Notes under the pieces: model-generated | Seen by the model: the letters and a program-made list of their open reading frames with translations, nothing else | Databases searched by the model: none | Told to the model about the DNA's origin: nothing | Source of the DNA: an uncultured Clostridia bacterium | GTDB taxonomy: Bacteria > Bacillota > Clostridia > Christensenellales > UBA1242 | NCBI GenBank assembly: GCA_934748015.1 | Contig: CAKVHF010000001.1 | Location: forward strand, 188,663 to 252,662 | Length of the DNA: 64,000 nt | Direction: 5' to 3' | Position numbers and translations under genes: made by a program | Shown: positions 1-64,000 of the stretch, piece by piece | How the letters are laid out: the number at the start of each line of letters is the position of its first letter | Position numbering within the stretch: position 1 is the stretch's first letter

Positions 1-759
1 CTTCTATTTGCTGTCCCAACAACTGCAGGAACGGGTAGCGAGGTGACTGTAGCTGCAGTTATAACCGATGAGGAGACGCATTTCAAGTATCCTATCAATG
101 ACTTCAATCTTATTCCTAGATATGCTGTCCTTGATTACAAAACAACTATTGGCTTGCCACCACACCTTACTTCTTCTACAGGACTAGATGCTTTAACACA
201 TTCGGTTGAGGCATATATTGGGCAGAGTTCCACTAAGTACACCAGAGCAAAAGCGGAAGAAAGTATTAAGTTAATCAAAGAAAACTTGTACACAGCATAT
301 TCTGACGGCAAAAACAAAGAGGCTAGAGCAAATATGCTACACGCATCTTATCTGGCAGGCATCGCTTTTACAAGGTCGTATGTGGGCTATGTCCATGCTG
401 TAGCTCACTCTCTTGGTGGTGCATATCGTGTTCCTCATGGACTAGCCAATGCAATTATTTTACCATATTTTTTGGACAAGTACGAGCCAAAAATTTATAA
501 AAAATTGGCTAAATTAGCCCGTATTATTGGACTAACAGACACACAAGATAACCATGAGGGTAGCAAAATATTTATCCAGTGGGTCAAGGACTTGTGTGCA
601 AGCATGGATATCCCTACTAAGGTTAAGGAATTGAAGGAAGAAGACATCCCAAGACTAGCAAAAATAGCGGACAAAGAGGGTAACCCGTTGTACCCAGTGC
701 CAATGCTTATGAATGCCAAGGAATTGGAAGAAATGTACAGAATGTTATTGGTTAAATAG
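1..759 (+). CDS. Iron-containing (group III) alcohol dehydrogenase, C-terminal ~250 aa; 5' end outside the window
   Basis: Frame 1 is open from base 1 (LLFAVPTTAGTGSEVT...). Fe-ADH hallmarks are present: the GTGSE loop and His-rich metal-ligand segments (LTHSVEAYIG, VHAVAHSLGG, VPHGLANA). Stop at 757-759. Confidence 0.85.
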   Translation, partial: LLFAVPTTAGTGSEVTVAAVITDEETHFKYPINDFNLIPRYAVLDYKTTIGLPPHLTSSTGLDALTHSVEAYIGQSSTKYTRAKAEESIKLIKENLYTAYSDGKNKEARANMLHASYLAGIAFTRSYVGYVHAVAHSLGGAYRVPHGLANAIILPYFLDKYEPKIYKKLAKLARIIGLTDTQDNHEGSKIFIQWVKDLCASMDIPTKVKELKEEDIPRLAKIADKEGNPLYPVPMLMNAKELEEMYRMLLVK

Positions 760-768
760 ATATTATGA

Positions 769-832
769 TAACACTTGCCGATACTATTGTTAGAAATATA
801 TTTAACAGCAGTTAAGCAAGTGTTATTTTTTT
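769..832 (+). terminator. Intrinsic terminator after the alcohol dehydrogenase gene
   Basis: TAACACTTGC (769-778) pairs with GCAAGTGTTA (816-825), followed by a T7 run. Confidence 0.6.
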
Positions 833-958
833 GCTATTTTTTTATCAATTGCTAAAATTGTTTTGAAAAAGCAAAATTTTGTGATAAAAATATATAGACT
901 TGAGTATTATTTATATTTAATAAATAATAAAGTTTCAAAAATTAAAAGGAATACAACT

Positions 959-2359
959 ATGACTAAAAGCAAAAAAATGTTGGCTACGATAATAGTCTTG
1001 GTGATTATGTTTGTGTCGGTTACCGGTGCATTAGTAGCGGTATTGGTGGCCAACACCCAGAGTGCTAAGTCTAATGTGCATGTTAAATATACAAGTACTG
1101 ATGTTAATGTGAGGGTTGAGGCAAAATATTATGTTGGAACAACTGGAACAGACTTGATGAACGGAACGTCAACCTATATAGATCTTGGTCCAACTTCGGA
1201 GATTGGATCACTTAATCAAGTTGCTAATGAGGTCTTGCTAGACAAGAACAATGATAAGATAATCTATGAGTATAAGTTCACTAACTTGTCGGACAAAATC
1301 CCTGCAACAATTCGCCAAACAGTAAACGCAGATAATACACTAATGATCCCAACAGATACATATAACAATGTGGGTATTACCTACACATCATCTTCTACAT
1401 CTCTAGGATCTGAAGCAACAAGCGATATGACAACACTAAATGCACAAGGACTTCCAATCAACACAACAAGATATGTGTATGTGATTGTTAGCATAACTGA
1501 TTTACTTAAGAATGTAGCATTCAATGGTGATTTTGGCTGGACTCTAGAGAAGGGTGAAGCTATAACAACCAATGCATCAAGCGGAAGCCAATCAATTGTT
1601 GTAGATACCACAGATGAGAAATTGTACAACAAGTCCGCTATGGAAAATCTACAGTTGGTAGTTGGTGTAGAAAATACCGAGCCTGAGTATCCTGTAATTG
1701 AAGGCAAGTGTTTTGTGGGATGGTATACGGATTCTAATTATGAGACTAAGGTAGAATTTCCTTTTTCACCTTCTGCAAGTGACATTTTATATCCAAAGCA
1801 TTTAACAGCGACTACAGATGTTGATTATGTTTATAATACTAATACAGAAACTTATGCTGCTGGCGGTGACTGGATACAATATTCAGGGTCTAGCACTACT
1901 ATTGTAATTGCAGATATATATGATGACGGTCAAAATGGCAAAGCATTGGTAACTGGGATGATGTGTGGATATGGTATGGCATATTTTAAAAATGACTTAG
2001 AAAACATTTATTTACCTTATTCACTTACAGATTTGGGAGATTACACATTTTATGGATGTACAAACTTGACCAACATAAACATACCACACAATGTTAAGAG
2101 AATAGGAACAAGTGCTTTTAATAGTTCTGGAATAACTAGTATCGTTATTGGTGCTCAGTTGAAAAGAATTTCACATTTGGCATTTGCTGGTTGTGATAAT
2201 TTACAAAGTGTAACATTTGAGGTTTGCTTTGGTTGGACTGTAACTGATAAAGAAAATAGTACTACAGGTGATGCTGTAACTATTTCCGCCACCGATTTCG
2301 CCGCCAATGCTACATTGCTAAAAACCACACATGTAAGCAAATATTGGAATAGGGCGTAA
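959..2359 (+). CDS. Membrane-anchored surface protein, paralog 1 (family N-domain + Listeria/Bacteroides-type repeat + BspA-type leucine-rich repeats)
   Basis: ATG at 959 follows AAAAGGA and is in frame within ORF 863-2359. N-terminus MTKSKKMLATIIVLVIMFVSVTGALVAVLVA is a signal anchor. N-domain is shared with the ORFs at 14517, 35335 and 47314. Contains the CFVGWYTD...LYPK repeat, LRR units (IGTSAFNSSGITSIVIG) and the family C-terminal tail NATLLKTTHVSKYWNRA. Confidence 0.8.
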   Translation: MTKSKKMLATIIVLVIMFVSVTGALVAVLVANTQSAKSNVHVKYTSTDVNVRVEAKYYVGTTGTDLMNGTSTYIDLGPTSEIGSLNQVANEVLLDKNNDKIIYEYKFTNLSDKIPATIRQTVNADNTLMIPTDTYNNVGITYTSSSTSLGSEATSDMTTLNAQGLPINTTRYVYVIVSITDLLKNVAFNGDFGWTLEKGEAITTNASSGSQSIVVDTTDEKLYNKSAMENLQLVVGVENTEPEYPVIEGKCFVGWYTDSNYETKVEFPFSPSASDILYPKHLTATTDVDYVYNTNTETYAAGGDWIQYSGSSTTIVIADIYDDGQNGKALVTGMMCGYGMAYFKNDLENIYLPYSLTDLGDYTFYGCTNLTNINIPHNVKRIGTSAFNSSGITSIVIGAQLKRISHLAFAGCDNLQSVTFEVCFGWTVTDKENSTTGDAVTISATDFAANATLLKTTHVSKYWNRA

Positions 2360-2387
2360 TTAGTATAAACATAATTTTAACAAATCT

Positions 2388-2433
2388 AAATTGCAAAGTT
2401 AAGATAGCAAAAAGTCTTGCTTTGCAATTTTTT
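2388..2433 (+). terminator. Intrinsic terminator after paralog 1
   Basis: AAATTGCAAAG (2388-2398) pairs with CTTTGCAATTT (2420-2430), followed by a T-run. Confidence 0.7.
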
Positions 2434-2662
2434 ATTGTGCAAAAATAAATAAATTAAGCCATTATCTTGCTTTTAGTTGACTTACAACAAATTGAGGTAT
2501 TTTTTCCCATTATACTTTTCTCGCCTTACACCGACCCCCGTAATTATATATATAAATATAGTATTATATTAATAATAACATTAATATATTTGCGTGCTCT
2601 TTGTGTGAAAAACAAGTGCGAAAAAAATTTTTAAAAAATTATAAAAAATTGTCATAAATCTG

Positions 2663-2691
2663 TTGACAATGGGATATAATACGCATATAAT
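2663..2691 (+). promoter_or_regulatory. Sigma-A type promoter of the hrcA-grpE-dnaK-dnaJ operon
   Basis: TTGACA (2663-2668), 17-nt spacer, TATAAT (2686-2691), immediately upstream of the CIRCE operator. Confidence 0.75.
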
Positions 2692-2695
2692 CTTA

Positions 2696-2722
2696 TTAGC
2701 ACTTAATGAAAGAGAGTGCTAA
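2696..2722 (+). promoter_or_regulatory. CIRCE operator (HrcA binding site)
   Basis: TTAGCACTT-N9-GAGTGCTAA matches the CIRCE consensus TTAGCACTC-N9-GAGTGCTAA with one mismatch. It lies between the promoter and hrcA. Confidence 0.92.
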
Positions 2723-2757
2723 CAATTAAAAACTAAGAGTGCTAAAAGGTGTATTAA

Positions 2758-3831
2758 GTGAAAGAAAAAAATGTAACAGAAGTTAAGTTGAATGAACGAA
2801 AAAGTCAGATACTACTTAATGCTGTCGAGAATTACATAGAGAATGCATCGCCTATAACAAGTGAGCGTGTGCAGACCAACATATTGTCGACACTATCCAG
2901 TGCGACATTGCGTAACGAACTAAATATGTTGGAGGAGATGGGATACTTAAGGCAGTTGTACACTAGTGGTGGTAGAGTTCCTACAACCAAAGCGTATAGA
3001 TATTATGTAGATACAGTTCTTAGCAACGATGCCCTTAATGTAGAGAATATAGCCAAAGTTGAGGAAAAGTTTAAAAAAAGGACATCTAACCTGAAAGATA
3101 TGTTGGATGGCTTGGCTGAAAGGGTGAGCGAGATACTAGAATATCCTACATTTGTTAATCTTACTAGTTACAAGACATTGACCATAGAGGCTGTCAATGT
3201 TATCCCAATTATTACTGGTGAGGCACTGATGTTGATCAAGACCAATGCGGGTATTATCAATAACACAGTCCCACTGAAAGACAATGTGACAGAAGATAAT
3301 TGCAAGGATGCAAGCAAGTTTCTGACAATACACTTGGCTAACAAAAAGATCAATGATGTAATAGAGCATTACAAAGATTATTCGGCATTGTTCCGAAAAG
3401 AATTGGATTATTTCCAAGATCTATTCTTCAATCTTACTTTGGTGTTGAAAGATTTTGCCGCTAACAAGACAAGTTTCAAGCGAGGCAATACCACCAAGTT
3501 GTTAGACAGCCCAGAGTGCAGAGATATTGACTCTGCTAAGAAGTTCTTAAGTGTTATTGAGAACAAAGACGAGATAGTCAAGATTATGGATAATCTAGAC
3601 GATGCCAATTCCAGCGAAGTTGTGTTCTCCATAGGTGATGAGAACAATAGCGAAGAATTGAATGAGTATAGCATAATCAAGGCTAATTATAGTTTGTCTG
3701 ACGGTATTGTGGCAAGCATTGGTGTGGTAGGTCCGGAGCGTATGGATTATGCCAAGATTGCATCGGTGTTGAAATACATTACTGACGAGATAAACGAGGA
3801 TAATAAGAAAGGAGATGAAACAAACAAATAG
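2758..3831 (+). CDS. hrcA: Heat-inducible transcription repressor HrcA
   Basis: GTG start preceded by AAAGGTG. N-terminal winged-helix segment (ERKSQILLNAVENYIENASPITSERV...SSATLRNELNMLEEMGYL). Position upstream of grpE-dnaK-dnaJ and downstream of CIRCE. Confidence 0.9.
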   Translation: MKEKNVTEVKLNERKSQILLNAVENYIENASPITSERVQTNILSTLSSATLRNELNMLEEMGYLRQLYTSGGRVPTTKAYRYYVDTVLSNDALNVENIAKVEEKFKKRTSNLKDMLDGLAERVSEILEYPTFVNLTSYKTLTIEAVNVIPIITGEALMLIKTNAGIINNTVPLKDNVTEDNCKDASKFLTIHLANKKINDVIEHYKDYSALFRKELDYFQDLFFNLTLVLKDFAANKTSFKRGNTTKLLDSPECRDIDSAKKFLSVIENKDEIVKIMDNLDDANSSEVVFSIGDENNSEELNEYSIIKANYSLSDGIVASIGVVGPERMDYAKIASVLKYITDEINEDNKKGDETNK

Positions 3832-3833
3832 CT

Positions 3834-4394
3834 ATGGAAGATAACAAACATAACGAAAAACATCACGAGCATCACAAACATCATGACAATCATGAACACA
3901 AGGAAGAGATCAAAGAAAAAGATCAATGCTGTTGCGGTGAAGCTTGCGAGTGCAAATCTAGCGATAACATCTCTGATAAGGCTACCGAATATCTAGAGTT
4001 AGCCCAAAGGATCAAAGCGGAATTTGATAATTACAAGAAGCGTAACGCAGAGATCACAACCACCAGTTACAATAATGGTATCGCAACTGCGGTGACTAAG
4101 ATTTTGCCTTGTATTGATAGTTTCAATCAAGCCAAGAGCAATATATCCGATCCAGCGGTGCTTAGTGGTGTAGAATTGATATATAACCAACTCATTAAGG
4201 GTCTAAGCGAACTTAATGTAGTTAAGATTGATTGCTTAGGCAAGTTGTTCGATCCCAACTTGCACAATGCAGTACTAGTAGGTAGAGATGATGCTTACCC
4301 AGAGGACACAGTTCTAGAGGAGTATCAAGCGGGCTTTACCTTAAATGGTAAGGTTATCCGACCTAGTACCGTCAAAGTAAATAAATTAGGATAG
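3834..4394 (+). CDS. grpE: Nucleotide exchange factor GrpE with a His/Cys-rich N-terminal extension
   Basis: Lies between hrcA and dnaK. GrpE-like core (YLELAQRIKAEFDNYKKR...FDPNLHNAV...GFTLNGKVIRPSTVKV). The first ~44 aa are HEHHKHHDNHEH...CCCGEACEC. Confidence 0.9.
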   Translation: MEDNKHNEKHHEHHKHHDNHEHKEEIKEKDQCCCGEACECKSSDNISDKATEYLELAQRIKAEFDNYKKRNAEITTTSYNNGIATAVTKILPCIDSFNQAKSNISDPAVLSGVELIYNQLIKGLSELNVVKIDCLGKLFDPNLHNAVLVGRDDAYPEDTVLEEYQAGFTLNGKVIRPSTVKVNKLG

Positions 4395-4423
4395 AAAATA
4401 TAATACATTAAACAAATAATTAA

Positions 4424-6268
<1,845 letters not shown>

Positions 6269-6363
6269 TTAACTAAATAGCGACCATGATAAGCATATCT
6301 AACATGTATTTGCTAGATATGCTTAATGTGGTTGTATACATATATAACAAGGGAAAGTAAAAA

Positions 6364-7530
6364 ATGGCTAATAAACAAAATTATTACGAGACATTGGGTG
6401 TAGACAAGTCGGCTAGTGATGACGAAATCAAATCAGCATATAGAAGAATGGCTAAGAAATATCACCCAGACCTAAACAAAGAAGCTGGTGCTGCTGAGAA
6501 GTTCAAAGAAGTCAACGAGGCTTATGAAGTCTTGTCTGACAAGACCAAAAGAAGCAATTATGACCAATATGGTGATCCTAATGGTGCTAGCAACTTCTTC
6601 CGTGGTGGTTCGTCAAGTGGTGCAGGTGCTGGCGGATTTAGTGGATTTAGCAGTAGTGACTTTGGCGAAGGCTTTAGTTTTGATGATATCTTTAGTATGT
6701 TTGGCGGTGGCGGATTTGGAAGCAGTAGATCCAATCGTGCTAGCAGTGCCGTCAAGGGACAAGATATTCAGGTTCAGATCACTTTGACCCTAAAAGAAGC
6801 TGCTCTGGGTTGCCAAAAAGATATCAATATCACTCGTGTTGACACATGCTCGGCTTGTAATGGCACAGGTGCTAAAGGCGGAACAGATTATACAACTTGT
6901 TCAACTTGTAAAGGTTCTGGTGTAGTTTCATATTCCGAAACAACACTATTTGGTAGAGTTGTAAGACAGGGACTATGTAAAGATTGTAATGGAACAGGTA
7001 AATCCATCCGTAACAAATGTACAGAGTGTGGTGGTGCTGGTGTCAAGAAAGTTAACAAAATTGTTTCAATTAACATCCCTGCAGGTATCGAAAATCATCA
7101 AGTTATAACCGTTCGTGGTTCTGGCAATGCTGGACAAAGGGGCGGAGCAAATGGTGACCTACACATTATTGTATCTATCAAGGAACACAAGTTGTTTGAG
7201 CGTGACGGTTGTGACCTAAGATTGAAAGTCTTTGTTCCATTCTACCTATTGTTACAAGGTGGTGATCTAGAAGTTCCACTTATTGACGGCTTTACTACTC
7301 TTAAGATACCAGAGTTGACACAGTCCAATACAGTATTTAAGATCAAGGGCAAGGGTGTTAAAGTGCTTAATCGTAATACTTATGGTGATCTAATAGTAAC
7401 AGTTGTTGCAGAAAGCCCTAAAACATTAACCAAAGAAGAGAAAAAGTTGCTGGATAGTTTGGCAGAAAAAATTAATCCAAATAGCTTTGCTAGATACAAA
7501 TCATATCTGAAAGATCTAGACAATCTATAA
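6364..7530 (+). CDS. dnaJ: Co-chaperone DnaJ (Hsp40)
   Basis: J-domain with HPD (KKYHPDLN), a G/F-rich region, and four CxxCxGxG zinc-finger repeats ([32 protein letters not shown]). Confidence 0.97.
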
Positions 7531-7635
7531 TGTGTGACATTATATGACATGTAGACGATGATGTGTTTGTTCTACATGAGGAGTTGTCGTCATACAATAA
7601 TAATGCTTTGATAAAATATTTAATATATAATAAAG

Positions 7636-7689
7636 ATTTCTTATGTTTTGTCTTAAAAAGAATAAGACTATAACATAAGAAATTTTTTC
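7636..7689 (+). terminator. Intrinsic terminator after dnaJ
   Basis: ATTTCTTATGTT (7636-7647) pairs with AACATAAGAAAT (7672-7683), followed by a T-run. Confidence 0.7.
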
Positions 7690-7734
7690 TTAAGTTTACA
7701 TATATTTTGCACTTTTAGCCCACACTACATATAT

Positions 7735-8292
7735 ATGGAGTGGTGGATTTTTGTTATAGGACTAATAGTGTATTTATCAATAATAGGACTGCAGGTAGAT
7801 GTAGATCTATACTACAATATAGCGGATAACAATGGCAGACTGATTGTCAAAGTTTTTAAGATCCCAGTCGTGTATCTTAACCTTAAGGTAGAGGGTAATG
7901 CAATTAGTTTTGTTGGCAAAAATAAGAAGAAAAAAGAAAAAAAATTGATAGTCAATCTTGCCAATATTGAGTTTGTTAAAAGATTAAAAAACAATATTGC
8001 TCACCGTATATATGTTAACAATCTAGAAGTAGATTGCATGCTGTCACTAACTAATCCTGCTATTGCATGCATTGCGTCTAGTGTGATAAAAAATGCACTA
8101 GATACAATCAAATATCTATTAACCAAAACTCAGGTTGAGGCTGTTGTAGACAACAATGTGGTGACGGGTTTTGACAAAAATAATTTAGTTATATTTCTGA
8201 CTGCCAATGTCTCATTTAGCATACTTGATTTTGTATGGGCTGTTGCAAAAACCGTATTTGAAAAAAGGAAAAATTATGGAAAACAAAGTTGA
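7735..8292 (+). CDS. Hypothetical membrane protein (possibly YtfI/DUF2953-like, judged by position upstream of ytfJ)
   Basis: 185-aa ORF with an N-terminal TM helix (WWIFVIGLIVYLSIIGL). It overlaps the start of the ytfJ-like gene as in an operon. The family assignment rests on context only. Confidence 0.4.
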   Translation: MEWWIFVIGLIVYLSIIGLQVDVDLYYNIADNNGRLIVKVFKIPVVYLNLKVEGNAISFVGKNKKKKEKKLIVNLANIEFVKRLKNNIAHRIYVNNLEVDCMLSLTNPAIACIASSVIKNALDTIKYLLTKTQVEAVVDNNVVTGFDKNNLVIFLTANVSFSILDFVWAVAKTVFEKRKNYGKQS

Positions 8293-8665
8293 TCAAATTA
8301 TTACAAATACTATCAAAGACCTCAAAAGTATGCTTGACGTAAATTCGGTTATTGGCTCTCCAATCAACGTTAGTTCTACAGTTACTATAATTCCTATATG
8401 CAAGCTTACCATGGGACTGGTTACTGGCGGTGGAGACGTAGGGAAAGAACGGTTCAAAAAGTTGAGTGATCGCAACTATTTAGGTGGCAGTGGAACAGGT
8501 ATTTCGTATAGTCCAGTTGGAGTGATTGCTGTCATTGGTGATAGTGTGAAATACATCTCCCTAGACGATCCAGTGCCATATTATGATATTGCTAAATCTA
8601 TAGAAAATACAATAAATAATATTGTAGATAAGGTGAAAAGTAATGAAAAGAATAATAAAAAATAG
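8276..8665 (+). CDS. ytfJ: Sporulation protein YtfJ (GerW family)
   Basis: ATG at 8276 follows AAAGGAA. Matches the YtfJ/GerW pattern (VIGSPINV...TIIPICKLTMGLVTGGGD...GGSGTGISYSPVGVIAV). Confidence 0.8.
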   Translation: MENKVDQIITNTIKDLKSMLDVNSVIGSPINVSSTVTIIPICKLTMGLVTGGGDVGKERFKKLSDRNYLGGSGTGISYSPVGVIAVIGDSVKYISLDDPVPYYDIAKSIENTINNIVDKVKSNEKNNKK

Positions 8666-9785
8666 CGTTTTGGTGTTGCTTGTGATATTTATATTATTTG
8701 CCGTTATGTTGCAAGTATTTGACAATAACATAGTATATGCTGACAACAATATGTATACTACAGCCAAATCAATGGTAGTATATGAGGGTAAGTATAGTAA
8801 GGTATTATATGAGAAAAATTGCCATGATAGACTAGCAATGGCTAGCACAACTAAGATTGCAACCGCTATCGTTGCTATTGAGAATTGTGAGGATTTAGAT
8901 GCTAAATTTGTAGTATCAGATAACGCAGTGGGTATCGAGGGAACTAGTATATATCTTAAGGAAGGTGAAGAGATATCTATGCGACAATTGTTGCTAGGGC
9001 TTATGCTTGCTAGTGGCAACGATTGTGCGGTTGCAATTGCCGAGTATTTTGGTTACGATACCTTTATGCAATGGCTTAATGAGTTGCCTACAACACTTGG
9101 TCTAACTGATACGCATTTTGACAATCCGCATGGACTAGATAGTGATACGCACTATACTTCCACATACGATCTAGCGGTTATAACTAACTATGCTTTGGAC
9201 AATGATGTATTCCGTGAGATTGTATCAACTAAGAGGGCGGTATTAGATGCTACTAATGTATCCAATGAACGATATCTTAAGCACAAGAATAAGTTGCTAT
9301 TTGCAATGGAAAATTGTATAGGTGTCAAGACTGGATTTACAGATAATGCTGGTCGATGCCTTGTTAATGCACATGAAGAGAATGGTATGCGAATTGTCTC
9401 TGTTGTGTTCAATTGTGGTCCAATGTTTGAAGAGTGTAGGGCGTTAACCGAAAAGGCTCTTGATGAGTATGAGGTTATGCAATTTGTTCAACCATATACT
9501 TATGTATCTGATGTTAATGTTGTTAATGGAGAGAAGAACAAAATTAGTCTAGTTACAATTAATGAGTATAGCGACTTGATATTGAAAGAAGATCACGATA
9601 GATATTCTGTTAAATATGATATTCCACAATCGGTGGAAGCACCTGTAGCACTTAATTCGCCATTGGGCAAAGTGTATGTATGCTATGATGATGGCATTGT
9701 TTATCAAGATGATCTATATGCAATAGATGAGACTAAGAATATTAATATTAAACACATCCTAGATGATATAATTCAGCAGTGGTAG
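8643..9785 (+). CDS. D-alanyl-D-alanine carboxypeptidase (PBP5/DacB/DacF-like serine peptidase S11)
   Basis: N-terminal signal/TM segment. SxxK motif (MASTTKIAT), SxN motif (LASGND) and KTG motif (GVKTGFT), plus a C-terminal PBP5-type domain. Confidence 0.85.
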   Translation: MKRIIKNSVLVLLVIFILFAVMLQVFDNNIVYADNNMYTTAKSMVVYEGKYSKVLYEKNCHDRLAMASTTKIATAIVAIENCEDLDAKFVVSDNAVGIEGTSIYLKEGEEISMRQLLLGLMLASGNDCAVAIAEYFGYDTFMQWLNELPTTLGLTDTHFDNPHGLDSDTHYTSTYDLAVITNYALDNDVFREIVSTKRAVLDATNVSNERYLKHKNKLLFAMENCIGVKTGFTDNAGRCLVNAHEENGMRIVSVVFNCGPMFEECRALTEKALDEYEVMQFVQPYTYVSDVNVVNGEKNKISLVTINEYSDLILKEDHDRYSVKYDIPQSVEAPVALNSPLGKVYVCYDDGIVYQDDLYAIDETKNINIKHILDDIIQQW

Positions 9786-9817
9786 TTGTTATTGTTTTAA
9801 CAACTATCATTTTTTTT
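9783..9817 (+). terminator. Intrinsic terminator after the carboxypeptidase gene
   Basis: TAGTTGTTA pairs with TAACAACTA; a T7 run begins 4 nt after the stem. Confidence 0.6.
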
Positions 9818-10060
9818 GACTATAAGACATATATATTTTTTATAATTATGTTTAGCATTATATAACACATTGTTATACAACGTTTTTATTTTTGAGTTTT
9901 ATATGGTTAACTAAATAATTTACTTGTTTTTTTCGACAAAAAACACAATTTGTTTATTTTTTTATAGGAAAATAATTTGTTGTGTGTTTTTGTTTTGAAA
10001 TTTGCGATGTTTTGTATATAATGACTAAATATTAGATCACTGCTAAGAATGGAGAGCAAT

Positions 10061-11011
10061 ATGAAAGAGTTTAGAAAAGTAAATTGTATAATTGATACCG
10101 ATCCAGGTGTCGATGATACTGCTGCTATAGCATTGTCGCTATATGATGATTTTATGGATATCAAGTTGATAACTACTGTATGTGGTAACTTGGATATAGA
10201 TACAGTAACTCGTAATGCGTTGCATGTATTAGAGAAATTTGAGCGTACAGATATTCCTCTTGCTAAGGGTTCACCTAAGGCGATGGAGCGTATTAGTCCA
10301 GATGCTAAGTTTATTCATCAGAATGATGGAATGGGTAACTATATTCCGCCCAAGACAACTAAATTGAAACCTATTAAAAAAGATGCAATTGAAGCTATGT
10401 ACGAGACTATTGTTGCCAATAAGGGCAATATCAATATTATTGCACTGGGACCTCATACCAACTTGGGACATCTTATCACTCAACACCCAGATGTAGTTGG
10501 CATGATTAACCATATTTACTGCGAAGGATGTTCACCTTATGGCTGGAAGAGTGAGGGCAAGTGGATCAACTATGTATCATTCAATGTTTCTAGTGATCCA
10601 GAGGCTTTCCAGATTGTTATGAATAGTGGTATTCCTATCACAATCGTTCCTTCTCGTATGGGTAGAGAATTGGCCAACTTCAATGAGAAAGAAGTATATG
10701 CGTTGAAAGAAATTAACGATGTAGGACATTTCCTATTTGATATGTATAGTGGATACTGGGAGCATAATTATCCAGATAAGCGTATTGCAACTAACGATAC
10801 TTGTGCTGTTCTTGCAATGCGTTTCCCAAAACTATTCAAGACCATGAAGGTTAACTTCTTAGTTAACACTACCGATATGCCGGGTAAAACAATTATTACT
10901 CCTGTTAAAGATAGCCATATCAGTTTCATCTACAAGGTTAATAGAAGAAAAATGCATAAATTCTATCGTAATGCAGTAAAACACCTTGATGCATTCAAGT
11001 TTTATGAGTAA
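10061..11011 (+). CDS. Nucleoside hydrolase (inosine/uridine-preferring, IUNH family)
   Basis: N-terminal Asp cluster IIDTDPGVDDTAAI typical of IUNH. ATG 10061 sits 6 nt after GGAGAG; an alternative start exists at 10049. Confidence 0.85.
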   Translation: MKEFRKVNCIIDTDPGVDDTAAIALSLYDDFMDIKLITTVCGNLDIDTVTRNALHVLEKFERTDIPLAKGSPKAMERISPDAKFIHQNDGMGNYIPPKTTKLKPIKKDAIEAMYETIVANKGNINIIALGPHTNLGHLITQHPDVVGMINHIYCEGCSPYGWKSEGKWINYVSFNVSSDPEAFQIVMNSGIPITIVPSRMGRELANFNEKEVYALKEINDVGHFLFDMYSGYWEHNYPDKRIATNDTCAVLAMRFPKLFKTMKVNFLVNTTDMPGKTIITPVKDSHISFIYKVNRRKMHKFYRNAVKHLDAFKFYE

Positions 11012-11019
11012 AATACACT

Positions 11020-11045
11020 AAGCCAACGCTTGTTGGCTTTTTTGT
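11020..11045 (+). terminator. Intrinsic terminator after the nucleoside hydrolase gene
   Basis: AAGCCAAC-GCTT-GTTGGCTT hairpin plus T-run. Confidence 0.8.
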
Positions 11046-11185
11046 TAGGCTTATTTTGTTTTCTTATTTTATGTAATTTTTTCTTGCAATCTTTACTTTA
11101 CTTATTTCAGTAGAAATTGTATAATTGGTAAGAAAAGTAAGACAAATCTTACCGACAAAACATAAACAAGGAGGTTTAGAGGCAA

Positions 11186-11398
11186 ATGCCTAATACAGAC
11201 GGCAAATATTTATGGACAACCAAAGTAACCAGCAAAGGGCAAATTGTTATACCAAAGGAAGCAAGAGAGATATTTCATATTGCAGAAGGTGACACATTGA
11301 TCCTTCTTGGTGATATTGATAGAGGTATTGCGATAGCAAAATATGACGATTATGTTAATTTTGCTAAGCAGATATTTGAGGCTGGTGACAAACATTAA
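11186..11398 (+). CDS. AbrB/MazE/SpoVT-family DNA-binding protein (70 aa)
   Basis: Swapped-hairpin barrel motif VTSKGQIVIPKEAREIFHIAEGDTLILLGD; strong RBS AAGGAGG. Confidence 0.75.
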   Translation: MPNTDGKYLWTTKVTSKGQIVIPKEAREIFHIAEGDTLILLGDIDRGIAIAKYDDYVNFAKQIFEAGDKH

Positions 11399-11410
11399 AC
11401 AAAGGATTAA

Positions 11411-11505
11411 TATTATCGGAAGTCAGAAGAAAGCAGTGCGAAGCAATATTTTCTTATGACTGATGTTTATTCAATCTATGTAACCACAATTTATTGTGGA
11501 TTTGC
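11411..11505 (+). repeat. Structured 95-nt element, tandem copy 1 (upstream of the ABC exporter genes)
   Basis: Conserved 5' TATTATCGGAAGT. Hairpin with 11-nt arms (11422-11432 / 11450-11460) and a 17-nt loop. Conserved 3' CTGATGTTTATTCAATCTATGTAACCACAATTTATTGTGGATTTGC, which includes the CCACAAT-TTA-TTGTGG palindrome. Confidence 0.6.
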
Positions 11506-11558
11506 GTTTAGCAAATTGGTTTGCGAATGCAATGAACAAATCAACATCACATAGATTA

Positions 11559-11653
11559 TATTATCGGAAGTTGTCGGCAAACAGCCCAAAGAGATACTTG
11601 CCAGCAACTGATGTTTTTTCAATCTATGTAACCACAATTTATTGTGAATTTGC
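11559..11653 (+). repeat. Structured 95-nt element, tandem copy 2
   Basis: Same length and same flanks as copy 1, 148 nt downstream. The hairpin arms have different sequence (GTTGTCGGCAA / TTGCCAGCAAC) but the same arm length and the same 17-nt loop length. Confidence 0.6.
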
Positions 11654-11697
11654 AATTATTATAAAAATAAAATATCAATAAAAAAAAGGAAAATAAA

Positions 11698-12408
11698 ATG
11701 CTAGAATTAAAGAATTATTCCAAAATATATCCTAATGGTAAAGTAGGTGCTAAGGATATTACGCTGACGGTTGAAGAGGGAGACATATTTGCATTTATCG
11801 GTCACAATGGTGCGGGCAAAACAACTACTATCAAGAGTATCGTTGGTATCAATGACATAACAAGCGGAGATATTATTATTGATGGACATTCTATCAAGAC
11901 TGAGCCTATTGAGTGCAAAAAGATTATTGCATATATCCCAGACAACCCAGATATATATAAGAGCCTAACAGGTATCCAGTACATTAATATCGTAGCGGAT
12001 TTCTATCATATTAGTGCTAAAGATAGAGAAGAACTGACGCTGAAGTATGCCGATATGTTGGAGATCAAAAATGATCTAAATACACCTATATCCAACTATT
12101 CGCACGGCATGAAGCAGAAGCTGGTGCTTATATCCGCTTTCGTTCATCGTCCAAAATTGATCATCATGGATGAGCCGTTTGTAGGACTTGATCCTAAGGC
12201 AAGTTTTACTATCAAAAATGTTATGAAAGAGTTTGTTAAAGACGGTGGGGCAATATTCTTCTCCACACATGTTCTAGAAGTTGCGGAGAAACTATGTAAC
12301 AAGGTGGCAATAATCAAGAATGGTGAAATAGTAACACAAGGCAATATGAAGGATATCAAAAAAGATGAGTCACTAGAACAAGTCTTTATGGAGACTGCCA
12401 ATGACTGA
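11698..12408 (+). CDS. ABC transporter ATP-binding protein
   Basis: Walker A GHNGAGKTT, ABC signature YSHGMKQKL, Walker B LIIMDEPFVGLD. Confidence 0.92.
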   Translation: MLELKNYSKIYPNGKVGAKDITLTVEEGDIFAFIGHNGAGKTTTIKSIVGINDITSGDIIIDGHSIKTEPIECKKIIAYIPDNPDIYKSLTGIQYINIVADFYHISAKDREELTLKYADMLEIKNDLNTPISNYSHGMKQKLVLISAFVHRPKLIIMDEPFVGLDPKASFTIKNVMKEFVKDGGAIFFSTHVLEVAEKLCNKVAIIKNGEIVTQGNMKDIKKDESLEQVFMETAND

Positions 12409-13972
12409 TCTGAAATTGCTGTTAAAACTTAATTTCTTACGATTTATAGCCGTATTTAAGGGTAAGAAAAAAGAACGATCCAATGTGTCGGCGCTGTGTC
12501 TACTAATATTGGCGGTGCTAGGTGTCCTTGCGTTATACTCAGTGCAATGTACGCTTATGTACAAGGATCTTGCGCCTGTGGGACTAGCCAAAATGTGTAT
12601 GTTCCTAGGGGTAATCATCTCGTTATCGGTCTTGATGATTTTTGCTGTTATGCGTACAACCACCAACAATACTGCTGGTGATACCGACTTTTTGATGACT
12701 TTGCCTATCAAGAAGAGTAGTATTATTGTGTCCAAAGTGCTTAGTACATATCTTATGGATCTAGGACTTACTGCACTTACTCTTGCTCCATATTTGGTTA
12801 ATTATCAGATTTTTACCAGGTTCAATTGGGCAACTACTTTCCTTGGTCTTCTTACAATATTTTTGTTGCCACTGCTTAGTGTAGGGGTGACTTATATAGT
12901 CAACTTCTTGGTTGTAAGACTATTTAACCGAACCAAGTACTCTAAGTTGTTCAAGACATTATTTGCTTTGACAATATATTTGGCAATCATGGTGTTACTG
13001 TACACCAAGACCTTTGCAATGAATGATTCTCTTAACTCTAGCAACATTGAAGATTTCTTTGTTGATAGACCTATATCCAATATGTTCTTGAAATTTGTTA
13101 CTGAGCCTAATTGGATATGTGTCTTAGTTGTGCTTGCTATCACACTTATCCCTGCCACTATTGGCTTAGTTGCTTATTATTACAATTTTGGTAAGAGCTT
13201 TGAGAAATTTGCTAATAAATCAGATGTGTTACATTTTGGTGATGGCAAGAGTACATTTGTCAATCTGCTTAACAAGGAAAAATCTGTGTACTTCAATATT
13301 CCAGCTTATGTCATTAATACAATAATTAGCCCAATAATGATTGTGGCACTAAGTGTCGTTGCATGTATATTTATTAACGATGACTTTTGGATGACAATGC
13401 AGGGGATTGGCTTTAGCAAAGATATGATTATTGGCTGTATTGCTATAATATTTAGTGTATTTAACTCCATGGGTTGTATATCTTGTAGTTCTATTTCGCT
13501 AGAAGGTGGCTCTATGTGGATACTTAAGACTATGCCTGTTAACGAGCGATTAATATTTCTGTCCAAAATTGCGTTTCATATAGTTATTCAGTTGCCAGCA
13601 GTGATTGTGGCATCAACCTTGCTTACAATCATTTTGCATTTATCTGCATTACAAACGGCAATCATTTATGCTGTTCCAATATTATTTGTTGTTTTACTTA
13701 GTCTGCTTGGGTTGGTTATCAATTTATGGCTACCTAAGTTCGAGTGGGATAACGAGACACAAGTGGTTAAGTCTAGTATGGCTGTGTTAATGGTTATGGT
13801 GTTTGGCTTGATCATCTCTATCATTCCAATCTTGCTATTTAAGTTCCTTACTGCATTATCTATTCTCAATATCTTTTTGATAACTATAGGACTATATCTA
13901 GCACTTATTGTATTCTTGCTCGTATTCCTTATGACACAGGGTGTTAAGATATTCCGCAAGTTAAATGTGTAA
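12401..13972 (+). CDS. Polytopic ABC exporter permease (523 aa, at least 10 predicted TM helices)
   Basis: Overlaps the ATPase stop by 8 nt (translational coupling). Hydrophobic helices run throughout. No specific family motif recognised. Confidence 0.65.
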   Translation: MTDLKLLLKLNFLRFIAVFKGKKKERSNVSALCLLILAVLGVLALYSVQCTLMYKDLAPVGLAKMCMFLGVIISLSVLMIFAVMRTTTNNTAGDTDFLMTLPIKKSSIIVSKVLSTYLMDLGLTALTLAPYLVNYQIFTRFNWATTFLGLLTIFLLPLLSVGVTYIVNFLVVRLFNRTKYSKLFKTLFALTIYLAIMVLLYTKTFAMNDSLNSSNIEDFFVDRPISNMFLKFVTEPNWICVLVVLAITLIPATIGLVAYYYNFGKSFEKFANKSDVLHFGDGKSTFVNLLNKEKSVYFNIPAYVINTIISPIMIVALSVVACIFINDDFWMTMQGIGFSKDMIIGCIAIIFSVFNSMGCISCSSISLEGGSMWILKTMPVNERLIFLSKIAFHIVIQLPAVIVASTLLTIILHLSALQTAIIYAVPILFVVLLSLLGLVINLWLPKFEWDNETQVVKSSMAVLMVMVFGLIISIIPILLFKFLTALSILNIFLITIGLYLALIVFLLVFLMTQGVKIFRKLNV

Positions 13973-13987
13973 AAAAGTCTTACTTAA

Positions 13988-14029
13988 ATATAAGAGTTTT
14001 GCCTTAGTAGCATGCTCTTATATTTTTTT
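13988..14029 (+). terminator. Intrinsic terminator after the ABC permease gene
   Basis: ATATAAGAG pairs with CTCTTATAT, followed by a T-run. Confidence 0.7.
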
Positions 14030-14150
14030 GTAAATATTATGCAAAATATTTTGAATTTTACAAAATATGTGCAATACTATTCGTGTTATGAATAATATGT
14101 TTTTTGATAACATTTTAATAGGCGAAAATATGTTGTTAGACACTCTAACA

Positions 14151-14276
14151 ATGTCTATTTTTAGTCGTTTTGCTGAAGTAAACGGGGGGGGGGTATTACT
14201 AGATAAAACTAGCAATATCTTAACTTATATAACTAAATATTTCGATCATAACAACTTAAGTCGAGAGTGTTTTTAG
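14151..14276 (+). CDS. Candidate leader mini-ORF A (41 aa) running through the G10 tract and stopping in the terminator loop
   Basis: ATG 14151 lies at the 3' foot of the hairpin. It reads ...EVNGGGVLLDK...NNLSRECF, with TAG at 14274-14276 inside the terminator loop. There is no clear Shine-Dalgarno, so coding status is unproven. Confidence 0.3.
   Translation: MSIFSRFAEVNGGGVLLDKTSNILTYITKYFDHNNLSRECF
14184..14193 (+). repeat. Homopolymeric G10 tract in leader A
   Basis: Counted directly: aac-GGGGGGGGGG-tattactagataa. The homologous tract in copy B is G6. Confidence 0.95.
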
Positions 14277-14296
14277 CCGACTTAGGTTGTTTTTTC
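14250..14296 (+). terminator. Intrinsic terminator/attenuator in leader A
   Basis: AACAACTTAAGTCG (14250-14263) pairs with CGACTTAGGTTGTT (14278-14291), 14 bp including one G-U, followed by TTTTT. Confidence 0.75.
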
Positions 14297-14330
14297 GTTT
14301 GTTATAGAGTGTAGTTGTAATATTGGTAAT

Positions 14331-14415
14331 GGCTGTGGGGCGACCACTGGCGTGGTCTAGTGGGCAAAAACTTTTGCCCACATGCGAGCCTTTCGGCTCG
14401 CATTGCCCCACAGCC
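14331..14415 (+). ncRNA. GC-rich four-way-junction (cloverleaf-like) element, copy A; class unknown
   Basis: P1 GGCTGTGGGGC / GCCCCACAGCC encloses three hairpins: GACCAC-TGGC-GTGGTC, GTGGGCAA..TTGCCCAC and ATGCGAGCC-TTTC-GGCTCGCAT. It is a GC-rich island in AT-rich DNA, with a second copy at 47131-47211. Confidence 0.5.
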
Positions 14416-14516
14416 TCTGCACATAATTAACCAAACTAATTATTTCAGAAATACATAACAAAAACATATTTTAAACAAAATTTCACATTATAAATTATAA
14501 GGAGAAATTACATATA

Positions 14517-16670
14517 ATGACGAAAAATAGAAAAATGTTGGCATTGGCTATCGCACTGGTTATTATGTTAGTAACCGTCAGTGGCACACTTATTGCAGTG
14601 CTAGTTGCTAGTAACCAGAGTGCCCAGTCCAAGGTGCATGTTAAGTACACTAGCAGTGATGTCAATGTCAAGGTTGAGGCAAAATACTATGTCGGATCAA
14701 CTGGTACAGACATGGTAGACAAGAGCAATAGCAATGCAAAATCAATAGAACTGGATGCTAATAAGACTTCAGGTTCACTTGATCAACTTGCATCTGAGGT
14801 CTCACTAAGCAAAACTAATAGCAAAATAATTTATGAATATAAGTTTACTAACTTATCTACAACTATCCCAGCCACTATTGGTCAGTTGGTTGAAAATGGC
14901 AGTGTAGTTGTTCCAAAAGATAGCAATAACAATGTGAAACTAACATATACATCATCGTCATCATCACTAGGTGCTGGAGCAAGCAGTGATGCTACAACTC
15001 TTAACACCCAAGGTCTTCCAGCAGGAACAACAAGATATGTCTATGTTATTGTGTCTATTGTAGAATTACTTAACGATGTAGACTTCGAGGGTACATTTGG
15101 CTGGGATCTAGCAAAAGGTGAGGCTATTACATCCAATACAACTGGAGGAAGCCAATCTATCGTTGTAGACACCACAGACGTGAAATTGTATAACAAATCT
15201 GCTATGGAGAATATACAATTGGTAGTAGGAGTAGAGAACACCGAACCTGACTACCCAATGATAGAAGATAAATGCTTTACAGGGTGGTATTCCGATTCTG
15301 GCCTTAACAATAAGGTAGAATTTCCAATCATCCCAACCGCCGATACTATACTATATCCTAAGCACGAGACAGCGACAAGCGACCTGACATATATGTACGA
15401 GTCAGAATCTTATGCTGTAGGCGATGACACCTTTGGGTATCAGGGCTCAGAGACAGATATTGTTATTCCTGATGTATATGATGATGGAACAAATGGATTA
15501 CATCCTGTTACAAGGATATCATGGTGTGCTTTTGAGTTTGAAGAAGCGTCCGATATGGTTCAAGTAGACATAAATAGTATCTACATGCCTAACACTATAA
15601 CGGAAATAGGCGAGATGGCTTTTTATGAATGCAGAATATCAAGTATTTTCATTCCGTCCAGTGTAACCATTTTACAGTATACTGCAATTAGTACTTGTCC
15701 AAACTTAACTAATATAGAAGTAGACAGTAATAATGCAACATATCGTAGTGAAAGTAATTGTATAATAGATAGGGCTACTAATGAGTTGGTATATGGCTGT
15801 GTTAACTCTAATATACCAGAAAGTGTCACTAGTATAGGATCTTCTGCCTTTTCTGATTGCAGTGGCTTAACAAGTATAACCATTGGATCAGGTGTCACCA
15901 GTATAGGGGATTCTGCCTTTTCTGGATGCAGTGGCTTAACAAGTATAATAATTCCAGATAGTGTAACTAGTATAAGTGATTCTGCCTTTTCTGGATGCAG
16001 TGGCTTAACAAGTATAACAATTTCCAATAGTGTCACTAGTATAGGATCTTATGCCTTTGATGGATGCAGTGGCTTAACAAGTATAACAGTATCTAGTGGT
16101 AACACAGTATATCGCAGTGAAGGAAATTGTATAATAGAGAAATCCTCTAATACATTAATACTAGGTTGTAAAAATTCAATTATTCCTAGCGGTGTCATCA
16201 GTATAGGGATGAATGCCTTTTTTGATTGCAGTGGCTTAACAAGTATAACAATTCCAGATAGTGTAACCAGTATAGGGGAGAATGTCTTTCGAAATTGCAG
16301 TGGCTTAACAAGTATAACCATTGGATCAGGTGTCACCAGTATAGGGATAAGTGCTTTTTCTTATTGTAGTGGCTTAACAAGTATAACAATTCCAGATAGT
16401 GTCACCAGTATAGAATACTCTGCCTTTTCTGATTGCAGTGGCTTAACAAGTATAACTATAGGTAGCGGAGTGAAACACATAGGAAACAACGCATTTAGCA
16501 ATTGTTCAAAACTAACTAGTGCAACTTTTAAGAATACAACCGGCTGGACTGTAACCACCTCTAGCACAGCAACGACTGGTACAGCAGTAACAATATCAAC
16601 AACTGATCTTGCTGCCAATGCGACACTATTGAAAACTACACATGTAAGTAAGTATTGGAACAGAGCATAG
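14517..16670 (+). CDS. Membrane-anchored surface protein, paralog 2 (717 aa; N-domain + Listeria/Bacteroides-type repeat + long BspA-type LRR array)
   Basis: RBS AAGGAG. Signal anchor MTKNRKMLALAIALVIMLVTVSGTLIAVLVA. Contains CFTGWYSD...LYPK. About 9 near-identical 23-aa LRR units (SVTSIGxSAFSxCSGLTSITI). C-terminal tail NATLLKTTHVSKYWNRA. Confidence 0.85.
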   Translation: MTKNRKMLALAIALVIMLVTVSGTLIAVLVASNQSAQSKVHVKYTSSDVNVKVEAKYYVGSTGTDMVDKSNSNAKSIELDANKTSGSLDQLASEVSLSKTNSKIIYEYKFTNLSTTIPATIGQLVENGSVVVPKDSNNNVKLTYTSSSSSLGAGASSDATTLNTQGLPAGTTRYVYVIVSIVELLNDVDFEGTFGWDLAKGEAITSNTTGGSQSIVVDTTDVKLYNKSAMENIQLVVGVENTEPDYPMIEDKCFTGWYSDSGLNNKVEFPIIPTADTILYPKHETATSDLTYMYESESYAVGDDTFGYQGSETDIVIPDVYDDGTNGLHPVTRISWCAFEFEEASDMVQVDINSIYMPNTITEIGEMAFYECRISSIFIPSSVTILQYTAISTCPNLTNIEVDSNNATYRSESNCIIDRATNELVYGCVNSNIPESVTSIGSSAFSDCSGLTSITIGSGVTSIGDSAFSGCSGLTSIIIPDSVTSISDSAFSGCSGLTSITISNSVTSIGSYAFDGCSGLTSITVSSGNTVYRSEGNCIIEKSSNTLILGCKNSIIPSGVISIGMNAFFDCSGLTSITIPDSVTSIGENVFRNCSGLTSITIGSGVTSIGISAFSYCSGLTSITIPDSVTSIEYSAFSDCSGLTSITIGSGVKHIGNNAFSNCSKLTSATFKNTTGWTVTTSSTATTGTAVTISTTDLAANATLLKTTHVSKYWNRA
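15822..16530 (+). repeat. Intragenic tandem 69-nt (23-aa LRR) repeats, near-identical at the DNA level
   Basis: The core tgcagtggcttaacaagtataac recurs about every 69 nt in two blocks (about 15822-16097 and about 16190-16530). Confidence 0.85.
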
Positions 16671-16764
16671 TTGTTATTTTGTTATAAGTGTGCTGTAGGA
16701 TAATAATATTTTACATTTAACAATGTAATTATTTGTACTTAATAATAAATTTGTAATATACAGA

Positions 16765-16807
16765 AACTTTATAAGCATTTATAAACGATTGCTTATAAAG
16801 TTTTTTT
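16765..16807 (+). terminator. Intrinsic terminator after paralog 2
   Basis: AACTTTATAAGC pairs with GCTTATAAAGTT, followed by a T-run. The same stem sequence recurs after paralog 4 (36981-37020). Confidence 0.8.
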
Positions 16808-17050
16808 GTGTTTGTATCAAGATGCTAATATGGTGCTGGCAATATTATTTTTTTATTTTTTGTCCGTATTTTTTTGCTTAAATGTTTTAAAATCTCGGTA
16901 GTAATTAATGGTTTTTGGACAAAAATTTACAAAATTTGATATATAATGCCAAAAAGTTTGATTTTTTGGAATAAAAAGAGTAGAGTAAAAACAATTGTGA
17001 AAAATGTTAATAGGCACTATATTTCGTTTGGTTTAGGAGAAAAATTGAAG

Positions 17051-20000
17051 ATGAGATCGATTGCTAAGAACTTATTATATATAGTAGGCATAGTGTGTCT
17101 ACTCTTTTTGTGTTCTTATGCGTTTGTGGCATGTGGGGATGTAAATATATCTAGCCTAACAATAGATATTGATGATAGTTCTTATACATATGATGCAGAT
17201 AGTAAGACTATAAAATTTGCTTATGGCGAATTGGATAATAAGCTAGAAACACTGCTAGCGTCTATTACGGTTACTGCCCATTATGATGACGACTCTGAGG
17301 TTGCAATTATTGAGGGTGATGATTATAAGTTCTCCACAGACATTGTTAAACCTTCTACTGGCAATATTGCACCTGGTAGTTATTATATCCAATACACATG
17401 TGGTGGCAAAAGAGTAAAAATAAATATAGTTGTAGCGTCAACCATTGTTTCTGTCCCACAACTATCGCTAGATACTATCAATGTCGATGAAGGTGGGGTA
17501 ATTAACTTAGAGTACAACAAAGACGGCTATGACCTGCTAGATTTAGGCATATTTGACAATATTTCTGATAAGATCACAATAGGTGGTGATACATTTGCAA
17601 CCGAAGTGGGAGAGTATACAATTACTTTTGCATGTGCTGATCGCAATTATTCTTGGTCAGACGGAACAAAGGGAACAGTTGCTAAGACTGTGACTTGGAA
17701 GATTGTCCCTAAGGCTGTGTTAGTCCCACAATTTACGACCTTATTTTATGAGTATAACCATGACGATAACTACAATGGTATTGCAAATAGTCTAATCGTC
17801 CCTAGTGCTTTTGATAACGATGTATTGACTATTTCCGGTGATCTCAACGCAACTGATGTCGGAGTGTATAATGCAGTAATAAGCCTGAAAGATAGCCACA
17901 ATTATGTATTTGCTGATGGAGCAATGACTAATATCCGTTGGTATATAACTAAGAGGACTTTGGCTGTTCCGACCTTGACTAGCAATCATGTGTCATACTG
18001 TAGTTATGTTGAGCCTTTGGCACAAAGCCCTTATATTAACTTAGACAGTAATTATATTGAAGAAATAATGAACTTTAACACTGGCATCACAGACACAGAA
18101 GGCTTGATCGGTAAGCATACTGCAACTATTGAGATAGATAGTAATTATCGCAATAATTTCCAGTTTGAAGATAATGTATATGTTAAGACTATTGATTGGT
18201 ATCTAGACAAGGGCAGTTATGTTGATATCAATGGTAACTCTCTGTGGACTTTGCCTCAAGATTATGTAATTGCTACAGATAACAATGGCAAAGATATTGA
18301 GTTTGGTGCAGTCTTGGGTGATATAATCGACACAGTTAAGTTGTGCAATGCATGGAAGGATGTCAGCAAGCAAAACCTGGTGGGAGAATATATATTTGAT
18401 AGCAATGCAAAACTATCATATAGCAGTGATTTAGGCAATGCATCTGGCAGTCGTATAATTAATGTCAATATTACATTCCGTCACGGCAGTGGTTATTACA
18501 ATGACGCAATAGTTTCAGTGCCGGTGTTTGTCCACAATATAACTATTGATATTACTCCAGCATGGATTACATCCGCTAGCATGGTGTATGATGGCACAGC
18601 CAAGAGTGTAACGGATAGTGTAGAATGTGACAAAATCTCCAGCATAGAATATTCTTATGCTTATTGTGATGTAGCAACTGGTGAGTACACTCCAATTGAT
18701 GCAAGCGAAATAATAGATGCTGGCACTTATAGAGCAACTGCACACTATGTGTATGACAAGAATCAGTACAGACTATGTATTGGTGATGAGTATTCCGATT
18801 ATTCTACTTATAATTTTGTTATATCCAAGCAGGTTGTTGATGTCGATGATGCTGATATTATATCTGTTGCAAACAACAATACAACATACAATGGCAAATA
18901 TCAGGCTTGCAGTATCTCGCTTAACCCTAAATATAGCCAAGATTTTGATATAACCATTAAGTATTATGCGTTTGACAATCTTATCACAAGTACGCTTTCC
19001 AATCCTAGTGGTTTGCCAAAAGATGTATTGCTAGACATAGACGGCAATGTAGTCAGTTATAGTGTGATTGTAGAGATTGATGCATCCAAGTCTAACAATT
19101 ATGTTCTTTTGAGCAACAACAAGATTTTGGTCAATGGTGGCTTTACTATATCCAAAGCGGTTGTTGTGTTTGATGACTTTATAACTTTGCCGGAGATAAT
19201 TATATATCAGTTGCAAAATACTGATAACTTGACAGTGCCTAGATGTGACTTTAGAGGCGTTAATGAAGAGATAGTAACTGACGCAGAATTTGAGATTGTC
19301 AGCATTGATAATATTGCACGTGATGACGATAGTGTAGAGGTGATCTTTAACATTGTATCCAACAATTACGAAGGCTTGATAGGGGTAATGGCGGAAGTAA
19401 GGCCATTGACAACATCTATCACATATAACAACACTAAGATTTCTTTCCAAGACCTATGTGATATGGAAGAGATTGCGGTCGGTGATGAACTCTTAGTAAC
19501 CACATCGCAAGGGCTAAAACTATATCTAGATGGCGTAGAAACAGATACAATATGTCTTGATACAGCCAACACGGATGTTACTTTGACTATTGCTATTGAC
19601 GAAGAAAATGTTATATTTACTAAAACTTTGCATGTATTTAATCGCAACATAATCCCTAGCATTATCATTACTGACGGCGAAAGATCGATGAGTTGCAATA
19701 TCCACGCAATGTACGAGAATGAATTGGATAATGCTGTAGTCTATAGATATGATTATCTTTCTCGTTCAGTAACAATAACTTTTGATGGCAATATTGCAGA
19801 AAAATATCAATTGTATCTGTCTATAGATAATAGCGATAATATCTTGCTAGAAGACGGCAAAATAACAATTGCAGATGTAAGACTTTGTGACCATATAGAG
19901 GTAACCTACACACAAGATTGCAAAACAATGTCTGCATTGATGTTGTATTTTGAAGAAATCACTGCAATAAATATAGTAAGTGCTACATACAAGAATTTAA

Positions 20001-21115
20001 CTGACGGCACAATAAATAATCTTGAACTTGCAAGAAATATTGCAGATAACGAATATAACTTTGCGATAAATAATGCTTATGTGCAGGCTATATTAGTTGA
20101 ACTAAACAATACACAATATTCGCACACTATTAATTGTATAGATGACTTAGAGTGGGATGTTAAAGATCAGAGTATGTCGCAAAATCTTGTGTTAAAAGTA
20201 TATGATGGCAACAATGCTTGTGTAGAGATGAGAACAATTGCATTGACCTACAATTTTGCGTACTCCAAGAGTAAAATAAGAAACGACTATAACTACATCA
20301 CTACAACAACTGGCGTTGTAAGTAATAGTGTTGCATATCAAGGTGTTGATTGCACTATAGAGGGAGAGGTTGAGTATACATTGTCCGAGAGTGGATTATA
20401 TAGCCTAGATATGTCATTGACTGACGGGGAGTATATTATTCATGATAGCGTAGTTGTTAATTATGTATGTGATATATCCGAGTATATCTCTTATCAAGAC
20501 ACAGTAGATGTAAGGGTTAGATATTTTAGCGATTTTTCGATTTATTGTGCGTGTGCAGATGATTGTGTAATAACAATAAAAAATAGCGATATGTTTGGTG
20601 ATCACAGTAGAGTTGCTAATTACTTGATATGTGACATTTGCGGATTTGATTTTGCATCCGATATCACAGAGGATAATGTTGAAGATTATCTGGCAGGTGA
20701 CAGCGTCCAATACTCTGGTGATTGGACAATAACTGGTTGTAGATTGATAGAAGCAGACTGCAAATATTTACACCTACAACTAACCAACAGTAACACTGGT
20801 GAGGTGGAGTATGTAGTACTATATTTGGGTGAGACAAGCACTTATACAGAGATGTTGTCATCATTTGTTTCTTATAATGGCGACAGTTATTATCTGACTA
20901 AATCGTCAGATGGCGTATACAATTATATTTCTTGGGCTAGTGGCAAAATATTAAAACTTAACGATATAACAACCAACATAGATATTGTTAATGTTGCCAA
21001 TTCTGATTACACTACACAATCTAGCCGTGTTGTCAATGTTGGAGGAGCAGTTGCAGTAGAGATAACTGTGTGCAAAAATTCTAAAACTTGCAATATTTTT
21101 ATATTAGTCGATTAG
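17051..21115 (+). CDS. Very large putative surface lipoprotein (1354 aa) with MBG-like repeats
   Basis: ATG 17051 sits 10 nt after GGAG. Signal peptide MRSIAKNLLYIVGIVCLLFLCSYAFVAC ends in a lipobox-like FVAC. Repeated about 90-aa modules resemble MBG (YGX-type) adhesin repeats (VYDGTAKSV, GEYTITFACADRNYSW..., GTYRATAHYVYD, TYNGKYQ). Confidence 0.7.
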   Translation: MRSIAKNLLYIVGIVCLLFLCSYAFVACGDVNISSLTIDIDDSSYTYDADSKTIKFAYGELDNKLETLLASITVTAHYDDDSEVAIIEGDDYKFSTDIVKPSTGNIAPGSYYIQYTCGGKRVKINIVVASTIVSVPQLSLDTINVDEGGVINLEYNKDGYDLLDLGIFDNISDKITIGGDTFATEVGEYTITFACADRNYSWSDGTKGTVAKTVTWKIVPKAVLVPQFTTLFYEYNHDDNYNGIANSLIVPSAFDNDVLTISGDLNATDVGVYNAVISLKDSHNYVFADGAMTNIRWYITKRTLAVPTLTSNHVSYCSYVEPLAQSPYINLDSNYIEEIMNFNTGITDTEGLIGKHTATIEIDSNYRNNFQFEDNVYVKTIDWYLDKGSYVDINGNSLWTLPQDYVIATDNNGKDIEFGAVLGDIIDTVKLCNAWKDVSKQNLVGEYIFDSNAKLSYSSDLGNASGSRIINVNITFRHGSGYYNDAIVSVPVFVHNITIDITPAWITSASMVYDGTAKSVTDSVECDKISSIEYSYAYCDVATGEYTPIDASEIIDAGTYRATAHYVYDKNQYRLCIGDEYSDYSTYNFVISKQVVDVDDADIISVANNNTTYNGKYQACSISLNPKYSQDFDITIKYYAFDNLITSTLSNPSGLPKDVLLDIDGNVVSYSVIVEIDASKSNNYVLLSNNKILVNGGFTISKAVVVFDDFITLPEIIIYQLQNTDNLTVPRCDFRGVNEEIVTDAEFEIVSIDNIARDDDSVEVIFNIVSNNYEGLIGVMAEVRPLTTSITYNNTKISFQDLCDMEEIAVGDELLVTTSQGLKLYLDGVETDTICLDTANTDVTLTIAIDEENVIFTKTLHVFNRNIIPSIIITDGERSMSCNIHAMYENELDNAVVYRYDYLSRSVTITFDGNIAEKYQLYLSIDNSDNILLEDGKITIADVRLCDHIEVTYTQDCKTMSALMLYFEEITAINIVSATYKNLTDGTINNLELARNIADNEYNFAINNAYVQAILVELNNTQYSHTINCIDDLEWDVKDQSMSQNLVLKVYDGNNACVEMRTIALTYNFAYSKSKIRNDYNYITTTTGVVSNSVAYQGVDCTIEGEVEYTLSESGLYSLDMSLTDGEYIIHDSVVVNYVCDISEYISYQDTVDVRVRYFSDFSIYCACADDCVITIKNSDMFGDHSRVANYLICDICGFDFASDITEDNVEDYLAGDSVQYSGDWTITGCRLIEADCKYLHLQLTNSNTGEVEYVVLYLGETSTYTEMLSSFVSYNGDSYYLTKSSDGVYNYISWASGKILKLNDITTNIDIVNVANSDYTTQSSRVVNVGGAVAVEITVCKNSKTCNIFILVD

Positions 21116-21177
21116 TTTTTTGTTTTGTGGTTATATATGATACAATGATAGTATCATAATAATATAGGAGAGATAAT

Positions 21178-22188
21178 ATGCAGAATAAGAAACGCAATAT
21201 AACACTTATAGTAGTTGGTAGTATTATTTTGGTTATAACTTTGTTTTGTCTTATCTATTTCTGTTCACCATGGAACAAAGATTTCTTTAACAAAGCAACC
21301 AAAGAATTTGATATCCCGGGACTAGATACTAAGTTTTGTCCACAAGGAATGACATATCTAGATAACTCGGATGAGTATATTGTTGGGGGATATATGACCG
21401 ACAATACACCATCTAGATACTATGTAGTAGATCCTGATGGCGAAGTAAAATATTTTACACTAACAATCAATGGTGAGGACTTTGTAGGACATTCTGGTGG
21501 TATCACCAGCTATCAAGATAGCATCTGGATAGTGTCTAAAGATAGTGAGATAGGTTATTGCTATCACATATATGTAAGTGATGTTATTGCTGTTGCTAAT
21601 GGTGGCAAAGTGGCTGTAACTGGCAAATTTGATACTCACAACGGAGCAGATTTCGTATTTAACGACAATGGAACTCTTTGGGTAGGAGAGTTCTACAAGA
21701 AAGGTAAATATGACACCGAAGGAAGCCATTTCATTACGACATCTAGTGGCGAGGTTAATCCTGCTATTGCATTTGGCTACACTATTGACTCTTCAACCGA
21801 TATTGGAGTAAAAGATAATACTCCAGTTATGGCATTGTCTATCAGAGGCCTGTGCCAAGGTATTGCTGTGACAGAAGATGGCAAATTTATACTTAGTACA
21901 TCTTACGGCTTGGCTGATAGCAATCTATATATGTACGATAATGTTCTAGCTAAGTCAATCACTGAAACAATCAAGGTTGGCGACACCAATGTCCCACTTG
22001 CAATATTGGATGATAGTGTACTATTATCCACAGTCAATGCACCAGCAATGTCAGAGGAGATTGTTGTCAAGGATGGTAAATTGTATGTGCTATTTGAGTC
22101 CGCTTGCAATAAATATAAGTTATTTAATCGTGTAAGAGTGAGAAATGTATATAGTTTGCCTCTTAGTGCTTTTGACGCTAATAAATAA
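21178..22188 (+). CDS. Hypothetical membrane-anchored extracytoplasmic protein (336 aa)
   Basis: RBS AGGAGAG. N-terminal TM helix (ITLIVVGSIILVITLFCLIYF). The remainder appears beta-rich. No motif recognised. Confidence 0.5.
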   Translation: MQNKKRNITLIVVGSIILVITLFCLIYFCSPWNKDFFNKATKEFDIPGLDTKFCPQGMTYLDNSDEYIVGGYMTDNTPSRYYVVDPDGEVKYFTLTINGEDFVGHSGGITSYQDSIWIVSKDSEIGYCYHIYVSDVIAVANGGKVAVTGKFDTHNGADFVFNDNGTLWVGEFYKKGKYDTEGSHFITTSSGEVNPAIAFGYTIDSSTDIGVKDNTPVMALSIRGLCQGIAVTEDGKFILSTSYGLADSNLYMYDNVLAKSITETIKVGDTNVPLAILDDSVLLSTVNAPAMSEEIVVKDGKLYVLFESACNKYKLFNRVRVRNVYSLPLSAFDANK

Positions 22189-22223
22189 ACTAACACTAGT
22201 GCGATTTTATATTTTTAGAACAC

Positions 22224-22259
22224 AATAAGACAGAGTTTTGATGCTTTGTCTTATTTTTT
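22224..22259 (+). terminator. Intrinsic terminator
   Basis: AATAAGACA pairs with TGTCTTATT, followed by a T-run. Confidence 0.7.
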
Positions 22260-22291
22260 ATGTTTTTTTGCAAAAATATTTCAAATAATTA

Positions 22292-22320
22292 TTGACAAGA
22301 AGAGGAGTATAGGTTACAAT
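22292..22320 (+). promoter_or_regulatory. Sigma-A type promoter of the rrf2-nifS-nifU operon
   Basis: TTGACA (22292-22297), 17-nt spacer, TACAAT (22315-22320). Confidence 0.7.
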
Positions 22321-22357
22321 AAATTCAGACTAAAAAGGTAGGGTTTTAGAAAATCAA

Positions 22358-22759
22358 ATGAAATTATCAACTAAAGGTAGGTATGGACTAAGGGTTATGT
22401 ACTATCTAGGCACAGATCCGGGACACGTATATGTCTTAAGTGAATTAGCTAAGATGACAGAGGTATCTGCACCATATCTAGAGAAGATATTGGGGATACT
22501 ACGCAAGGCAAAATTGGTCAAAACAGAGCGAGGGGCAAATGGCGGATATTTAGTGGCTAGAGACCCCAAAGAGATATCAATAGGGCAGATTTTGCGATCA
22601 CTGGAAGGCAATCTATATTTAGCCGATTGCAACAGAACTGATTGCACCAAAGCATGTTGCCCAAACCGTGACATACTTAATTATGTATATAGAGAGATTA
22701 ACAATGTTTTGGATAACAAGACATTGCATGATATGATAACAGGAGACAATTATGAGTGA
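22358..22759 (+). CDS. Rrf2-family transcriptional regulator (IscR/CymR-like)
   Basis: [17 protein letters not shown]... wHTH region and a Cys cluster ([11 protein letters not shown]) compatible with Fe-S ligation. Lies upstream of nifS-nifU. Confidence 0.9.
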
Positions 22760-23933
22760 TAAGAGAGTATATTTAGACAATGCAGCAACAACCGAAGTAT
22801 ATGGTGAGGTTTTGAATGAAATGTTGCCATATTTTACCAAAATATATGGCAATGCCAATAGTTTGCATACCTTTGGCAGAGAGGCAAGTGCAGGAGTAGA
22901 CAAGGCGAGAGATATTATTGCTAAGTCAATCAACGCCAATCGTGATGAGATATATTTTACATCAGGTGGCACAGAGGCTAACAACTGGGCACTTAGAGGA
23001 ATTGCTTACGCCAATGCTAAGAAGGGTAAGCATATTATAGTTTCTTCCATAGAGCATCATAGCATTATTGATACTGCTAAGGATCTAGAGAAGGAAGGCT
23101 TTGAGGTAACATATCTTCCAGTTGATGAGACAGGTATGGTGTCTTTGGTAGACGTTATGCAAGCAATCAGACCAGATACAATCTTAGTGTCTGTCATGAG
23201 TGTTAATAACGAAGTCGGCACTATCCAAAATATTAAGGCAATAGGTGAGACAGTGCATCACTTTGGAGCATTGTTCCACACCGATGCAGTGCAAGCAATG
23301 AGTGTTATTGACTTTGATGTTAAGGATATGTATATTGACCTACTTAGTATGTCGTCACATAAGATCCATGGGCCAAAGGGTGTAGGTGCACTATATGTCC
23401 GTAAGGGTGTTGCTATCAAGAAGTTCATGCTAGGTGGCGAGCAAGAAATGAACAAGCGTGGCGGAACAACTAATGTTCCTGCTGTTGTTGGTTTTGGTAA
23501 AGCGATGGAACTAAATATCAAGAATATGAAAGAGTCCAACAAGATAATTAGCCAAACAGTTGATTACTTCTTGAAGAAATTGACATTTACTATCCCAGAT
23601 ATTAGCATCAATGGCAATATGGCTCAGAAGGCTCCAGGAATTGTCAATGTTAGCTTTAATTACATTGAGGGTGAAAGTATCCTAATGTTGCTAGATTTCG
23701 AGGGGATTGCTGTATCAACAGGATCGGCATGTGCATCGGGTAGTTTGCAGAAGAGCCATGTGCTTAAGGCTATGGGCAAGTCTCACGAAGATATCAATGG
23801 AGCTATTAGATTTTCTTTTGGAGTAGATATAACCAAAGACGATGTGGACTATGTTATAGATAAGCTTAGCGAGATTGTTGCTAGACTTAGATCTATGAGT
23901 CCGCTTAAGAAGAAAAGAACTAGAAAGAATTAA
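22752..23933 (+). CDS. nifS: Cysteine desulfurase (NifS/IscS, class V aminotransferase)
   Basis: YLDNAATT N-terminus, PLP-lysine motif [10 protein letters not shown], active-site loop SSGSACAS-like ([10 protein letters not shown]). Confidence 0.93.
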
Positions 23934-23949
23934 TTAACAAGGAGATAAT

Positions 23950-24324
23950 ATGTATAACGACAAAGTGTTGGATTTGTTCAAAAATCCTAAGAATGTTGGT
24001 GCAATGCCAGATGCAAACGCAATAGGCAAAGTTGGCAATGCTGCTTGTGGAGATATAATGCAAATATTCCTAAAAATAAACAAAAAAGGGATAATCGAGG
24101 ATGCAAGTTTTCAGACTTTTGGCTGTGCAGCAGCAATAGTATCATCCAGTGTTGCTTGTGATCTAATCAAGGGCAAAACTATTGAAGAAGCACTTAAGAT
24201 AGAGAACCAGGAAATAATAGATATCCTAGGTGGACTTCCTCAACACAAGATCCACTGTTCAGTGCTTGCCAAAGAAGCAATCGAAGACGCAATCAACAAT
24301 TATAACAAATCTAAGAATAAATAA
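23950..24324 (+). CDS. nifU: Fe-S cluster assembly scaffold NifU/IscU
   Basis: Three conserved Cys contexts (GNAACGD, FGCAAAI, HCSVLA); N-terminus YNDKVLDLFKNPKN. Confidence 0.93.
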   Translation: MYNDKVLDLFKNPKNVGAMPDANAIGKVGNAACGDIMQIFLKINKKGIIEDASFQTFGCAAAIVSSSVACDLIKGKTIEEALKIENQEIIDILGGLPQHKIHCSVLAKEAIEDAINNYNKSKNK

Positions 24325-24447
24325 TTTTAACCCAAAGTAAGTATGTGCAATAGATTGGCATATACTTTTTTGTTTATAGGTCATAATTATGCAATGTATA
24401 TTTTTTTAGATTTTACCCAATACTATTATTGTTGGAGGTACTATAGC

Positions 24448-24585
24448 ATGAAAGAATGTATATTCGGAATGGCTGTTGGTGTACTTGCAGGTGCTCTTTT
24501 GGTCAACTGTAGCCCAAAGGCGAGAGAAATGGTGGACAAAGGCACTAATTTTGTCAAGGACAAAGTCAAAAAAATGGCAAAATAG
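24448..24585 (+). CDS. Small hypothetical membrane protein (45 aa)
   Basis: ATG 24448 follows GGAGG. One TM helix (IFGMAVGVLAGALLV) plus a Lys-rich tail. Function unknown. Confidence 0.35.
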   Translation: MKECIFGMAVGVLAGALLVNCSPKAREMVDKGTNFVKDKVKKMAK

Positions 24586-24632
24586 TTTTAAGTACATAGT
24601 GGATATTTTCCACATCCAACAATTTTTTCTAA

Positions 24633-24669
24633 TATGTCGCAAAAGCATTATTTTGTGGCATATTTTTTT
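24633..24669 (+). terminator. Intrinsic terminator; copy 1 of a 37-nt identical direct repeat flanking the phase-variable paralog
   Basis: tATGTCGCAAAA-GCATTA-TTTTGTGGCAT + T7 (stem includes G-U pairs). Identical to 25950-25986. Confidence 0.75.
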
Positions 24670-24800
24670 ATTTTGCTACGCAATTTGTTGGACAAATTGT
24701 ATGACAATGATATATTATTGTATTAGATTGAATTGCGGATATTTTGTTGCAATATAGTATTAGTATTGCACAAATTGCCTTAAAAAAAAGGAGTGAAAAG

Positions 24801-25941
24801 ATGAATACAACAAGAAAAATGTCTTTAGCCTTGGTGCTATTGTGCGTGACACTGGCTATTACTGTGATGACATTAGGATTGGTATTGGTTTCTGGAACTC
24901 AAGATGTAATAACCGACCTAGATATTCATTATGCGGGGGGGGGGTGTCACTTTTGAAGTAGGTGATGACTGCATTAACAAGAGTGACTTTGCAACCATCA
25001 AAGTTGACAAGGTTACTAAGACTGCTGTCGTACAACAACCAGCCAATCCCAATCAGTTAGGCAAAACATTTGAGGGCTGGTACACAGATAGTAGTATAAC
25101 TCAGAAGGTAGATAAGTTCCCTGTAACTCTATCTAAGGGTGATGTGCTATATGCCAATTATTATGATGCATCCACATGGCTGACATTGTCTTGGAATGCT
25201 ACAACTAGTTCATACTCTGTCGAAAGGAGTAGCTCGTCTTCTGCAACAGAGGCAATAATTCCAGATATATATGACGATGGGACACATGGGGTTGCAGTGG
25301 TTGATACTATAGGATCATATTCGTTGACTGATGTAACAACTTTGACCAATATTTATTTGTCTAACAACATCACAACAATTAGCGAGAGGGCTTTTTCCGC
25401 TTGTGCTAATGTAACTGCAATTAATGTTCCGGAAAATGTTGCTACAATCGGTGCATATTGGCTACAAAATATGAAAAAGCTAAAAACCATAAATTGGAAT
25501 GCAATAAATGCGGAGTACACTGCAGAATTTTCGCAAACATATAGTGTTGGTTCGCAATACGGAATTGACTTTGTTGTTGGTTACAAAGTGCAGAGTATTC
25601 CTAGATATTTGTTCAATCCACAATCTTCAAAATCTTATGTTAAATCTATTGATATGACCAATGCTACATCGCTAAAGGAAATTGGATCTTGGGCTTTTGG
25701 TGGTTGTTATAAGATAACATCTCTTACAATTCCTGCCAGTGTAGAATTGATTGGAGCATATGCTTTTACCGAATGTACTGGTTTATCCAGTATAACATTT
25801 GAAGTATCAGATAACTGGTATAGATTTTCATCCGAGACAGCAACCACTGGTGGAACTGCGTTGTCTTTAGGCTCTGCTTATACTGATGCTAAATGGATAA
25901 GAGATACTTATGCACAATATTGGTGGAGAAGAATTTCATAA
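24801..25941 (+). pseudogene. Surface protein paralog 3, split by a G10 tract (currently frameshifted; candidate phase-variable gene)
   Basis: ATG 24801 follows AAGGAG and encodes the signal anchor MNTTRKMSLALVLLCVTLAITVMTLGLVLV. This frame ends at TGA 24954-24956, just after G10 (24935-24944). The -1 register continues as VTFEVGDD...FEGWYTD...LRR units...YAQYWWRRIS through 25941. G9 or G12 would fuse both parts. Confidence 0.75.
24935..24944 (+). repeat. Homopolymeric G10 tract inside the paralog 3 coding sequence
   Basis: Counted directly: cattatgc-GGGGGGGGGG-tgtcac. Confidence 0.95.
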
Positions 25942-25949
25942 ATAATTTT

Positions 25950-25986
25950 TATGTCGCAAAAGCATTATTTTGTGGCATATTTTTTT
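25950..25986 (+). terminator. Intrinsic terminator; copy 2 of the 37-nt identical direct repeat
   Basis: Identical to 24633-24669; followed by T8. Confidence 0.75.
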
Positions 25987-26110
25987 TCGACTGTATCTAG
26001 CAATAATTGTTATTGTTAGACTTTTTTCTTGTATGGATATATGTTGGGGCGGATATATAATGATAACTAACAATATAACATTGTATAAATATCATTGGGA
26101 GGGTTGTAGA

Positions 26111-26953
26111 TTGGATGTATATATCGAATATGTAATTATAGATAACTTGATCATCAACTATATTTTACTTACTCTTGCTAACAGACTATGCAATGCTAGT
26201 GTTAGTAAAAAACGGCTTATTGTAGCCGATATTGTTGGAACGACCGCTGTTGTATTTATGCCATGGATAGGCAATATCTCTTATCTATTACTGCTTTATC
26301 GCTTTGGTGTCGCAATACTAGTGTGTCTAGTCTTAAAGCGGTGGGACTTTGCTAAATACATATCGTTTTTGCTCACTTTTGTAACTATTACTTTTCTATT
26401 TGGTGGATTTCTGATAGCAACTCTATCTATCTTTGATATTGTATACACCACTAGCGGTCTACTATTTCTTAATTTCGAGATACCACTTAGTCTATTTGTC
26501 GTTCCTATATGGATTTATTCGGTGTTAGTTAACAAAATTTATCACTTTGTTATTAGTAAGATCGGATATAGCAAATTAACTTACAATGCGACTATATATA
26601 CCGCTAGTGGACATTATAATCTTACTGCTTTTCTTGATACTGGCAACGAACTGACTGATAGCGATGGATCGCCAGTGCTGGTGATGGAACTTAAGACATT
26701 TTGCAAGGTGTTCAAGGACTTTCCTTTGCAAAAATTGCTAATGAATGGTGTAGATGACAATCTGCTTGAGGGAGCACATTATATCAATGTAGATACTGTC
26801 AATAGCAAAGAAAAAATGCTTGTTTTTAGAGTAGAAAAACTTGTTTTGCATAATACCGCAGGTGACAGTAGTTATAACAATGTAATGGTGGGGCTATCTA
26901 GACGAAATTTCAATGATTATAATCTAATATTGCACAAAAATCTTTGTGGATAA
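26111..26953 (+). CDS. spoIIGA: Sigma-E processing aspartic peptidase SpoIIGA
   Basis: TTG 26111 sits 8 nt after GGGAGGG and gives the typical N-terminus (L)DVYIEYVIIDNLIINYILL. Five TM helices. Catalytic motif FLDTGNELTD. Directly upstream of sigE. Alternative ATG starts at 25970 and 26060. Confidence 0.8.
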   Translation: MDVYIEYVIIDNLIINYILLTLANRLCNASVSKKRLIVADIVGTTAVVFMPWIGNISYLLLLYRFGVAILVCLVLKRWDFAKYISFLLTFVTITFLFGGFLIATLSIFDIVYTTSGLLFLNFEIPLSLFVVPIWIYSVLVNKIYHFVISKIGYSKLTYNATIYTASGHYNLTAFLDTGNELTDSDGSPVLVMELKTFCKVFKDFPLQKLLMNGVDDNLLEGAHYINVDTVNSKEKMLVFRVEKLVLHNTAGDSSYNNVMVGLSRRNFNDYNLILHKNLCG

Positions 26954-26969
26954 GAAAGGAGAATATGAA

Positions 26970-27686
26970 ATGTTTAAATTATTAAAAAAATTAATCGCAT
27001 GGCTTAAAAATGACGATCTTGTTACGGCAAAAAATATTTTACATTATTTTACTAATGGTGAGGCATTGCCAACGACTTTGACTGAGGAAGAGGAGAAGGA
27101 TCTAATCGATAAAATGATGGCAGGGGATGTGAATGCAAAAAACACATTGATAGAAAGAAATATAAGGCTGGTTATATATATTGCTAAGAAATTTGAAAAC
27201 AACAACTTGGAAATGGAAGATATAATAAGCATCGGCAGTATTGGGCTTATCAAGGCAATCAATTCGTTCAAGGGTGACAAGAATATTAAGATTGCTACAT
27301 ATGCCTCTAAGTGTATTGAGAACGAAATACTAATGTACTTACGCAAAACCAGTAGACAGAAGCAAGAAATAAGCATAGATGATCCTATTAATATCGATAG
27401 CGAAGGCAATGAGCTAGCATTTGTTGATCTTGTAACTAGCGAAGAGAATACTCCGCATTTCGAAATGGAAAAAATAACTGAAAAGCAGATATTGTGGCAA
27501 ATTTTAGATAGGCTAAATGCACGAGAGAAGGAGATAATGATACTTAGATTTGGACTACTAGGTCAGGACGAAAAAACGCAAAAAGAAGTGGCTGACGATC
27601 TTGGCATAAGCCAGAGTTATATTAGTAGACTGGAGAAAAAAATTGTGTCAAGGATAAAAAAGGAGATAATAAAGGTAGCAAATTAA
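26970..27686 (+). CDS. sigE: Sporulation sigma factor SigE (pro-sigma-E)
   Basis: Pro-sequence followed by YFTNGEALPTTLTEEEE. Region 2 (RNIRLVIYIAKKF...IGLIKAINSF...ATYASKCIENEILMYLRK). Region 4 (LGISQSYISRLEKK). Adjacent to spoIIGA. Confidence 0.9.
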   Translation: MFKLLKKLIAWLKNDDLVTAKNILHYFTNGEALPTTLTEEEEKDLIDKMMAGDVNAKNTLIERNIRLVIYIAKKFENNNLEMEDIISIGSIGLIKAINSFKGDKNIKIATYASKCIENEILMYLRKTSRQKQEISIDDPINIDSEGNELAFVDLVTSEENTPHFEMEKITEKQILWQILDRLNAREKEIMILRFGLLGQDEKTQKEVADDLGISQSYISRLEKKIVSRIKKEIIKVAN

Positions 27687-27816
27687 AAATTTTTGAAAAA
27701 ATTTACATTATTAAACAATATATTTTTAATAATTTAATTTCTGTGCTATACTTTATCTAAATAGATGTGCAATATATTAGAGTTTTTGCATCAATAACAA
27801 CAAGATTGAGGTAAGT

Positions 27817-30789
27817 ATGCCAGTATATCCCAGCAAAAAAAGTTCAATTGTATCTAAGAGAAAACGATACCAATCCAAGGTTGGTATAGCTTTAATTTGT
27901 GTTTTTTCTATTCTGCTTATCAATATGATATTTAACATTATTGGCTTTGTTAATTCATTTCTATATGGTGTGTTCGGGCTATCTGTGTATCCAGTGTCAC
28001 TATTCCTTATAGCACTGGGCATCATGAAGATTAAGCGTGTTAAGATCAAACTTTCCGGCAAAGAGTTGACATATCTTATTTTGTCGTTCGTTTGCTTGCT
28101 TGCAATAGTGCATGTTCTTACATCCAGTGGGATTATTAATAATTCTTACAAACAATATCTGGTTGATAGTTATACTTGTGCTAGGGGTTATACAGCCGGT
28201 GGCATAATATTTAGTTTTCTATGCTATCCTATATACAACATCACACACTTAGCAGGGGCAACAACTATTTTGGCAATATTGCTAGTTCTATTTATTGCAT
28301 TATTTGTTGACACTATGTACAAGAAGAAACAAGCACAAGTGTATGTAGAAGACGCTAGCAATGGCTATATCAAGAAGGCGGAAGATCAGCCTAACGATGT
28401 ATCAGATAGTCAAGACTATGTAGCCAAAACACCTAGTGAGACACCTTATGACGAAGATGTTTTTATCTCTGATGACGAGCCTAAGGTGGAAGAAGACGAA
28501 ACTGCTGAAAGGTCGAAGGCGCTAAAGATATTAGGCTTGGAGAAAGAACCTAGTATGGAAGTGGATGAGGATGATGAAGATCTATTTATAAACGATGACG
28601 AAGTATCAGTTAAGAAACCTCAAATGGTGGTGCATGAGGAAGAGCCAATAGATGGCACAATGGAAGAGGATCTAGCACCAGCAATGGCTACACAAACTGT
28701 CCAATCTGTTGCAACTAGCAATCCGGTTGACAAAGAAAAACAAGAAATCAAAATGCGTAACAAAGCATATCTAGATGATATAATGGGTAGGTCAAGTGCC
28801 ACTCCAGAAACTAAGAAAGAAACAATCAGATCACAGAGCGAAGTTAGATCTAGTGCTAAGGAAAAATTGTTTGGCAAACCAACCAATAATATGTTTGATA
28901 ACAGTCGTGATGATAGAAAAAATAATGATTATTCTGCTCGCAATCAAAACGCATATAATAGCAATAATAACATAACCAGCAGGGGAGATAATTCACGCAA
29001 TAATAGTTTATTTAATAATGATCGAAACAATAGAAACAACTCGTTTAACAACTACAACAATAAGCAAAACAATATTTCGTCCAGCAATAGTGACATATAT
29101 GATCCTAACTTGACAATGAAGAGTTATGAGAAGAATAAGACTGACTATATTAATACTCTTAATAACTTTGATACTGACACCGTCAAGATCGCACGTGCTA
29201 ATGAAGTATACAATATGCAAGAAAATACCCAACGTGCGGATGCTAAAGCATATCAATCCAACATTGTTAATGTAAATGAAATCAACAAGATTAAGCCACC
29301 TAAAGAAAAGGTTAAACGAAGACCTTATGTTAGACCTACATTGGATCTATTGCAGACTTATGACAACCAAAATCACATGTCAGAGGACGTACAGGCAAGG
29401 GCTCAGAGCCTAGAGCGTGTGCTAGAAAGCTTCCATATTCCAGCCAAAGTCTGTTCTATTGCACAAGGCCCAACATTTACAAGATTTGAGTTGACGATGC
29501 CAGTTGGTATATCAGTTAAGAAGATTGACAGCCTTGTGCCAGATATGCAGATGGCACTTGCTTGCAAAGGCTCAATCCGTACCGAAATACCTATCCCAGG
29601 CAAGAGTGCTTTTGGTGTCGAAGTTCCTAACGAGAACAAGGAAACTGTTGGCTTAAGAGAGGTTATCGATTCTTATGATTTTCAGAACTCAAAATATACA
29701 ACCGCTTATGGACTAGGTAAGGACATATCCAATTCCGCCATAATCGGAAATATTGAAAAAATGCCTCACTTATTAGTTGCAGGTACAACTGGTAGTGGTA
29801 AATCTGTTTGCCTTAACTCTATGCTTATAAGTTTGTTGTATAAGTCTAGCCCAGAAGATCTAAGGCTGATATTGATAGACCCTAAGAGACTAGAGTTCTC
29901 GCTATACAATGGATTACCTCACTTGCTAGTGCCTAATGTAATAACTGACAAAGACAAGGCAATGAATGCTTTTGATTGGCTAATTGACGAAATGAACCGC
30001 CGTATTAATTATTTTGACTCGCTTAAGGCTGGTATCAGAAACATAGATGAGTACAACTCCTCCCAATTAGTCAAGAGTGGCGAAAAAGAAAAAATGCCTA
30101 AAATTGTAGTAGTTGTAGATGAGTTAAACGAACTTATGATGCAGACTAAGAAAGAGATGGAATCTAAGATTGTTCGTATCGCACAGTTGTCTAGAGCGGT
30201 TGGTATTCACCTTGTTCTTGCTACTCAGAGACCTAGTACTGACGTTATTACTGGTCTTGTTAAGAGTAACTTGCCATCTCGTATCGCATTTGCAGTATCA
30301 TCATTTACCGATAGTTTAACTATCCTAGGTCAGGGCGGTGCAGAAACACTTCTTGGTTATGGTGACATGTTGTATGCTCCAGTAGGTTGCAACAAGCCTC
30401 ATCGTATCCAAGGTGCTTTCCTAAGCAATCTAGAGGTTGAGAAAGTTGTTGAGTTTGTCAAAGCAAATAACGATTGCATCTTTGATGAAGATCTAGAAGA
30501 TCAGATGTTTAACAGAAATGTAGAAGAAAATATGGCAGAATCATCAACCGGTGAGAAGGGCAAGAGTAGTGACCCATTGATGAAAGAAGCGGTAAGATGT
30601 GCAATTAAGTTCGGCAATATATCCACCACCAAGTTGCAACGTTGCCTAGGCATAGGTTATCCACGTGCTGCTAAGTTGGTTGACGATATGGAAGAACTAA
30701 ATTATATATCCAAGAAGGATGATAAAAATAATAGAGTTATATTTATATCTCAGCAAGAATTTGAAGAAATTTATGGAGAAGACTTTTAA
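27817..30789 (+). CDS. ftsK: DNA translocase FtsK/SpoIIIE (990 aa)
   Basis: N-terminal TM helices, a long low-complexity linker, motor domain with Walker A GTTGSGKS and Walker B VVVVDE, and a C-terminal gamma wHTH (LQRCLGIGYPRAAKLVDDME). Confidence 0.93.
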   Translation: MPVYPSKKSSIVSKRKRYQSKVGIALICVFSILLINMIFNIIGFVNSFLYGVFGLSVYPVSLFLIALGIMKIKRVKIKLSGKELTYLILSFVCLLAIVHVLTSSGIINNSYKQYLVDSYTCARGYTAGGIIFSFLCYPIYNITHLAGATTILAILLVLFIALFVDTMYKKKQAQVYVEDASNGYIKKAEDQPNDVSDSQDYVAKTPSETPYDEDVFISDDEPKVEEDETAERSKALKILGLEKEPSMEVDEDDEDLFINDDEVSVKKPQMVVHEEEPIDGTMEEDLAPAMATQTVQSVATSNPVDKEKQEIKMRNKAYLDDIMGRSSATPETKKETIRSQSEVRSSAKEKLFGKPTNNMFDNSRDDRKNNDYSARNQNAYNSNNNITSRGDNSRNNSLFNNDRNNRNNSFNNYNNKQNNISSSNSDIYDPNLTMKSYEKNKTDYINTLNNFDTDTVKIARANEVYNMQENTQRADAKAYQSNIVNVNEINKIKPPKEKVKRRPYVRPTLDLLQTYDNQNHMSEDVQARAQSLERVLESFHIPAKVCSIAQGPTFTRFELTMPVGISVKKIDSLVPDMQMALACKGSIRTEIPIPGKSAFGVEVPNENKETVGLREVIDSYDFQNSKYTTAYGLGKDISNSAIIGNIEKMPHLLVAGTTGSGKSVCLNSMLISLLYKSSPEDLRLILIDPKRLEFSLYNGLPHLLVPNVITDKDKAMNAFDWLIDEMNRRINYFDSLKAGIRNIDEYNSSQLVKSGEKEKMPKIVVVVDELNELMMQTKKEMESKIVRIAQLSRAVGIHLVLATQRPSTDVITGLVKSNLPSRIAFAVSSFTDSLTILGQGGAETLLGYGDMLYAPVGCNKPHRIQGAFLSNLEVEKVVEFVKANNDCIFDEDLEDQMFNRNVEENMAESSTGEKGKSSDPLMKEAVRCAIKFGNISTTKLQRCLGIGYPRAAKLVDDMEELNYISKKDDKNNRVIFISQQEFEEIYGEDF

Positions 30790-32099
30790 TGGACATACTT
30801 AAGAAAAAAATAGGCTTTGTAAGTCTTGGCTGTGACAAAAATCGTGTTGATCTGGAGAAGATGATTAGTAACATCCACTCGGCTGGCTTTGAGATAACAG
30901 GTGATGCAAAATCCGCTAATGTGGTAATTATCAATACATGTTCGTTTATCAAAACCGCAAGAGAAGAGTCAATCGAGGCAATTTTGACCGCTGGCAAATG
31001 CAAAGAAAACAAGCAACTGGAGCATATCATAGTTACTGGTTGCCTAAATGAAATGCAGTACTCCGACCTAGAGTCTAGTTTGCCAGAAGTAGATGCTTTT
31101 GTTAATATCAAAGACAATGATAAGATAGTCGACAAAATATATGCCTTGTATGGCGAAAAGCCAAGAGTGGAGTGCGTATATAGCACTGTTGCAAGAGAAC
31201 TGACCACTCCACATCATTATGCATATCTTAAGATAGCAGATGGATGTGACAACTTCTGTTCCTATTGCAAGATCCCATACATTAGGGGTAGATATCGCAG
31301 TGAATCGCTTGATAACCTTATGATGGAGGCAAAAAACCTAGTAGATAACGGTGTTAAAGAGATTATTCTCGTTGCCCAAGATGTAACCAAGTATGGCAGT
31401 GATTTCAAGGATGGAACAACCCTTGTTACATTGATCAGAAGACTGTCGGAGTTACAGGGTTTGCACTGGATAAGGCTATTATATTGCTATCCAGAGAGTA
31501 TCACAGATGACCTTATTACAGAGATTAGAGACAACCCAAAGGTGTGCAAGTATCTAGATATTCCATTGCAACACGTAGACTCTGATATTCTGAAATCAAT
31601 GAACCGCAAAAATAATTATGACAAAATTGTTAACCTTATAAATAAGTTAAGACATGAGATCCCAAACATAGCACTAAGAACCACATTTATAGTTGGCTTG
31701 CCGGGCGAGAAAAAGGAACACTTCAATAGATTGTTGCAGTTTGTTAAAGACTTCAAACTTAATTATGTGGGCTTCTTCAAATATAGTCGAGAAGAGGGGA
31801 CAAGAGCGTACGACTTTGCTGGACAGGTATCTGAGAAGACCAAACAGAGTAGACTGGATGCAATATCCGAAGTACAATATGCCAATGTGTTGGAAACCAA
31901 TGCAAATGAGGTTGGCAAAGAATATGAAGTCGTGGTAGACAGGATCGAGGATGATTATGCTGTGTGCCGTAGCCAATATCAAAATCCAGAATCGGATAAT
32001 GTCATATATGTTAACAATCTAAATATGCATATAGGTGAGTTTTACAAAGTCAAAATAGTCGCTTACGAAGGCTATGACTTGGAAGGAGAAAGATTATGA
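30789..32099 (+). CDS. rimO: Ribosomal protein S12 methylthiotransferase RimO (radical SAM, MiaB family)
   Basis: UPF0004 N-domain Cys residues (LGCDKN, NTCSF, TGC), radical SAM CxxxCxxC (CDNFCSYC), and a TRAM domain at the C-terminus. Confidence 0.88.
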   Translation: MDILKKKIGFVSLGCDKNRVDLEKMISNIHSAGFEITGDAKSANVVIINTCSFIKTAREESIEAILTAGKCKENKQLEHIIVTGCLNEMQYSDLESSLPEVDAFVNIKDNDKIVDKIYALYGEKPRVECVYSTVARELTTPHHYAYLKIADGCDNFCSYCKIPYIRGRYRSESLDNLMMEAKNLVDNGVKEIILVAQDVTKYGSDFKDGTTLVTLIRRLSELQGLHWIRLLYCYPESITDDLITEIRDNPKVCKYLDIPLQHVDSDILKSMNRKNNYDKIVNLINKLRHEIPNIALRTTFIVGLPGEKKEHFNRLLQFVKDFKLNYVGFFKYSREEGTRAYDFAGQVSEKTKQSRLDAISEVQYANVLETNANEVGKEYEVVVDRIEDDYAVCRSQYQNPESDNVIYVNNLNMHIGEFYKVKIVAYEGYDLEGERL

Positions 32100-32752
32100 A
32101 TACACCTACGAAAATCACTATGGTAAGAATAATGCTTACCCCACTAATGCTATTCTTTTATTTGGCTGATTTTATACCTTACAACCTTGGCAAACTATTT
32201 GCGTTTATATGTTTCTTTGGTGGTGTAATGACAGACTTTTTGGACGGATATCTAGCCAGAAAGAACAACCAAGTAACTAACTTGGGCAAGTTTCTAGACC
32301 CAATTGCCGACAAGCTTTTGGTTACTACATGTATGGTATTGTTAATTACTGGCGCTAATCCGGTTATACCAACAATCACAGGTATTATCTTTATGTTCTT
32401 CAACTTGCAACGTGACTATATGATTACTGGCTTTAGACAGATAGGTCAGTTGAAGGGGATTATTGTTGCATCAGATATACCGGGCAAATTGAAAGCAATC
32501 TTCCAATATATTACTCTTAATATCTGCATGTTCTATGCTTATATTAGAGAATTATCTTGGGGTGCTGATCACACATTACATACAGTATATTTAATTGTAA
32601 TGTATGCGTTTATTGTTCTAACTTGCTTATTTATGATTATCTCCGAAGTTAACTATATTATCAAAAATCCTAATGTCTTGAAGGATGAGCCAAAAGAGAC
32701 TGCCCCTAAGACAGAAGAAAAGAAATCGGAGACTACTACAGCACAATCTTGA
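32096..32752 (+). CDS. pgsA: CDP-diacylglycerol--glycerol-3-phosphate 3-phosphatidyltransferase
   Basis: CDP-alcohol phosphotransferase motif DFLDGYLAR...GKFLDPIADK. Confidence 0.9.
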   Translation: MNTPTKITMVRIMLTPLMLFFYLADFIPYNLGKLFAFICFFGGVMTDFLDGYLARKNNQVTNLGKFLDPIADKLLVTTCMVLLITGANPVIPTITGIIFMFFNLQRDYMITGFRQIGQLKGIIVASDIPGKLKAIFQYITLNICMFYAYIRELSWGADHTLHTVYLIVMYAFIVLTCLFMIISEVNYIIKNPNVLKDEPKETAPKTEEKKSETTTAQS

Positions 32753-34011
32753 TTGCGAGTATTGATATGATAAATTATGCATATTTAGACATTGATTACG
32801 ATCCAACTTTTAGCGATCCGATCCTAGAATATTTATCCTATAGTTTAGCGAAATATGGCATGTCACTTGATAATTTCAGTGGCATGGCTTTTTCGCTTGA
32901 TAATGTCAAGAATTTTCTAAGTATTTGCCCTAATAGCCTAGTTTTTGTCAAATTAAGTACATCTTTTGACAAAAACGAGCAATTAAAGAAATACTTGTGT
33001 GAGTGTTTTGATACATTTTTGACTAAAAACACTGCTAACAAATTTGCAATTGAGAGTTATCTAAGATTATGTCAATCTGACATCGCCAATGCCCAAGATT
33101 TCGAGAAAGAATCGCTTATTCCTGATGGTGCAGAACCTCTTAATAGTGATATGGGCTTTGTGCAAGGCTATATGCTTAATTACAAGAGCTATAATTTTTG
33201 TTTTTTGCCACCTAAGATAGAGCAGGTTAAGGATATTGTTAACAATCGCTTACCGAGTATATTTGCTAGACTGTACAAGACTCCAACAGAGTTTATTAAT
33301 CTTAAGACATTTGGACTAAATAGAGAACAGATAATGCAACAGATCAAGCCTTTTGTTAATAATAGCCTAGGGGTAAGTATCAATATTGCAGAGAAGTATA
33401 CTGATGCACTTATTTCTATCGGTTATGATAGTCATGCGTCAGAGAGTGAAGTTAATAATTTTGTGTCACAGATCTGTGAAACACTTCGAAAGCACCTATA
33501 TGCAACTGAAGACTCCGATATATTTACAATTGCCTTAGATATGATGAGATTGACTGGCAAGAAATTGGCGTTGGTTGAAAGTCTAACAATGGGTACGTGT
33601 TTTGGTGAATTTGCTAATGTTTCTAATGGTAAAATCAACGATAGCATTGGATATTTCAAAATAATCAACAATATATCCGACCTTATTGATTGCAAAGGTG
33701 TAGATAGAGATATTGTATCAACTAAGGGACTATATTCAGTTGATTCTACTTACGAGATATCTACTGCAGTAATTAATGAGACTGGTTGCGATCTGGTTCT
33801 GTCATCCTTGGCGGAGTACAACGAGACTAGTGAACAAGCCATTGCTTATCTTGCGGTAGGCGATCAAGACGGCATACACATATATAAGCAGACTATCAAG
33901 GGTGATAAGTCGGTTATCGGCAAATTGGTTGCACACAATATGTGTTTTTACTTGATCCGAAAACTAAAACAGAACGATTTAATTTTTGATCAAACTTTAG
34001 CAAATATGTGA
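32749..34011 (+). CDS. CinA-like protein, highly divergent (called mainly from pgsA-cinA-recA synteny)
   Basis: 420 aa, the usual CinA size and position. The C-terminal part has [16 protein letters not shown] where CinA/PncC has an ESCTGG-type motif. The N-terminal MoCF-type motifs were not recognised. Confidence 0.45.
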
Positions 34012-34085
34012 ACAAATGTTTGATTTTTGATACACAATGTGATATAATCATGGATGTAAAATCAAATTATTCAAGGATAACAATT

Positions 34086-35102
34086 ATGGATGAAAATAAG
34101 AAGAAAGCGTTAGAATTGGCTCTATTGCAGATTGAGAAACAATTTGGCAAGGGCAGTATTATGAAATTGGGTGATACCCAGTATCAAAATGTTGAAGTTA
34201 TTCCTACAGGATGCTTAACATTGGATGCAGCATTGGGTATTGGTGGTGTTCCTAGAGGACGTATTATTGAGATCTATGGTCCAGAGTCTTCTGGTAAAAC
34301 AACTGTATCTCTACATATCTTGGCTGAGGCTCAGAAGATGGGTGGCACAGCAGCATTTATAGATGCAGAGCATGCTCTAGATCCTATCTATGCATCACAT
34401 CTAGGCGTAAATGTAGACGAATTGTATGTCAGCCAGCCAGATACTGGTGAACAAGCACTAGATATATGCGAGTCTTTGGTTAGAAGCGGTGCGGTTGATA
34501 TTATTGTTATCGACTCAGTTGCTGCACTTACACCTAAGGCAGAGATCGATGGTGAGATGGGAGATAACTTCATCGGTACACAAGCTAGACTTATGAGTCA
34601 GGCTTTGCGTAAATTAACTGCTATCACCAACAAGAGCAAGACCTGTGTTATCTTCATTAACCAATTGCGTGACAAGATTGGTGTAATCTATGGTAGCCCA
34701 GAGACAACTACTGGTGGTAAAGCACTAAAATTCTATTCTAGTATCCGTCTAGATGTAAGAAAGGTTGATACAATCAAGGATGGCGCTAATATCATAGGTA
34801 ACAGAACCAAGGTTAAGGTTGTTAAGAATAAGATGGCTCCTCCATTCAAGGTTGCAGAGTTTGATATCATGTACGGCAAAGGTATTGATAAGATCGGTTG
34901 CATAATTGATGTCGCAATCGATGCAGATATAATCAATAAGAGCGGTAGTTGGTATTCTTACAATGGTAGCAAAATTGGTCAAGGCAAGGAAAATGTCAAG
35001 GCATTCTTGCAAGCATCTCCAGAGTTGCTAGCAGAGGTAGAGGCTAAGGTAAGAGAGAAGATGGATGCAATCTCCGGCAAGGTTGAGGTTGACGAACAAT
35101 AA
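34086..35102 (+). CDS. recA: Recombinase RecA
   Basis: [27 protein letters not shown]-terminus, Walker [10 protein letters not shown], and L1/L2 loop regions. ATG 34086 is preferred over 34008. Confidence 0.97.
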
Positions 35103-35115
35103 TAATTAAGCATAA

Positions 35116-35156
35116 GCACACTGTTGTACTACAAAATACATACAGTGTGTTTTTTG
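35116..35156 (+). terminator. Intrinsic terminator after recA
   Basis: GCACACTGT pairs with ACAGTGTGT, followed by a T-run. Confidence 0.75.
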
Positions 35157-35334
35157 TTCTTTTAGGTTAAAAAATTTTTTTGTATAATTAAAAATATTTT
35201 GTATTTAAGTAAATCTATGCAATAATATTGTTGTTGTACACATAACATGTGTAACTATATAACAAAAATAATAGTTGCTATTATGCGACTATAAAATATA
35301 GTTAGAAACAACACTATAAGAGGAGAAAATATAA

Positions 35335-36954
35335 ATGACAAAAAGTAAAAAAATGTTAGCCTTAGTCATTGCATTAGTTGTTATGTTGGTTGCAGTCAGT
35401 GGTACACTTATTGCAGTACTGGTTGCTGGCAACCAGAGTGCCCAGTCTAAGGTACATGTTAAGTACACTAGTAGTGATGTCAATGTTAAGGTAGAGGCTA
35501 AATACTATGTTGGATCAACTGGTACAGACATGGTAGACAAGAGCAATAGCAATGCAAAATCTATAGAACTGGATGCTAATAAGACATCAGGTTCACTTGA
35601 TCAACCCGCATCTGAGGTCTCACTAAGCAAAACTAATAATAAAATAATATACGAATATAAGTTTACTAACTTATCCACAACCATCCCAGCCACTATCGGT
35701 CAGTTAGTTGAGAATGGCAGTGTTGTTGTGCCAAAAGATAGCAATAACAATGTGCATCTAACATACACATCATCATCATCCGCACTAGGTTTAGGAGCAA
35801 CTAGTGACGCAACTACACTTAACACGCAAGGTCTTCCAGCAGGAACAACAAGATATGTATATGTTATTGTATCTATTGTAGAACTACTTAATAATGTAGA
35901 CTTTGAGGGCACATTTGGCTGGGATCTAGCAAAAGGTACTACTGCTAGCCTAGATACAACAGGTAGCGGAAATAGTATCGTTAATGTTAACACATCTCAG
36001 ACAGGTTTCTACAACGCAGCATCACTACAAAATATAGACCTTATGGTAGGTGTAGAGAACCAAGAACCAGATATCTATCCAATGATAGCTAACAAATGCT
36101 TTACAGGTTGGTACACCAATTCTGCACTTACAACCAAAGCAGTCTTCCCTATGGTAGTTACTGCGGATACTAAGTTGTATCCAAAAAATGAAACTGCCAC
36201 GAGTGGGTTGGTTTATGGGTATAGTGCCTCATCACAAACATATCACATAGGTGATGGAAGTTCATCTTTTGCAGGAACTGCAACAGAAATTATAATTCCA
36301 GACATGTTTGATGATGGCACTAATGGATTAAAAGAAGTAAAAAGTGTTTATCCAGAGGCTTTTAGTGGTTGTGTGAATATATCAGAAGTTGTTTTTCCTA
36401 AGAATTTAGTAGCTATTGGTAGATACGCATTTGACGGATGTTCAAGTTTAACAAGCATTAATCTTCCAAAAGGGTTGATAGAACTTAATCGCTATGCGTT
36501 TAAAGATTGCAATAATGTAAAAAGTATAATAATTGAAAGCGAAAATCTTATGACATTTGATAATAGTGTTTTTTATAATTGTAGTAAGAGTTTAGTCAGT
36601 ATCAAAGTAACATCTAGCAGTTTATATCTAAGATCTGAAGGAAACTGCTTAATAGATACAAGGTATAATATACTGCTTATAGGATGTCGAAATTCAGTTA
36701 TACCTAATTATATAACAGATATTGCACCATGGGCATTTTACAATTGTAAACAATTATCAAATATTAATATACCTGTAAGTGTAGAGTATATTGGCAATGA
36801 AGCATTTTATGGTTGTGACAATTTAACTAGTGTTGTATTTGATGATACAATTGGTTGGAAATCTGGAGGGACGAGTATTGACATTTCTAAAGTAGATTAT
36901 ACTGCGAACGCATTGTTATTAAGAACTGCAGATGGTTCATTTTCTAAATCATAA
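35335..36954 (+). CDS. Membrane-anchored surface protein, paralog 4 (539 aa)
   Basis: RBS GAGGAG. The first ~200 codons are nearly identical in DNA to paralog 2 (MTKSKKMLALVIALVVMLVAVSGTLIAVLVAGNQSAQSKVHVKYTSSDVNVKVEAKYYVGSTGTDMVDKSNSNAKSIELD...). Contains CFTGWYTN...LYPK and divergent LRR units. Lacks the KYWNRA tail. Confidence 0.85.
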   Translation: MTKSKKMLALVIALVVMLVAVSGTLIAVLVAGNQSAQSKVHVKYTSSDVNVKVEAKYYVGSTGTDMVDKSNSNAKSIELDANKTSGSLDQPASEVSLSKTNNKIIYEYKFTNLSTTIPATIGQLVENGSVVVPKDSNNNVHLTYTSSSSALGLGATSDATTLNTQGLPAGTTRYVYVIVSIVELLNNVDFEGTFGWDLAKGTTASLDTTGSGNSIVNVNTSQTGFYNAASLQNIDLMVGVENQEPDIYPMIANKCFTGWYTNSALTTKAVFPMVVTADTKLYPKNETATSGLVYGYSASSQTYHIGDGSSSFAGTATEIIIPDMFDDGTNGLKEVKSVYPEAFSGCVNISEVVFPKNLVAIGRYAFDGCSSLTSINLPKGLIELNRYAFKDCNNVKSIIIESENLMTFDNSVFYNCSKSLVSIKVTSSSLYLRSEGNCLIDTRYNILLIGCRNSVIPNYITDIAPWAFYNCKQLSNINIPVSVEYIGNEAFYGCDNLTSVVFDDTIGWKSGGTSIDISKVDYTANALLLRTADGSFSKS

Positions 36955-36980
36955 AACTTGTTATTTTATATAATTGGTTT

Positions 36981-37020
36981 AACTTTATAAGCAAAAAATC
37001 GAAGCTTATAAAGTTTTTTT
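36981..37020 (+). terminator. Intrinsic terminator after paralog 4
   Basis: AACTTTATAAGC pairs with GCTTATAAAGTT, followed by a T-run. Confidence 0.8.
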
Positions 37021-37083
37021 ATGTAAAAAATTGATTTATTTTGGAAGATTTGCTACAATTTGATAGATAGTCAGGTAAATAAT

Positions 37084-37875
37084 ATGAGATTTTGTTCATT
37101 GGCTAGTTCCTCCAAAGGGAATTGTAGCGTTGTATATACAGACAATACGCATATCTTAATAGATGCAGGGATTTCCCTTGGTGAGATAGAGTTGAAGTTA
37201 CAAGCTCTGTCTATTTCTGTTGCAGACCTTGACGGAATTATTATCACTCACGAGCATGGTGACCATATCAAGAGTGTAGGTGCTCTGAACCGCAAATACG
37301 GTGTAAAAATATTTACCCATATTTTGGCTTATGATAGCCTTATCAAGAAGTTGGGCAAAGTTAGAGAAAATACTGTACTTACTTTTTCGGATGTGCCTTT
37401 TAAGATAGGTGATCTGGTGGTTGAAGCATTTAGGCTTCCGCACGATGTGCCATGCTGTTGTGGGTTCAACATTTATCACAATGCTCGCAAAATCAGTTTT
37501 GCAACCGATTTGGGACACATAACAGAAGACATTATTGCTAAGTTCTATGATAGTAAGTTGGTTGTACTAGAGTCCAATCATGATGAAACAATGCTTATGG
37601 CTAATCCGAAATATTCTTTCCAATTAAAACAGCGTATCAAGGGAGAAAACGGACACCTTAGCAATATTGTATGTGCCAAGGTTGTTAGTAGGCTTGCGAC
37701 TAACAATGTTAGACAAATGGTGCTTGCACACCTTAGCGAGGAAAATAACACACCAGAGTTGTGTTATAATACAGTGACCAAATATCTACGCAGTGTAGGA
37801 GTTGAACCAGAGGTCAATATCAAGATATTTGTGGCATCCCCACACAATCTTAGTCCGATATTTCATATAGTGTAG
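37084..37875 (+). CDS. MBL-fold metallo-hydrolase (YycJ/WalJ-like)
   Basis: HxHxDH motif (ITHEHGDHI). N-terminus MRFCSLASSSKGNCSVV is typical of the YycJ group. Confidence 0.8.
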   Translation: MRFCSLASSSKGNCSVVYTDNTHILIDAGISLGEIELKLQALSISVADLDGIIITHEHGDHIKSVGALNRKYGVKIFTHILAYDSLIKKLGKVRENTVLTFSDVPFKIGDLVVEAFRLPHDVPCCCGFNIYHNARKISFATDLGHITEDIIAKFYDSKLVVLESNHDETMLMANPKYSFQLKQRIKGENGHLSNIVCAKVVSRLATNNVRQMVLAHLSEENNTPELCYNTVTKYLRSVGVEPEVNIKIFVASPHNLSPIFHIV

Positions 37876-38060
37876 GATTTAGAAGGCAAAATACTTAAAA
37901 ATGTCTATTTTATGCAAAAATTAATGATTTTATGTGTAATTTTTTGATTTTTTAGCGAAAATTGTTCAAAATTTGAGCAGTTTTTGCTTTTTTTAGAGTG
38001 TTTTGACAAATTTTTGTTGTATATATTAGATGAAGTTTTTTGGAAAAGTAGGGTAATATT

Positions 38061-39848
38061 TTGGAAAAATTTGGTTTTTCTAATACATGGATTAGTGACC
38101 TAAAAGGAAGGGTCAATATTGTTTCTATTGCCAGCAAGTATATCAAGTTAGATAAGAAAGGCAAACAATATTGGGCATGTTGTCCATTTCATTTAGAGAA
38201 GACTCCTTCATTTGCAATCAATGAGATAGAGCAGTTTTTTAAGTGTTTTGGCTGTGGTGTTAGCGGTGATGTAATCAACTTTGTTGAGAAGATTGAGGCG
38301 GTTGACTTCTATGATGCATGCAAGATTTTGGCAAAAGAGTGTAATATGGAGTTGCCAACATTTGACAAAGACAACACCATTGCATTGACTAAACAGAAGA
38401 AAGATACATATCTCAATATTTTGCGAGATTCTGCAAGATACTATTATGGCAATTTGAAGAACCCTAGCAGTAAGCCAGCATTGGATTATATTCAGAAGAG
38501 ACATTTGGATGCCAAGACTGTACTAGATTTTGGCATAGGTTATAGTCTGGGCTGGAATGAAATAGTTACATACTTAAGCAAATTGGGATATTCTAAGGAA
38601 GATATGGTTGCATCGGGTGTGGTGGAGCAGAAGAACGGATCATATTTTGATGCTCAAGCCAAGAGGTTGGTTTTTCCAATAATCAACAGTTATAACGAAG
38701 TAATTGGTTTTAGTGCCAGAATGCTAGAGAATGCGGACTTTGCTAAATATAAGAATACAACCCAGACACTTATATTTGATAAGAGCCGAACAGTGTATAA
38801 TATTAATAACATTAAGAAATTGAAGAATACTGAAGGACTAAAAGAAATAATTATTGTAGAAGGTCAGATGGATGTAATATCTCTTCATCGCAGTGGTATA
38901 CGTAATGCAGTGGCTTGTATGGGTACAGCATTGACGCAATATCATGCTAAGGAGTTGAAGAGATTTACGGACAAAGTCGTTGTGTGCTTTGATGGTGATG
39001 GTGCAGGAATTAAGGCGACTCTGCGTAGTCTTGAGATCCTAGTAGGTGTGGGGCTTAATGTATATGTAGCCTCTCTTCCTGCAGGCGTTGACCCAGACGA
39101 GTTTGTGCTAAAGTATGGCAAAGAGAGTTATGAGGACTTGATAAAGAATGCAAAATATTGGATAGAATATCTAATGTATTATTATAGCCAGAAATATGAC
39201 CTAAAGAAGTTAGAAGAGAAAACAAAATTTGTTGCAGAATGTTTAACTGTTATCAATACTCTATCTAGTGAGAGCGAGAAAGATATATATCTAAGCAAAC
39301 TGCGTGACATGACTAACATTGCAATCAGCGTCCTTAAGGATGATCTAAAGAATATCAAATCTACTAGCATAACTGATGAGGTAGACGAAAATAGTGTTAA
39401 AGGCACTAATGACAGCGTTAATCTTAAGGAAAACGCTTATGTTAAGGCGGTTAAGTTTGTTATATCGGCACTTTTGTTTAAGAAAGAATATGCCAAATTG
39501 GATGAAAATATCAAGGAAAATATCAAGAACGGCGATTATATAAGAATATACGAATATATAGAAAAGCAATATGTTGAGGGCAATGTTCCTAAGGTTTCTA
39601 CTATATTTGACTTGTTTGAGGATGCAACTAATAACTCGGATGTCAATGACATTATCAATTACGAGTTTAGTCCGCAAGAAGACAATGCAAAATATTATCA
39701 GGACTGTGTAAATACACTAACATCTTACGGATTATTGCTTAAGCAGGACGAGTTGTCACGCAGACTTAGACAGACTAGTGATAATAATGAAAAAATGGAA
39801 ATAGCAAGAGAATTGCAGAAACTAATTTCAAAGAGAAAAGGATTATAG
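38061..39848 (+). CDS. dnaG: DNA primase DnaG
   Basis: Zinc-ribbon [12 protein letters not shown]...CFGCG and a TOPRIM domain ([12 protein letters not shown]...[10 protein letters not shown]). TTG start; followed by rpoD. Confidence 0.93.
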
Positions 39849-39850
39849 AA

Positions 39851-40906
39851 ATGTTGAACGACGGAATAATGAATGATTTACAGTCAATAGTAAAGAAATA
39901 TAGCAAAGATGGTGTCATAACACAAGAACAATTGTGTGATAGATTAATACAACACGACTTGACTTCTAACGAGTACAATGAAGTTGTTGATTATCTTAAC
40001 AACGAGGGTATCACCGTAGAGATGCCAGAGGACGAGATTAAGGATTCCGACCTAAAACAGATTATTAATTCGGTTAAGGTAGATGACCCAGTTAAGATGT
40101 ACTTGAAGGATATCGGAACAGTGCAATTGCTTACTGCCGACCAAGAGGTTGAGTTAGCTAAGAAGATCTTAGAAGGCGATGAGTATGCTAAATCTGAGTT
40201 GTGTGAGAGAAACTTGAAATTGGTTGTGTCAATAGCCAAGAAATATGTTAATCGTAGCAGTATGCAGTTTCTCGATCTTATCCAAGAAGGCAACCTAGGA
40301 TTACTTAAGGCAGTCGAAAAGTTCGATTATACTAAAGGTTTCAGATTTTCGACATATGCAACATGGTGGATTAGACAAGCAATAACCAGAGCAATTGCAG
40401 ATCAAGCCAGAACAATTCGTATCCCAGTACACATGGTTGAAACAATACATAGACTATCTAGAGTAAGCAAACAGTTAATGCAAGAGTTGGGTAGAGATCC
40501 ATCTAATGCAGAGATAGCAGAGCGTATGGGTATAACTGAGCAGAGAGTGTGCGAGATTCAGAAGATTGCACAAGATCCAGTATCTATTGAGAGCCCAGTA
40601 GGCGAAGAAGACGAGAGCAAAATAGGTGATTTCCTAGAAGATGAAAGTACGACATCTCCATCGGATGACGCATCTCAGAGTCTGCTTAAGGTTCAATTGA
40701 TGTCAGTTATCGAGACTTTAACTCCAAGAGAACAGAAGGTTATTAGACTAAGATATGGTCTAGATGACAATCACCCAAGAACCCTAGAAGAGGTTGGCAG
40801 AGATTTCAATGTAACAAGAGAGAGAATAAGACAGATCGAAGCAAAGGCACTAAGGAAGTTGCGTAACCCAAATAGAAGTAAAAAATTAATGGATTATATG
40901 GAATAA
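39851..40906 (+). CDS. rpoD: Primary RNA polymerase sigma factor RpoD/SigA
   Basis: Regions 1.2 to 4.2: [11 protein letters not shown], the rpoD box [55 protein letters not shown], and [27 protein letters not shown]. Confidence 0.97.
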
Positions 40907-41598
40907 TGAACTCAATCAAATTATCTAAAAGATTGCAAGCAATTGCTAATTGTGTGATTGGCAAAAGGGTCGTTGATGTAGGGTGTGATCATGGCAAAGT
41001 GGCTTATTACCTTATAGCCAATAATATTGCAGAATATGTTGTCTGTACAGACATTAGTGCACCCAGTGTGGCAAAGGCGGAAAAGTTGCTACGAGAAAAC
41101 AAAATAGCAAAAAGTAAATATGATATCAGATGCGGAGATGGTCTTGAGACTGTATCCAGTGCTGACCGTCTAGACACAACGATTATTGCTGGAATGGGCG
41201 GTTATGAGACTATTAAAATATTGCAGAATGCAGGCTTTTTGACAAAAACTCTAGTACTGCAACCACAAAGGAACTGGGTAGATGTCAAGAAATATGTACT
41301 AAGTGTACAATACAGTATTGTGTATGATAGAATAATATTTGATGATGGTAAGTACTATAACATAATTATTTGTCAACTTGATTGCAATAATAGTGATGCG
41401 ATTAATGAGTTTCAGTTGCATTACGGCAAAGACAACTATGTAGGTGATACACAAGACTTTGTGTCTTATTTAGCCTACGAAGAGGAGAAATTACAAAAAA
41501 TACTATCTAAGGTTGCTAAAGATGATAGACAATTAGTTGAGACTATGCTAAACTTAAATAGACAAGCAAAACAAAAATTAGGAGATATTAATGAATAA
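40906..41598 (+). CDS. trmK: tRNA (adenine22-N1)-methyltransferase TrmK-like (class I SAM MTase)
   Basis: LSKRLQAIANCV...VVDVGCDHGKVAYYL N-terminus typical of TrmK/YqfN. Position after dnaG-rpoD matches Bacillus. Confidence 0.78.
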   Translation: MNSIKLSKRLQAIANCVIGKRVVDVGCDHGKVAYYLIANNIAEYVVCTDISAPSVAKAEKLLRENKIAKSKYDIRCGDGLETVSSADRLDTTIIAGMGGYETIKILQNAGFLTKTLVLQPQRNWVDVKKYVLSVQYSIVYDRIIFDDGKYYNIIICQLDCNNSDAINEFQLHYGKDNYVGDTQDFVSYLAYEEEKLQKILSKVAKDDRQLVETMLNLNRQAKQKLGDINE

Positions 41599-42283
41599 CA
41601 TATTACAATATCAAGCCATAGATATGGAATTAGACAAGTTAATTAAGCAGAAGAACACTTTTGAGGAAATCGAGTTGATTGAGAAGATGAAGGGTATTGT
41701 CAAGAATGCACAAAACAATAGTATTAAACTTGACTCCGAGGCAAAAAAGTTGTTGGACGAGTATAACAAATTAAAAGTTTCTTATGATAAGCAACTTAAA
41801 GCAATCCAAAGCCTAATTAATCAAGATGTTAACTCAATGGATCGTGATCAGATCACAGATAACCTTGTTAAAATCAATTCTATCAGTAGCGAACTATTTA
41901 TGATCGAAAGAAATCTAAATATTGTTATAACCAAGATTAGCACTGCTTTGAAAGAATTTGAGAACAACAAGAAGACTGCTGTTATTGCTAAGAATAAGTA
42001 CAAGGATGCTAAGGAAGAGTATAGCAAGAAGGTAAAAGAACTAGAACCGGTTATTGCTAAGAAGATGCAAGATCTTAAATCTCTAGAGTCTAAGCAAGAC
42101 CCTGAGCTATTTGCAAAATACAAAGCATATAAGAATGACGGTATATTCCCAGTATATACTCAACTACAGAATGGCGCATGCGGATATTGCAGAATGGAGT
42201 TGCCTAAGAACAAGTTGGACTCACTTAAGAACTCTAATTATATCGTTTGTGAGCATTGCAGAAGAATAATATTCAATAAATAG
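41591..42283 (+). CDS. Coiled-coil protein with a C-terminal C4 zinc ribbon (DUF164/zf-RING_7-like)
   Basis: Long heptad-like Lys/Glu-rich region. C-terminal CGYC...N18...CEHC. Confidence 0.65.
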   Translation: MNNILQYQAIDMELDKLIKQKNTFEEIELIEKMKGIVKNAQNNSIKLDSEAKKLLDEYNKLKVSYDKQLKAIQSLINQDVNSMDRDQITDNLVKINSISSELFMIERNLNIVITKISTALKEFENNKKTAVIAKNKYKDAKEEYSKKVKELEPVIAKKMQDLKSLESKQDPELFAKYKAYKNDGIFPVYTQLQNGACGYCRMELPKNKLDSLKNSNYIVCEHCRRIIFNK

Positions 42284-42404
42284 GATATATTTATATTTAA
42301 CAAACTATTTTGACTATGTAGTGTGTGTAAGTGTCAATAATACTTTAGGGTATGTGACGCTGTGAGGGAAATATATAATTAAGCCCTATAATGTAGGCGA
42401 TTAC

Positions 42405-42451
42405 AAAAAAAACGACATATTGTAAAAAACAAAACAATATGTCGTTTTTTT
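42405..42451. terminator. Bidirectional intrinsic terminator between convergent genes
   Basis: A-run, ACGACATATTGT, loop, ACAATATGTCGT, T-run. Confidence 0.8.
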
Positions 42452-42501
42452 GTATTATCATTTTATATTATATAATATTGTATAATACTATATTATTTAT
42501 G

Positions 42502-43356
42502 CTATATTTCTGGAGTAAAACTAGCAAATACTATATTGTCAGCATAAGGCAAAACACGTTTGTACTCTTCCTGAGACATAACATTGTACGCTATAACACC
42601 CACAACTTTGTTCTTACGGATGTATTTAGTAGGAAGATCCTTGGCAATATACACAATGAAATCTGCTTTGGATAGCTTAAGATATTTTAATTTCTTCAAC
42701 TTAGATGTCTTGATATTGGCATAAGTCTTGATATCTTTGAAGCAACCACTCTTGATCATGCGTGTGTACCATGGTGCATTGTCGTAGAACCACTCTAGCA
42801 CAAAAGGATTGACAGACATTATTGCAACTCTGCCAGGACAATCATGCTTCTTGCAATATGCATCCAAGATTTGTTCTATCTTAGATTCCATTTTACCCAC
42901 AAACGACTCGTTCATTATCTCAATCACAACAGGAACTTGGTTATCAACAATGTCTAATGCCTCAGCAAGTGTCAATATATGTTCCTTTGTATTTCTTATA
43001 GTCAATTCTTTGATCTCATCATAAGACACATTAGTAACATAAGCATTTAGCCCAGTTGATTCTCCTAGGGACTTGTGCTTAAAGCATACTATTGTATCGT
43101 CCTTAAGGATTTGAACCACAAGATTGATGGCATAGCCAGCCTTGACTGCAGCCTCTATAGCAGGTGCAGTTAGACATGGTGCTTCTTCGCTTACAATCCC
43201 AAATCTAGATATATATTGTTCTAACAACCACTCGTTATGCATGATATCGAAATAGTCGTCTGCAAATTTAATGTCGGTTAGTGCGTTTGCTCTCTGAAGG
43301 GTAAGGATGTCTACTTTGTAAGACTTCCATAAATTTTCGTTGTTGTTTTCTTTCAT
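42502..43356 (-). CDS. Glycerophosphodiester phosphodiesterase (GDPD)-like protein, apparently lacking canonical catalytic residues
   Basis: 284 aa. The layout resembles GDPD (…AIEAAVKAGYAINLVVQILKDDTIVCFKHKSL…VVIEIMNES…), but I could not find the HRG, E/D or H motif positions. Confidence 0.4.
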   Translation of the reverse strand: MKENNNENLWKSYKVDILTLQRANALTDIKFADDYFDIMHNEWLLEQYISRFGIVSEEAPCLTAPAIEAAVKAGYAINLVVQILKDDTIVCFKHKSLGESTGLNAYVTNVSYDEIKELTIRNTKEHILTLAEALDIVDNQVPVVIEIMNESFVGKMESKIEQILDAYCKKHDCPGRVAIMSVNPFVLEWFYDNAPWYTRMIKSGCFKDIKTYANIKTSKLKKLKYLKLSKADFIVYIAKDLPTKYIRKNKVVGVIAYNVMSQEEYKRVLPYADNIVFASFTPEI

Positions 43357-43875
43357 ACTTTATATCCCAAGACCTATAGCACATAGCAATAGGTGTTATT
43401 ATATTTTTACTTGTATACCCACATTTCCGATAATGTGATAGGTGAGTATTTTCCTTGATAGATATTGATGCTTTGCAATATCTTAGGTACATCAACTTAT
43501 GTTTTAATAGCCGTGATGTAATGTTTAGTATAATATAAGTCTGATATTTCTTCAATATTATACTAACACTTTTTTGTCGTTTTTTCCAAACTTTTTTACT
43601 TAATTTTTCAATTATTAACCATTTATTGTCAAAAATTAACCACATTTTGATCATTTTGAGGCAGGTAGTGGCACATTTTTTGATTTTTCTTGAGATTTTC
43701 TATTTGCTATTTGCCGATCTATAATGTATACTTTTAGTCGTATAGATTGCTTATGTAGGTAGCATAGGTAGGTCAATGTATATTATATACAATATTATTG
43801 TGCTATATCATGTTTCACATAATATATGCATTGACTTCAAAGACAAGAGTAGTGACATAATAAAGGAAGAAGAGT

Positions 43876-45675
43876 ATGAGCGAAAGAAGTGACCGAATAA
43901 GAAATTTTTGCATAGTTGCACATATTGACCATGGCAAAAGCACATTGGCAGATAGACTGCTGGAAATTACTGGCACGGTAGCCAAGCGTGATATGACAGA
44001 ACAATTGCTAGACAGTATGGATATAGAGAGAGAGCGTGGAATAACAATCAAGTTGACGCCATCTACCATGAAGTATACTTGTGATGGGGTGGAATATACC
44101 CTTAATCTAATAGATACGCCGGGGCATGTTGACTTTACTTATGAGGTTTCTCGTTCACTAGCAGCATGCGAAGGGGCGATATTGATAGTAGATGCTACTC
44201 AAGGCGTAGAGGCACAGACCCTTGCCAATGTGTATCTTGCTCTGGACAATAACCTAGAGATATTGCCGGTTATCAATAAGATCGATCTACCTAGTGCCGA
44301 TGTAGAGGGTGTCAGAAAAGAGATAGAGGATGTTATTGGCATCCCTGCCGATGTAGCACCTGCTGTTAGTGCTAAGGATGGAACCAATTGCGAAGATGTT
44401 CTTAGACAGATAGTAAAGTATATCCCAGCACCTAAGGGTAACGAAGATGGGGCACTAAGGGCATTGATTTTTGATAGTTATTACGACAACTTCAAGGGTG
44501 CAGTATCGCTAGTGCGTATAGTAGATGGCAAAGTTAAGAAAGGGGATAAGATCAAGTTCTTCCAGACAGGCAATGTTTACGACGTGACAGAGGTTGGTAT
44601 TTTTGAACCTAAGCCTACAGAGAAAGACATCCTAGAAATGGGCGATGTTGGATATATATGTGCCAGCATCAAGAATGTTAACGAAACCAAGGTTGGCGAT
44701 ACTATTACACTTGCTGACGTACCTGCACATGAGGCTTTGCCGGGATATAAAGAGGCTAAACCGGTTGTGTTTAGCGGAATATTCTGCGTAGATGGCTCAA
44801 AATACAATGACCTTAAGGATGCTTTGGAAAAACTTAAACTAAATGATGCTGCTTTAGAATATGAGCAAGAAGTGTCGCAGGCGCTAGGTTATGGATTCAG
44901 ATGTGGATTCCTTGGACTGCTACATATGGAAATCATTCAAGAGAGGCTGGAGAGGGAATACAACCTAGACCTGATCACAACCGCTCCTACAGTTAGTTAT
45001 AGAGTTCACAAGACTAATGGCGAAGTGCTTGATGTGAGCAATCCTGCAGACTTGCCAGAACCTCAGTCAATTGCCTTTACTGAAGAACCAATGATTAGAG
45101 TTAATATCTTTACTCCACCAGAGTATGTGGGAGAGTTGATGCAGTTGTGTCAAGAGAGACGTGGAATACATGTGGATCTACAGTACTTGGATGAAAAAAG
45201 ATGTCAGCTTATATATAAGATACCACTTAACGAGATAGTTTTTGATTTCTTTGATCAACTAAAATCTCGTTCTCATGGATATGCTAGCATGGATTATGAG
45301 ATTGTTGGATATGAACCTAGTGACTTGGTTAAACTAGATATTTTGCTAAATGGCGAAATTTGTGATGCTCTTAGCCTTATTGTTCATCGTGACAAAGCCT
45401 ATGCTAGAGGTAGGGCAATAGCTGAGAAATTGAAAGAAGTCATCCCTAGACAATTGTTTGAGATTCCTATTCAGGCAACTATTGGATCTAAGGTAATAGC
45501 CAGAGAGACAGTAAAAGCTTTGCGTAAAGATGTGTTAGCAAAGTGCTATGGTGGAGATGTAACTCGTAAAAAGAAATTGCTAGAAAAACAAAAACGAGGA
45601 AAGAAAAGAATGAGACAGATAGGTTCTGTTGAGATCCCTAGTGAGGCATTTATGTCCATTCTTAAGATTGACTAG
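43876..45675 (+). CDS. lepA: Translation elongation factor 4 (LepA)
   Basis: [36 protein letters not shown], and the characteristic LepA C-terminal domain. Confidence 0.97.
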
Positions 45676-45676
45676 T

Positions 45677-46813
45677 ATGGATAACTTGGGTATATATATT
45701 CACATTCCGTTTTGTCTAAGTAAGTGCAGATATTGCGATTTTAACTCTTTTGCTGGCAAAACACATTTGCAAAAAGATTATCTATTCGCCTTAATTAAAC
45801 AGATAAGAGGCACTGCAGATAGGTGCAAAGGGCGAGAAGTAGACACTATATATATTGGTGGCGGAACACCAAGTTGTATGTTCAATGGTGCTATTCAGAC
45901 AATACTGGCAGAAGTGCGAAAGTATTATAAGATAAGAGATGATGCAGAGATATCTATGGAAGCTAATCCCAATAGCATAACTATGGATAAAGCATTGGAG
46001 TGGCGAAATGCTGGCGTCAACAGAATAAGCGTGGGGCTACAGACTACGAGATCAAGTGCTTTGCAATTAATAGGCAGAACACACACCAAGAAGGACTATG
46101 TCAATGCAATACAGGTGCTTCATAATGCTGGATTTAACAATATCAATACCGATCTTATGATAGGATTGCCTAAGCAGAAGTCATCTGATGTGAGATATAC
46201 CGTAGATCTATGTGCCAAGTTGGGGTGTAAGCATATCAGTTGTTATAGCCTTATATTGGAAGAAAATACACCGCTGTATGCTATGGTTAAAGAAGGTAAA
46301 GTGAAACTGCCTAAAGAAGCTAAGACTATTGGGATGTATAACACTGCATATACTGAGTTAACTAAGTTAGGTTATAATAGATATGAGGTCAGTAACTTTG
46401 CATTGGATGGATATAGGTGTAGACACAACCTTAATTGTTGGAATATGTGTGAGTATCTTGGCTTTGGGGCAGGGGCTTGCGGATATTATGACAATGTAAG
46501 ATATGAGAATACAAAATCTATAGAAGATTATATCAATAAGATTAATAACAACGTAGATCCAATAGTAGATTATGATAAGTGTGATCAATCATCTAATTAC
46601 GAAGAAATGATTATGCTAGGATTGCGAACAACGGATGGCATAACTATAGATAACCTAGATAAGTGCCTAGGATGTGACTTTGTTGAGAAATACAGAGATA
46701 CTATAGATAAGTATCAGAAACTAGGATTGATAGAAATATTGGATGGCAGGCTCCGTGTCACTTCCAAGGGTTTCTTTGTCCTAAATCAGATAATATTAGA
46801 TTTTGTTATGTAA
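45677..46813 (+). CDS. hemW: Radical SAM heme chaperone HemW (coproporphyrinogen III oxidase-like)
   Basis: IYIHIPFCLSKCRYCDF radical SAM motif and GGGTPS. Directly after lepA; ATG 45677 sits 1 nt after the lepA stop. Confidence 0.88.
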   Translation: MDNLGIYIHIPFCLSKCRYCDFNSFAGKTHLQKDYLFALIKQIRGTADRCKGREVDTIYIGGGTPSCMFNGAIQTILAEVRKYYKIRDDAEISMEANPNSITMDKALEWRNAGVNRISVGLQTTRSSALQLIGRTHTKKDYVNAIQVLHNAGFNNINTDLMIGLPKQKSSDVRYTVDLCAKLGCKHISCYSLILEENTPLYAMVKEGKVKLPKEAKTIGMYNTAYTELTKLGYNRYEVSNFALDGYRCRHNLNCWNMCEYLGFGAGACGYYDNVRYENTKSIEDYINKINNNVDPIVDYDKCDQSSNYEEMIMLGLRTTDGITIDNLDKCLGCDFVEKYRDTIDKYQKLGLIEILDGRLRVTSKGFFVLNQIILDFVM

Positions 46814-46814
46814 A

Positions 46815-46848
46815 AACTATCCTATAGATAATATGGGATAGTTTTTTT
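46815..46848 (+). terminator. Intrinsic terminator after hemW
   Basis: AACTATCC pairs with GGATAGTT, followed by a T-run. Confidence 0.75.
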
Positions 46849-46975
46849 ATAAAAATTTGTGAAATATTTAATTTTATTTTGAAAAAATATATGATTGTGA
46901 CATAATATAAGTATGAGGAAAAATGTTTGCATTTATAGTTTAATAAGAGATTTTACATTGTTAAATGTTTTAACA

Positions 46976-47098
46976 ATGGCTTCTTTTAGGCAAGATGTAA
47001 TAGTTCAACGGGGGGTATTACTAGATAATTCTAGTATTATCATAACCGATATAACTCAATATAACGATAATAACAACTTAAGTCGATGGTGTTTCTAG
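46976..47098 (+). CDS. Candidate leader mini-ORF B (40 aa) running through the G6 tract and stopping in the terminator loop
   Basis: ATG 46976 lies at the hairpin foot. It reads ...VQRGVLLDN...NNLSRWCF, with TAG at 47096-47098 in the terminator loop. No clear Shine-Dalgarno. Confidence 0.3.
   Translation: MASFRQDVIVQRGVLLDNSSIIITDITQYNDNNNLSRWCF
47010..47015 (+). repeat. Homopolymeric G6 tract in leader B
   Basis: Counted directly: caac-GGGGGG-tattactagataa. Confidence 0.95.
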
Positions 47099-47118
47099 GC
47101 AACTTAGGTTGTTTTTTC
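47072..47118 (+). terminator. Intrinsic terminator/attenuator in leader B
   Basis: AACAACTTAAGTCG (47072-47085) pairs with CAACTTAGGTTGTT (47100-47113), followed by TTTTT. Confidence 0.7.
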
Positions 47119-47130
47119 GTATTTTTTATA

Positions 47131-47211
47131 GGCTTTGGGCGACCACTGTCGTGATCTAGCGGGCGTTTCCGCCCACCATGCGAGCCTTTTTGGCTCGCAT
47201 GACCCAAAGCC
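47131..47211 (+). ncRNA. GC-rich four-way-junction (cloverleaf-like) element, copy B; class unknown
   Basis: P1 GGCTTTGGG / CCCAAAGCC encloses GACCAC-TGTC-GTGATC, GGGCG-TTTC-CGCCC and ATGCGAGCC-TTTTT-GGCTCGCAT. P1 differs from copy A by a compensatory G:C to T:A change. Confidence 0.5.
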
Positions 47212-47313
47212 CTCGCTTGCTTGTATCAACTATTTTCCCTCAAATAAAAATGTATTGTATACAAAGCAAATATATTTGTACAAAAATAAGAATACGTTAA
47301 AAAAGGAAAAATA

Positions 47314-49389
47314 ATGATAACAAAAAACAGAAAAATGCTAGCGTTGATAATTGCATTGGTTATAACATTGGTTTCGGTCAGTGGGACTCTTATTGCAGTA
47401 TTGGTTATCAGCAACCAGAGTGCACAATCAACAGTTCATGTTAAATATACCAGTACTGATGTTAACGTAAGAGTAGAAGCTAAGTATTATGTAGGTACGA
47501 CAGGTACAGACATGGTAGACAAGAGCAATAGCAATGCAAAATATCTAGATTTAGATGCTAATAAAACATCAGGTTCTCTTGATCAACCATCTAACGAAGC
47601 GGTCGAGCTAAGCAAAACTAATAACAAAATAATCTATGAATACAAGTTCACCAACTTATCTACAACTATCCCAGCAACTATAGGTCAGCTGGTCGAAAAT
47701 GGCAATGTTGTTGTTCCAAAAGACAGCAATAACAATGTAAAACTAACATATACATCGTCTTCAACATCCCTAGGTTCAGGAGCAACTAGTGACGCAACTA
47801 CACTTAATACCCAAGGACTTCCTGCAGGTACAACAAGATATGTCTATGTTATTGTGTCTATTGTAGAACTACTTAATGATGTAGATTTTTCTGGCAGTTT
47901 TGGTTGGGATCTAGCGAAAGGTGAGGCTATTACATCCAATACAACTGCAGGTAGTCAATCTATCGTTGTAGACACCACAGACGTGAAATTGTATAACAAA
48001 TCTGCTATGGAGAATATACAATTGGTCGTAGGAGTAGAGAACACCGAGCCGGACTACCCAATGATAGAAGACAAATGTTTTACTGGTTGGTATACTGATG
48101 AAAGTTTAGAAACTAAAGCAGTTTTTCCATTAACTCCAACTGCTGAAACCAAATTGTATCCTAAGTATGAAACAGCAACAAGTGATCTTACTTATGTGTA
48201 TAATGAAGCATCACAAAGCTATTTTGTTGGGGATGGAACTACATCATATTCCGGGTCGACAAAAAATATTGTTATTCCTGATACATATAACAATGGAACC
48301 AATGGATTACATGCGGTAACATGTATTAACGATTGTGCGTTTTTAAAAACTAGTATTATTAGTGGTATTGTAATTCCAGGTTCTGTTAGTAATATAAGTA
48401 TAGGAGATAATAGGGCATTGAAAGGCGGCATAACTACAGTGTCTGTATCTTCGGCTAATCCTGTATATAAGAGTGAGAATACATGTATAGTACGCAAGGC
48501 TGATAATTGCTTAATATACGGAGGCCAGAAATATGATATACCAAAATATGTAACATCAATATATGATTATGCATGTTTTGGTTCATATGCTACAACAATT
48601 GCATTAAGAGAAGGTGTTGTTAGTATTGGAAGGCATGCTTTTTATAATAATAAGTTTGCTGAGCTTATTATTCCATCTAGTGTTGTCAATATTGATGAAT
48701 TGGCATTCTCTTCTTGTATGCACTTAAAAAGGGTTACTTTTAAAGAAGGCTTACTTAGTATAGGAAAAGAGGCATTTAGAGGCTGTGTTTCTCTAACAAG
48801 TGTTACAATTCCGAGCACAGTAACCAGTTTGGATCGTCTAGCTTTTATTAATTGTACAGCATTAAATTCTTTTTGGGTTTCAGATAATAACAAAGTGTAT
48901 AAGGGTGAAAGTAATTGTGTAATGTTAAGAGCAGAACCTACTGTTTTGTATTGTTGTTTTGCAAATGGTACTATTCCTGCCTATATAACTAAAATAGGTG
49001 ATTATGCATTTTACTATAATACGGCACGTGGCTCGCTTCATATACCAAAATCTGTAACGGAAATAGGTGTTAGTGCTTTTGAATCTTCTTCAATTAAGGG
49101 TAGCGTCGTTATACCAGATAGTGTAATTACTATTGGAAATTCTGCTTTTAAAAGCTGTAACATAACAAGTGTGACAATTGGTAATGGCGTTAAAAGTATA
49201 GGGGTAAACGCTTTTTATTATTGTGGTAACTTAACAAATATTACATTCAATACAATAACTGGCTGGACTGTCACAAATGACAGTAGCGCAACCACTGGAG
49301 ATCCAGTTACCGTGTCAAAATCTGATACAAAAGCTAATGCGACACTACTAAGAACAACACATGCAAGTAAATATTGGCACAGGGCATAG
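47314..49389 (+). CDS. Membrane-anchored surface protein, paralog 5 (691 aa)
   Basis: Signal anchor MITKNRKMLALIIALVITLVSVSGTLIAVLVI, the family N-domain, CFTGWYTD...LYPK, a divergent BspA-type LRR array, and the tail ANATLLRTTHASKYWHRA. Confidence 0.85.
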   Translation: MITKNRKMLALIIALVITLVSVSGTLIAVLVISNQSAQSTVHVKYTSTDVNVRVEAKYYVGTTGTDMVDKSNSNAKYLDLDANKTSGSLDQPSNEAVELSKTNNKIIYEYKFTNLSTTIPATIGQLVENGNVVVPKDSNNNVKLTYTSSSTSLGSGATSDATTLNTQGLPAGTTRYVYVIVSIVELLNDVDFSGSFGWDLAKGEAITSNTTAGSQSIVVDTTDVKLYNKSAMENIQLVVGVENTEPDYPMIEDKCFTGWYTDESLETKAVFPLTPTAETKLYPKYETATSDLTYVYNEASQSYFVGDGTTSYSGSTKNIVIPDTYNNGTNGLHAVTCINDCAFLKTSIISGIVIPGSVSNISIGDNRALKGGITTVSVSSANPVYKSENTCIVRKADNCLIYGGQKYDIPKYVTSIYDYACFGSYATTIALREGVVSIGRHAFYNNKFAELIIPSSVVNIDELAFSSCMHLKRVTFKEGLLSIGKEAFRGCVSLTSVTIPSTVTSLDRLAFINCTALNSFWVSDNNKVYKGESNCVMLRAEPTVLYCCFANGTIPAYITKIGDYAFYYNTARGSLHIPKSVTEIGVSAFESSSIKGSVVIPDSVITIGNSAFKSCNITSVTIGNGVKSIGVNAFYYCGNLTNITFNTITGWTVTNDSSATTGDPVTVSKSDTKANATLLRTTHASKYWHRA

Positions 49390-49484
49390 TGAAGATAATT
49401 TAATTATTTTTAAAGAAATCTGTTTAATTTACATTTTTTAATTAATAATAAAAGTTGTTTAATTTTGTACAAGTGAATTAAAAA

Positions 49485-49518
49485 ATATTGCAAATATTGG
49501 TTTTGCAATATTTTTTTT
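49485..49518 (+). terminator. Intrinsic terminator after paralog 5
   Basis: ATATTGCAAA pairs with TTTGCAATAT, followed by T8. Confidence 0.75.
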
Positions 49519-49702
49519 GTGTGCGGTGGGTGGTGTCTGTTAGGTCTGAAAATATAACGAAATAACAAGGTATTGACAGATATATTAAGACAACAATGCA
49601 ATCATAGATATTTTAAGGGTATATATAAATAAAAAAAGAGTAACCTAAAAATGATTTTTCTTATGTTACTCTTAGTTTTTGGGTTTGGAATATTGGGGTT
49701 GG

Positions 49703-50245
49703 TTACAATCTGCCCAAGATCCTCTCGCATTCAGATAGTAGGTGAGACATGTCAGAATTGTTAAGGATGTAATAATCGGCAATTGCTATTGGACCAGCTT
49801 TCTCTATATTCTCGATCTCTGTTAGATCACGCTTGTCAACCTCTGCACTGGTTAAGGCTCTAGTTGGTCTATTGGCAATTCTTGCTTTTCGGATATCCTT
49901 GTCTACTACTACGCTTATTATTTTGAAATTGTCTCCGTAGATGTCTTTGATGTATTTGTATTCACTCCAAGAGTATAGACTCTCTATTACTACATTGCCT
50001 TTGCTGTAGGCTTCTGCAATTTTCTTTTCGTTTAGTTTAGCGTATATAGCCATATCGCCACTAGCACGAAATTCTTCTCTTATCTTTCTTTCATTATCTT
50101 GGTTGTTTTCTAGTCCACGCTTTGCAATTTCTTCAAATGTTATTGCTCCAAAATATATTCTAGCAAATCCTTTTTCTTCGAAATAGTTAGTAACTTCGCT
50201 TTTTCCAGCACCACACATGCCTACAATAGCTATTATTTTGTTCAT
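49703..50245 (-). CDS. P-loop nucleoside/nucleotide kinase family protein (dephospho-CoA kinase / dNMP kinase-like)
   Basis: ATG 50245 follows AGGAG. Walker A IVGMCGAGKS. Size (~180 aa) and layout fit small NMP-kinase-fold proteins. Substrate unknown. Confidence 0.55.
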   Translation of the reverse strand: MNKIIAIVGMCGAGKSEVTNYFEEKGFARIYFGAITFEEIAKRGLENNQDNERKIREEFRASGDMAIYAKLNEKKIAEAYSKGNVVIESLYSWSEYKYIKDIYGDNFKIISVVVDKDIRKARIANRPTRALTSAEVDKRDLTEIENIEKAGPIAIADYYILNNSDMSHLLSECERILGRL

Positions 50246-50590
50246 TTGTTTGTCTCCTAATAGTATAATATCTAAATAGCAGTGTAGCACAAAAAGGTTA
50301 AAGTTAACAAATGTATTTGGATAACAAAATTAAAATTAATATAATTGGTGATAGATGTGAAGCGGTAGGGTAATTGAGTTAAAACTAAGTTGTATAGAAC
50401 TGGTTAGTGACAAACAAACCCTAATTGTTGCATCTAACATATATGTTAGAATGTATGTAAAATAGGCATTATATCGCAATATTTGTGGCACAATTAATTG
50501 TGATATTTGGCAATAAAATTATTATTATCAAATAAAAAATATGTGGTGCACAAATATTTACTAAATTTTGAAAAAAATTGCAAAATTCTC

Positions 50591-50619
50591 TTGACAATGG
50601 TTGCCACATATAGTAAAAT
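50591..50619 (+). promoter_or_regulatory. Sigma-A type promoter of the tRNA cluster
   Basis: TTGACA (50591-50596), 17-nt spacer, TAAAAT (50614-50619). Confidence 0.7.
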
Positions 50620-50655
50620 TTGTTCGTTATCTTATGAAAGGTAATGGAAGGATTT

Positions 50656-50732
50656 CGGGGTGTAGCGCAGTTTGGTAGCGCACATGATTTGGGATCATGG
50701 GGCCGGGAGTTCGAGTCTCTTCACCCCGACCA
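50656..50732 (+). tRNA. tRNA-Pro (anticodon UGG)
   Basis: Manual cloverleaf: acceptor CGGGGTG/CACCCCG, anticodon arm CATGA-TTTGGGA-TCATG, T-loop TTCGAGT, encoded CCA. Confidence 0.9.
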
Positions 50733-50749
50733 CTTATCTAATGCAATTT

Positions 50750-50826
50750 GGGCCTTTAGCTCAGTTGGTTAGAGCAACCGGCTCATAACCGGTTTGTCCG
50801 GGGTTCAAGTCCCTGAAGGCCCACCA
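50750..50826 (+). tRNA. tRNA with CAU anticodon (elongator Met or lysidine-modified Ile2)
   Basis: Acceptor GGGCCTT/AAGGCCC, anticodon arm CCGG-CTCATAA-CCGG, T-loop TTCAAGT, CCA. The body resembles Firmicute tRNA-Ile2(CAU), but identity cannot be fixed by eye. Confidence 0.85.
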
Positions 50827-50854
50827 AAAAATTGTTTTAGATATTTATATATAT

Positions 50855-50931
50855 GGCCTGGTAGTTCAGTTGGTTAGAACGCTAGCCTGTCACGCTAGAG
50901 GTCGAGAGTTCGAGTCTCTTCCAGGTCGCCA
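50855..50931 (+). tRNA. tRNA-Asp (anticodon GUC)
   Basis: Acceptor GGCCTGG/CCAGGTC, anticodon arm CTAGC-CTGTCAC-GCTAG, T-loop TTCGAGT, CCA. Confidence 0.9.
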
Positions 50932-50939
50932 TTATGTCT

Positions 50940-51015
<76 letters not shown>

Positions 51016-51050
51016 TATTACATTATCAATTGATAGATAACATATTATAT

Positions 51051-51126
51051 GCTGGTGTAGCTCAATAGGTAGAGCAGCTGACTTGTAATCAGCAGGTTGT
51101 GGGTTCGATTCCTATCACCAGCTCCA
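51051..51126 (+). tRNA. tRNA-Thr (anticodon UGU)
   Basis: Acceptor GCTGGTG/CACCAGC, anticodon arm GCTGA-CTTGTAA-TCAGC, T-loop TTCGATT, CCA. Confidence 0.9.
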
Positions 51127-51241
51127 ACCAAACATCGAAAAAGTTAAATTGAATATAAAATAACTTATTTTTTTTATTTTTTCATATTCAACTCTATCTC
51201 CTTTCTAAATTTACCTTTTTTTGATGTTTGACAACTTATTT

Positions 51242-51326
51242 GGGAGAGTTCCAGAGCGGCCAAATGGAACAGACTGTAAATCTGTCGTCTCAGACTTCGT
51301 TGGTTCGAATCCAGCCTCTCCCACCA
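51242..51326 (+). tRNA. tRNA-Tyr (anticodon GUA), class II with a long variable arm
   Basis: Acceptor GGGAGAG/CTCTCCC, anticodon loop CTGTAAA, long variable arm, T-loop TTCGAAT, CCA. Confidence 0.88.
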
Positions 51327-51335
51327 AAGCAAACA

Positions 51336-51362
51336 AAAAGTCCTAGTTTTAGGACTTTTTTT
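51336..51362 (+). terminator. Intrinsic terminator after the tRNA cluster
   Basis: AAAAGTCCTA-GTTT-TAGGACTTTT plus T-run. Confidence 0.8.
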
Positions 51363-51843
51363 GTTGCAAAATGTTAAATGGGTCCATTTTGGGTCTAAAA
51401 AAATAAAAAGCATTTAAATTTTATCTAAAATATTTAGTAAAATATATGCTCTGCGTTATATTTAAATTATGTGAACAAAAAAAGGGAATTAGAAAAACTG
51501 TGATGATTTTACTAATTTCCTTTTTTGTAAGTATATGGCTACCACTACGAAACTTAATTGACCAAAAATAATCTTTGCCACAGTATCCTTGAGGTATATG
51601 CCATACATCGAAGTATAACAATTATTAAGTCGTTAGATCATAACAATGCAAACCAACAGTAGGCATTGTGTTAGGAAGAAATAACAGACATCGTCTTTGT
51701 TAACTTCTATTACTAGTATGTGTCGCAAAGGTAATAATATGCATATATATTTAATATTTTTACTAAAAATTATCAACCGATATTTGTTTTGGTTAAAGTG
51801 ACAATATAGTGTATAATCATTACTAATTAGAGGGGGAAAAGGA

Positions 51844-52848
51844 ATGGAAACATATAATTTTGCAATAGATCTATGTGCGGAGCATATTGCTATATATCGT
51901 GCTGGTCAAGGTGTGGTATTGTCCGAATCACCAATTGTACTATTGTCTGGCAAGGGCAAGAACCCAAAAGAGATATATTGCGGTGATGAAGCCAATGAAC
52001 TTATCAATAAGATTGAAGACTGCAAGGTGTGCTATCCGACCGCTTGTGGCAAAATAACTGATTTCGATAATGCAGTAATTTTGGTCAATAATATGCTTAA
52101 GAAGGTTGAAGACAGATCTATACTCAAGAAGCGTAATCTTATCTTTCTTGTGCCATGTGGGCTGAGTAAAGCGGATCTTGACAGATATATGGATCTAGGA
52201 TATGCTCTTTCTGCCAAAAATGTAAAGTTGATCCCAAGAGTACAAACCATTGCTAGATTAAATCAGAAGAAAGACAAGCTGTCAAACATGTATATTGTTT
52301 TGAACAAAGACTATTTCGATATTGCGGTTATATATAATAACAGCATTGTGCGAGGATACACAATAGATCTAGGCTATAGTATTATAACCAACAATATAGA
52401 GCGATATATATTTGCCAACAAACAGGCAGAATTGGATGAGAAGACGCTAGATGAGATCACATTCGACCTTGCAACTGTTATCCCCAATGACAGTGTGGAG
52501 GAAAAATATACAGGTCTAGAGTCATACACTAAACAAGCAATTGATTTCAAAATATCTTCGCTAGAAGTTGTAAATTATTACACAAGTTATGCTTGCGAGG
52601 TGTGTGATATTATCGAGGCAATTATGCGAACTCTGTCACGAGAGATAGTTGCAGAACTAAAAGTTGCCGGTGCGACCATTTCGGGCAAAATCGCCAAAAT
52701 TACGGGACTAACTAAGTTTCTTAGCAGTAGGCTAAACTTCGATGTCATAGCAAGCGAGCATGATGAGTATTCGGCATTGCTTGGTGTCGGCAGTATCATG
52801 ACCGATCTAGGCGAAATAGATAAGATTGCAATTGATAACAAGATATAA
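51844..52848 (+). CDS. MreB/actin-fold homolog lacking the nucleotide-binding motifs (putative pseudo-ATPase)
   Basis: Colinear with MreB by eye: [27 protein letters not shown] vs [38 protein letters not shown] vs CVPSGITAVE; C-terminal [32 protein letters not shown] vs [32 protein letters not shown]. The DLGT, DxGGGT and GGG motifs are all replaced. Confidence 0.5.
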   Translation: [334 protein letters not shown]

Positions 52849-53178
52849 TAATTTGTTTACAATAATAGTAATTCTTAGAAATTTTGCTTGCCATGATGCA
52901 ATGATGTTAAAAAATAGATCACATATTTATAAAAATAATAATCAATAGCACACATAACCACAAAACCCTAAATTTTAAGGACAATGTAATAGCCACAGCC
53001 CCCGATTAAGGGTATTAGAGAATCCACTAAAACCATTAAACTCGCTATAGTTAGTACAATATTAGATATTTATCAAATAACGCTAAAAGTAGACAAAATC
53101 TGATAAAAATTTTGTTTACTTTTTTCTTGCAAAATCTTAACATGATTGTATCAATACAATCACCAACAGGAGAAGGAG

Positions 53179-53973
53179 ATGGCACGAAAAATTTTGATTA
53201 CCTCAGGCAAAGGCGGAGTGGGGAAGACTACCATATCCGCTAACATTGGAACAAGGCTGGCAAAAATGGGTTACTCAGTACTTATAATTGACGGTGATCT
53301 TGCTCTAAACAATCTAGATATAGTTATGGGCATGGAAGATAAAGTAGTGTATGACATAAGTGATATTACGTATGGCAAATGCCGAGCAAAACAGGCTATA
53401 ATTACCGATTATTACAACCCAAACCTAAATATATTGCCATCCAGCAAAGGTGTCAGAGCGTTGGGATTATCTAGTCAAGCATTGGATGGGATTATACATG
53501 ATTTGGACAAAAATTACGATTATATATTGATAGACTCTCCAGCGGGCATAGACAATGCTTTTGCCAAAGTCGTAGGATTAGCAAAAGAGGCAATAGTTGT
53601 AACCACTCCGCATATATCTGCCATAAGAGATGCCGACAAGATGTGTAGTGTACTAAGAAGTGTAGGCATAACAGATATCAAGATAGTTGTCAATAGGGTT
53701 AGAGGTGACCTTGTTGTTAGTGGCGAGTCAATAAGTGTTGACTTCATTAGTGATTTCTTTCGATTGCCTATTATAGGTGTAGTACCAGAGGATGATGAAA
53801 TCAATAACCAACTGCTATTGGGTGGTGATGTACATGTGTCTACGCCTGCGTATGTATCATTTGGGAAAATCGCTAAGAGTGTGTCTACTGGTAAAATTGA
53901 TGTATATGATTGTACTAAGAGGTATAGAGGATTGATAGGAAGTATAAGAAGGAAACTGCGTAAGGTGATATAG
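53179..53973 (+). CDS. minD: Septum site-determining ATPase MinD
   Basis: ATG 53179 follows GGAGAAGGAG. Deviant Walker A SGKGGVGKTT, LIIDGD, DSPAG, and a C-terminal amphipathic helix (IGSIRRKLRKVI). Confidence 0.92.
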   Translation: MARKILITSGKGGVGKTTISANIGTRLAKMGYSVLIIDGDLALNNLDIVMGMEDKVVYDISDITYGKCRAKQAIITDYYNPNLNILPSSKGVRALGLSSQALDGIIHDLDKNYDYILIDSPAGIDNAFAKVVGLAKEAIVVTTPHISAIRDADKMCSVLRSVGITDIKIVVNRVRGDLVVSGESISVDFISDFFRLPIIGVVPEDDEINNQLLLGGDVHVSTPAYVSFGKIAKSVSTGKIDVYDCTKRYRGLIGSIRRKLRKVI

Positions 53974-53985
53974 GGAGGATAGTAT

Positions 53986-54234
53986 ATGGACAAGACAAGC
54001 ATGCAAGTATATTGCGAGAACAGATTAAAGAATATAATGATTAAGGATAAGGCCAATAACCCACAGAAGATAAGTAATGTACTAAGGTCGGAGATATTAT
54101 ATGTACTTAAGAACTATCTAGAGATTAATGATTATGATCTAGATATAGATGTAAGTATAGCAGATAGTGGGTGTTATCATATAAAGATAGAAGCGGATTG
54201 TCGAAATATCAAGAATGTATCATATATTAGTTAG
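53986..54234 (+). CDS. minE: Cell division topological specificity factor MinE
   Basis: 82 aa directly after minD; RBS GGGAGG. MinE-like pattern (ENRLKNIMIKDKA...LRSEILYVLKNYLEIN...DIDV). Confidence 0.72.
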   Translation: MDKTSMQVYCENRLKNIMIKDKANNPQKISNVLRSEILYVLKNYLEINDYDLDIDVSIADSGCYHIKIEADCRNIKNVSYIS

Positions 54235-54299
54235 GAGATAGATATCATAAAAGGGACATACAATCTCATATAGTTATGTAGATAACAAGTGAGGTGGAT

Positions 54300-54923
54300 A
54301 TGGAAATACATAGTGCGGAGATAGTAAAAGTATATAAGAGCGATATAACACTAACAAGATATAACAAAAGATATAGAAGGATAAGAACCTATAGTATGCT
54401 ATTTCTATTATTAGTGCCAGTTATTGCTTTGGCATGTATAGGGATAGGGTCTAATGGATATCTAAGCAATATATATCACAACGCATGCAATCTATACAAT
54501 CCTATATACTCTCCATATATAGAAACCAGCAATATGACATTTGCATGGAACTATAATTTCAGCGAAGATGTACAAGACTTTGATATGCCTATAGTTAGTT
54601 CGGATTATAGAATAGAGGCAGACGGAACAGTTATTGCTAAAGTAAAAGAGAGTATTATGGTTAAATCTGTAGCAGATGGCGTAGTAGTAAGCGTAAGCCA
54701 ACAAGATGGCGTAAAAAGTATCAAAATTGCTTATTCCAATGATCTGACAGTAGAATATATTAATATGGATGTACTAGGAGTTAACGAAGGCAATATTGTA
54801 GAGAGAGGCAAACAGATCGGCACTGCTAAATTGGGTGACGAAATAATGTTCAAAGCATATCTGGGAAATAATCAAATCAAAGGCTTCAAGATTGAAAATA
54901 ATAAACTAGTATGGCAAAATTAA
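54300..54923 (+). CDS. SpoIVFA-like membrane protein with a degenerate LytM/M23 domain
   Basis: One TM helix (MLFLLLVPVIALACIGI). The C-terminal M23-like fold (ADGVVVSV...VKSIKIAYSNDLTVEYINMD...VERGKQIGTA...MFKAY) lacks the metal-binding His residues. Lies directly upstream of, and overlaps, the spoIVFB-like gene, as in the Bacillus minCD-spoIVFA-spoIVFB arrangement. Confidence 0.55.
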   Translation: MEIHSAEIVKVYKSDITLTRYNKRYRRIRTYSMLFLLLVPVIALACIGIGSNGYLSNIYHNACNLYNPIYSPYIETSNMTFAWNYNFSEDVQDFDMPIVSSDYRIEADGTVIAKVKESIMVKSVADGVVVSVSQQDGVKSIKIAYSNDLTVEYINMDVLGVNEGNIVERGKQIGTAKLGDEIMFKAYLGNNQIKGFKIENNKLVWQN

Positions 54924-55747
54924 AAATAACCATTGAGCCACTGAGTTTTGTGGCTCTTTTTTTACTAATTATTTTTGGATGGCTGGAGCAGGTGTTATTC
55001 TATGTAGTAGCACTTGTGTTGCACGAGTTCTCTCACTATTATGTTGCAAGAAAACTAGGTTATGACTTTGATAACATTACATTTTCACCTTTTGGCGCTG
55101 TCCTGAATGGCAACAAAAATGTATTTAAGACCAAAGATGAGGTTATGGTCGCACTGGCTGGGCCTGTGTGCAATCTGTTGCTAGCAGTCTTGTGTGTTGC
55201 TGTATGGTGGATGTTTCCTAGTACATATATATTTACTCATTCTTTCGTTATAGCCAATATGGCACTATTTGTGTTCAATATGCTTCCGCTATTTCCGCTG
55301 GATATGGGTAGGGTGGTTGTTGCTTGTATCAAAAATACTCGAAAAACAAAGGTACTATTCAAGATCTATATTGTTAACAGTATTATATTTGCTATATTGT
55401 TGTTAGCCCTATTTGTGGTGTCTGCTTTTGGTCAAGTCAATATAACACTACTACTAGTATCAATATTGCTTATTAGTTCAATATTTGATGTCAAGAAAGA
55501 TATATACTATCAACATGCTTATGTTAGCAAGATTAGTTCACATTACAATAGTGTCACATCAGTCAAGGAATATATAGTGCCAGAGGATACAAAATTATTA
55601 AAATTGTTAAAATATATTAACAAAAATAGTTATTCTATTTTTCTTTTTGTGGACAAAGGTGGTAATATATTGTATAAACTAAATGAAAAACAACTATTGG
55701 ATAAATGTCTAAATAATGACACAGGAGCAAAGGATTGGAAGAAGTAA
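54911..55747 (+). CDS. spoIVFB: Site-2 metalloprotease SpoIVFB (M50B family)
   Basis: HEFSHYYVARKLG (HExxH) in a TM helix, NMLPLFPLDMG (NxxPxxxLDG-type second motif), and a C-terminal CBS-like region. Confidence 0.8.
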   Translation: MAKLKITIEPLSFVALFLLIIFGWLEQVLFYVVALVLHEFSHYYVARKLGYDFDNITFSPFGAVLNGNKNVFKTKDEVMVALAGPVCNLLLAVLCVAVWWMFPSTYIFTHSFVIANMALFVFNMLPLFPLDMGRVVVACIKNTRKTKVLFKIYIVNSIIFAILLLALFVVSAFGQVNITLLLVSILLISSIFDVKKDIYYQHAYVSKISSHYNSVTSVKEYIVPEDTKLLKLLKYINKNSYSIFLFVDKGGNILYKLNEKQLLDKCLNNDTGAKDWKK

Positions 55748-56433
55748 GAACTAAAGGGATAGTTATAGATAGCACTGATTACAAAGAGTATGACAAATTG
55801 CTAACAATATTTACATACGATATGGGAGTAATCAGGGCGGTTATTAAGGGTGTTAAGAAGAGCACTGCAAAATCTCGCTTTGCTGGACAATTATTTTGTT
55901 TTACAGAATTAATACTGTCTAAGCGAGGCGAATATTATACAGTGATTAGTTGCGACCTGATCGAGAGTTTTTTCGAAATCGCATACAATTATGAAAAATT
56001 TGTCCTGGCAACGGATATTGTCAAAGTAATCAAGTTTGTATCAAAATATCAACCTGATAGCACTGAACTATTTATAACCTTTGTTTCTATCTTAAATGTC
56101 CTACTTAAGACTGACACCAATCTGAACCTTGTGTATCTCAAATTCTTGGTTGAAACATTGAAAGTCCTTGGTTACAAACACAATTATAACAAGTGTGATA
56201 AATGTCAAATAAGCATCGAAAATGACGCTTATTTAGACCTTGTGGCAGGTGCGATTGTGTGTGGGAACTGCAAAACAAGCAAATGTGCTCATATTGCTAA
56301 GAATGTTATACACTTGATTAACAGGGTGTCAAATAGCGAGTATGTTGATCTAGAGGCTATAGAAACAGCCGATGACACTGCACTTAGTGCATTGAAAGTG
56401 GTTCAGACACTATTTAAGATCAATTGCAACTAA
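55735..56433 (+). CDS. recO: DNA repair protein RecO
   Basis: TTG start. OB-fold N-terminus (TKGIVIDSTDYKEYDKLLTIFTYDMGVIRAVIKGVKK) and a C-terminal zinc motif CDKC...CGNC. Confidence 0.85.
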   Translation: MEEVRTKGIVIDSTDYKEYDKLLTIFTYDMGVIRAVIKGVKKSTAKSRFAGQLFCFTELILSKRGEYYTVISCDLIESFFEIAYNYEKFVLATDIVKVIKFVSKYQPDSTELFITFVSILNVLLKTDTNLNLVYLKFLVETLKVLGYKHNYNKCDKCQISIENDAYLDLVAGAIVCGNCKTSKCAHIAKNVIHLINRVSNSEYVDLEAIETADDTALSALKVVQTLFKINCN

Positions 56434-56609
56434 CACAATGTATTAATAAGGCAAGTTTTTTGTCTTATTTTTTCATTTTGTTGGCGACTATGTGATGTTA
56501 TCTACAAATAATATACTTTTTTTTAAAAATACATTTGCATTTTGTATATAATTTTTATATAATATTTATCGGTATTTAAGCCGAAAAAATATAAACAGGA
56601 GAAAAAAGT

Positions 56610-59252
56610 ATGGCAAATAAATATGTATATTTATTTAGCGAAGGTAATGCTAAAATGAGAGAGTTGCTTGGTGGCAAGGGTGCTAACTTAGCAGAAATGA
56701 CTAAGATCGGCCTACCAGTTCCTCAAGGATTTACAATTTCTACCGAAGCTTGTACTCAATACTACGAGGACGGCAGACAGATTAATCCAGAGATCCAAGC
56801 ACAAATCATGGAATACATTGGAAAGATGGAAGACATTACTGGAAAGAAATTTGGAGACAAAGAGAACCCTCTACTAGTTTCTGTTCGTTCAGGTGCTAGA
56901 GCATCTATGCCAGGTATGATGGATACTATCCTTAACCTTGGTCTTAATGAAGATGTTGTAGAAGTTATCTCTAAGAAGTCTGGCAACCCTAGATGGGCTT
57001 GGGACTGCTATCGTAGATTTATCCAAATGTTCAGCGATGTTGTTATGGAAGTTGGTAAGAAGTATTTCGAGAAGCTTATCGACCAAATGAAAGAGAAGAA
57101 AGGCGTTGTATATGATGTAGATTTGACAGCTGATGACCTAAAGGAATTGGCTAGACAATTCAAGGCAGAATACAAGAACCAATTGGGCAAAGATTTCCCA
57201 GATGATCCAAAGGAGCAATTGTTCGAAGCAATCAAGGCTGTATTTAGATCTTGGGATAACCCTAGAGCAAATATCTATCGTATGGATCATGATATCCCAT
57301 ATAGCTGGGGTACTGCAGTTAACGTACAGATGATGGCTTTTGGTAACATGGGCGAAACATCAGGTACAGGTGTTGCATTTACTCGTAATCCAGCTACTGG
57401 TGAGAAGGGTCTAATGGGTGAGTTCCTTATGAATGCACAGGGTGAAGACGTTGTTGCTGGTGTTAGAACTCCAATGCCTATTGCTAAAATGGCTGAGATT
57501 ATGCCAGAGGTATATGATCAATTCTTGAAGATCTGCGATACTCTAGAGAAACACTATCGTGATATGCAAGATATGGAGTTCACTATCGAAGATAAGAAAC
57601 TATATATGTTGCAGACTAGAAATGGTAAGAGAACTGCTGCTGCAGCTATCCGTATCGCATGTGACCTTATCGATGAGGGTATGATCACTGAGAAAGAAGC
57701 TCTTATGCAGATCGATGCTAAGACACTAGATATGTTGCTACACCCAACATTTGATGCTACTGCTCTTAAGAATGCAGACAAGAACAATGTTGTAGGTAAG
57801 GGTATTGCTGCATCTCCAGGTGCTGCTGCTGGTAAGATCGTATTTACTGCTGAGGATGCTGTTATCCATGGCAAAAACAAAGAAAAAGTTGTTCTAGTAA
57901 GACTAGAGACTAGCCCAGAAGATATCGAAGGTATGAAATATGCTCAAGGTATCCTAACAGTTCGTGGTGGACAAACATCTCACGCAGCCGTTGTTGCTCG
58001 TGGTATGGGTACTTGTTGCGTATCTGGTTGTGGTGACATCAAGATGGATGAAGAGAACAAGTGCTTCACTCTTGCTGGTCAAACATTCCATGAAGGAGAT
58101 TATATCTCTCTAGATGGTTCTACTGGTAACATCTATAACTGCGAAATCAAGACTGTTCCTGCTGATCCTAACAGTGGATACTTCGGAAGAATTATGAAAT
58201 TAGCAGACAAATACAAGAAGTTGGGTGTTAAGACTAACGCTGATACTCCTGCTGACGCTAAGCGTGCTAGAGAGTTGGGGGCTGAAGGTATCGGTCTATG
58301 CCGTACTGAGCATATGTTCTTCGACCCAGAGAGAATCGGTGCATTCCGTGAAATGATCTGCTCTGATAGTGTAGAAGAGAGAGAAGTTGCTCTTAACAAG
58401 ATCGAACCTATGCAACAAGCTGACTTCGAAGGTCTATTTGAGGCACTAGAAGGTCATTCAGTTACTATCAGATACTTGGATCCACCTCTACATGAGTTCG
58501 TTCCTACTGAAGAAGCTGATATCAAAGCTCTTGCAAAGGCTAAAGGCAAGACTGTAGAGCAAATCAAACAATACATCACTGATTTGCACGAGTCTAACCC
58601 TATGATGGGTCACCGTGGATGCAGATTGGCAGTTACTTATCCAGAGATTGCTGTTATGCAGACCAAGGCTGTTATCAAGGCTGCTATCAATGTTCAGAAG
58701 AGACATCCAGAATGGAAAGTTGTTCCTGAGATCATGATCCCACTTGTAGGTGAGTTGAAAGAACTTCAATTCGTTAAGAAGATCGTTGTTGAGACTGCTG
58801 ATGCTGTTATCGCAGATGCTAAGTCTGATCTTAAGTACGAAGTAGGTACTATGATTGAGATCCCAAGAGCTGCATTGATTTCTGATGAGATCGCTAAAGA
58901 TGCTGAGTTCTTCTGCTTTGGTACTAACGACCTTACTCAGATGACATTCGGTTTCAGCCGTGATGATGCTGGTAAGTTCCTTCCTTCTTACTATGCTAAC
59001 AAGATCTATGAGTCAGATCCATTTGCTAGACTAGATACTGTTGGTGTTGGTAAATTAATGGAAATGTCTGTTAAACTAGGCAGAGCTACTAGACCAGACC
59101 TTCATTGTGGTATCTGTGGTGAGCACGGTGGTGATCCATCTTCTATCCAATTCTGTCACAAGATTGGTCTAGACTATGTATCTTGTTCTCCATATCGTGT
59201 TCCTATCGCAAGACTTGCTGCTGCTCAGGCTGCTATTGCTGATGAGAAATAA
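56610..59252 (+). CDS. ppdK: Pyruvate, phosphate dikinase
   Basis: 880 aa. LLGGKGANLAEM N-terminus, phospho-His motif GGQTSHAAVVARGMG, and PEP-utilising C-terminal motif (GLCRTEHMF; FFCFGTNDLTQ). Confidence 0.97.
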   Translation: MANKYVYLFSEGNAKMRELLGGKGANLAEMTKIGLPVPQGFTISTEACTQYYEDGRQINPEIQAQIMEYIGKMEDITGKKFGDKENPLLVSVRSGARASMPGMMDTILNLGLNEDVVEVISKKSGNPRWAWDCYRRFIQMFSDVVMEVGKKYFEKLIDQMKEKKGVVYDVDLTADDLKELARQFKAEYKNQLGKDFPDDPKEQLFEAIKAVFRSWDNPRANIYRMDHDIPYSWGTAVNVQMMAFGNMGETSGTGVAFTRNPATGEKGLMGEFLMNAQGEDVVAGVRTPMPIAKMAEIMPEVYDQFLKICDTLEKHYRDMQDMEFTIEDKKLYMLQTRNGKRTAAAAIRIACDLIDEGMITEKEALMQIDAKTLDMLLHPTFDATALKNADKNNVVGKGIAASPGAAAGKIVFTAEDAVIHGKNKEKVVLVRLETSPEDIEGMKYAQGILTVRGGQTSHAAVVARGMGTCCVSGCGDIKMDEENKCFTLAGQTFHEGDYISLDGSTGNIYNCEIKTVPADPNSGYFGRIMKLADKYKKLGVKTNADTPADAKRARELGAEGIGLCRTEHMFFDPERIGAFREMICSDSVEEREVALNKIEPMQQADFEGLFEALEGHSVTIRYLDPPLHEFVPTEEADIKALAKAKGKTVEQIKQYITDLHESNPMMGHRGCRLAVTYPEIAVMQTKAVIKAAINVQKRHPEWKVVPEIMIPLVGELKELQFVKKIVVETADAVIADAKSDLKYEVGTMIEIPRAALISDEIAKDAEFFCFGTNDLTQMTFGFSRDDAGKFLPSYYANKIYESDPFARLDTVGVGKLMEMSVKLGRATRPDLHCGICGEHGGDPSSIQFCHKIGLDYVSCSPYRVPIARLAAAQAAIADEK

Positions 59253-59293
59253 TAACACTATATAGATAACATATTGCGGTTATATAAGAAGAG

Positions 59294-59328
59294 CCAAACT
59301 AATGAAATACTTAGTTTGGTTTTTTTTT
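59294..59328 (+). terminator. Intrinsic terminator after ppdK
   Basis: CCAAACTAA pairs with TTAGTTTGG, followed by T9. Confidence 0.8.
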
Positions 59329-59389
59329 AATATTGTTCTAAACGAATGCCAAGCAGTTTTTTTTGGGGAAATGGTTGGTAGAGTATAAC

Positions 59390-59424
59390 AAAAAATGCGA
59401 CAAATTAATATTGTCGCATTTTTT
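59390..59424 (-). terminator. Intrinsic (bidirectional) terminator after the coupling-protein gene
   Basis: A-run, ATGCGACAA, loop, TTGTCGCAT, T-run. It lies 16 nt downstream (minus sense) of the stop at 59440. Confidence 0.75.
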
Positions 59425-59439
59425 GCATTGTGTTTTCTA

Positions 59440-61497
59440 TTAAAATTCTTCATTGCCACTATTGTTAGTAGCAGGGGCTGGCTTGTTGCCACGAAGTATC
59501 TTGTTGTTTCTTACCCTTATATCATAGAACATTTCGGCTTCGTTAATAGGACGAGGGACTTTGTAAGCATCTACAGCCTTCTCCATATCATAATATTGTC
59601 TACACTTGTAACTAGGAGTAAAGATACTCTTGATAGGGTTCTGTTGCAAAATATATACTATACATTCACCACTATTTGGTTTAAGAGATGCCAACTCAGC
59701 AGGGTATATCAATGGTCTGGATTCTTGTGTCAACGATGTGGTTGTACTATTGGATGCATCTTTGCCTTCCTTGCTTTTGGATGCTGATACATTCTCTGTC
59801 TCTACTGTTGTATTACCACATCTCTTACTAAATTCTTCCAATGTGCCTTGGTCGTTGGATGCTATAAAGACGTGTATGTTACAGTTATCTTTAACGGTCG
59901 ATGCTACTTCATTGCCATACTTGGTTGTCAATTGGACATAAGATTGTAGGATCAAAGTAAAGAATATTCTACGGCTACGAGCAACTGTTATGATTGTATC
60001 GAAGTTCTGTATCTTAGGCATATTACCAAATTCATCTAGTATAAAGAATACATCTCTTGCCAGTGATCCGCCATTACGGTTAGCACTATCAACTAGTATC
60101 TTATATAATTGTGATATAAACATTGTTGCAATAGGGTGACGAGTTGTTTTTTCGTCTGGGATCTTAATAAATAGTGCAGTTGGCTCATCGGCAAAATTCT
60201 CTAGTTTCATATCATTCTTGCTAGTAGCAAAACAGATACCGCTATCACTAAATAATCCCATACGATCGGTAACAATACCCATGTATGACTTGGCTGTCTT
60301 CTCAGAGTTGGCAACAACCTGGTTGGCTAACTGTGTTGCTAGGCTTAGTTTGTCTCTGCCCTGGAAGTACTCTTGCAGGCTCTTAATAGGGTTGTACTGG
60401 TCATTATCTTTGGTGTTCAATATCTTACTTAGGTTGAAGAAATTGAACTTGTCTTTGGTCATGTCTAGATTAGGATTTTCACTATCTTCTAGCATTGCTA
60501 GCATTGTACCAAATACCAGATCTTTAGCACCACGTTCCCAGATAGGGTCGTTAGTACTCTCAATAGGGCATAGGGTAGTTGCTAAGTCTTTTAGGTCTTC
60601 AAAGGCATTGTTTTTTAGTACTTGTCTTATGCCTTCTAGATGTGCTTTGAGTTCTGGTTCGTTAGAGAATGCCAGACCGTCAAATTCGTACCATTCATGG
60701 AAGTATTCCTTATTAACACACTTTAACTTATATGTCCTAGGATCATCGCCATGGTGTACCTTAACTTCCTTATTTAGGTTAAGGGCACGCATATTCATTT
60801 CGTATGCTCTTGTCATTGGGTTCCAACATGTGCTTTGAAATGGTTCTTTTAGGTCAAATACTAGTACCTTATATCCACGTTTACGCAACTTGTTGCTATG
60901 GTTCTCATATATCTCACCCTTTGGGTCTGTGATAACCATACATGGTCTTGCAGCACTTTCGGCTAATATCTGAACTGTTGGATCAACGAATTGTGTTGTC
61001 TTACCACTACCAGTTGTACCTATTACTAGGGTGTGGATGCTCTTGTACATGTTGACCTGCAACTTATTGCCCGTTAACTCTGCTCTGATTGGCACACCAA
61101 TGTTGCTTGACTTGCTTAGGTCAGAATAATAATGGAATTTGAACTGAGGGTCGGTCTTTAACTCTTTCAGTGTCATCCATCTAGTGTTATAGTACTTTTC
61201 CATTCCATCTTTGTTTTTTATCTTTGCTTTTGATCCGCCTTTACTCATTCCAAATAACTTAAATCCATCATCGGATAGACTAAGTAGGAATATAAATACA
61301 AGTAGCACGCACACGACTGTAAATATCGAAAAGAAACTAGAGTCACTAAATACATCTAGTGAAAATACAAATGTGCCAGTAGTGATAAACGATGCTACAA
61401 TATATGATGCTGCAAATGCACTTATTGCTCCAAATATAAAATATCTTATAATACTGACAAAGGTTGATGTGCCTTTGCTCTCTTTGTCTTTTGCCAT
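59440..61497 (-). CDS. Type IV secretion coupling protein (VirD4/TraG/TraD family ATPase)
   Basis: Two N-terminal TM helices. Walker A VIGTTGSGKTT. ITDPKGEIY, Walker B FFILDEFGNMPKI, and RSRRIFFTLILQSYVQL...YG match the T4SS-DNA_transf family pattern. Confidence 0.85.
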   Translation of the reverse strand: MAKDKESKGTSTFVSIIRYFIFGAISAFAASYIVASFITTGTFVFSLDVFSDSSFFSIFTVVCVLLVFIFLLSLSDDGFKLFGMSKGGSKAKIKNKDGMEKYYNTRWMTLKELKTDPQFKFHYYSDLSKSSNIGVPIRAELTGNKLQVNMYKSIHTLVIGTTGSGKTTQFVDPTVQILAESAARPCMVITDPKGEIYENHSNKLRKRGYKVLVFDLKEPFQSTCWNPMTRAYEMNMRALNLNKEVKVHHGDDPRTYKLKCVNKEYFHEWYEFDGLAFSNEPELKAHLEGIRQVLKNNAFEDLKDLATTLCPIESTNDPIWERGAKDLVFGTMLAMLEDSENPNLDMTKDKFNFFNLSKILNTKDNDQYNPIKSLQEYFQGRDKLSLATQLANQVVANSEKTAKSYMGIVTDRMGLFSDSGICFATSKNDMKLENFADEPTALFIKIPDEKTTRHPIATMFISQLYKILVDSANRNGGSLARDVFFILDEFGNMPKIQNFDTIITVARSRRIFFTLILQSYVQLTTKYGNEVASTVKDNCNIHVFIASNDQGTLEEFSKRCGNTTVETENVSASKSKEGKDASNSTTTSLTQESRPLIYPAELASLKPNSGECIVYILQQNPIKSIFTPSYKCRQYYDMEKAVDAYKVPRPINEAEMFYDIRVRNNKILRGNKPAPATNNSGNEEF

Positions 61498-61832
61498 AAT
61501 ACACCTCTATTATGTCTATAGTAGACTATATATAATGATAATATAATAAAAAGGTTAAAATTGTCAAAGAATATAACACCATATCCCAAATAGCAAAAAT
61601 ATATGTAGTAAATTAATATTTATAAAAAAGATATAATGATATCTATTAGTTATAGGTAGGTGTTTTGTGACATAATAGCGTGTTATCAAGAATAAAAAGT
61701 GTCTATTTATGGCAAAATACAACTAAATAATTATTTTTTTGAAACATAGGCAAAATTGTTTTGCTTTTGGGTCAATATATGCTACTATATGTGTAGTTAA
61801 AAAAATTTTTACAAGGTAGAAGGAAAAGAGAT

Positions 61833-62198
61833 ATGAATTTTTTAATAGGAATTATGAATTTATTAGGTGAAGGTGGAAGGTTTGACGGTTATGTTGACAA
61901 AGGTGCTCCAAAATGGCTTGTTGAGATTTTAAATCCAATATACAATATAATAAACGCAATTGTAGTTCCAATTTTGATTTGCGTTGCGATTGTTGGTATT
62001 ATTTATTCTATCGTTCTTGGTGTTAATTATGCTAGAGCAGAGACTTCTGACCAAAAAGAAGAAGCTAAGAAACGTATCATTAACGTAGTTGTTGGTGCAT
62101 TATTAATGATTGTGTTAATGTTATTATTGTGGCTATTTATTGCTAATGCGGACATAATTTTTGGTTGGGTAGAGAGCTACGGAAAACAGACAACTTAA
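61833..62198 (+). CDS. Small two-TM membrane protein (121 aa), topology reminiscent of VirB2/TrbC-type or Gram-positive conjugation pilin-like proteins
   Basis: RBS AAGGAAAAGAG. TM1 (AIVVPILICVAIVGIIYSIVLGV), charged loop (ARAETSDQKEEAKKR), TM2 (VVVGALLMIVLMLLLWLFI). Divergent from the coupling-protein gene. The family assignment is only a topology argument. Confidence 0.4.
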   Translation: MNFLIGIMNLLGEGGRFDGYVDKGAPKWLVEILNPIYNIINAIVVPILICVAIVGIIYSIVLGVNYARAETSDQKEEAKKRIINVVVGALLMIVLMLLLWLFIANADIIFGWVESYGKQTT

Positions 62199-62232
62199 TA
62201 TTAAGTAATTAATGATATTATGATTAAATTTT

Positions 62233-62265
62233 AAAAGATGAGTTTTAAGTAATTCATCTTTTTTG
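62233..62265 (+). terminator. Intrinsic terminator after the small membrane protein gene
   Basis: AAAAGATGA pairs with TCATCTTTT, followed by a T-run. Confidence 0.7.
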
Positions 62266-62268
62266 TTG

Positions 62269-62310
62269 CAAAAAATGAGATGTAATTGGTATTTTACATC
62301 TCATTTTTGC
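62269..62310 (-). terminator. Intrinsic terminator after the PFOR gene
   Basis: AATGAGATGTAA pairs with TTACATCTCATT, flanked by an A-run (a T-run in minus sense). Confidence 0.75.
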
Positions 62311-62370
62311 TATAATGTTTTATCCGTTGTTGGTGTGTCAAAATGTTGTTTGACAACTAATACTGACGAT

Positions 62371-64000
62371 TTACTTGTTGTCTGCTAGGGACTTGTAGTA
62401 TTCGTAAGTTTCTTTTGCATGTTCTTTGGCTTCAGCAAATAGTTTGTCTGCTAAGTCTTTGTCTTTAGCAATAAGCGACTTATATCTATTTTCGCCTAGC
62501 AAGAAACTTTCGTAGTCTAGAGTAGGTTCTTTGCTATCTAGCACGAATGGATTTTTGCCTTCCATTTTTAGGGTAGGGTTGTATCTCCACAAGTGCCAAT
62601 ATCCTGTATCTACCGCTTTCTTCTCTTCTGCTTGGCTATTAGACATCTTGATTCCGTGGTTAATACATGGTGCATAAGCGATAATAAGTGATACACCGTC
62701 ATAAGCTTCAGCTTCTTTGATTGCTGTTAGGAACTGGTTCATGTTAGCACCCATTGCAACTTTTGCAACATACACATTCTTATAAGTAGTTGCCATGATG
62801 CCTAGGTCTTTCTTATTTGTTCTCTTGCCGTATGCTGCGAACTTGGCTACAGCACCTAGTGGTGTAGATTTGCTAGATTGTCCGCCTGTATTGGAGTATA
62901 CTTCGGTGTCTAGTACTAAGATATTAACATTTTGTCCGCTTGCTAGTACATGGTCTAGTCCGCCATATCCAATATCATACGCCCAACCATCGCCACCAAT
63001 GATCCAGATTGAGTCCTTTGCAAAATGATCTTGCAGGGAAAGTACACGATTGCAAGCACAACACTTTTTACTTGATTTTTCGATAATTTCTACTATATTT
63101 TTGCCAGTTGCACGTTGATCGTTGACAGTTTTTGCTTCGAAATAACTATTAATAGCGTCTTTCAATTTTTTGCTATCTGTCTTCTCTTTTACTTCATTTA
63201 AGGTTTTTATCAACTCATCGTGGTTGATATCTAGACCTGTTTTGATGCCTAGACCGAACTCAGCATTGTCCTCAAATAGGCTATTAGCCCAAGCAATTCC
63301 GTGACCATTGTCGTCCTTAGCATAAGGACAAGCAGGAGCACTGCCACCATATATACTGGAGCAACCAGTAGCATTGGCTACAACCATTCTGTCACCAAAC
63401 ATCTGAGATATAACCTTGATATATGGAGTCTCTCCACATCCTGCACAAGCACCGCTAAATTCAAAATATGGCTTGTTGAATTGACTGCCCTTGACAGTGT
63501 TATCTTTGAATACGTCACTCTTGACATGAGGTAGGCTAGATACATAGTCGTAGTTTTTAGCCTCTCTGTCCATTATGTTGTACGCTTCTGTCATGGTTAT
63601 TGCTTTGTTTTTGGCAGGGCAGACATTGGCACATACACCACATCCTGTACAATCTTTGGCACTTACTTGCAAGATATATTTTTTGCCGGCTTCCGCTGTT
63701 GCATCTAGTGTCTGTAGAGTGTCAGGCTTATTCTTGAGATCTTTATCATTAACTAGATATGGTCTAATTGCTGCATGAGGGCAAGCAAATGCACAAGAGT
63801 TACATTGTACGCAGTTCTCGGAGTGCCAGCAAGGTAGATCCTCTGCCACACCACGTTTCTCTAGTCTTGCAGTGTCTGTTGGGACAAAGCCTCTTGGGTC
63901 TAATTTGCTTACTTCAATAGTGTCACCATCTAGTCTTTGGATTGGTTTCATTATTTCGTTATAGTATTTGTCTGTGCAGTTCTTAACAGGGTCGGTGTTC
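62371..64000 (-). CDS. nifJ: Pyruvate:ferredoxin (flavodoxin) oxidoreductase, C-terminal ~540 aa; N-terminus outside the window
   Basis: Two 4Fe-4S ferredoxin motifs (CVQCNSCAFACP, CTGCGVCANVCP), a TPP-binding domain (GGDGWAYDIGYGGLDHV) and the typical PFOR C-terminal tail. The reading frame stays open to the window edge. Confidence 0.93.
   Translation of the reverse strand, partial: NTDPVKNCTDKYYNEIMKPIQRLDGDTIEVSKLDPRGFVPTDTARLEKRGVAEDLPCWHSENCVQCNSCAFACPHAAIRPYLVNDKDLKNKPDTLQTLDATAEAGKKYILQVSAKDCTGCGVCANVCPAKNKAITMTEAYNIMDREAKNYDYVSSLPHVKSDVFKDNTVKGSQFNKPYFEFSGACAGCGETPYIKVISQMFGDRMVVANATGCSSIYGGSAPACPYAKDDNGHGIAWANSLFEDNAEFGLGIKTGLDINHDELIKTLNEVKEKTDSKKLKDAINSYFEAKTVNDQRATGKNIVEIIEKSSKKCCACNRVLSLQDHFAKDSIWIIGGDGWAYDIGYGGLDHVLASGQNVNILVLDTEVYSNTGGQSSKSTPLGAVAKFAAYGKRTNKKDLGIMATTYKNVYVAKVAMGANMNQFLTAIKEAEAYDGVSLIIAYAPCINHGIKMSNSQAEEKKAVDTGYWHLWRYNPTLKMEGKNPFVLDSKEPTLDYESFLLGENRYKSLIAKDKDLADKLFAEAKEHAKETYEYYKSLADNK

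Follow-up and report, generated by a model that had tools for sequence, protein, structure and literature searches.

The window, i.e. the whole stretch of 64,000 nucleotides that was analysed, carries on its forward strand a gene in two frames, here designated paralog 3, which is bracketed by a perfect 37-nt direct repeat. Its parts are as follows.

24633-24669, + strand: intrinsic terminator after the iscU region, copy 1 of the 37-nt direct repeat
24689-24716, + strand: candidate sigma-70-type promoter, TGGACA, 16-nt spacer, TG-extended TATATT
24788-24793, + strand: Shine-Dalgarno sequence AAGGAG, 7 nt ahead of ATG 24801
24801-24956, + strand: upstream ORF, 51 codons and TGA, translation MNTTRKMSLALVLLCVTLAITVMTLGLVLVSGTQDVITDLDIHYAGGGCHF
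24931-25941, + strand: downstream ORF as gene-called, 336 aa with an MRGGGV start, from translation and Pfam
24935-24944, + strand: G10 homopolymer, the frameshift point, flanked by C and T, read directly
24954-24956, + strand: stop TGA of the upstream frame, context CAC UUU UGA A
25950-25986, + strand: terminator of paralog 3, copy 2 of the 37-nt direct repeat

Every coordinate reported by the first-pass annotation for the G10 tract, for the ORF from ATG 24801 and for its stop TGA 24954-24956 was confirmed, and the ribosome-binding site that it had considered good is AAGGAG at a spacing of 7 nt, conserved across lineages. The promoter, a candidate by consensus match alone in a consensus scan (10 of 12 matches, with a TG before the -10 hexamer), has an identical sequence in L002, the one other lineage read there. 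Of note, the Logan contigs L004 and L008 break at the 37-nt repeats.

The upstream ORF encodes an N-terminal membrane anchor, made of basic residues and then a hydrophobic stretch of about 24 residues, followed by TDLDIHYAG and by a run of glycines, while the downstream frame remains open as far as TAA 25939-25941. Reading of the sequence before ATG 24931 revealed no Shine-Dalgarno sequence, and the real coding part of the downstream ORF is 24945-25941, namely a Flg_new and BspA-type LRR_5 ectodomain with a W-rich C-terminus. The tract occupies codons 45-48 of a fused gene of 379 codons. When tract lengths from G7 to G13 were simulated, only G9 (379 codons, ...HYAGGGVTFEVGDD...) and G12 (380 codons) read through, and G7, G8, G10, G11 and G13 led to a stop within 50-53 codons. 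The structural reading put forward beforehand thereby holds, in that the tract separates the signal anchor from the ectodomain and that a change of -1 or +2 restores one single ORF. The predicted junction peptides are DLDIHYAGGGVTFEVGDDCINK if the template is G9 or the shift occurs within the run, HYAGGGGVTFEV for G12 and HYAGGGCHFEVGDDCINK for a +1 shift at UUU UGA.

On the fused product, Pfam matches LRR_5 (PF13306; E=5e-26, 91.4 bits for a cut-off of 27.7) and Flg_new (PF09479, the Listeria-Bacteroides repeat; E=7e-9, 36.2 bits for a cut-off of 27), which bears out the family features noticed at first pass; the product of paralog 3 is a BspA-type LRR and Flg_new protein. No LPXTG motif or lipobox was seen in it, and it would presumably be exposed at the cell surface. 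The AlphaFold model of a fused homolog displays a helix at residues 3-29 and a pLDDT below 50 at residues 23-49, between this helix and a beta-rich ectodomain. The glycines are thus modelled within a low-confidence linker after the N-terminal membrane helix, a position at which GGG and GGGG alike should be tolerated. In the intact homologs, namely P0004 with 404 aa and P0019 with 339 aa, M-N-x-RKLSL...VLVSGTQ-V-TDLDIHYAG is common to both and followed by an in-frame continuation, and the membrane anchor is carried by every intact homolog and paralog; by this comparison, the fused architecture is ancestral.

Tract length against chance and across lineages

In the window, where the G+C content is 36%, runs of G have lengths of 1-5, with one G6 and two G10 besides, for a first-order Markov expectation of 0.005 runs of at least ten G's per 64 kb. 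Over the 13,491 codons of 30 ORFs in which codon usage was counted, no Gly codon is as rare as GGG, with 6.1% of the Gly total and 3.7 per 1000, and an in-frame GGG-GGG pair never occurs. The G10 tract is far from chance and contrary to codon usage. At ten residues, the intragenic run also exceeds the length of at least 7 that the PhasomeIt criteria set for phase-variable poly-G/C tracts (PMC6321876).

Whether read or implied, G10 is the allele of 24 contigs that span at least four lineages and several assemblers, and of which many come from one human cohort and possibly from the same strain, leaving about 4-6 lineages as independent evidence. The exact 336-aa MRGGGV product, which needs G10, is found in 16 contigs, and its variants P0122, P0124 and P0002 in 4, 2 and 2 contigs, respectively. 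The tract was directly read as G10 in L003-L009, that is in ENA assemblies with scaffold_, k141_ and NODE_ contig names as well as in Logan contigs, the lengths being those of consensus contigs rather than of individual reads. The first-pass annotation had proposed to compare tract length in relatives: the lineages with the plain split allele (the window, L007, L009 and L005/L006) have exactly G10 in four cases out of four, at a dS of up to 0.19, and two further lineages depart from it in ways that are not simple one-G slips. In L001, placed among the G10 lineages by dS, the tract is GGGGGGAGGAGG, a 12-mer interrupted by two synonymous A's and reading GCG GGG GGA GGA GGT, in frame, for a protein of 380 aa; by its reading frame, L001 holds a natural ON allele. 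In L002, G10 is kept and a GT is lost beside the tract, which results in a different frame relation. No G9, G11 or pure G12 consensus allele was encountered among about 26 contigs, and the corresponding product is absent from a collection of 15 billion proteins. G11 would be equally OFF and would be expected to appear if the tract drifted freely, a point that was counted against a switch.

With respect to distribution, the assemblies in which the species was recovered have study codes indicative of human and pig gut samples. Among named entries, the closest relatives in DnaK share 91-93% identity and belong to Clostridiales or Clostridia MAGs. In the pig-gut lineages, paralog 3 is absent and five other genes occupy the iscU-spoIIGA gap. 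The coding flank TCACTTTTGAAGTAGGTGATG and the sequence GGGGGGTATTACTAGATAA have no match in the JGI metagenome contigs, a collection from which the organism appears to be absent.

Leader tracts of sister genes

As noticed at first pass, the same type of tract also occurs in the leaders of two sister genes, where both tracts directly precede TATTACTAGATAA.

14184-14193, + strand: leader G10 tract of the LRR_5 paralog 14517-16670, length polymorphic between lineages
47010-47015, + strand: leader G6 tract of the LRR_5 paralog 47314-49389, at the homologous leader position

The first of these has ten G's in the window, as it does in L074-L078, against G8 for L067-L069, and the pig-gut lineages read TC-G5-C at this place. 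Besides, the L007 lineage has G8 there for G10 in the window, though its dS from the window in paralog 3 is only 0.014. Judging from these consensus lengths, G tracts do change length in this species.

A consensus scan around either leader tract found no + strand consensus promoter spanning the tract. A promoter read by hand (-35 TTGCTG and -10 TATTAC, with a spacer of 18 nt at G10 and 16 nt at G8) was rejected, as it failed the -10 criteria and neither the 47010 leader nor the pig-gut orthologue has a counterpart of it. Searching Rfam with gathering thresholds over the whole window returned six tRNAs only, and at E<=1 the leader 14100-14520 gave no match. The leader motif TATTACTAGATAANNCTAG was also sought in genome contigs, where all of the 45 loci retrieved were chance or unrelated occurrences, none with a preceding G tract or a leader. 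The suggestion that the family as a whole is stochastically switched is hinted at by the variation of the leader tract (G10, G8 or G5, and G6 in the paralog); against it, such a tract is found in two of the five LRR_5 paralogs of the window and no + strand promoter could be placed.

Selection on both sides of the tract

Between the window and L005, the 330 codons downstream of the tract differ by 34 synonymous and 15 non-synonymous substitutions (dS 0.17, dN/dS 0.12, P=3.6e-12 against neutrality), and the 44 codons before the tract by 5 synonymous and 0 non-synonymous ones (P=9e-4). The dN/dS downstream is 0.09-0.15, with 0.04-0.28 for other allele pairs, and the flanking housekeeping genes have the same dS (0.18-0.21). 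No extra stop or frameshift beyond the tract was found in any allele compared. Decay is nonetheless visible where it happens in this species, because the neighbouring gene of 1389 aa shows independent lesions per lineage, namely four nonsense mutations and one CTAT duplication in five lineages. The idea that this neighbour was fragmented by homopolymers was considered separately and rejected, its breaks being these nonsense mutations and this 4-nt duplication. By its substitution pattern, paralog 3 is not a decaying pseudogene, and both of its pieces are under purifying selection.

A proposed slippage switch and its alternatives

With a confidence little above even, paralog 3 is considered here as a live gene for a membrane-anchored BspA-type LRR and Flg_new surface protein, the expression of which would be gated by a slippage-prone G10. 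In the G10 consensus state, translation from ATG 24801 would end after 51 codons and the ectodomain would not be exported, i.e. the OFF state. Upon slipped-strand mispairing in the course of replication, the loss of one G or the gain of two would fuse the ORFs into one encoding 379 or 380 aa, i.e. the ON state, and the protein would then be displayed by a minority of cells, on which selection would act. Such a scheme supposes that tract length fluctuates within populations and that the full-length protein comes from slippage of DNA instead of RNA or the ribosome. From the phase-variation claim made at first pass, the structural split and the frame arithmetic stand, whereas the lack of a G9, G11 or pure G12 consensus allele in about 26 contigs weighs against it. 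The G10 pattern by itself fits equally well a fixed frameshift with RNA or ribosome slippage and a switch with a minority of ON cells.

The former, rather unlikely but the best surviving of the alternatives, takes G10 as a selected stable genotype, from the templates of which a low constitutive level of full-length protein would be obtained by recoding. Three routes are possible, namely (i) slippage of transcription along the C10 template, with mRNAs of G9 or G12 as a result, (ii) +1 ribosomal slippage of tRNA-Gly in GGG GGG GGG, where codons are rare and slowly decoded, and (iii) a +1 slip by tRNA-Phe on UUU UGA, for which the G run would serve as internal Shine-Dalgarno-like element, loosely in the manner of prfB. 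For the last route, the 0 frame reads UGU CAC UUU UGA A and a +1 shift on its four U's would enter the ectodomain frame, though such re-pairing at CAC UUU UGA A is speculation. For the second, GGG is the rarest Gly codon. The length is exactly G10 in four lineages at a dS of 0.014-0.19 with purifying selection on both sides, and at a dS of 0.014 in paralog 3 the non-coding leader tract has shifted by 2 nt with the coding tract unchanged. Programmed frameshifts are called on the criterion that the frameshift keeps its position and that both of its flanks are under selection (PMC3711429), and this is what the window, L007, L009 and L005/L006 display with their common G10. Besides, low-level compensatory frameshifting on a G run is documented for the herpesvirus thymidine kinase (PMC5009743), and the OFF states of frameshifted simple-sequence repeats can stay leaky (bioRxiv 10.64898/2026.04.01.715767).

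On the other hand, the canonical recoding arrangement is incomplete at this locus, where a G run and U UUU GA are present, with a spacing of 6 nt, no A/T run of at least 8-9 and no recognised stimulator, the predicted RNA folding at 24880-25020 being non-significant (z=-1.1). The G run ends 6 nt before UUU, unlike in prfB, where the Shine-Dalgarno-like element and the slip codon are spaced by 3 nt. G runs are also poorer sites for transcriptional slippage. The sites known in bacteria for this process are runs of A or T (PMC1088944, PMC3711429), whereas the run is here of G. Nor is the site strictly conserved, since the frame relation differs in L002 through the GT loss and L001 needs no shift at all. 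A uniform consensus does not demand recoding either, as a G10 consensus coexists with DNA-level ON minorities in Bifidobacterium breve. The more specific proposal, in which G10 is a fixed selected recoding site and slippage at the rare GGG codons or at U UUU GA sets a constitutive, sub-stoichiometric dose of the LRR surface protein, is deemed slightly less probable still.

A plain pseudogene, in which a slippage mutation would have killed the gene and left two ORFs as relics, is very unlikely. While nearly all assemblies have an out-of-frame consensus and the gene is dispensable, pig-gut lineages being without it, the constraint on the downstream 330 codons and the lack of any non-synonymous change in the upstream part tell against relics, as do the promoter candidate identical in L002 and the ribosome-binding site conserved across lineages. 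The first-pass annotation held that uniform G10 together with further inactivating mutations would indicate a pseudogene; G10 is indeed uniform, but a second lesion is found in no allele, whereas the 1389-aa neighbour decays visibly. To account for this, inactivation would have to be very recent and repeated in each lineage, and the pseudogene reading is, on the substitutions compared, largely refuted.

A homopolymer sequencing or assembly error masking an intact G9 gene, as also envisaged at first pass, is scarcely credible. Sizing a G tract is difficult and lengths in databases may be wrong (PMC9187656), but the G10 allele is not an assembly error to judge from its recurrence, because the same allele is obtained in 24 contigs from different studies and assemblers, with three ENA contig-naming styles in addition to Logan. 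Moreover, the same pipelines yield G8 or G10 at the leader tract, lineage by lineage, and resolve the interrupted allele of L001. It is just as improbable that the downstream 336-aa ORF is expressed alone from ATG 24931 as a cytoplasmic LRR protein, e.g. by termination-reinitiation, for although the ORF from this ATG shares 26 nt with the end of the upstream one and is reported by gene callers, no Shine-Dalgarno sequence precedes it, its product would be devoid of the anchor present in every intact homolog and paralog, and selection on the anchor-coding part would be left unexplained.

Significance

Most of what is known of phase variation by simple repeats comes from pathogens, and the best-studied case of this layout in a gut commensal is the pilin switch of B. 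breve. The present locus suggests that a species of uncultured spore-forming Clostridia splits the export signal from an adhesin-like body of the BspA type by means of a G tract, and such LRR proteins may be variable targets in the interaction with the host or with phages. Regarding annotation, the gene is now called as a signal-less protein of 336 aa and would wrongly be taken for a pseudogene or for a cytoplasmic protein, while mixtures of tract lengths in metagenomic reads could report in-host selection. The invariance of G10 over deep strain divergence, combined with purifying selection, makes this locus a natural test case for DNA switching versus RNA or ribosome decoding. If true, the recoding reading would mean that a non-mobile gene of a bacterial chromosome carries, on a run of G's, a programmed frameshift that is conserved.

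Comparison with known systems

The locus resembles prfB and the endosymbiont cases in the conserved position of the frameshift, the purifying selection on both sides, the slippery run, the 0-frame stop after a codon able to re-pair in +1 and the G-rich Shine-Dalgarno-like element upstream. It differs from prfB by the 3-nt spacing and the CUU UGA C context of the latter, neither of which is found here. In insect endosymbionts, ancient homopolymer frameshifts are rescued by transcriptional slippage, as relayed in PMC3711429 and named in PMC5009743; those are poly(A) runs, whereas the run is here of G and its behaviour is read from sequence only.

In Listeria monocytogenes, a 5' poly(A) tract of inlA reverts at a frequency about 1000-fold that of point mutations (Orsi et al. 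2010, PMC2831843). As in paralog 3, this is an LRR surface protein of a Firmicute with a homopolymer near the 5' end, the frameshift of which leads to a very short product, but the tract is of the A7 type, the LRR family is that of internalins and the truncated alleles are strain-specific, in contrast to a species-wide G10. The loci of Campylobacter jejuni, Neisseria and Haemophilus likewise have a G tract of at least 7 within a surface-protein gene, towards its 5' end, and the frame sets ON or OFF. In Campylobacter, the overall tract distribution includes G9 at 53% and G10 at 26%, and non-variable homologues carry interrupted tracts (PMC6321876), as does L001. In all these species, the tract of a given gene varies in length between isolates, whereas the consensus length is here invariant across lineages. 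As for the protein family, simple sequence repeats underlie the phase variation of BspA-like proteins in Candidatus Mycoplasma girerdii (PMC5476646), and there too a multi-copy family of BspA/TpLRR-type LRR proteins, known from metagenomic data, often has a wild-type consensus frameshifted to OFF; the repeats are CA dinucleotides in a Mollicute, with variation seen in reads, for a homopolymer in consensus contigs here.

The nearest parallel is provided by the sortase-dependent pilin genes bbr_0113a/b and bbr_1889a/b of B. breve UCC2003, which are switched by replication slippage at an intragenic G tract (Penno et al. 2022, PMC9187656). In bbr_1889, the Sec signal lies in an upstream ORF of 65 aa, the tract is annotated as G10 and the productive slip is -1, and with 93.4% G10 and 6.5% G9 in the population, the consensus remains OFF (PMC9187656). 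In both systems, a gut commensal carries the secretion signal in a short upstream ORF (65 aa in bbr_1889a, 51 aa here) and the body of a surface protein in a second one, the start of which has neither ribosome-binding site nor signal; they are split by G10 or G11, the reference genotype is OFF and the productive event is -1 (+3n). The differences are that B. breve belongs to the Actinomycetota, with a high G+C content, and paralog 3 to Clostridia at 36% G+C, where G10 is far more anomalous, and that the pilin of the former, of the LPXTG type, heads an operon, whereas the latter is monocistronic and its BspA-type LRR product has a membrane anchor at the N-terminus. For B. breve there are measurements of heterogeneity and piliated ON-locked mutants, whereas the present case is drawn from consensus sequence. 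By analogy, the layout is most likely that of the known slippage switches, the novelty being a member of this class in uncultured gut Clostridia.

Tract and reading frames

Paralog 3, a gene for a predicted LRR_5 surface protein, is split by ten consecutive G residues at 24935-24944, read from the window (36% G+C) with C on one side and T on the other.

24689-24716, + strand: candidate promoter of paralog 3 (consensus match)
24788-24793, + strand: Shine-Dalgarno AAGGAG, 5' of ATG 24801
24801 (ATG) to 24954-24956 (TGA), + strand: upstream ORF, product MNTTRKMSLALVLLCVTLAITVMTLGLVLVSGTQDVITDLDIHYAGGGCHF
up to 25941, + strand: downstream frame, open in translation

The coordinates and numbers that the first-pass annotation gave for the tract, the ORFs and the G9/G12 fusion were all confirmed by re-reading and in-silico tract editing: a single ORF is obtained only with G9 (379 aa, ...HYAGGGVTFEVGDD...) or G12 (380 aa), and a stop is reached within 53 codons for G7, G8, G10, G11 and G13. 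The gene has its own terminator. Regarding sequence composition, G runs in the window are 1-5 nt long apart from one G6 and two G10, where 0.005 runs of at least 10 G would be expected under a first-order Markov model; GGG is the rarest Gly codon (6.1% of Gly codons), and among 13,491 codons there is no second in-frame GGG-GGG pair. The G10 tract is not a chance feature. An A8 run (24782-24789) also lies directly 5' of the ribosome-binding site; other lineages have AAGAAAAA or AAAGAAAAA there at unchanged length, so a substitution, rather than a change of length, accounts for this difference.

Protein product and family

Two Pfam domains, LRR_5 (BspA-type LRR, E=5e-26) and Flg_new (E=7e-9), are matched by the fused product, and the window has four more LRR_5 paralogs (959-2359, 14517-16670, 35335-36954 and 47314-49389). 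The N-terminus M-N-x-RKLSL...VLVSGTQ-V-TDLDIHYAG is also present in P0004 (404 aa) and P0019 (339 aa), intact homologs known from other metagenomes, in which non-glycine residues follow in frame, so the single-ORF architecture is ancestral. When the naturally occurring 380-aa allele is modelled with AlphaFold (mean pLDDT 74), a helix spans residues 3-29 and the glycines fall inside the low-confidence segment 23-49, followed by a beta-rich ectodomain; lying between helix and ectodomain, the tract is thus predicted to encode part of the linker from membrane anchor to ectodomain. The host is an uncultured spore-former, with spoIIGA and sigE directly 3' of the locus. Paralog 14517-16670 encodes 717, 711, 705, 728, 627 and 488 aa in the window and at five loci of other assemblies (L003, L007, L009, L055 and L068), probably by gain and loss of LRR units.

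Alleles and proposed switching

The exact 336-aa MRGGGV product, which needs G10, was found on 16 contigs, and its close variants P0122, P0124 and P0002 on 4, 2 and 2 further ones.

Tract alleles in consensus contigs (L001-L009, loci of other assemblies)
Window, L003, L004, L007, L008, L009: G10 + TGTCAC; split
L005, L006: G10 + TATCAC; split
L002: G10 + TCAC, one GT unit gone; still out of frame
L001: GGGGGGAGGAGG + TGTCAC; in frame, 380 aa

In the comparison of related strains proposed in the first-pass annotation, each of the four lineages with a plain split allele has a tract of exactly ten G, L002 has G10 with the adjacent GT loss and L001 is in frame, and the protein collection searched contains no product of 379 aa (G9), about 366 aa (G11) or pure G12. 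By dS, L001 sits amid G10 lineages (0.046 from L009, 0.07 from the window, 0.20 from L005), and its 12-nt tract carries two synonymous G-to-A changes (GGG GGA GGA GGT); this is how a length change subsequently locked ON would look, and non-variable homologues of this kind have been described in Campylobacter (PMC6321876).

We lean towards a replication-slippage ON/OFF switch of the B. breve type, in which slippage would change tract length and leave a minority of cells ON. In its tract length, its frame toggling and the intactness of the gene, the locus agrees with the structure of SSR contingency loci. G tracts do change length in this species, since the leader of paralog 14517 carries G10 in the window lineage (6 assemblies), G8 in the L007 lineage (3 assemblies) and TC-G5-C in the pig-gut lineages, and the corresponding leader tract of paralog 47314 is G6. 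Free drift of the coding tract is contradicted by its G10 length in every plain split lineage, though G11 would be equally OFF. The best calibrated precedent is bbr_1889 of B. breve UCC2003, where a 65-aa upstream ORF carries the Sec signal and a second ORF the body, the tract is annotated as G10, and -1 is the productive slip; in culture, sequencing with error correction gave 93.4% G10 and 6.5% G9, and about 10-12% changed in each direction in mice (PMC9187656). As G9 is a minority only, its consensus remains OFF despite switching, which takes away much of the objection from invariance.

Alternative explanations

The main rival, low-level decoding of a fixed G10 genotype through transcriptional or +1 ribosomal slippage, is possible but unlikely. 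It would fit the invariant tract length, the rarity of GGG codons and the 0-frame UGU CAC UUU UGA A, where a +1 shift on four U's would lead into the ectodomain frame and the G run, 6 nt upstream, would act as a Shine-Dalgarno-like element; herpesvirus thymidine kinase is a known case of compensatory frameshifting on G runs (PMC5009743). However, no significant RNA structure (z=-1.1) was found around the tract, the spacing differs from prfB, bacterial transcriptional slippage is known on A or T runs (PMC3711429) and the site is not kept in L002 and L001. Recoding of G10 and a DNA slippage switch are not mutually exclusive.

A plain pseudogene, an alternative raised in the first-pass annotation, is poorly supported and highly improbable.

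Nei-Gojobori counts in the 330 codons 3' of the tract (P, binomial against neutrality)
Window vs L005: synonymous 33.8, non-synonymous 15.2; dS 0.17; dN/dS 0.12; P 3.6e-12
Window vs L009: synonymous 13, non-synonymous 4; dS 0.061; dN/dS 0.09; P 3.5e-6
Window vs L002: synonymous 13, non-synonymous 2; dS 0.061; dN/dS 0.04; P 2.5e-7
Window vs L001: synonymous 15, non-synonymous 8; dS 0.070; dN/dS 0.15; P 1.4e-5

Besides dN/dS of 0.04-0.15, the 44 codons 5' of the tract differ between window and L005 by 5 synonymous and 0 non-synonymous changes (P=9e-4), and no further stop or frameshift occurs in any allele compared. These patterns argue that paralog 3 is not a pseudogene and that both halves are translated often enough for selection to act. 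The dS of flanking iscS, iscU, rrf2 and the 336-aa gene between the same lineages (0.18-0.21) equals that of the locus, which was therefore inherited vertically, with G10 across the deepest split sampled.

Two poorly supported readings can scarcely be credited: a sequencing error hiding a true G9, as G10 recurs in contigs spanning several studies and assembler-style names, which excludes homopolymer error in a single assembly, and independent expression of the signal-less downstream ORF, whose gene-caller start (ATG 24931, 336 aa) is preceded by no Shine-Dalgarno.

Leader tracts

That the whole LRR_5 family is stochastically switched, as proposed earlier, is a reasonable lead: the leader tract is indeed length-polymorphic, but only 2/5 LRR_5 paralogs have a leader G tract, and a consensus scan found no + strand promoter around these tracts. 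Read by hand, 14170-14199 in the window lineage offers a possible pair, TTGCTG (-35) and TATTAC (-10), separated by an 18-nt stretch with G10, or 16 nt with the G8 allele of the L007 lineage; this pair was rejected, being confined to the window lineage, uncalled by the scan and without counterpart in the other leader.

Both leaders also contain an insert of about 190 nt (14240-14425 and 47062-47225), missing from the orthologous pig-gut leader and bounded by an imperfect direct repeat ACTAA(A/T)TATTTC. Inside it are a hairpin resembling a terminator (AACAACTTAAGTCG...CGACTTAGGTTGTTTTTTCG) and a multi-hairpin element, rich in G+C, that a long outer stem closes. The insert has no Rfam match at E<=1 and may represent either a small mobile element or a leader RNA of an unclassified regulatory type. 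About 30 nt 5' of each G tract lies a palindrome (14130-14160, TTGTTAGACACTCTAACAA; 46955-46985, CATTGTTAAATGTTTTAACAATG) with conserved arms and differing loops, which may be an operator or a hairpin.

Genomic surroundings

A perfect 37-nt direct repeat, an intrinsic terminator (TATGTCGCAAAAGCATTATTTTGTGGCATATTTTTTT), occurs on both sides of paralog 3 (24633-24669 and 25950-25986), and short 1340-nt Logan contigs end exactly at its copies. The iscU-spoIIGA gap is a variable islet, as its gene content differs between the window, L009 (NUDIX and paralog 3) and the pig-gut lineages, where paralog 3 is absent and five genes are found (radical-SAM/LysR, 335 aa, 475 aa, NUDIX and AP_endonuc_2). Recombination between the two repeat copies may add or remove paralog 3.

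The neighbouring 1389-aa ORF (16946-21115), without Pfam match, is intact in the window and broken differently in five other lineages, by four nonsense changes (e.g. GAA to TAA, CAA to TAA) and one CTAT duplication (L055 8034-8070, L062 2696-2811, L061 3266-3273, L066 8939-9012, L002 4576-4686), none of the five at a homopolymer. It looks as if a large protein has been lost repeatedly and independently, which makes this ORF a contrast case of what gene loss looks like here.

Comparison with known systems

By analogy, the locus would work in the manner of the G-tract switches in B. breve pilin genes and of the BspA-like genes that are controlled by repeats in Ca. Mycoplasma girerdii (PMC5476646); the tract also recalls the poly(A) tract of Listeria inlA (PMC2831843). 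Both bbr_1889 and paralog 3 are split by G10, with -1 as the productive register and a short upstream ORF that encodes the Sec signal in bbr_1889 and a predicted membrane anchor in paralog 3, but switching has been measured in B. breve whereas paralog 3 is known from consensus contigs. No simple-repeat switch in uncultured gut Clostridia turned up in the literature searched; the kind of switch is known and the phylogenetic group would be new for it, and the one aspect that could prove more than this is that a tract of exactly ten G has been conserved so deeply under purifying selection.

Follow-up and report, generated by a model that had tools for sequence, protein, structure and literature searches.

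The segment at 46879-47211 of the window, the 64-kb stretch of DNA analysed here, is a diverged second copy (copy B, 68% identity) of the segment at 14051-14415 (copy A), and this cassette probably acts as a phase-variable attenuator of transcription ahead of a BspA-type adhesin gene. Each copy sits between the family promoter and a gene for a BspA-type leucine-rich-repeat (LRR) protein, copy A preceding paralog 2 and copy B paralog 5. Judging from the geometry of the reading frames, the gain or loss of one G in a short leader ORF (mini-ORF) probably switches the adhesin ON or OFF. The genes and promoters concerned are:

14517..16670, + strand: paralog 2, BspA-type LRR surface protein of 717 aa (PF13306, E = 1e-76)
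47314..49389, + strand: paralog 5, BspA-type LRR surface protein of 691 aa (PF13306, E = 6e-50; paralogy)
14051..14078, + strand: copy A promoter-like site, TTGAAT, 16-nt spacer, TG-c-AATACT (read from the sequence)
46879..46906, + strand: copy B promoter, -35 TTGAAA, 16-nt spacer, TG-extended -10 CATAAT (promoter scan)

The two copies and their gene family

In a blastn comparison, 14023-14415 and 46842-47211 are 68% identical across about 400 nt. The preliminary description had reported a second composite copy upstream of paralog 5; the alignment bears this out, every listed part was verified, and the six blocks described as invariant are all present in both copies. The genes placed directly upstream of copy B, lepA and hemW, were confirmed by Pfam. 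Within the 64 kb, the 17-mer GGGCGACCACTGNCGTG has two matches (0.05 expected), and the cloverleaf and terminator blocks occur at these two sites only. The cassette is indeed missing from paralogs 1, 3, and 4, as had been stated; paralogs 1 and 4 retain the same promoter, and paralog 3 carries a G10 tract (24935-24944) within its own coding sequence. This distribution supports the earlier view of an optional regulatory cassette attached to part of the family. All G/C runs of 10 in the window (0.007 expected) fall in this BspA-type gene family. A full HMMER scan found the adhesin N-domain family to be broad (516 representatives); word-index protein searches gave almost no match outside the species, and no relatives came from JGI metagenomes when these were scanned with a protein pattern of the N-domain. 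Paralog 5 has a transmembrane or signal segment at its N-terminus.

The copy B promoter is the best promoter-like site in its region (10 of 12 matches, with TG), gives a predicted transcription start at about 46913, and aligns with the promoters of all five paralogs, L125, and L128. The copy A site also aligns with the family promoters and lies below the threshold of the scan tool; its surroundings are 79% identical over 66 nt to the promoter region of paralog 4. From the predicted -10 elements to the start of the G tracts there are 104-106 nt, and roughly 300 nt separate the tracts from the adhesin ATG in paralogs 2 and 5. Their position thus matches neither phase variation by repeats in a promoter spacer nor intragenic slipped-strand phase variation; the latter fits paralog 3, where the repeat lies within the coding sequence.

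Leader frame, G tract, and predicted terminator

Between promoter and junction, each copy contains the following elements:

14067..14276, + strand: copy A leader mini-ORF, 69 codons from the first ATG, TAG stop (14274-14276) in the terminator loop
46913..47098, + strand: copy B leader mini-ORF, 61 codons, TAG stop (47096-47098) in the terminator loop
14130-14154, + strand: copy A upstream hairpin, differing from that of copy B by one G-C to A-U double change
46956..46978, + strand: copy B upstream hairpin within the mini-ORF (CATTGTTAAA / TTTAACAATG), -8.1 kcal/mol, z = -4.1
14184..14193, + strand: copy A G10 tract (as read), ON frame in the window, polymorphic in nature
47010..47015, + strand: copy B G6 tract (as read), ON frame at present
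14190..14221, + strand: copy A post-tract hairpin, -9.4 kcal/mol, z = -3.8
47014..47041, + strand: copy B post-tract hairpin, -11.4 kcal/mol, z = -4.1
14250..14297, + strand: copy A predicted intrinsic terminator, stem 14250-14263/14278-14291, T run, -16.9 kcal/mol, z = -4.0
47072..47119, + strand: copy B predicted intrinsic terminator, stem 47072-47083/47102-47113, T run, -13.4 kcal/mol, z = -3.5

If translation starts at ATG 14088, just past the -10 element, the copy A mini-ORF comprises 62 codons; the copy B ATG lies 7 nt past its -10 element. A Shine-Dalgarno sequence is absent before the first ATG of either window mini-ORF, so both may be leaderless. Initiation could instead occur at ATG 14130 and TTG 46958, both of which are predicted to lie inside a hairpin. 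The mini-ORF frame is open in only 0.3% of shuffles. The divergence of the two copies had been proposed to preserve structure and reading frame, and the alignment agrees, with paired changes in the stems and indels that offset each other or are multiples of 3. The 4-nt difference between the G tracts is offset by four other bases, keeping the mini-ORF in frame in both copies as claimed, and the two remaining indels are multiples of 3. The double change in the upstream hairpin is the compensatory substitution that had been reported there. The G.U pairs of the copy A upstream hairpin, and a U.G pair apparent in the copy B terminator sequence, form on the + strand only.

The frame set by the G tract determines where a ribosome would leave the leader. 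Each of the two wrong frames runs into a stop codon supplied by the invariant block GGGTATTACTAGATAA, at 7 and 11 nt past the tract; these OFF-frame stops lie within the post-tract hairpin (TAG 14200-14202 and TAA 14204-14206 in copy A; TAG 47022-47024 and TAA 47026-47028 in copy B). In both copies, 47 and 43 nt separate their ends from the terminator stem; the ON-frame stop ends 27 nt within the terminator hairpin. The window terminators have long loops (14-18 nt) and stems of moderate stability only, and they were not flagged by a consensus terminator scan that permits loops of 3-8 nt only.

The same logic recurs, in largely different sequence, in the related lineages L178 and L127. L127, whose N-domain is 46% identical, has a canonical AGGAG Shine-Dalgarno sequence and a G10 tract that sets the OFF frame; its OFF stops precede the terminator by 47 and 58 nt, and its ON stop is 15 nt inside it. 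In L178, which has a promoter found by the scan tool, the OFF stops lie 60 and 49 nt before the terminator, and G10 is the ON state, giving a 73-codon ORF whose stop lies within a terminator of -32.8 kcal/mol with T7 after it. Mini-ORFs of the L127 and L178 types and further G-length variants were absent from the protein collection searched. Across the four cassettes from three lineages, the predicted terminator hairpins have energies of -16.9, -13.4, -17.3, and -32.8 kcal/mol and are each followed by a T run, the OFF stops fall 43-60 nt upstream of the hairpin, and the ON stops fall 15-43 nt inside it. An equivalent hairpin follows the tract in copies A and B, L127, and L178.

Copy A is also polymorphic among public assemblies. 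Its tract reads G10 in 11 contigs and a variant from a Hadza strain, G8 in three, and G9 in one (L123), with the caveat that metagenome assemblies may misstate homopolymer lengths. In the three G8 assemblies (L170, L171, and L172), tract length is the sole difference from the window over 586 nt. Between the G tract and the adhesin ATG, the Hadza strain is free of substitutions and L123 has four, none of them in a stem. The copy B tract is G6 without length variants in all three readable assemblies (L001, L176, and L177); copy B may be a slow or fixed-ON switch.

On this basis, transcription would start at the family promoter and proceed first through the short leader ORF with its G homopolymer, where replication slippage would alter tract length and shift the reading frame. 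The frame would then decide whether a ribosome reaches the terminator. In two of three frames the ribosome would meet TAG or TAA 7-11 nt past the tract and would be released while still more than 40 nt short of the terminator, so that the hairpin could form and transcription would end. In the third frame it would cross the 5' arm of the terminator and stop at the TAG in the loop; the blocked hairpin would allow RNA polymerase to read through, and the adhesin gene would be transcribed. We infer that the leader ORF is translated, that the hairpin terminates transcription, and that translation relieves termination. RNA polymerase tends to outrun ribosomes in Bacillus-like Bacillota (PMC13323073, PMC7858274), and ribosome-mediated antitermination would therefore be disfavoured unless a pause is built in. 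The conserved post-tract hairpin may provide such a pause and let the ribosome catch up. A broader reading, in which the cassette is a modular, portable phase-variation leader of a large adhesin family in this uncultured gut lineage of small genome size, with the tract-abutting hairpin and the junction as extra functional parts, is tentative and somewhat doubtful. The hairpin could then be a built-in polymerase pause or a frameshift stimulator; with such a part, antitermination by the ribosome could work even in a Bacillota lineage, in which transcription is normally ahead of translation.

The same G-tract switch could also act through Rho polarity on the untranslated RNA of the OFF frames, leaving the hairpin a minor role or none. 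In the OFF frames, the RNA ahead of the adhesin start would be untranslated over more than 300 nt, and effects of Rho on phase-variable leaders have been documented for C. difficile (PMC7446863). Polarity, however, needs no ON stop inside a hairpin followed by a T run, which is the arrangement in all four cassettes despite their differing sequences. Furthermore, because the ribosome would be lost some 240 nt ahead of the adhesin start even in the ON frame, Rho access would persist there, and the leader is only about 30% GC and not C-rich. A switch operated by Rho therefore appears unlikely, and attenuation at the predicted terminator is the preferred reading.

The four-way junction

Downstream of the terminator, both copies contain a GC-rich 'cloverleaf':

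14331..14415, no strand assigned: copy A four-way junction, P1 10, P2 6, P3 9, P4 9 bp, GC 62%, z = -10.7
47131..47211, no strand assigned: copy B four-way junction, P1 9, P2 6, P3 7, P4 10 bp, GC 62%, z = -7.5

The spacer between terminator and cloverleaf had been given as 34 and 12 nt; by our own boundaries it measures 32 and 10 nt, and the 22-nt difference between the copies is identical. Because MAFFT alignments of the junctions were out of register, tool-based pair counts are unreliable, and pairs were counted by hand-defined helices. The compensatory changes claimed for P1 were found, namely a G-C to U-A double change and the coordinated loss of one pair; P3 shows an A-U to G-C change and the coordinated loss of two pairs. 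All 34 pairs of copy A are Watson-Crick, and in copy B 30 of 32 pairs form on the + strand and 32 of 32 on the - strand. The preliminary description had treated the whole as one composite. All of its parts are present, but they do not form one indivisible unit, as the core of mini-ORF, G tract, and terminator recurs in L127 and L178 without the cloverleaf. The comparison of the copies thus indicates a real junction that is maintained by compensatory changes and is separable from the core. The attenuator model leaves the cloverleaf without explanation.

Rfam 15 gave no relevant match to the junction on either strand at the gathering threshold (whole window), nor any relevant match at E <= 10 for both cassettes, L127, L178, and L179. 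A tRNA-like element was rejected on account of the excessive stem length, the loops of just 4 nt, and the lack of any ARAGORN prediction at the junctions; in the window, ARAGORN detected only the tRNA cluster at 50656-51326. An intrinsic terminator was likewise rejected, as a T run is missing on both strands. Compared with one another and with the 5' UTR of paralog 4, the 5' UTRs that follow the junctions show no significant similarity.

The junction might nevertheless be the functional centre, either as a structured RNA of the minus strand or as a palindromic mobile or recombination element, with the mini-ORF and terminator incidental. In the two places where only one side of a stem has changed in copy B, the result is C.A on the + strand and G.U on the - strand, and the minus-strand loops read GAAA (twice) and, in L123, GAGA. 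Copy B folds to -60.3 kcal/mol on the - strand and -48.5 on the + strand (copy A, -67.9 and -65.6, respectively), and in these models wobble pairs and loops appear to fit the opposite strand slightly better. The element also stands out by its 62% GC amid surroundings of 19-30%, both junctions being among the few GC islands (>=55%) of the window, which also include the tRNA cluster. A four-way junction of unrelated sequence and mirrored stem order lies upstream of another family member, L179, and has no significant sequence similarity to the window junction in either orientation. Four-way junctions thus occur in two lineages with unrelated sequences and possibly opposite orientation. Against a central role, neither a conserved minus-strand promoter adjoining the junction nor a T run on either side was found. 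P1 could serve as terminal inverted repeats of a MITE-like element; in the 64 kb scanned of a 1.08-Mb scaffold only two copies exist, both at the homologous position, and no target-site duplication is visible in the flanks. Searches elsewhere retrieved no further copy: exact and gapped junction patterns gave one chance match (L002) in GTDB representative genomes and 40 in high-GC contigs of JGI metagenomes, none of which fold as a junction; in IMG/VR a 14-mer had chance matches only, and longer patterns had none or hit one unrelated palindrome; and the cassette had no blastn match among plasmids and phages. As the uORF, G-tract, and terminator logic is kept in L127 and L178 without a junction, and the frame geometry would be left unexplained, a junction-centred function is improbable. 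Our best guess is that the junction is an accessory element, a stable structural module in the 5' UTR of read-through transcripts. It could represent an undescribed class of structured RNA (or single-stranded DNA) that gates or stabilises these transcripts, and may be regarded as a candidate new structured element on a narrow evidence base.

The predicted leader peptide

It is quite improbable that the mini-ORF encodes a functional small phase-variable protein, with the hairpin as its own terminator and a separate promoter for the adhesin gene. The ORF is open in both copies and is annotated as a gene in public assemblies, and a short block, LTM.IFSRF, is common to the window mini-ORF and L178. 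However, pN/pS between copies A and B is about 1, and six of the seven substitutions in the mini-ORF of the Hadza strain are non-synonymous. Homologues beyond the species are lacking as well: a search of 5.8 billion proteins returned matches from the same species only, and neither Pfam nor NCBIfam contained a matching family. Moreover, the part encoded after the tract is wholly different in L127 and L178, and yet its end keeps the same position with respect to the terminator, and the promoter scan found no + strand promoter-like site between the terminator/cloverleaf and the adhesin gene. These patterns indicate that the peptide sequence is not under selection, while the reading frame is kept open. 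A decaying remnant of a former gene or a 3' UTR with no regulatory role can be dismissed almost entirely, as nothing but the patchy identity between the copies speaks for it and the compensatory and frame-preserving changes, the scarcity of substitutions between tract and ATG, and the conservation of the architecture in other lineages speak against it. Homology of the mini-ORF to a larger protein, which would have pointed to such a remnant, was not found, and the regulatory interpretation stands.

Comparison with known switches

The closest precedent is the pil1/pil3 system of Streptococcus gallolyticus, for which attenuation-like pilus phase variation through GCAGA repeats has been proven experimentally (Danne et al., 2014, PMC3894217). 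There, a short peptide that stops 39-49 nt upstream of the terminator results in low expression, and a long peptide that stops within or near the hairpin results in high expression because the ribosome blocks the terminator (PMC3894217). The cassette resembles this system in its promoter, leader-peptide ORF with a simple sequence repeat, intrinsic terminator, and downstream gene for a surface structure, and also in that repeat length sets the frame; the predicted OFF and ON stop distances match as well. A leader ORF lies between promoter and surface gene in the window, L127, and L178 (predicted promoters), its repeat varies in length between assemblies in copy A, a predicted stem-loop with a U-run separates it from the structural gene in the four cassettes, and the stop position depends on the frame in each of them. 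Both organisms are gut-associated, S. gallolyticus being Gram-positive. Unlike pil1, with its 13-25 GCAGA units and two ON frames out of three, the cassette has a G homopolymer (G6-G10) as its repeat and would be ON in one frame out of three; stops are hard-wired in both other frames right after the tract, and a conserved hairpin abuts the tract. Further differences are the regulated genes, which encode BspA-type LRR proteins and not sortase pili, the lack of a Shine-Dalgarno sequence in the window copies, and the GC-rich four-way junction after the terminator. The earlier reading as a regulatory cassette may thus be refined by a specific logic with a precedent, pil1-type attenuation-like phase variation.

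In ribosome-mediated attenuation at the pyrBI and trp leaders of E. coli (the trp case is treated in PMC3894217), translation of a leader peptide into or beside a terminator hairpin chooses between read-through and termination. A possible pause hairpin that synchronises ribosome and polymerase would be a shared trait, the post-tract hairpin being the candidate here. However, the input would be a heritable and reversible change in DNA length instead of the supply of nucleotides or charged tRNA, and the cassette has no regulatory codons and no identified alternative antiterminator helix. The cwpV and flgB switches of C. difficile also cause phase variation after initiation by termination within the 5' leader, as predicted here, but they are driven by recombinase-mediated DNA inversion and not by slippage in a translated leader. 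Finally, BspA-like surface proteins of Ca. Mycoplasma girerdii vary in phase through intragenic simple sequence repeats (PMC5476646). Common features are the multi-copy BspA-like LRR surface proteins in a small-genome, host-associated bacterium and slippage-driven ON/OFF switching visible in metagenomes, and paralog 3 is of this type. In paralogs 2 and 5, by contrast, the tract is located outside the adhesin gene, in a leader ORF ahead of it, and its predicted effect is on the termination of transcription.

In the literature searched, repeat-driven leader-peptide attenuation has been demonstrated only in S. gallolyticus (PMC3894217). That an uncultured gut bacterium has the same logic, built from a homopolymer and placed before another class of adhesins, suggests a more general design, which may have evolved more than once. 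Surveys of phase-variable genes would miss such cases if they look for repeats only inside genes or promoters. If the attenuator model holds, the ON/OFF state of the adhesins could be read from metagenomes by counting G's, which would offer a practical handle on the surface variation of an organism that nobody can grow.

Two copies of a leader cassette in an adhesin gene family

The segments at 14051-14415 (copy A) and 46879-47211 (copy B) share 68% identity over ~400 nt (blastn), and every invariant block listed in the preliminary description was recovered in a MAFFT alignment, confirming both as diverged copies of one cassette. Within the 64-kb window, the 17-mer GGGCGACCACTGNCGTG matches twice (0.05 expected), and the blocks of the terminator and of the four-way junction (cloverleaf) occur only at these two sites. 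The intrinsic terminator of the preceding gene stands 5' of both copies; the 5' neighbours of copy B encode LepA and a HemW-type radical-SAM protein (Pfam). Each copy is followed by a gene for a BspA-type LRR protein (Pfam; here adhesin), paralog 2 after copy A and paralog 5 after copy B. All five paralogs have a common N-terminal domain (70-90% identical). Paralogs 1 and 4 have the family promoter and no cassette, and paralog 3 carries a G10 tract within its own coding sequence, also without the cassette. The earlier reading, an optional regulatory cassette attached to part of the family, is thus supported and can be sharpened. The host, an uncultured bacterium of the human gut (1.08-Mb scaffold, 36% GC), has a Bacillota-like gene order (hrcA-grpE-dnaK-dnaJ, dnaG-sigA-trmK).

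Parts of the cassette, in order along the forward strand (window positions)
TG-extended promoter: copy A, TTGAAT-16-AATACT, not reaching the scan threshold, with 79% identity to the promoter region of paralog 4; copy B, 46879-46906, TTGAAA-16-CATAAT
Mini-ORF, no Shine-Dalgarno sequence: copy A, 14088 (or 14067)-14276; copy B, 46913-47098
Hairpin within the mini-ORF, one double compensatory change: copy A, 14130-14154; copy B, 46956-46978
G tract: copy A, G10; copy B, G6
Post-tract hairpin, formed in part by the last G's of the tract: copy A, 14190-14221; copy B, 47014-47041
Predicted terminator, 12-14-bp hairpin and T run: copy A, 14250-14297; copy B, 47072-47119
Four-way junction, 62% GC: copy A, 14331-14415; copy B, 47131-47211
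AT-rich, unconserved stretch of ~100 nt, then adhesin Shine-Dalgarno sequence and ATG: both copies

In both copies the mini-ORF starts 7-10 nt past the -10 element, the post-tract hairpin holds TAG and TAA, one for each wrong frame, and the terminator loop holds the in-frame TAG. Copy B also contains four ATAAC motifs at 9-10-nt spacing between post-tract hairpin and terminator (47033-47076), two or three of which are retained in copy A. Directly 3' of paralog 2 lies a 1389-aa ORF (16946-21115) with no Pfam or NCBIfam match, which may share a transcript with that gene and hence also be under the switch proposed below.

Frame geometry and a probable attenuation switch

The wrong-frame (OFF) stops lie 7 and 11 nt past the tract within the invariant block GGGTATTACTAGATAA and end 47 and 43 nt 5' of the terminator stem, and the right-frame stop ends 27 nt into the terminator hairpin (copies A and B). 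In Streptococcus gallolyticus, "attenuation-like" phase variation of pil1 and pil3 has been shown genetically: a leader peptide is read in a frame fixed by the number of GCAGA repeats, expression is low when the peptide stops 39-49 nt before the terminator, and it is high when the stop falls in or at the hairpin, where the ribosome destabilises the terminator; isolates with the stop at least 28 nt upstream are low expressers (PMC3894217). Because the anatomy of the window cassettes agrees with pil1/pil3 point by point, we favour a G-tract attenuation model. Slippage in the tract would change the leader reading frame, the frame would determine whether a ribosome reaches the terminator, and a ribosome occupying the terminator would permit read-through into the adhesin gene. 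We infer the translation, termination and coupling steps alike, and consider the chain as a whole likely. No organism besides S. gallolyticus with a pil1-type mechanism was found in the searchable literature; BspA-like proteins of Ca. Mycoplasma girerdii phase-vary by intragenic repeats (PMC5476646).

Two public contigs, L127 and L178, were reached via the adhesin N-domain. L127 (N-domain 46% identical) has a leader with AGGAG-ATG, a G10 tract and a post-tract hairpin (about 106-127); 47 and 58 nt separate the ends of the OFF stops from a terminator of -17.3 kcal/mol, the ON stop lies 15 nt inside it, and this contig is in an OFF frame. In L178 the scan tool detects a TG promoter, and a G10 tract and post-tract hairpin (about 868-890) are present; the 5' half of its leader is homologous to copy A and the post-tract half to L127. 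The OFF frames of L178 close 60 and 49 nt short of the terminator, and the ON frame ends within this branched structure (-32.8 kcal/mol), which is followed by T7. One architecture is therefore found in four cassettes from three lineages despite largely different sequence. The L178 cassette follows a 16S rRNA 3' end (1-474) and a terminator (634-663); since the adhesin cassette and no 23S gene comes next, the rRNA genes of this lineage appear unlinked.

Transcription and translation are uncoupled in many Bacillota, which is a caveat on the ribosome-mediated model. In all four cassettes, including those of unrelated sequence, a hairpin begins in the last G's of the tract and encloses the OFF stops. 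This hairpin may act by pausing the polymerase, by stimulating ribosomal frameshifting or by enhancing slippage; that such a pause restores coupling is speculation.

Tract-length polymorphism and the mini-ORF

Exact-sequence look-up of predicted copy A peptides found the G10 form on 11 contigs and in one divergent strain, the G8 frameshift on three and G9 on one. Compared as DNA over 586 nt, three assemblies of different samples depart from the window only in having G8 where it has G10, and a fourth has G9. Copy B has G6 in all three assemblies read, so it may switch rarely. Only 0.007 G runs of 10 are expected in the window; the two present both belong to the adhesin gene family. The second lies in paralog 3 (24801-25941) at 24935-24944, just past the signal/transmembrane segment. 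This gene is predicted to be OFF in the window assembly, because the frame from ATG 24801 meets TGA right after the tract; G9 or G12 would join the start to the LRR body. Judged from these tracts, the family would switch by slippage in two different ways, within the gene itself or within a leader peptide. Adhesin orthologues differ in other ways too: those of paralog 2 are 705, 711 and 728 aa long depending on the sample (L170, L171, L173), presumably through LRR copy-number variation, and a paralog-4 orthologue (L128) has an in-frame TAA within the N-domain.

As the preliminary description had claimed, the indels between copies keep the mini-ORF in frame, and an open frame survives in only 0.3% of shuffled mini-ORFs. 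The peptide itself is not kept (pN/pS between copies 1.0 overall, 0.86 past the tract). A strain from a Hadza sample (L124) differs from the window by seven substitutions, six non-synonymous and all 5' of the tract, with none in the ~330 nt between tract and adhesin ATG. All seven sit within 74 nt (14104-14177), with none in the other ~500 nt compared; the cluster looks like a recombination patch, not clock-like divergence. Homology to a larger protein, the alternative raised earlier, was not found: neither Pfam nor NCBIfam matches the mini-ORF, and its matches among 5.8 billion proteins come from the same species only. With the frame kept open and the sequence not kept, the mini-ORF bears the signature of a "ruler" peptide without protein function of its own. 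In the hairpin within the mini-ORF, an ATG on the 3' arm opens an internal peptide, MSIFSRF (14151-14171); the peptide reads MPIFSRF in L178 (825-845) and the Hadza strain, and copy B has MASFRQD. The copy A form resembles the ErmC leader peptide, MGIFSIF, a lead only.

The four-way junction

The junction is real. It folds with z-scores between -7.5 and -12, whichever strand is taken and whether as RNA or DNA, and all 34 pairs of copy A are Watson-Crick. The compensatory changes proposed for it and for the upstream hairpin are borne out: between the junction copies, two pairs are substituted on both sides with pairing kept and three pairs are lost in a coordinated way, and the hairpins differ by the one double change. 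Within the window, 80-nt stretches of at least 55% GC are confined to the junctions, the tRNA cluster and two spots in coding sequence. L127 and L178 are without the junction, which is thus separable from the switch.

As to the strand, the signs point both ways. The minus strand is favoured by the two stem changes of copy B that affect one side only, each giving C.A on plus and G.U on minus, and by minus-strand loops that read GAAA (twice) and GAGA among others. Pointing to the plus strand, the adjoining hairpin and terminator have plus-specific G.U pairs, conservation spans promoter to junction and ends there, and no conserved minus-strand promoter was found at the junction. The junction matches no Rfam family, and it did not turn up when GTDB representatives, JGI metagenomes, IMG/VR, plasmids and phages were scanned by pattern or by blastn. 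Another family member, on contig L179, has a GC-rich four-way junction (58-148) ~90 nt before its ATG (P1 11 bp; hairpins 13, 6 and 6 bp; -51.3 kcal/mol, z = -9.5). It has the topology of the window junction with mirrored stem-length order and no sequence similarity to it; the contig ends 57 nt 5' of the junction, which places any uORF there out of view. We regard the window junction as accessory to the switch; our best guess is a 5'-UTR module that stabilises or insulates.

The cassette is best read as one form of a rare switch type that is already known, with natural polymorphism between predicted ON and OFF states and a structured element attached. It would gain interest should a defined role emerge for the junction or for the post-tract hairpin, or should the design prove widespread across the lineage.
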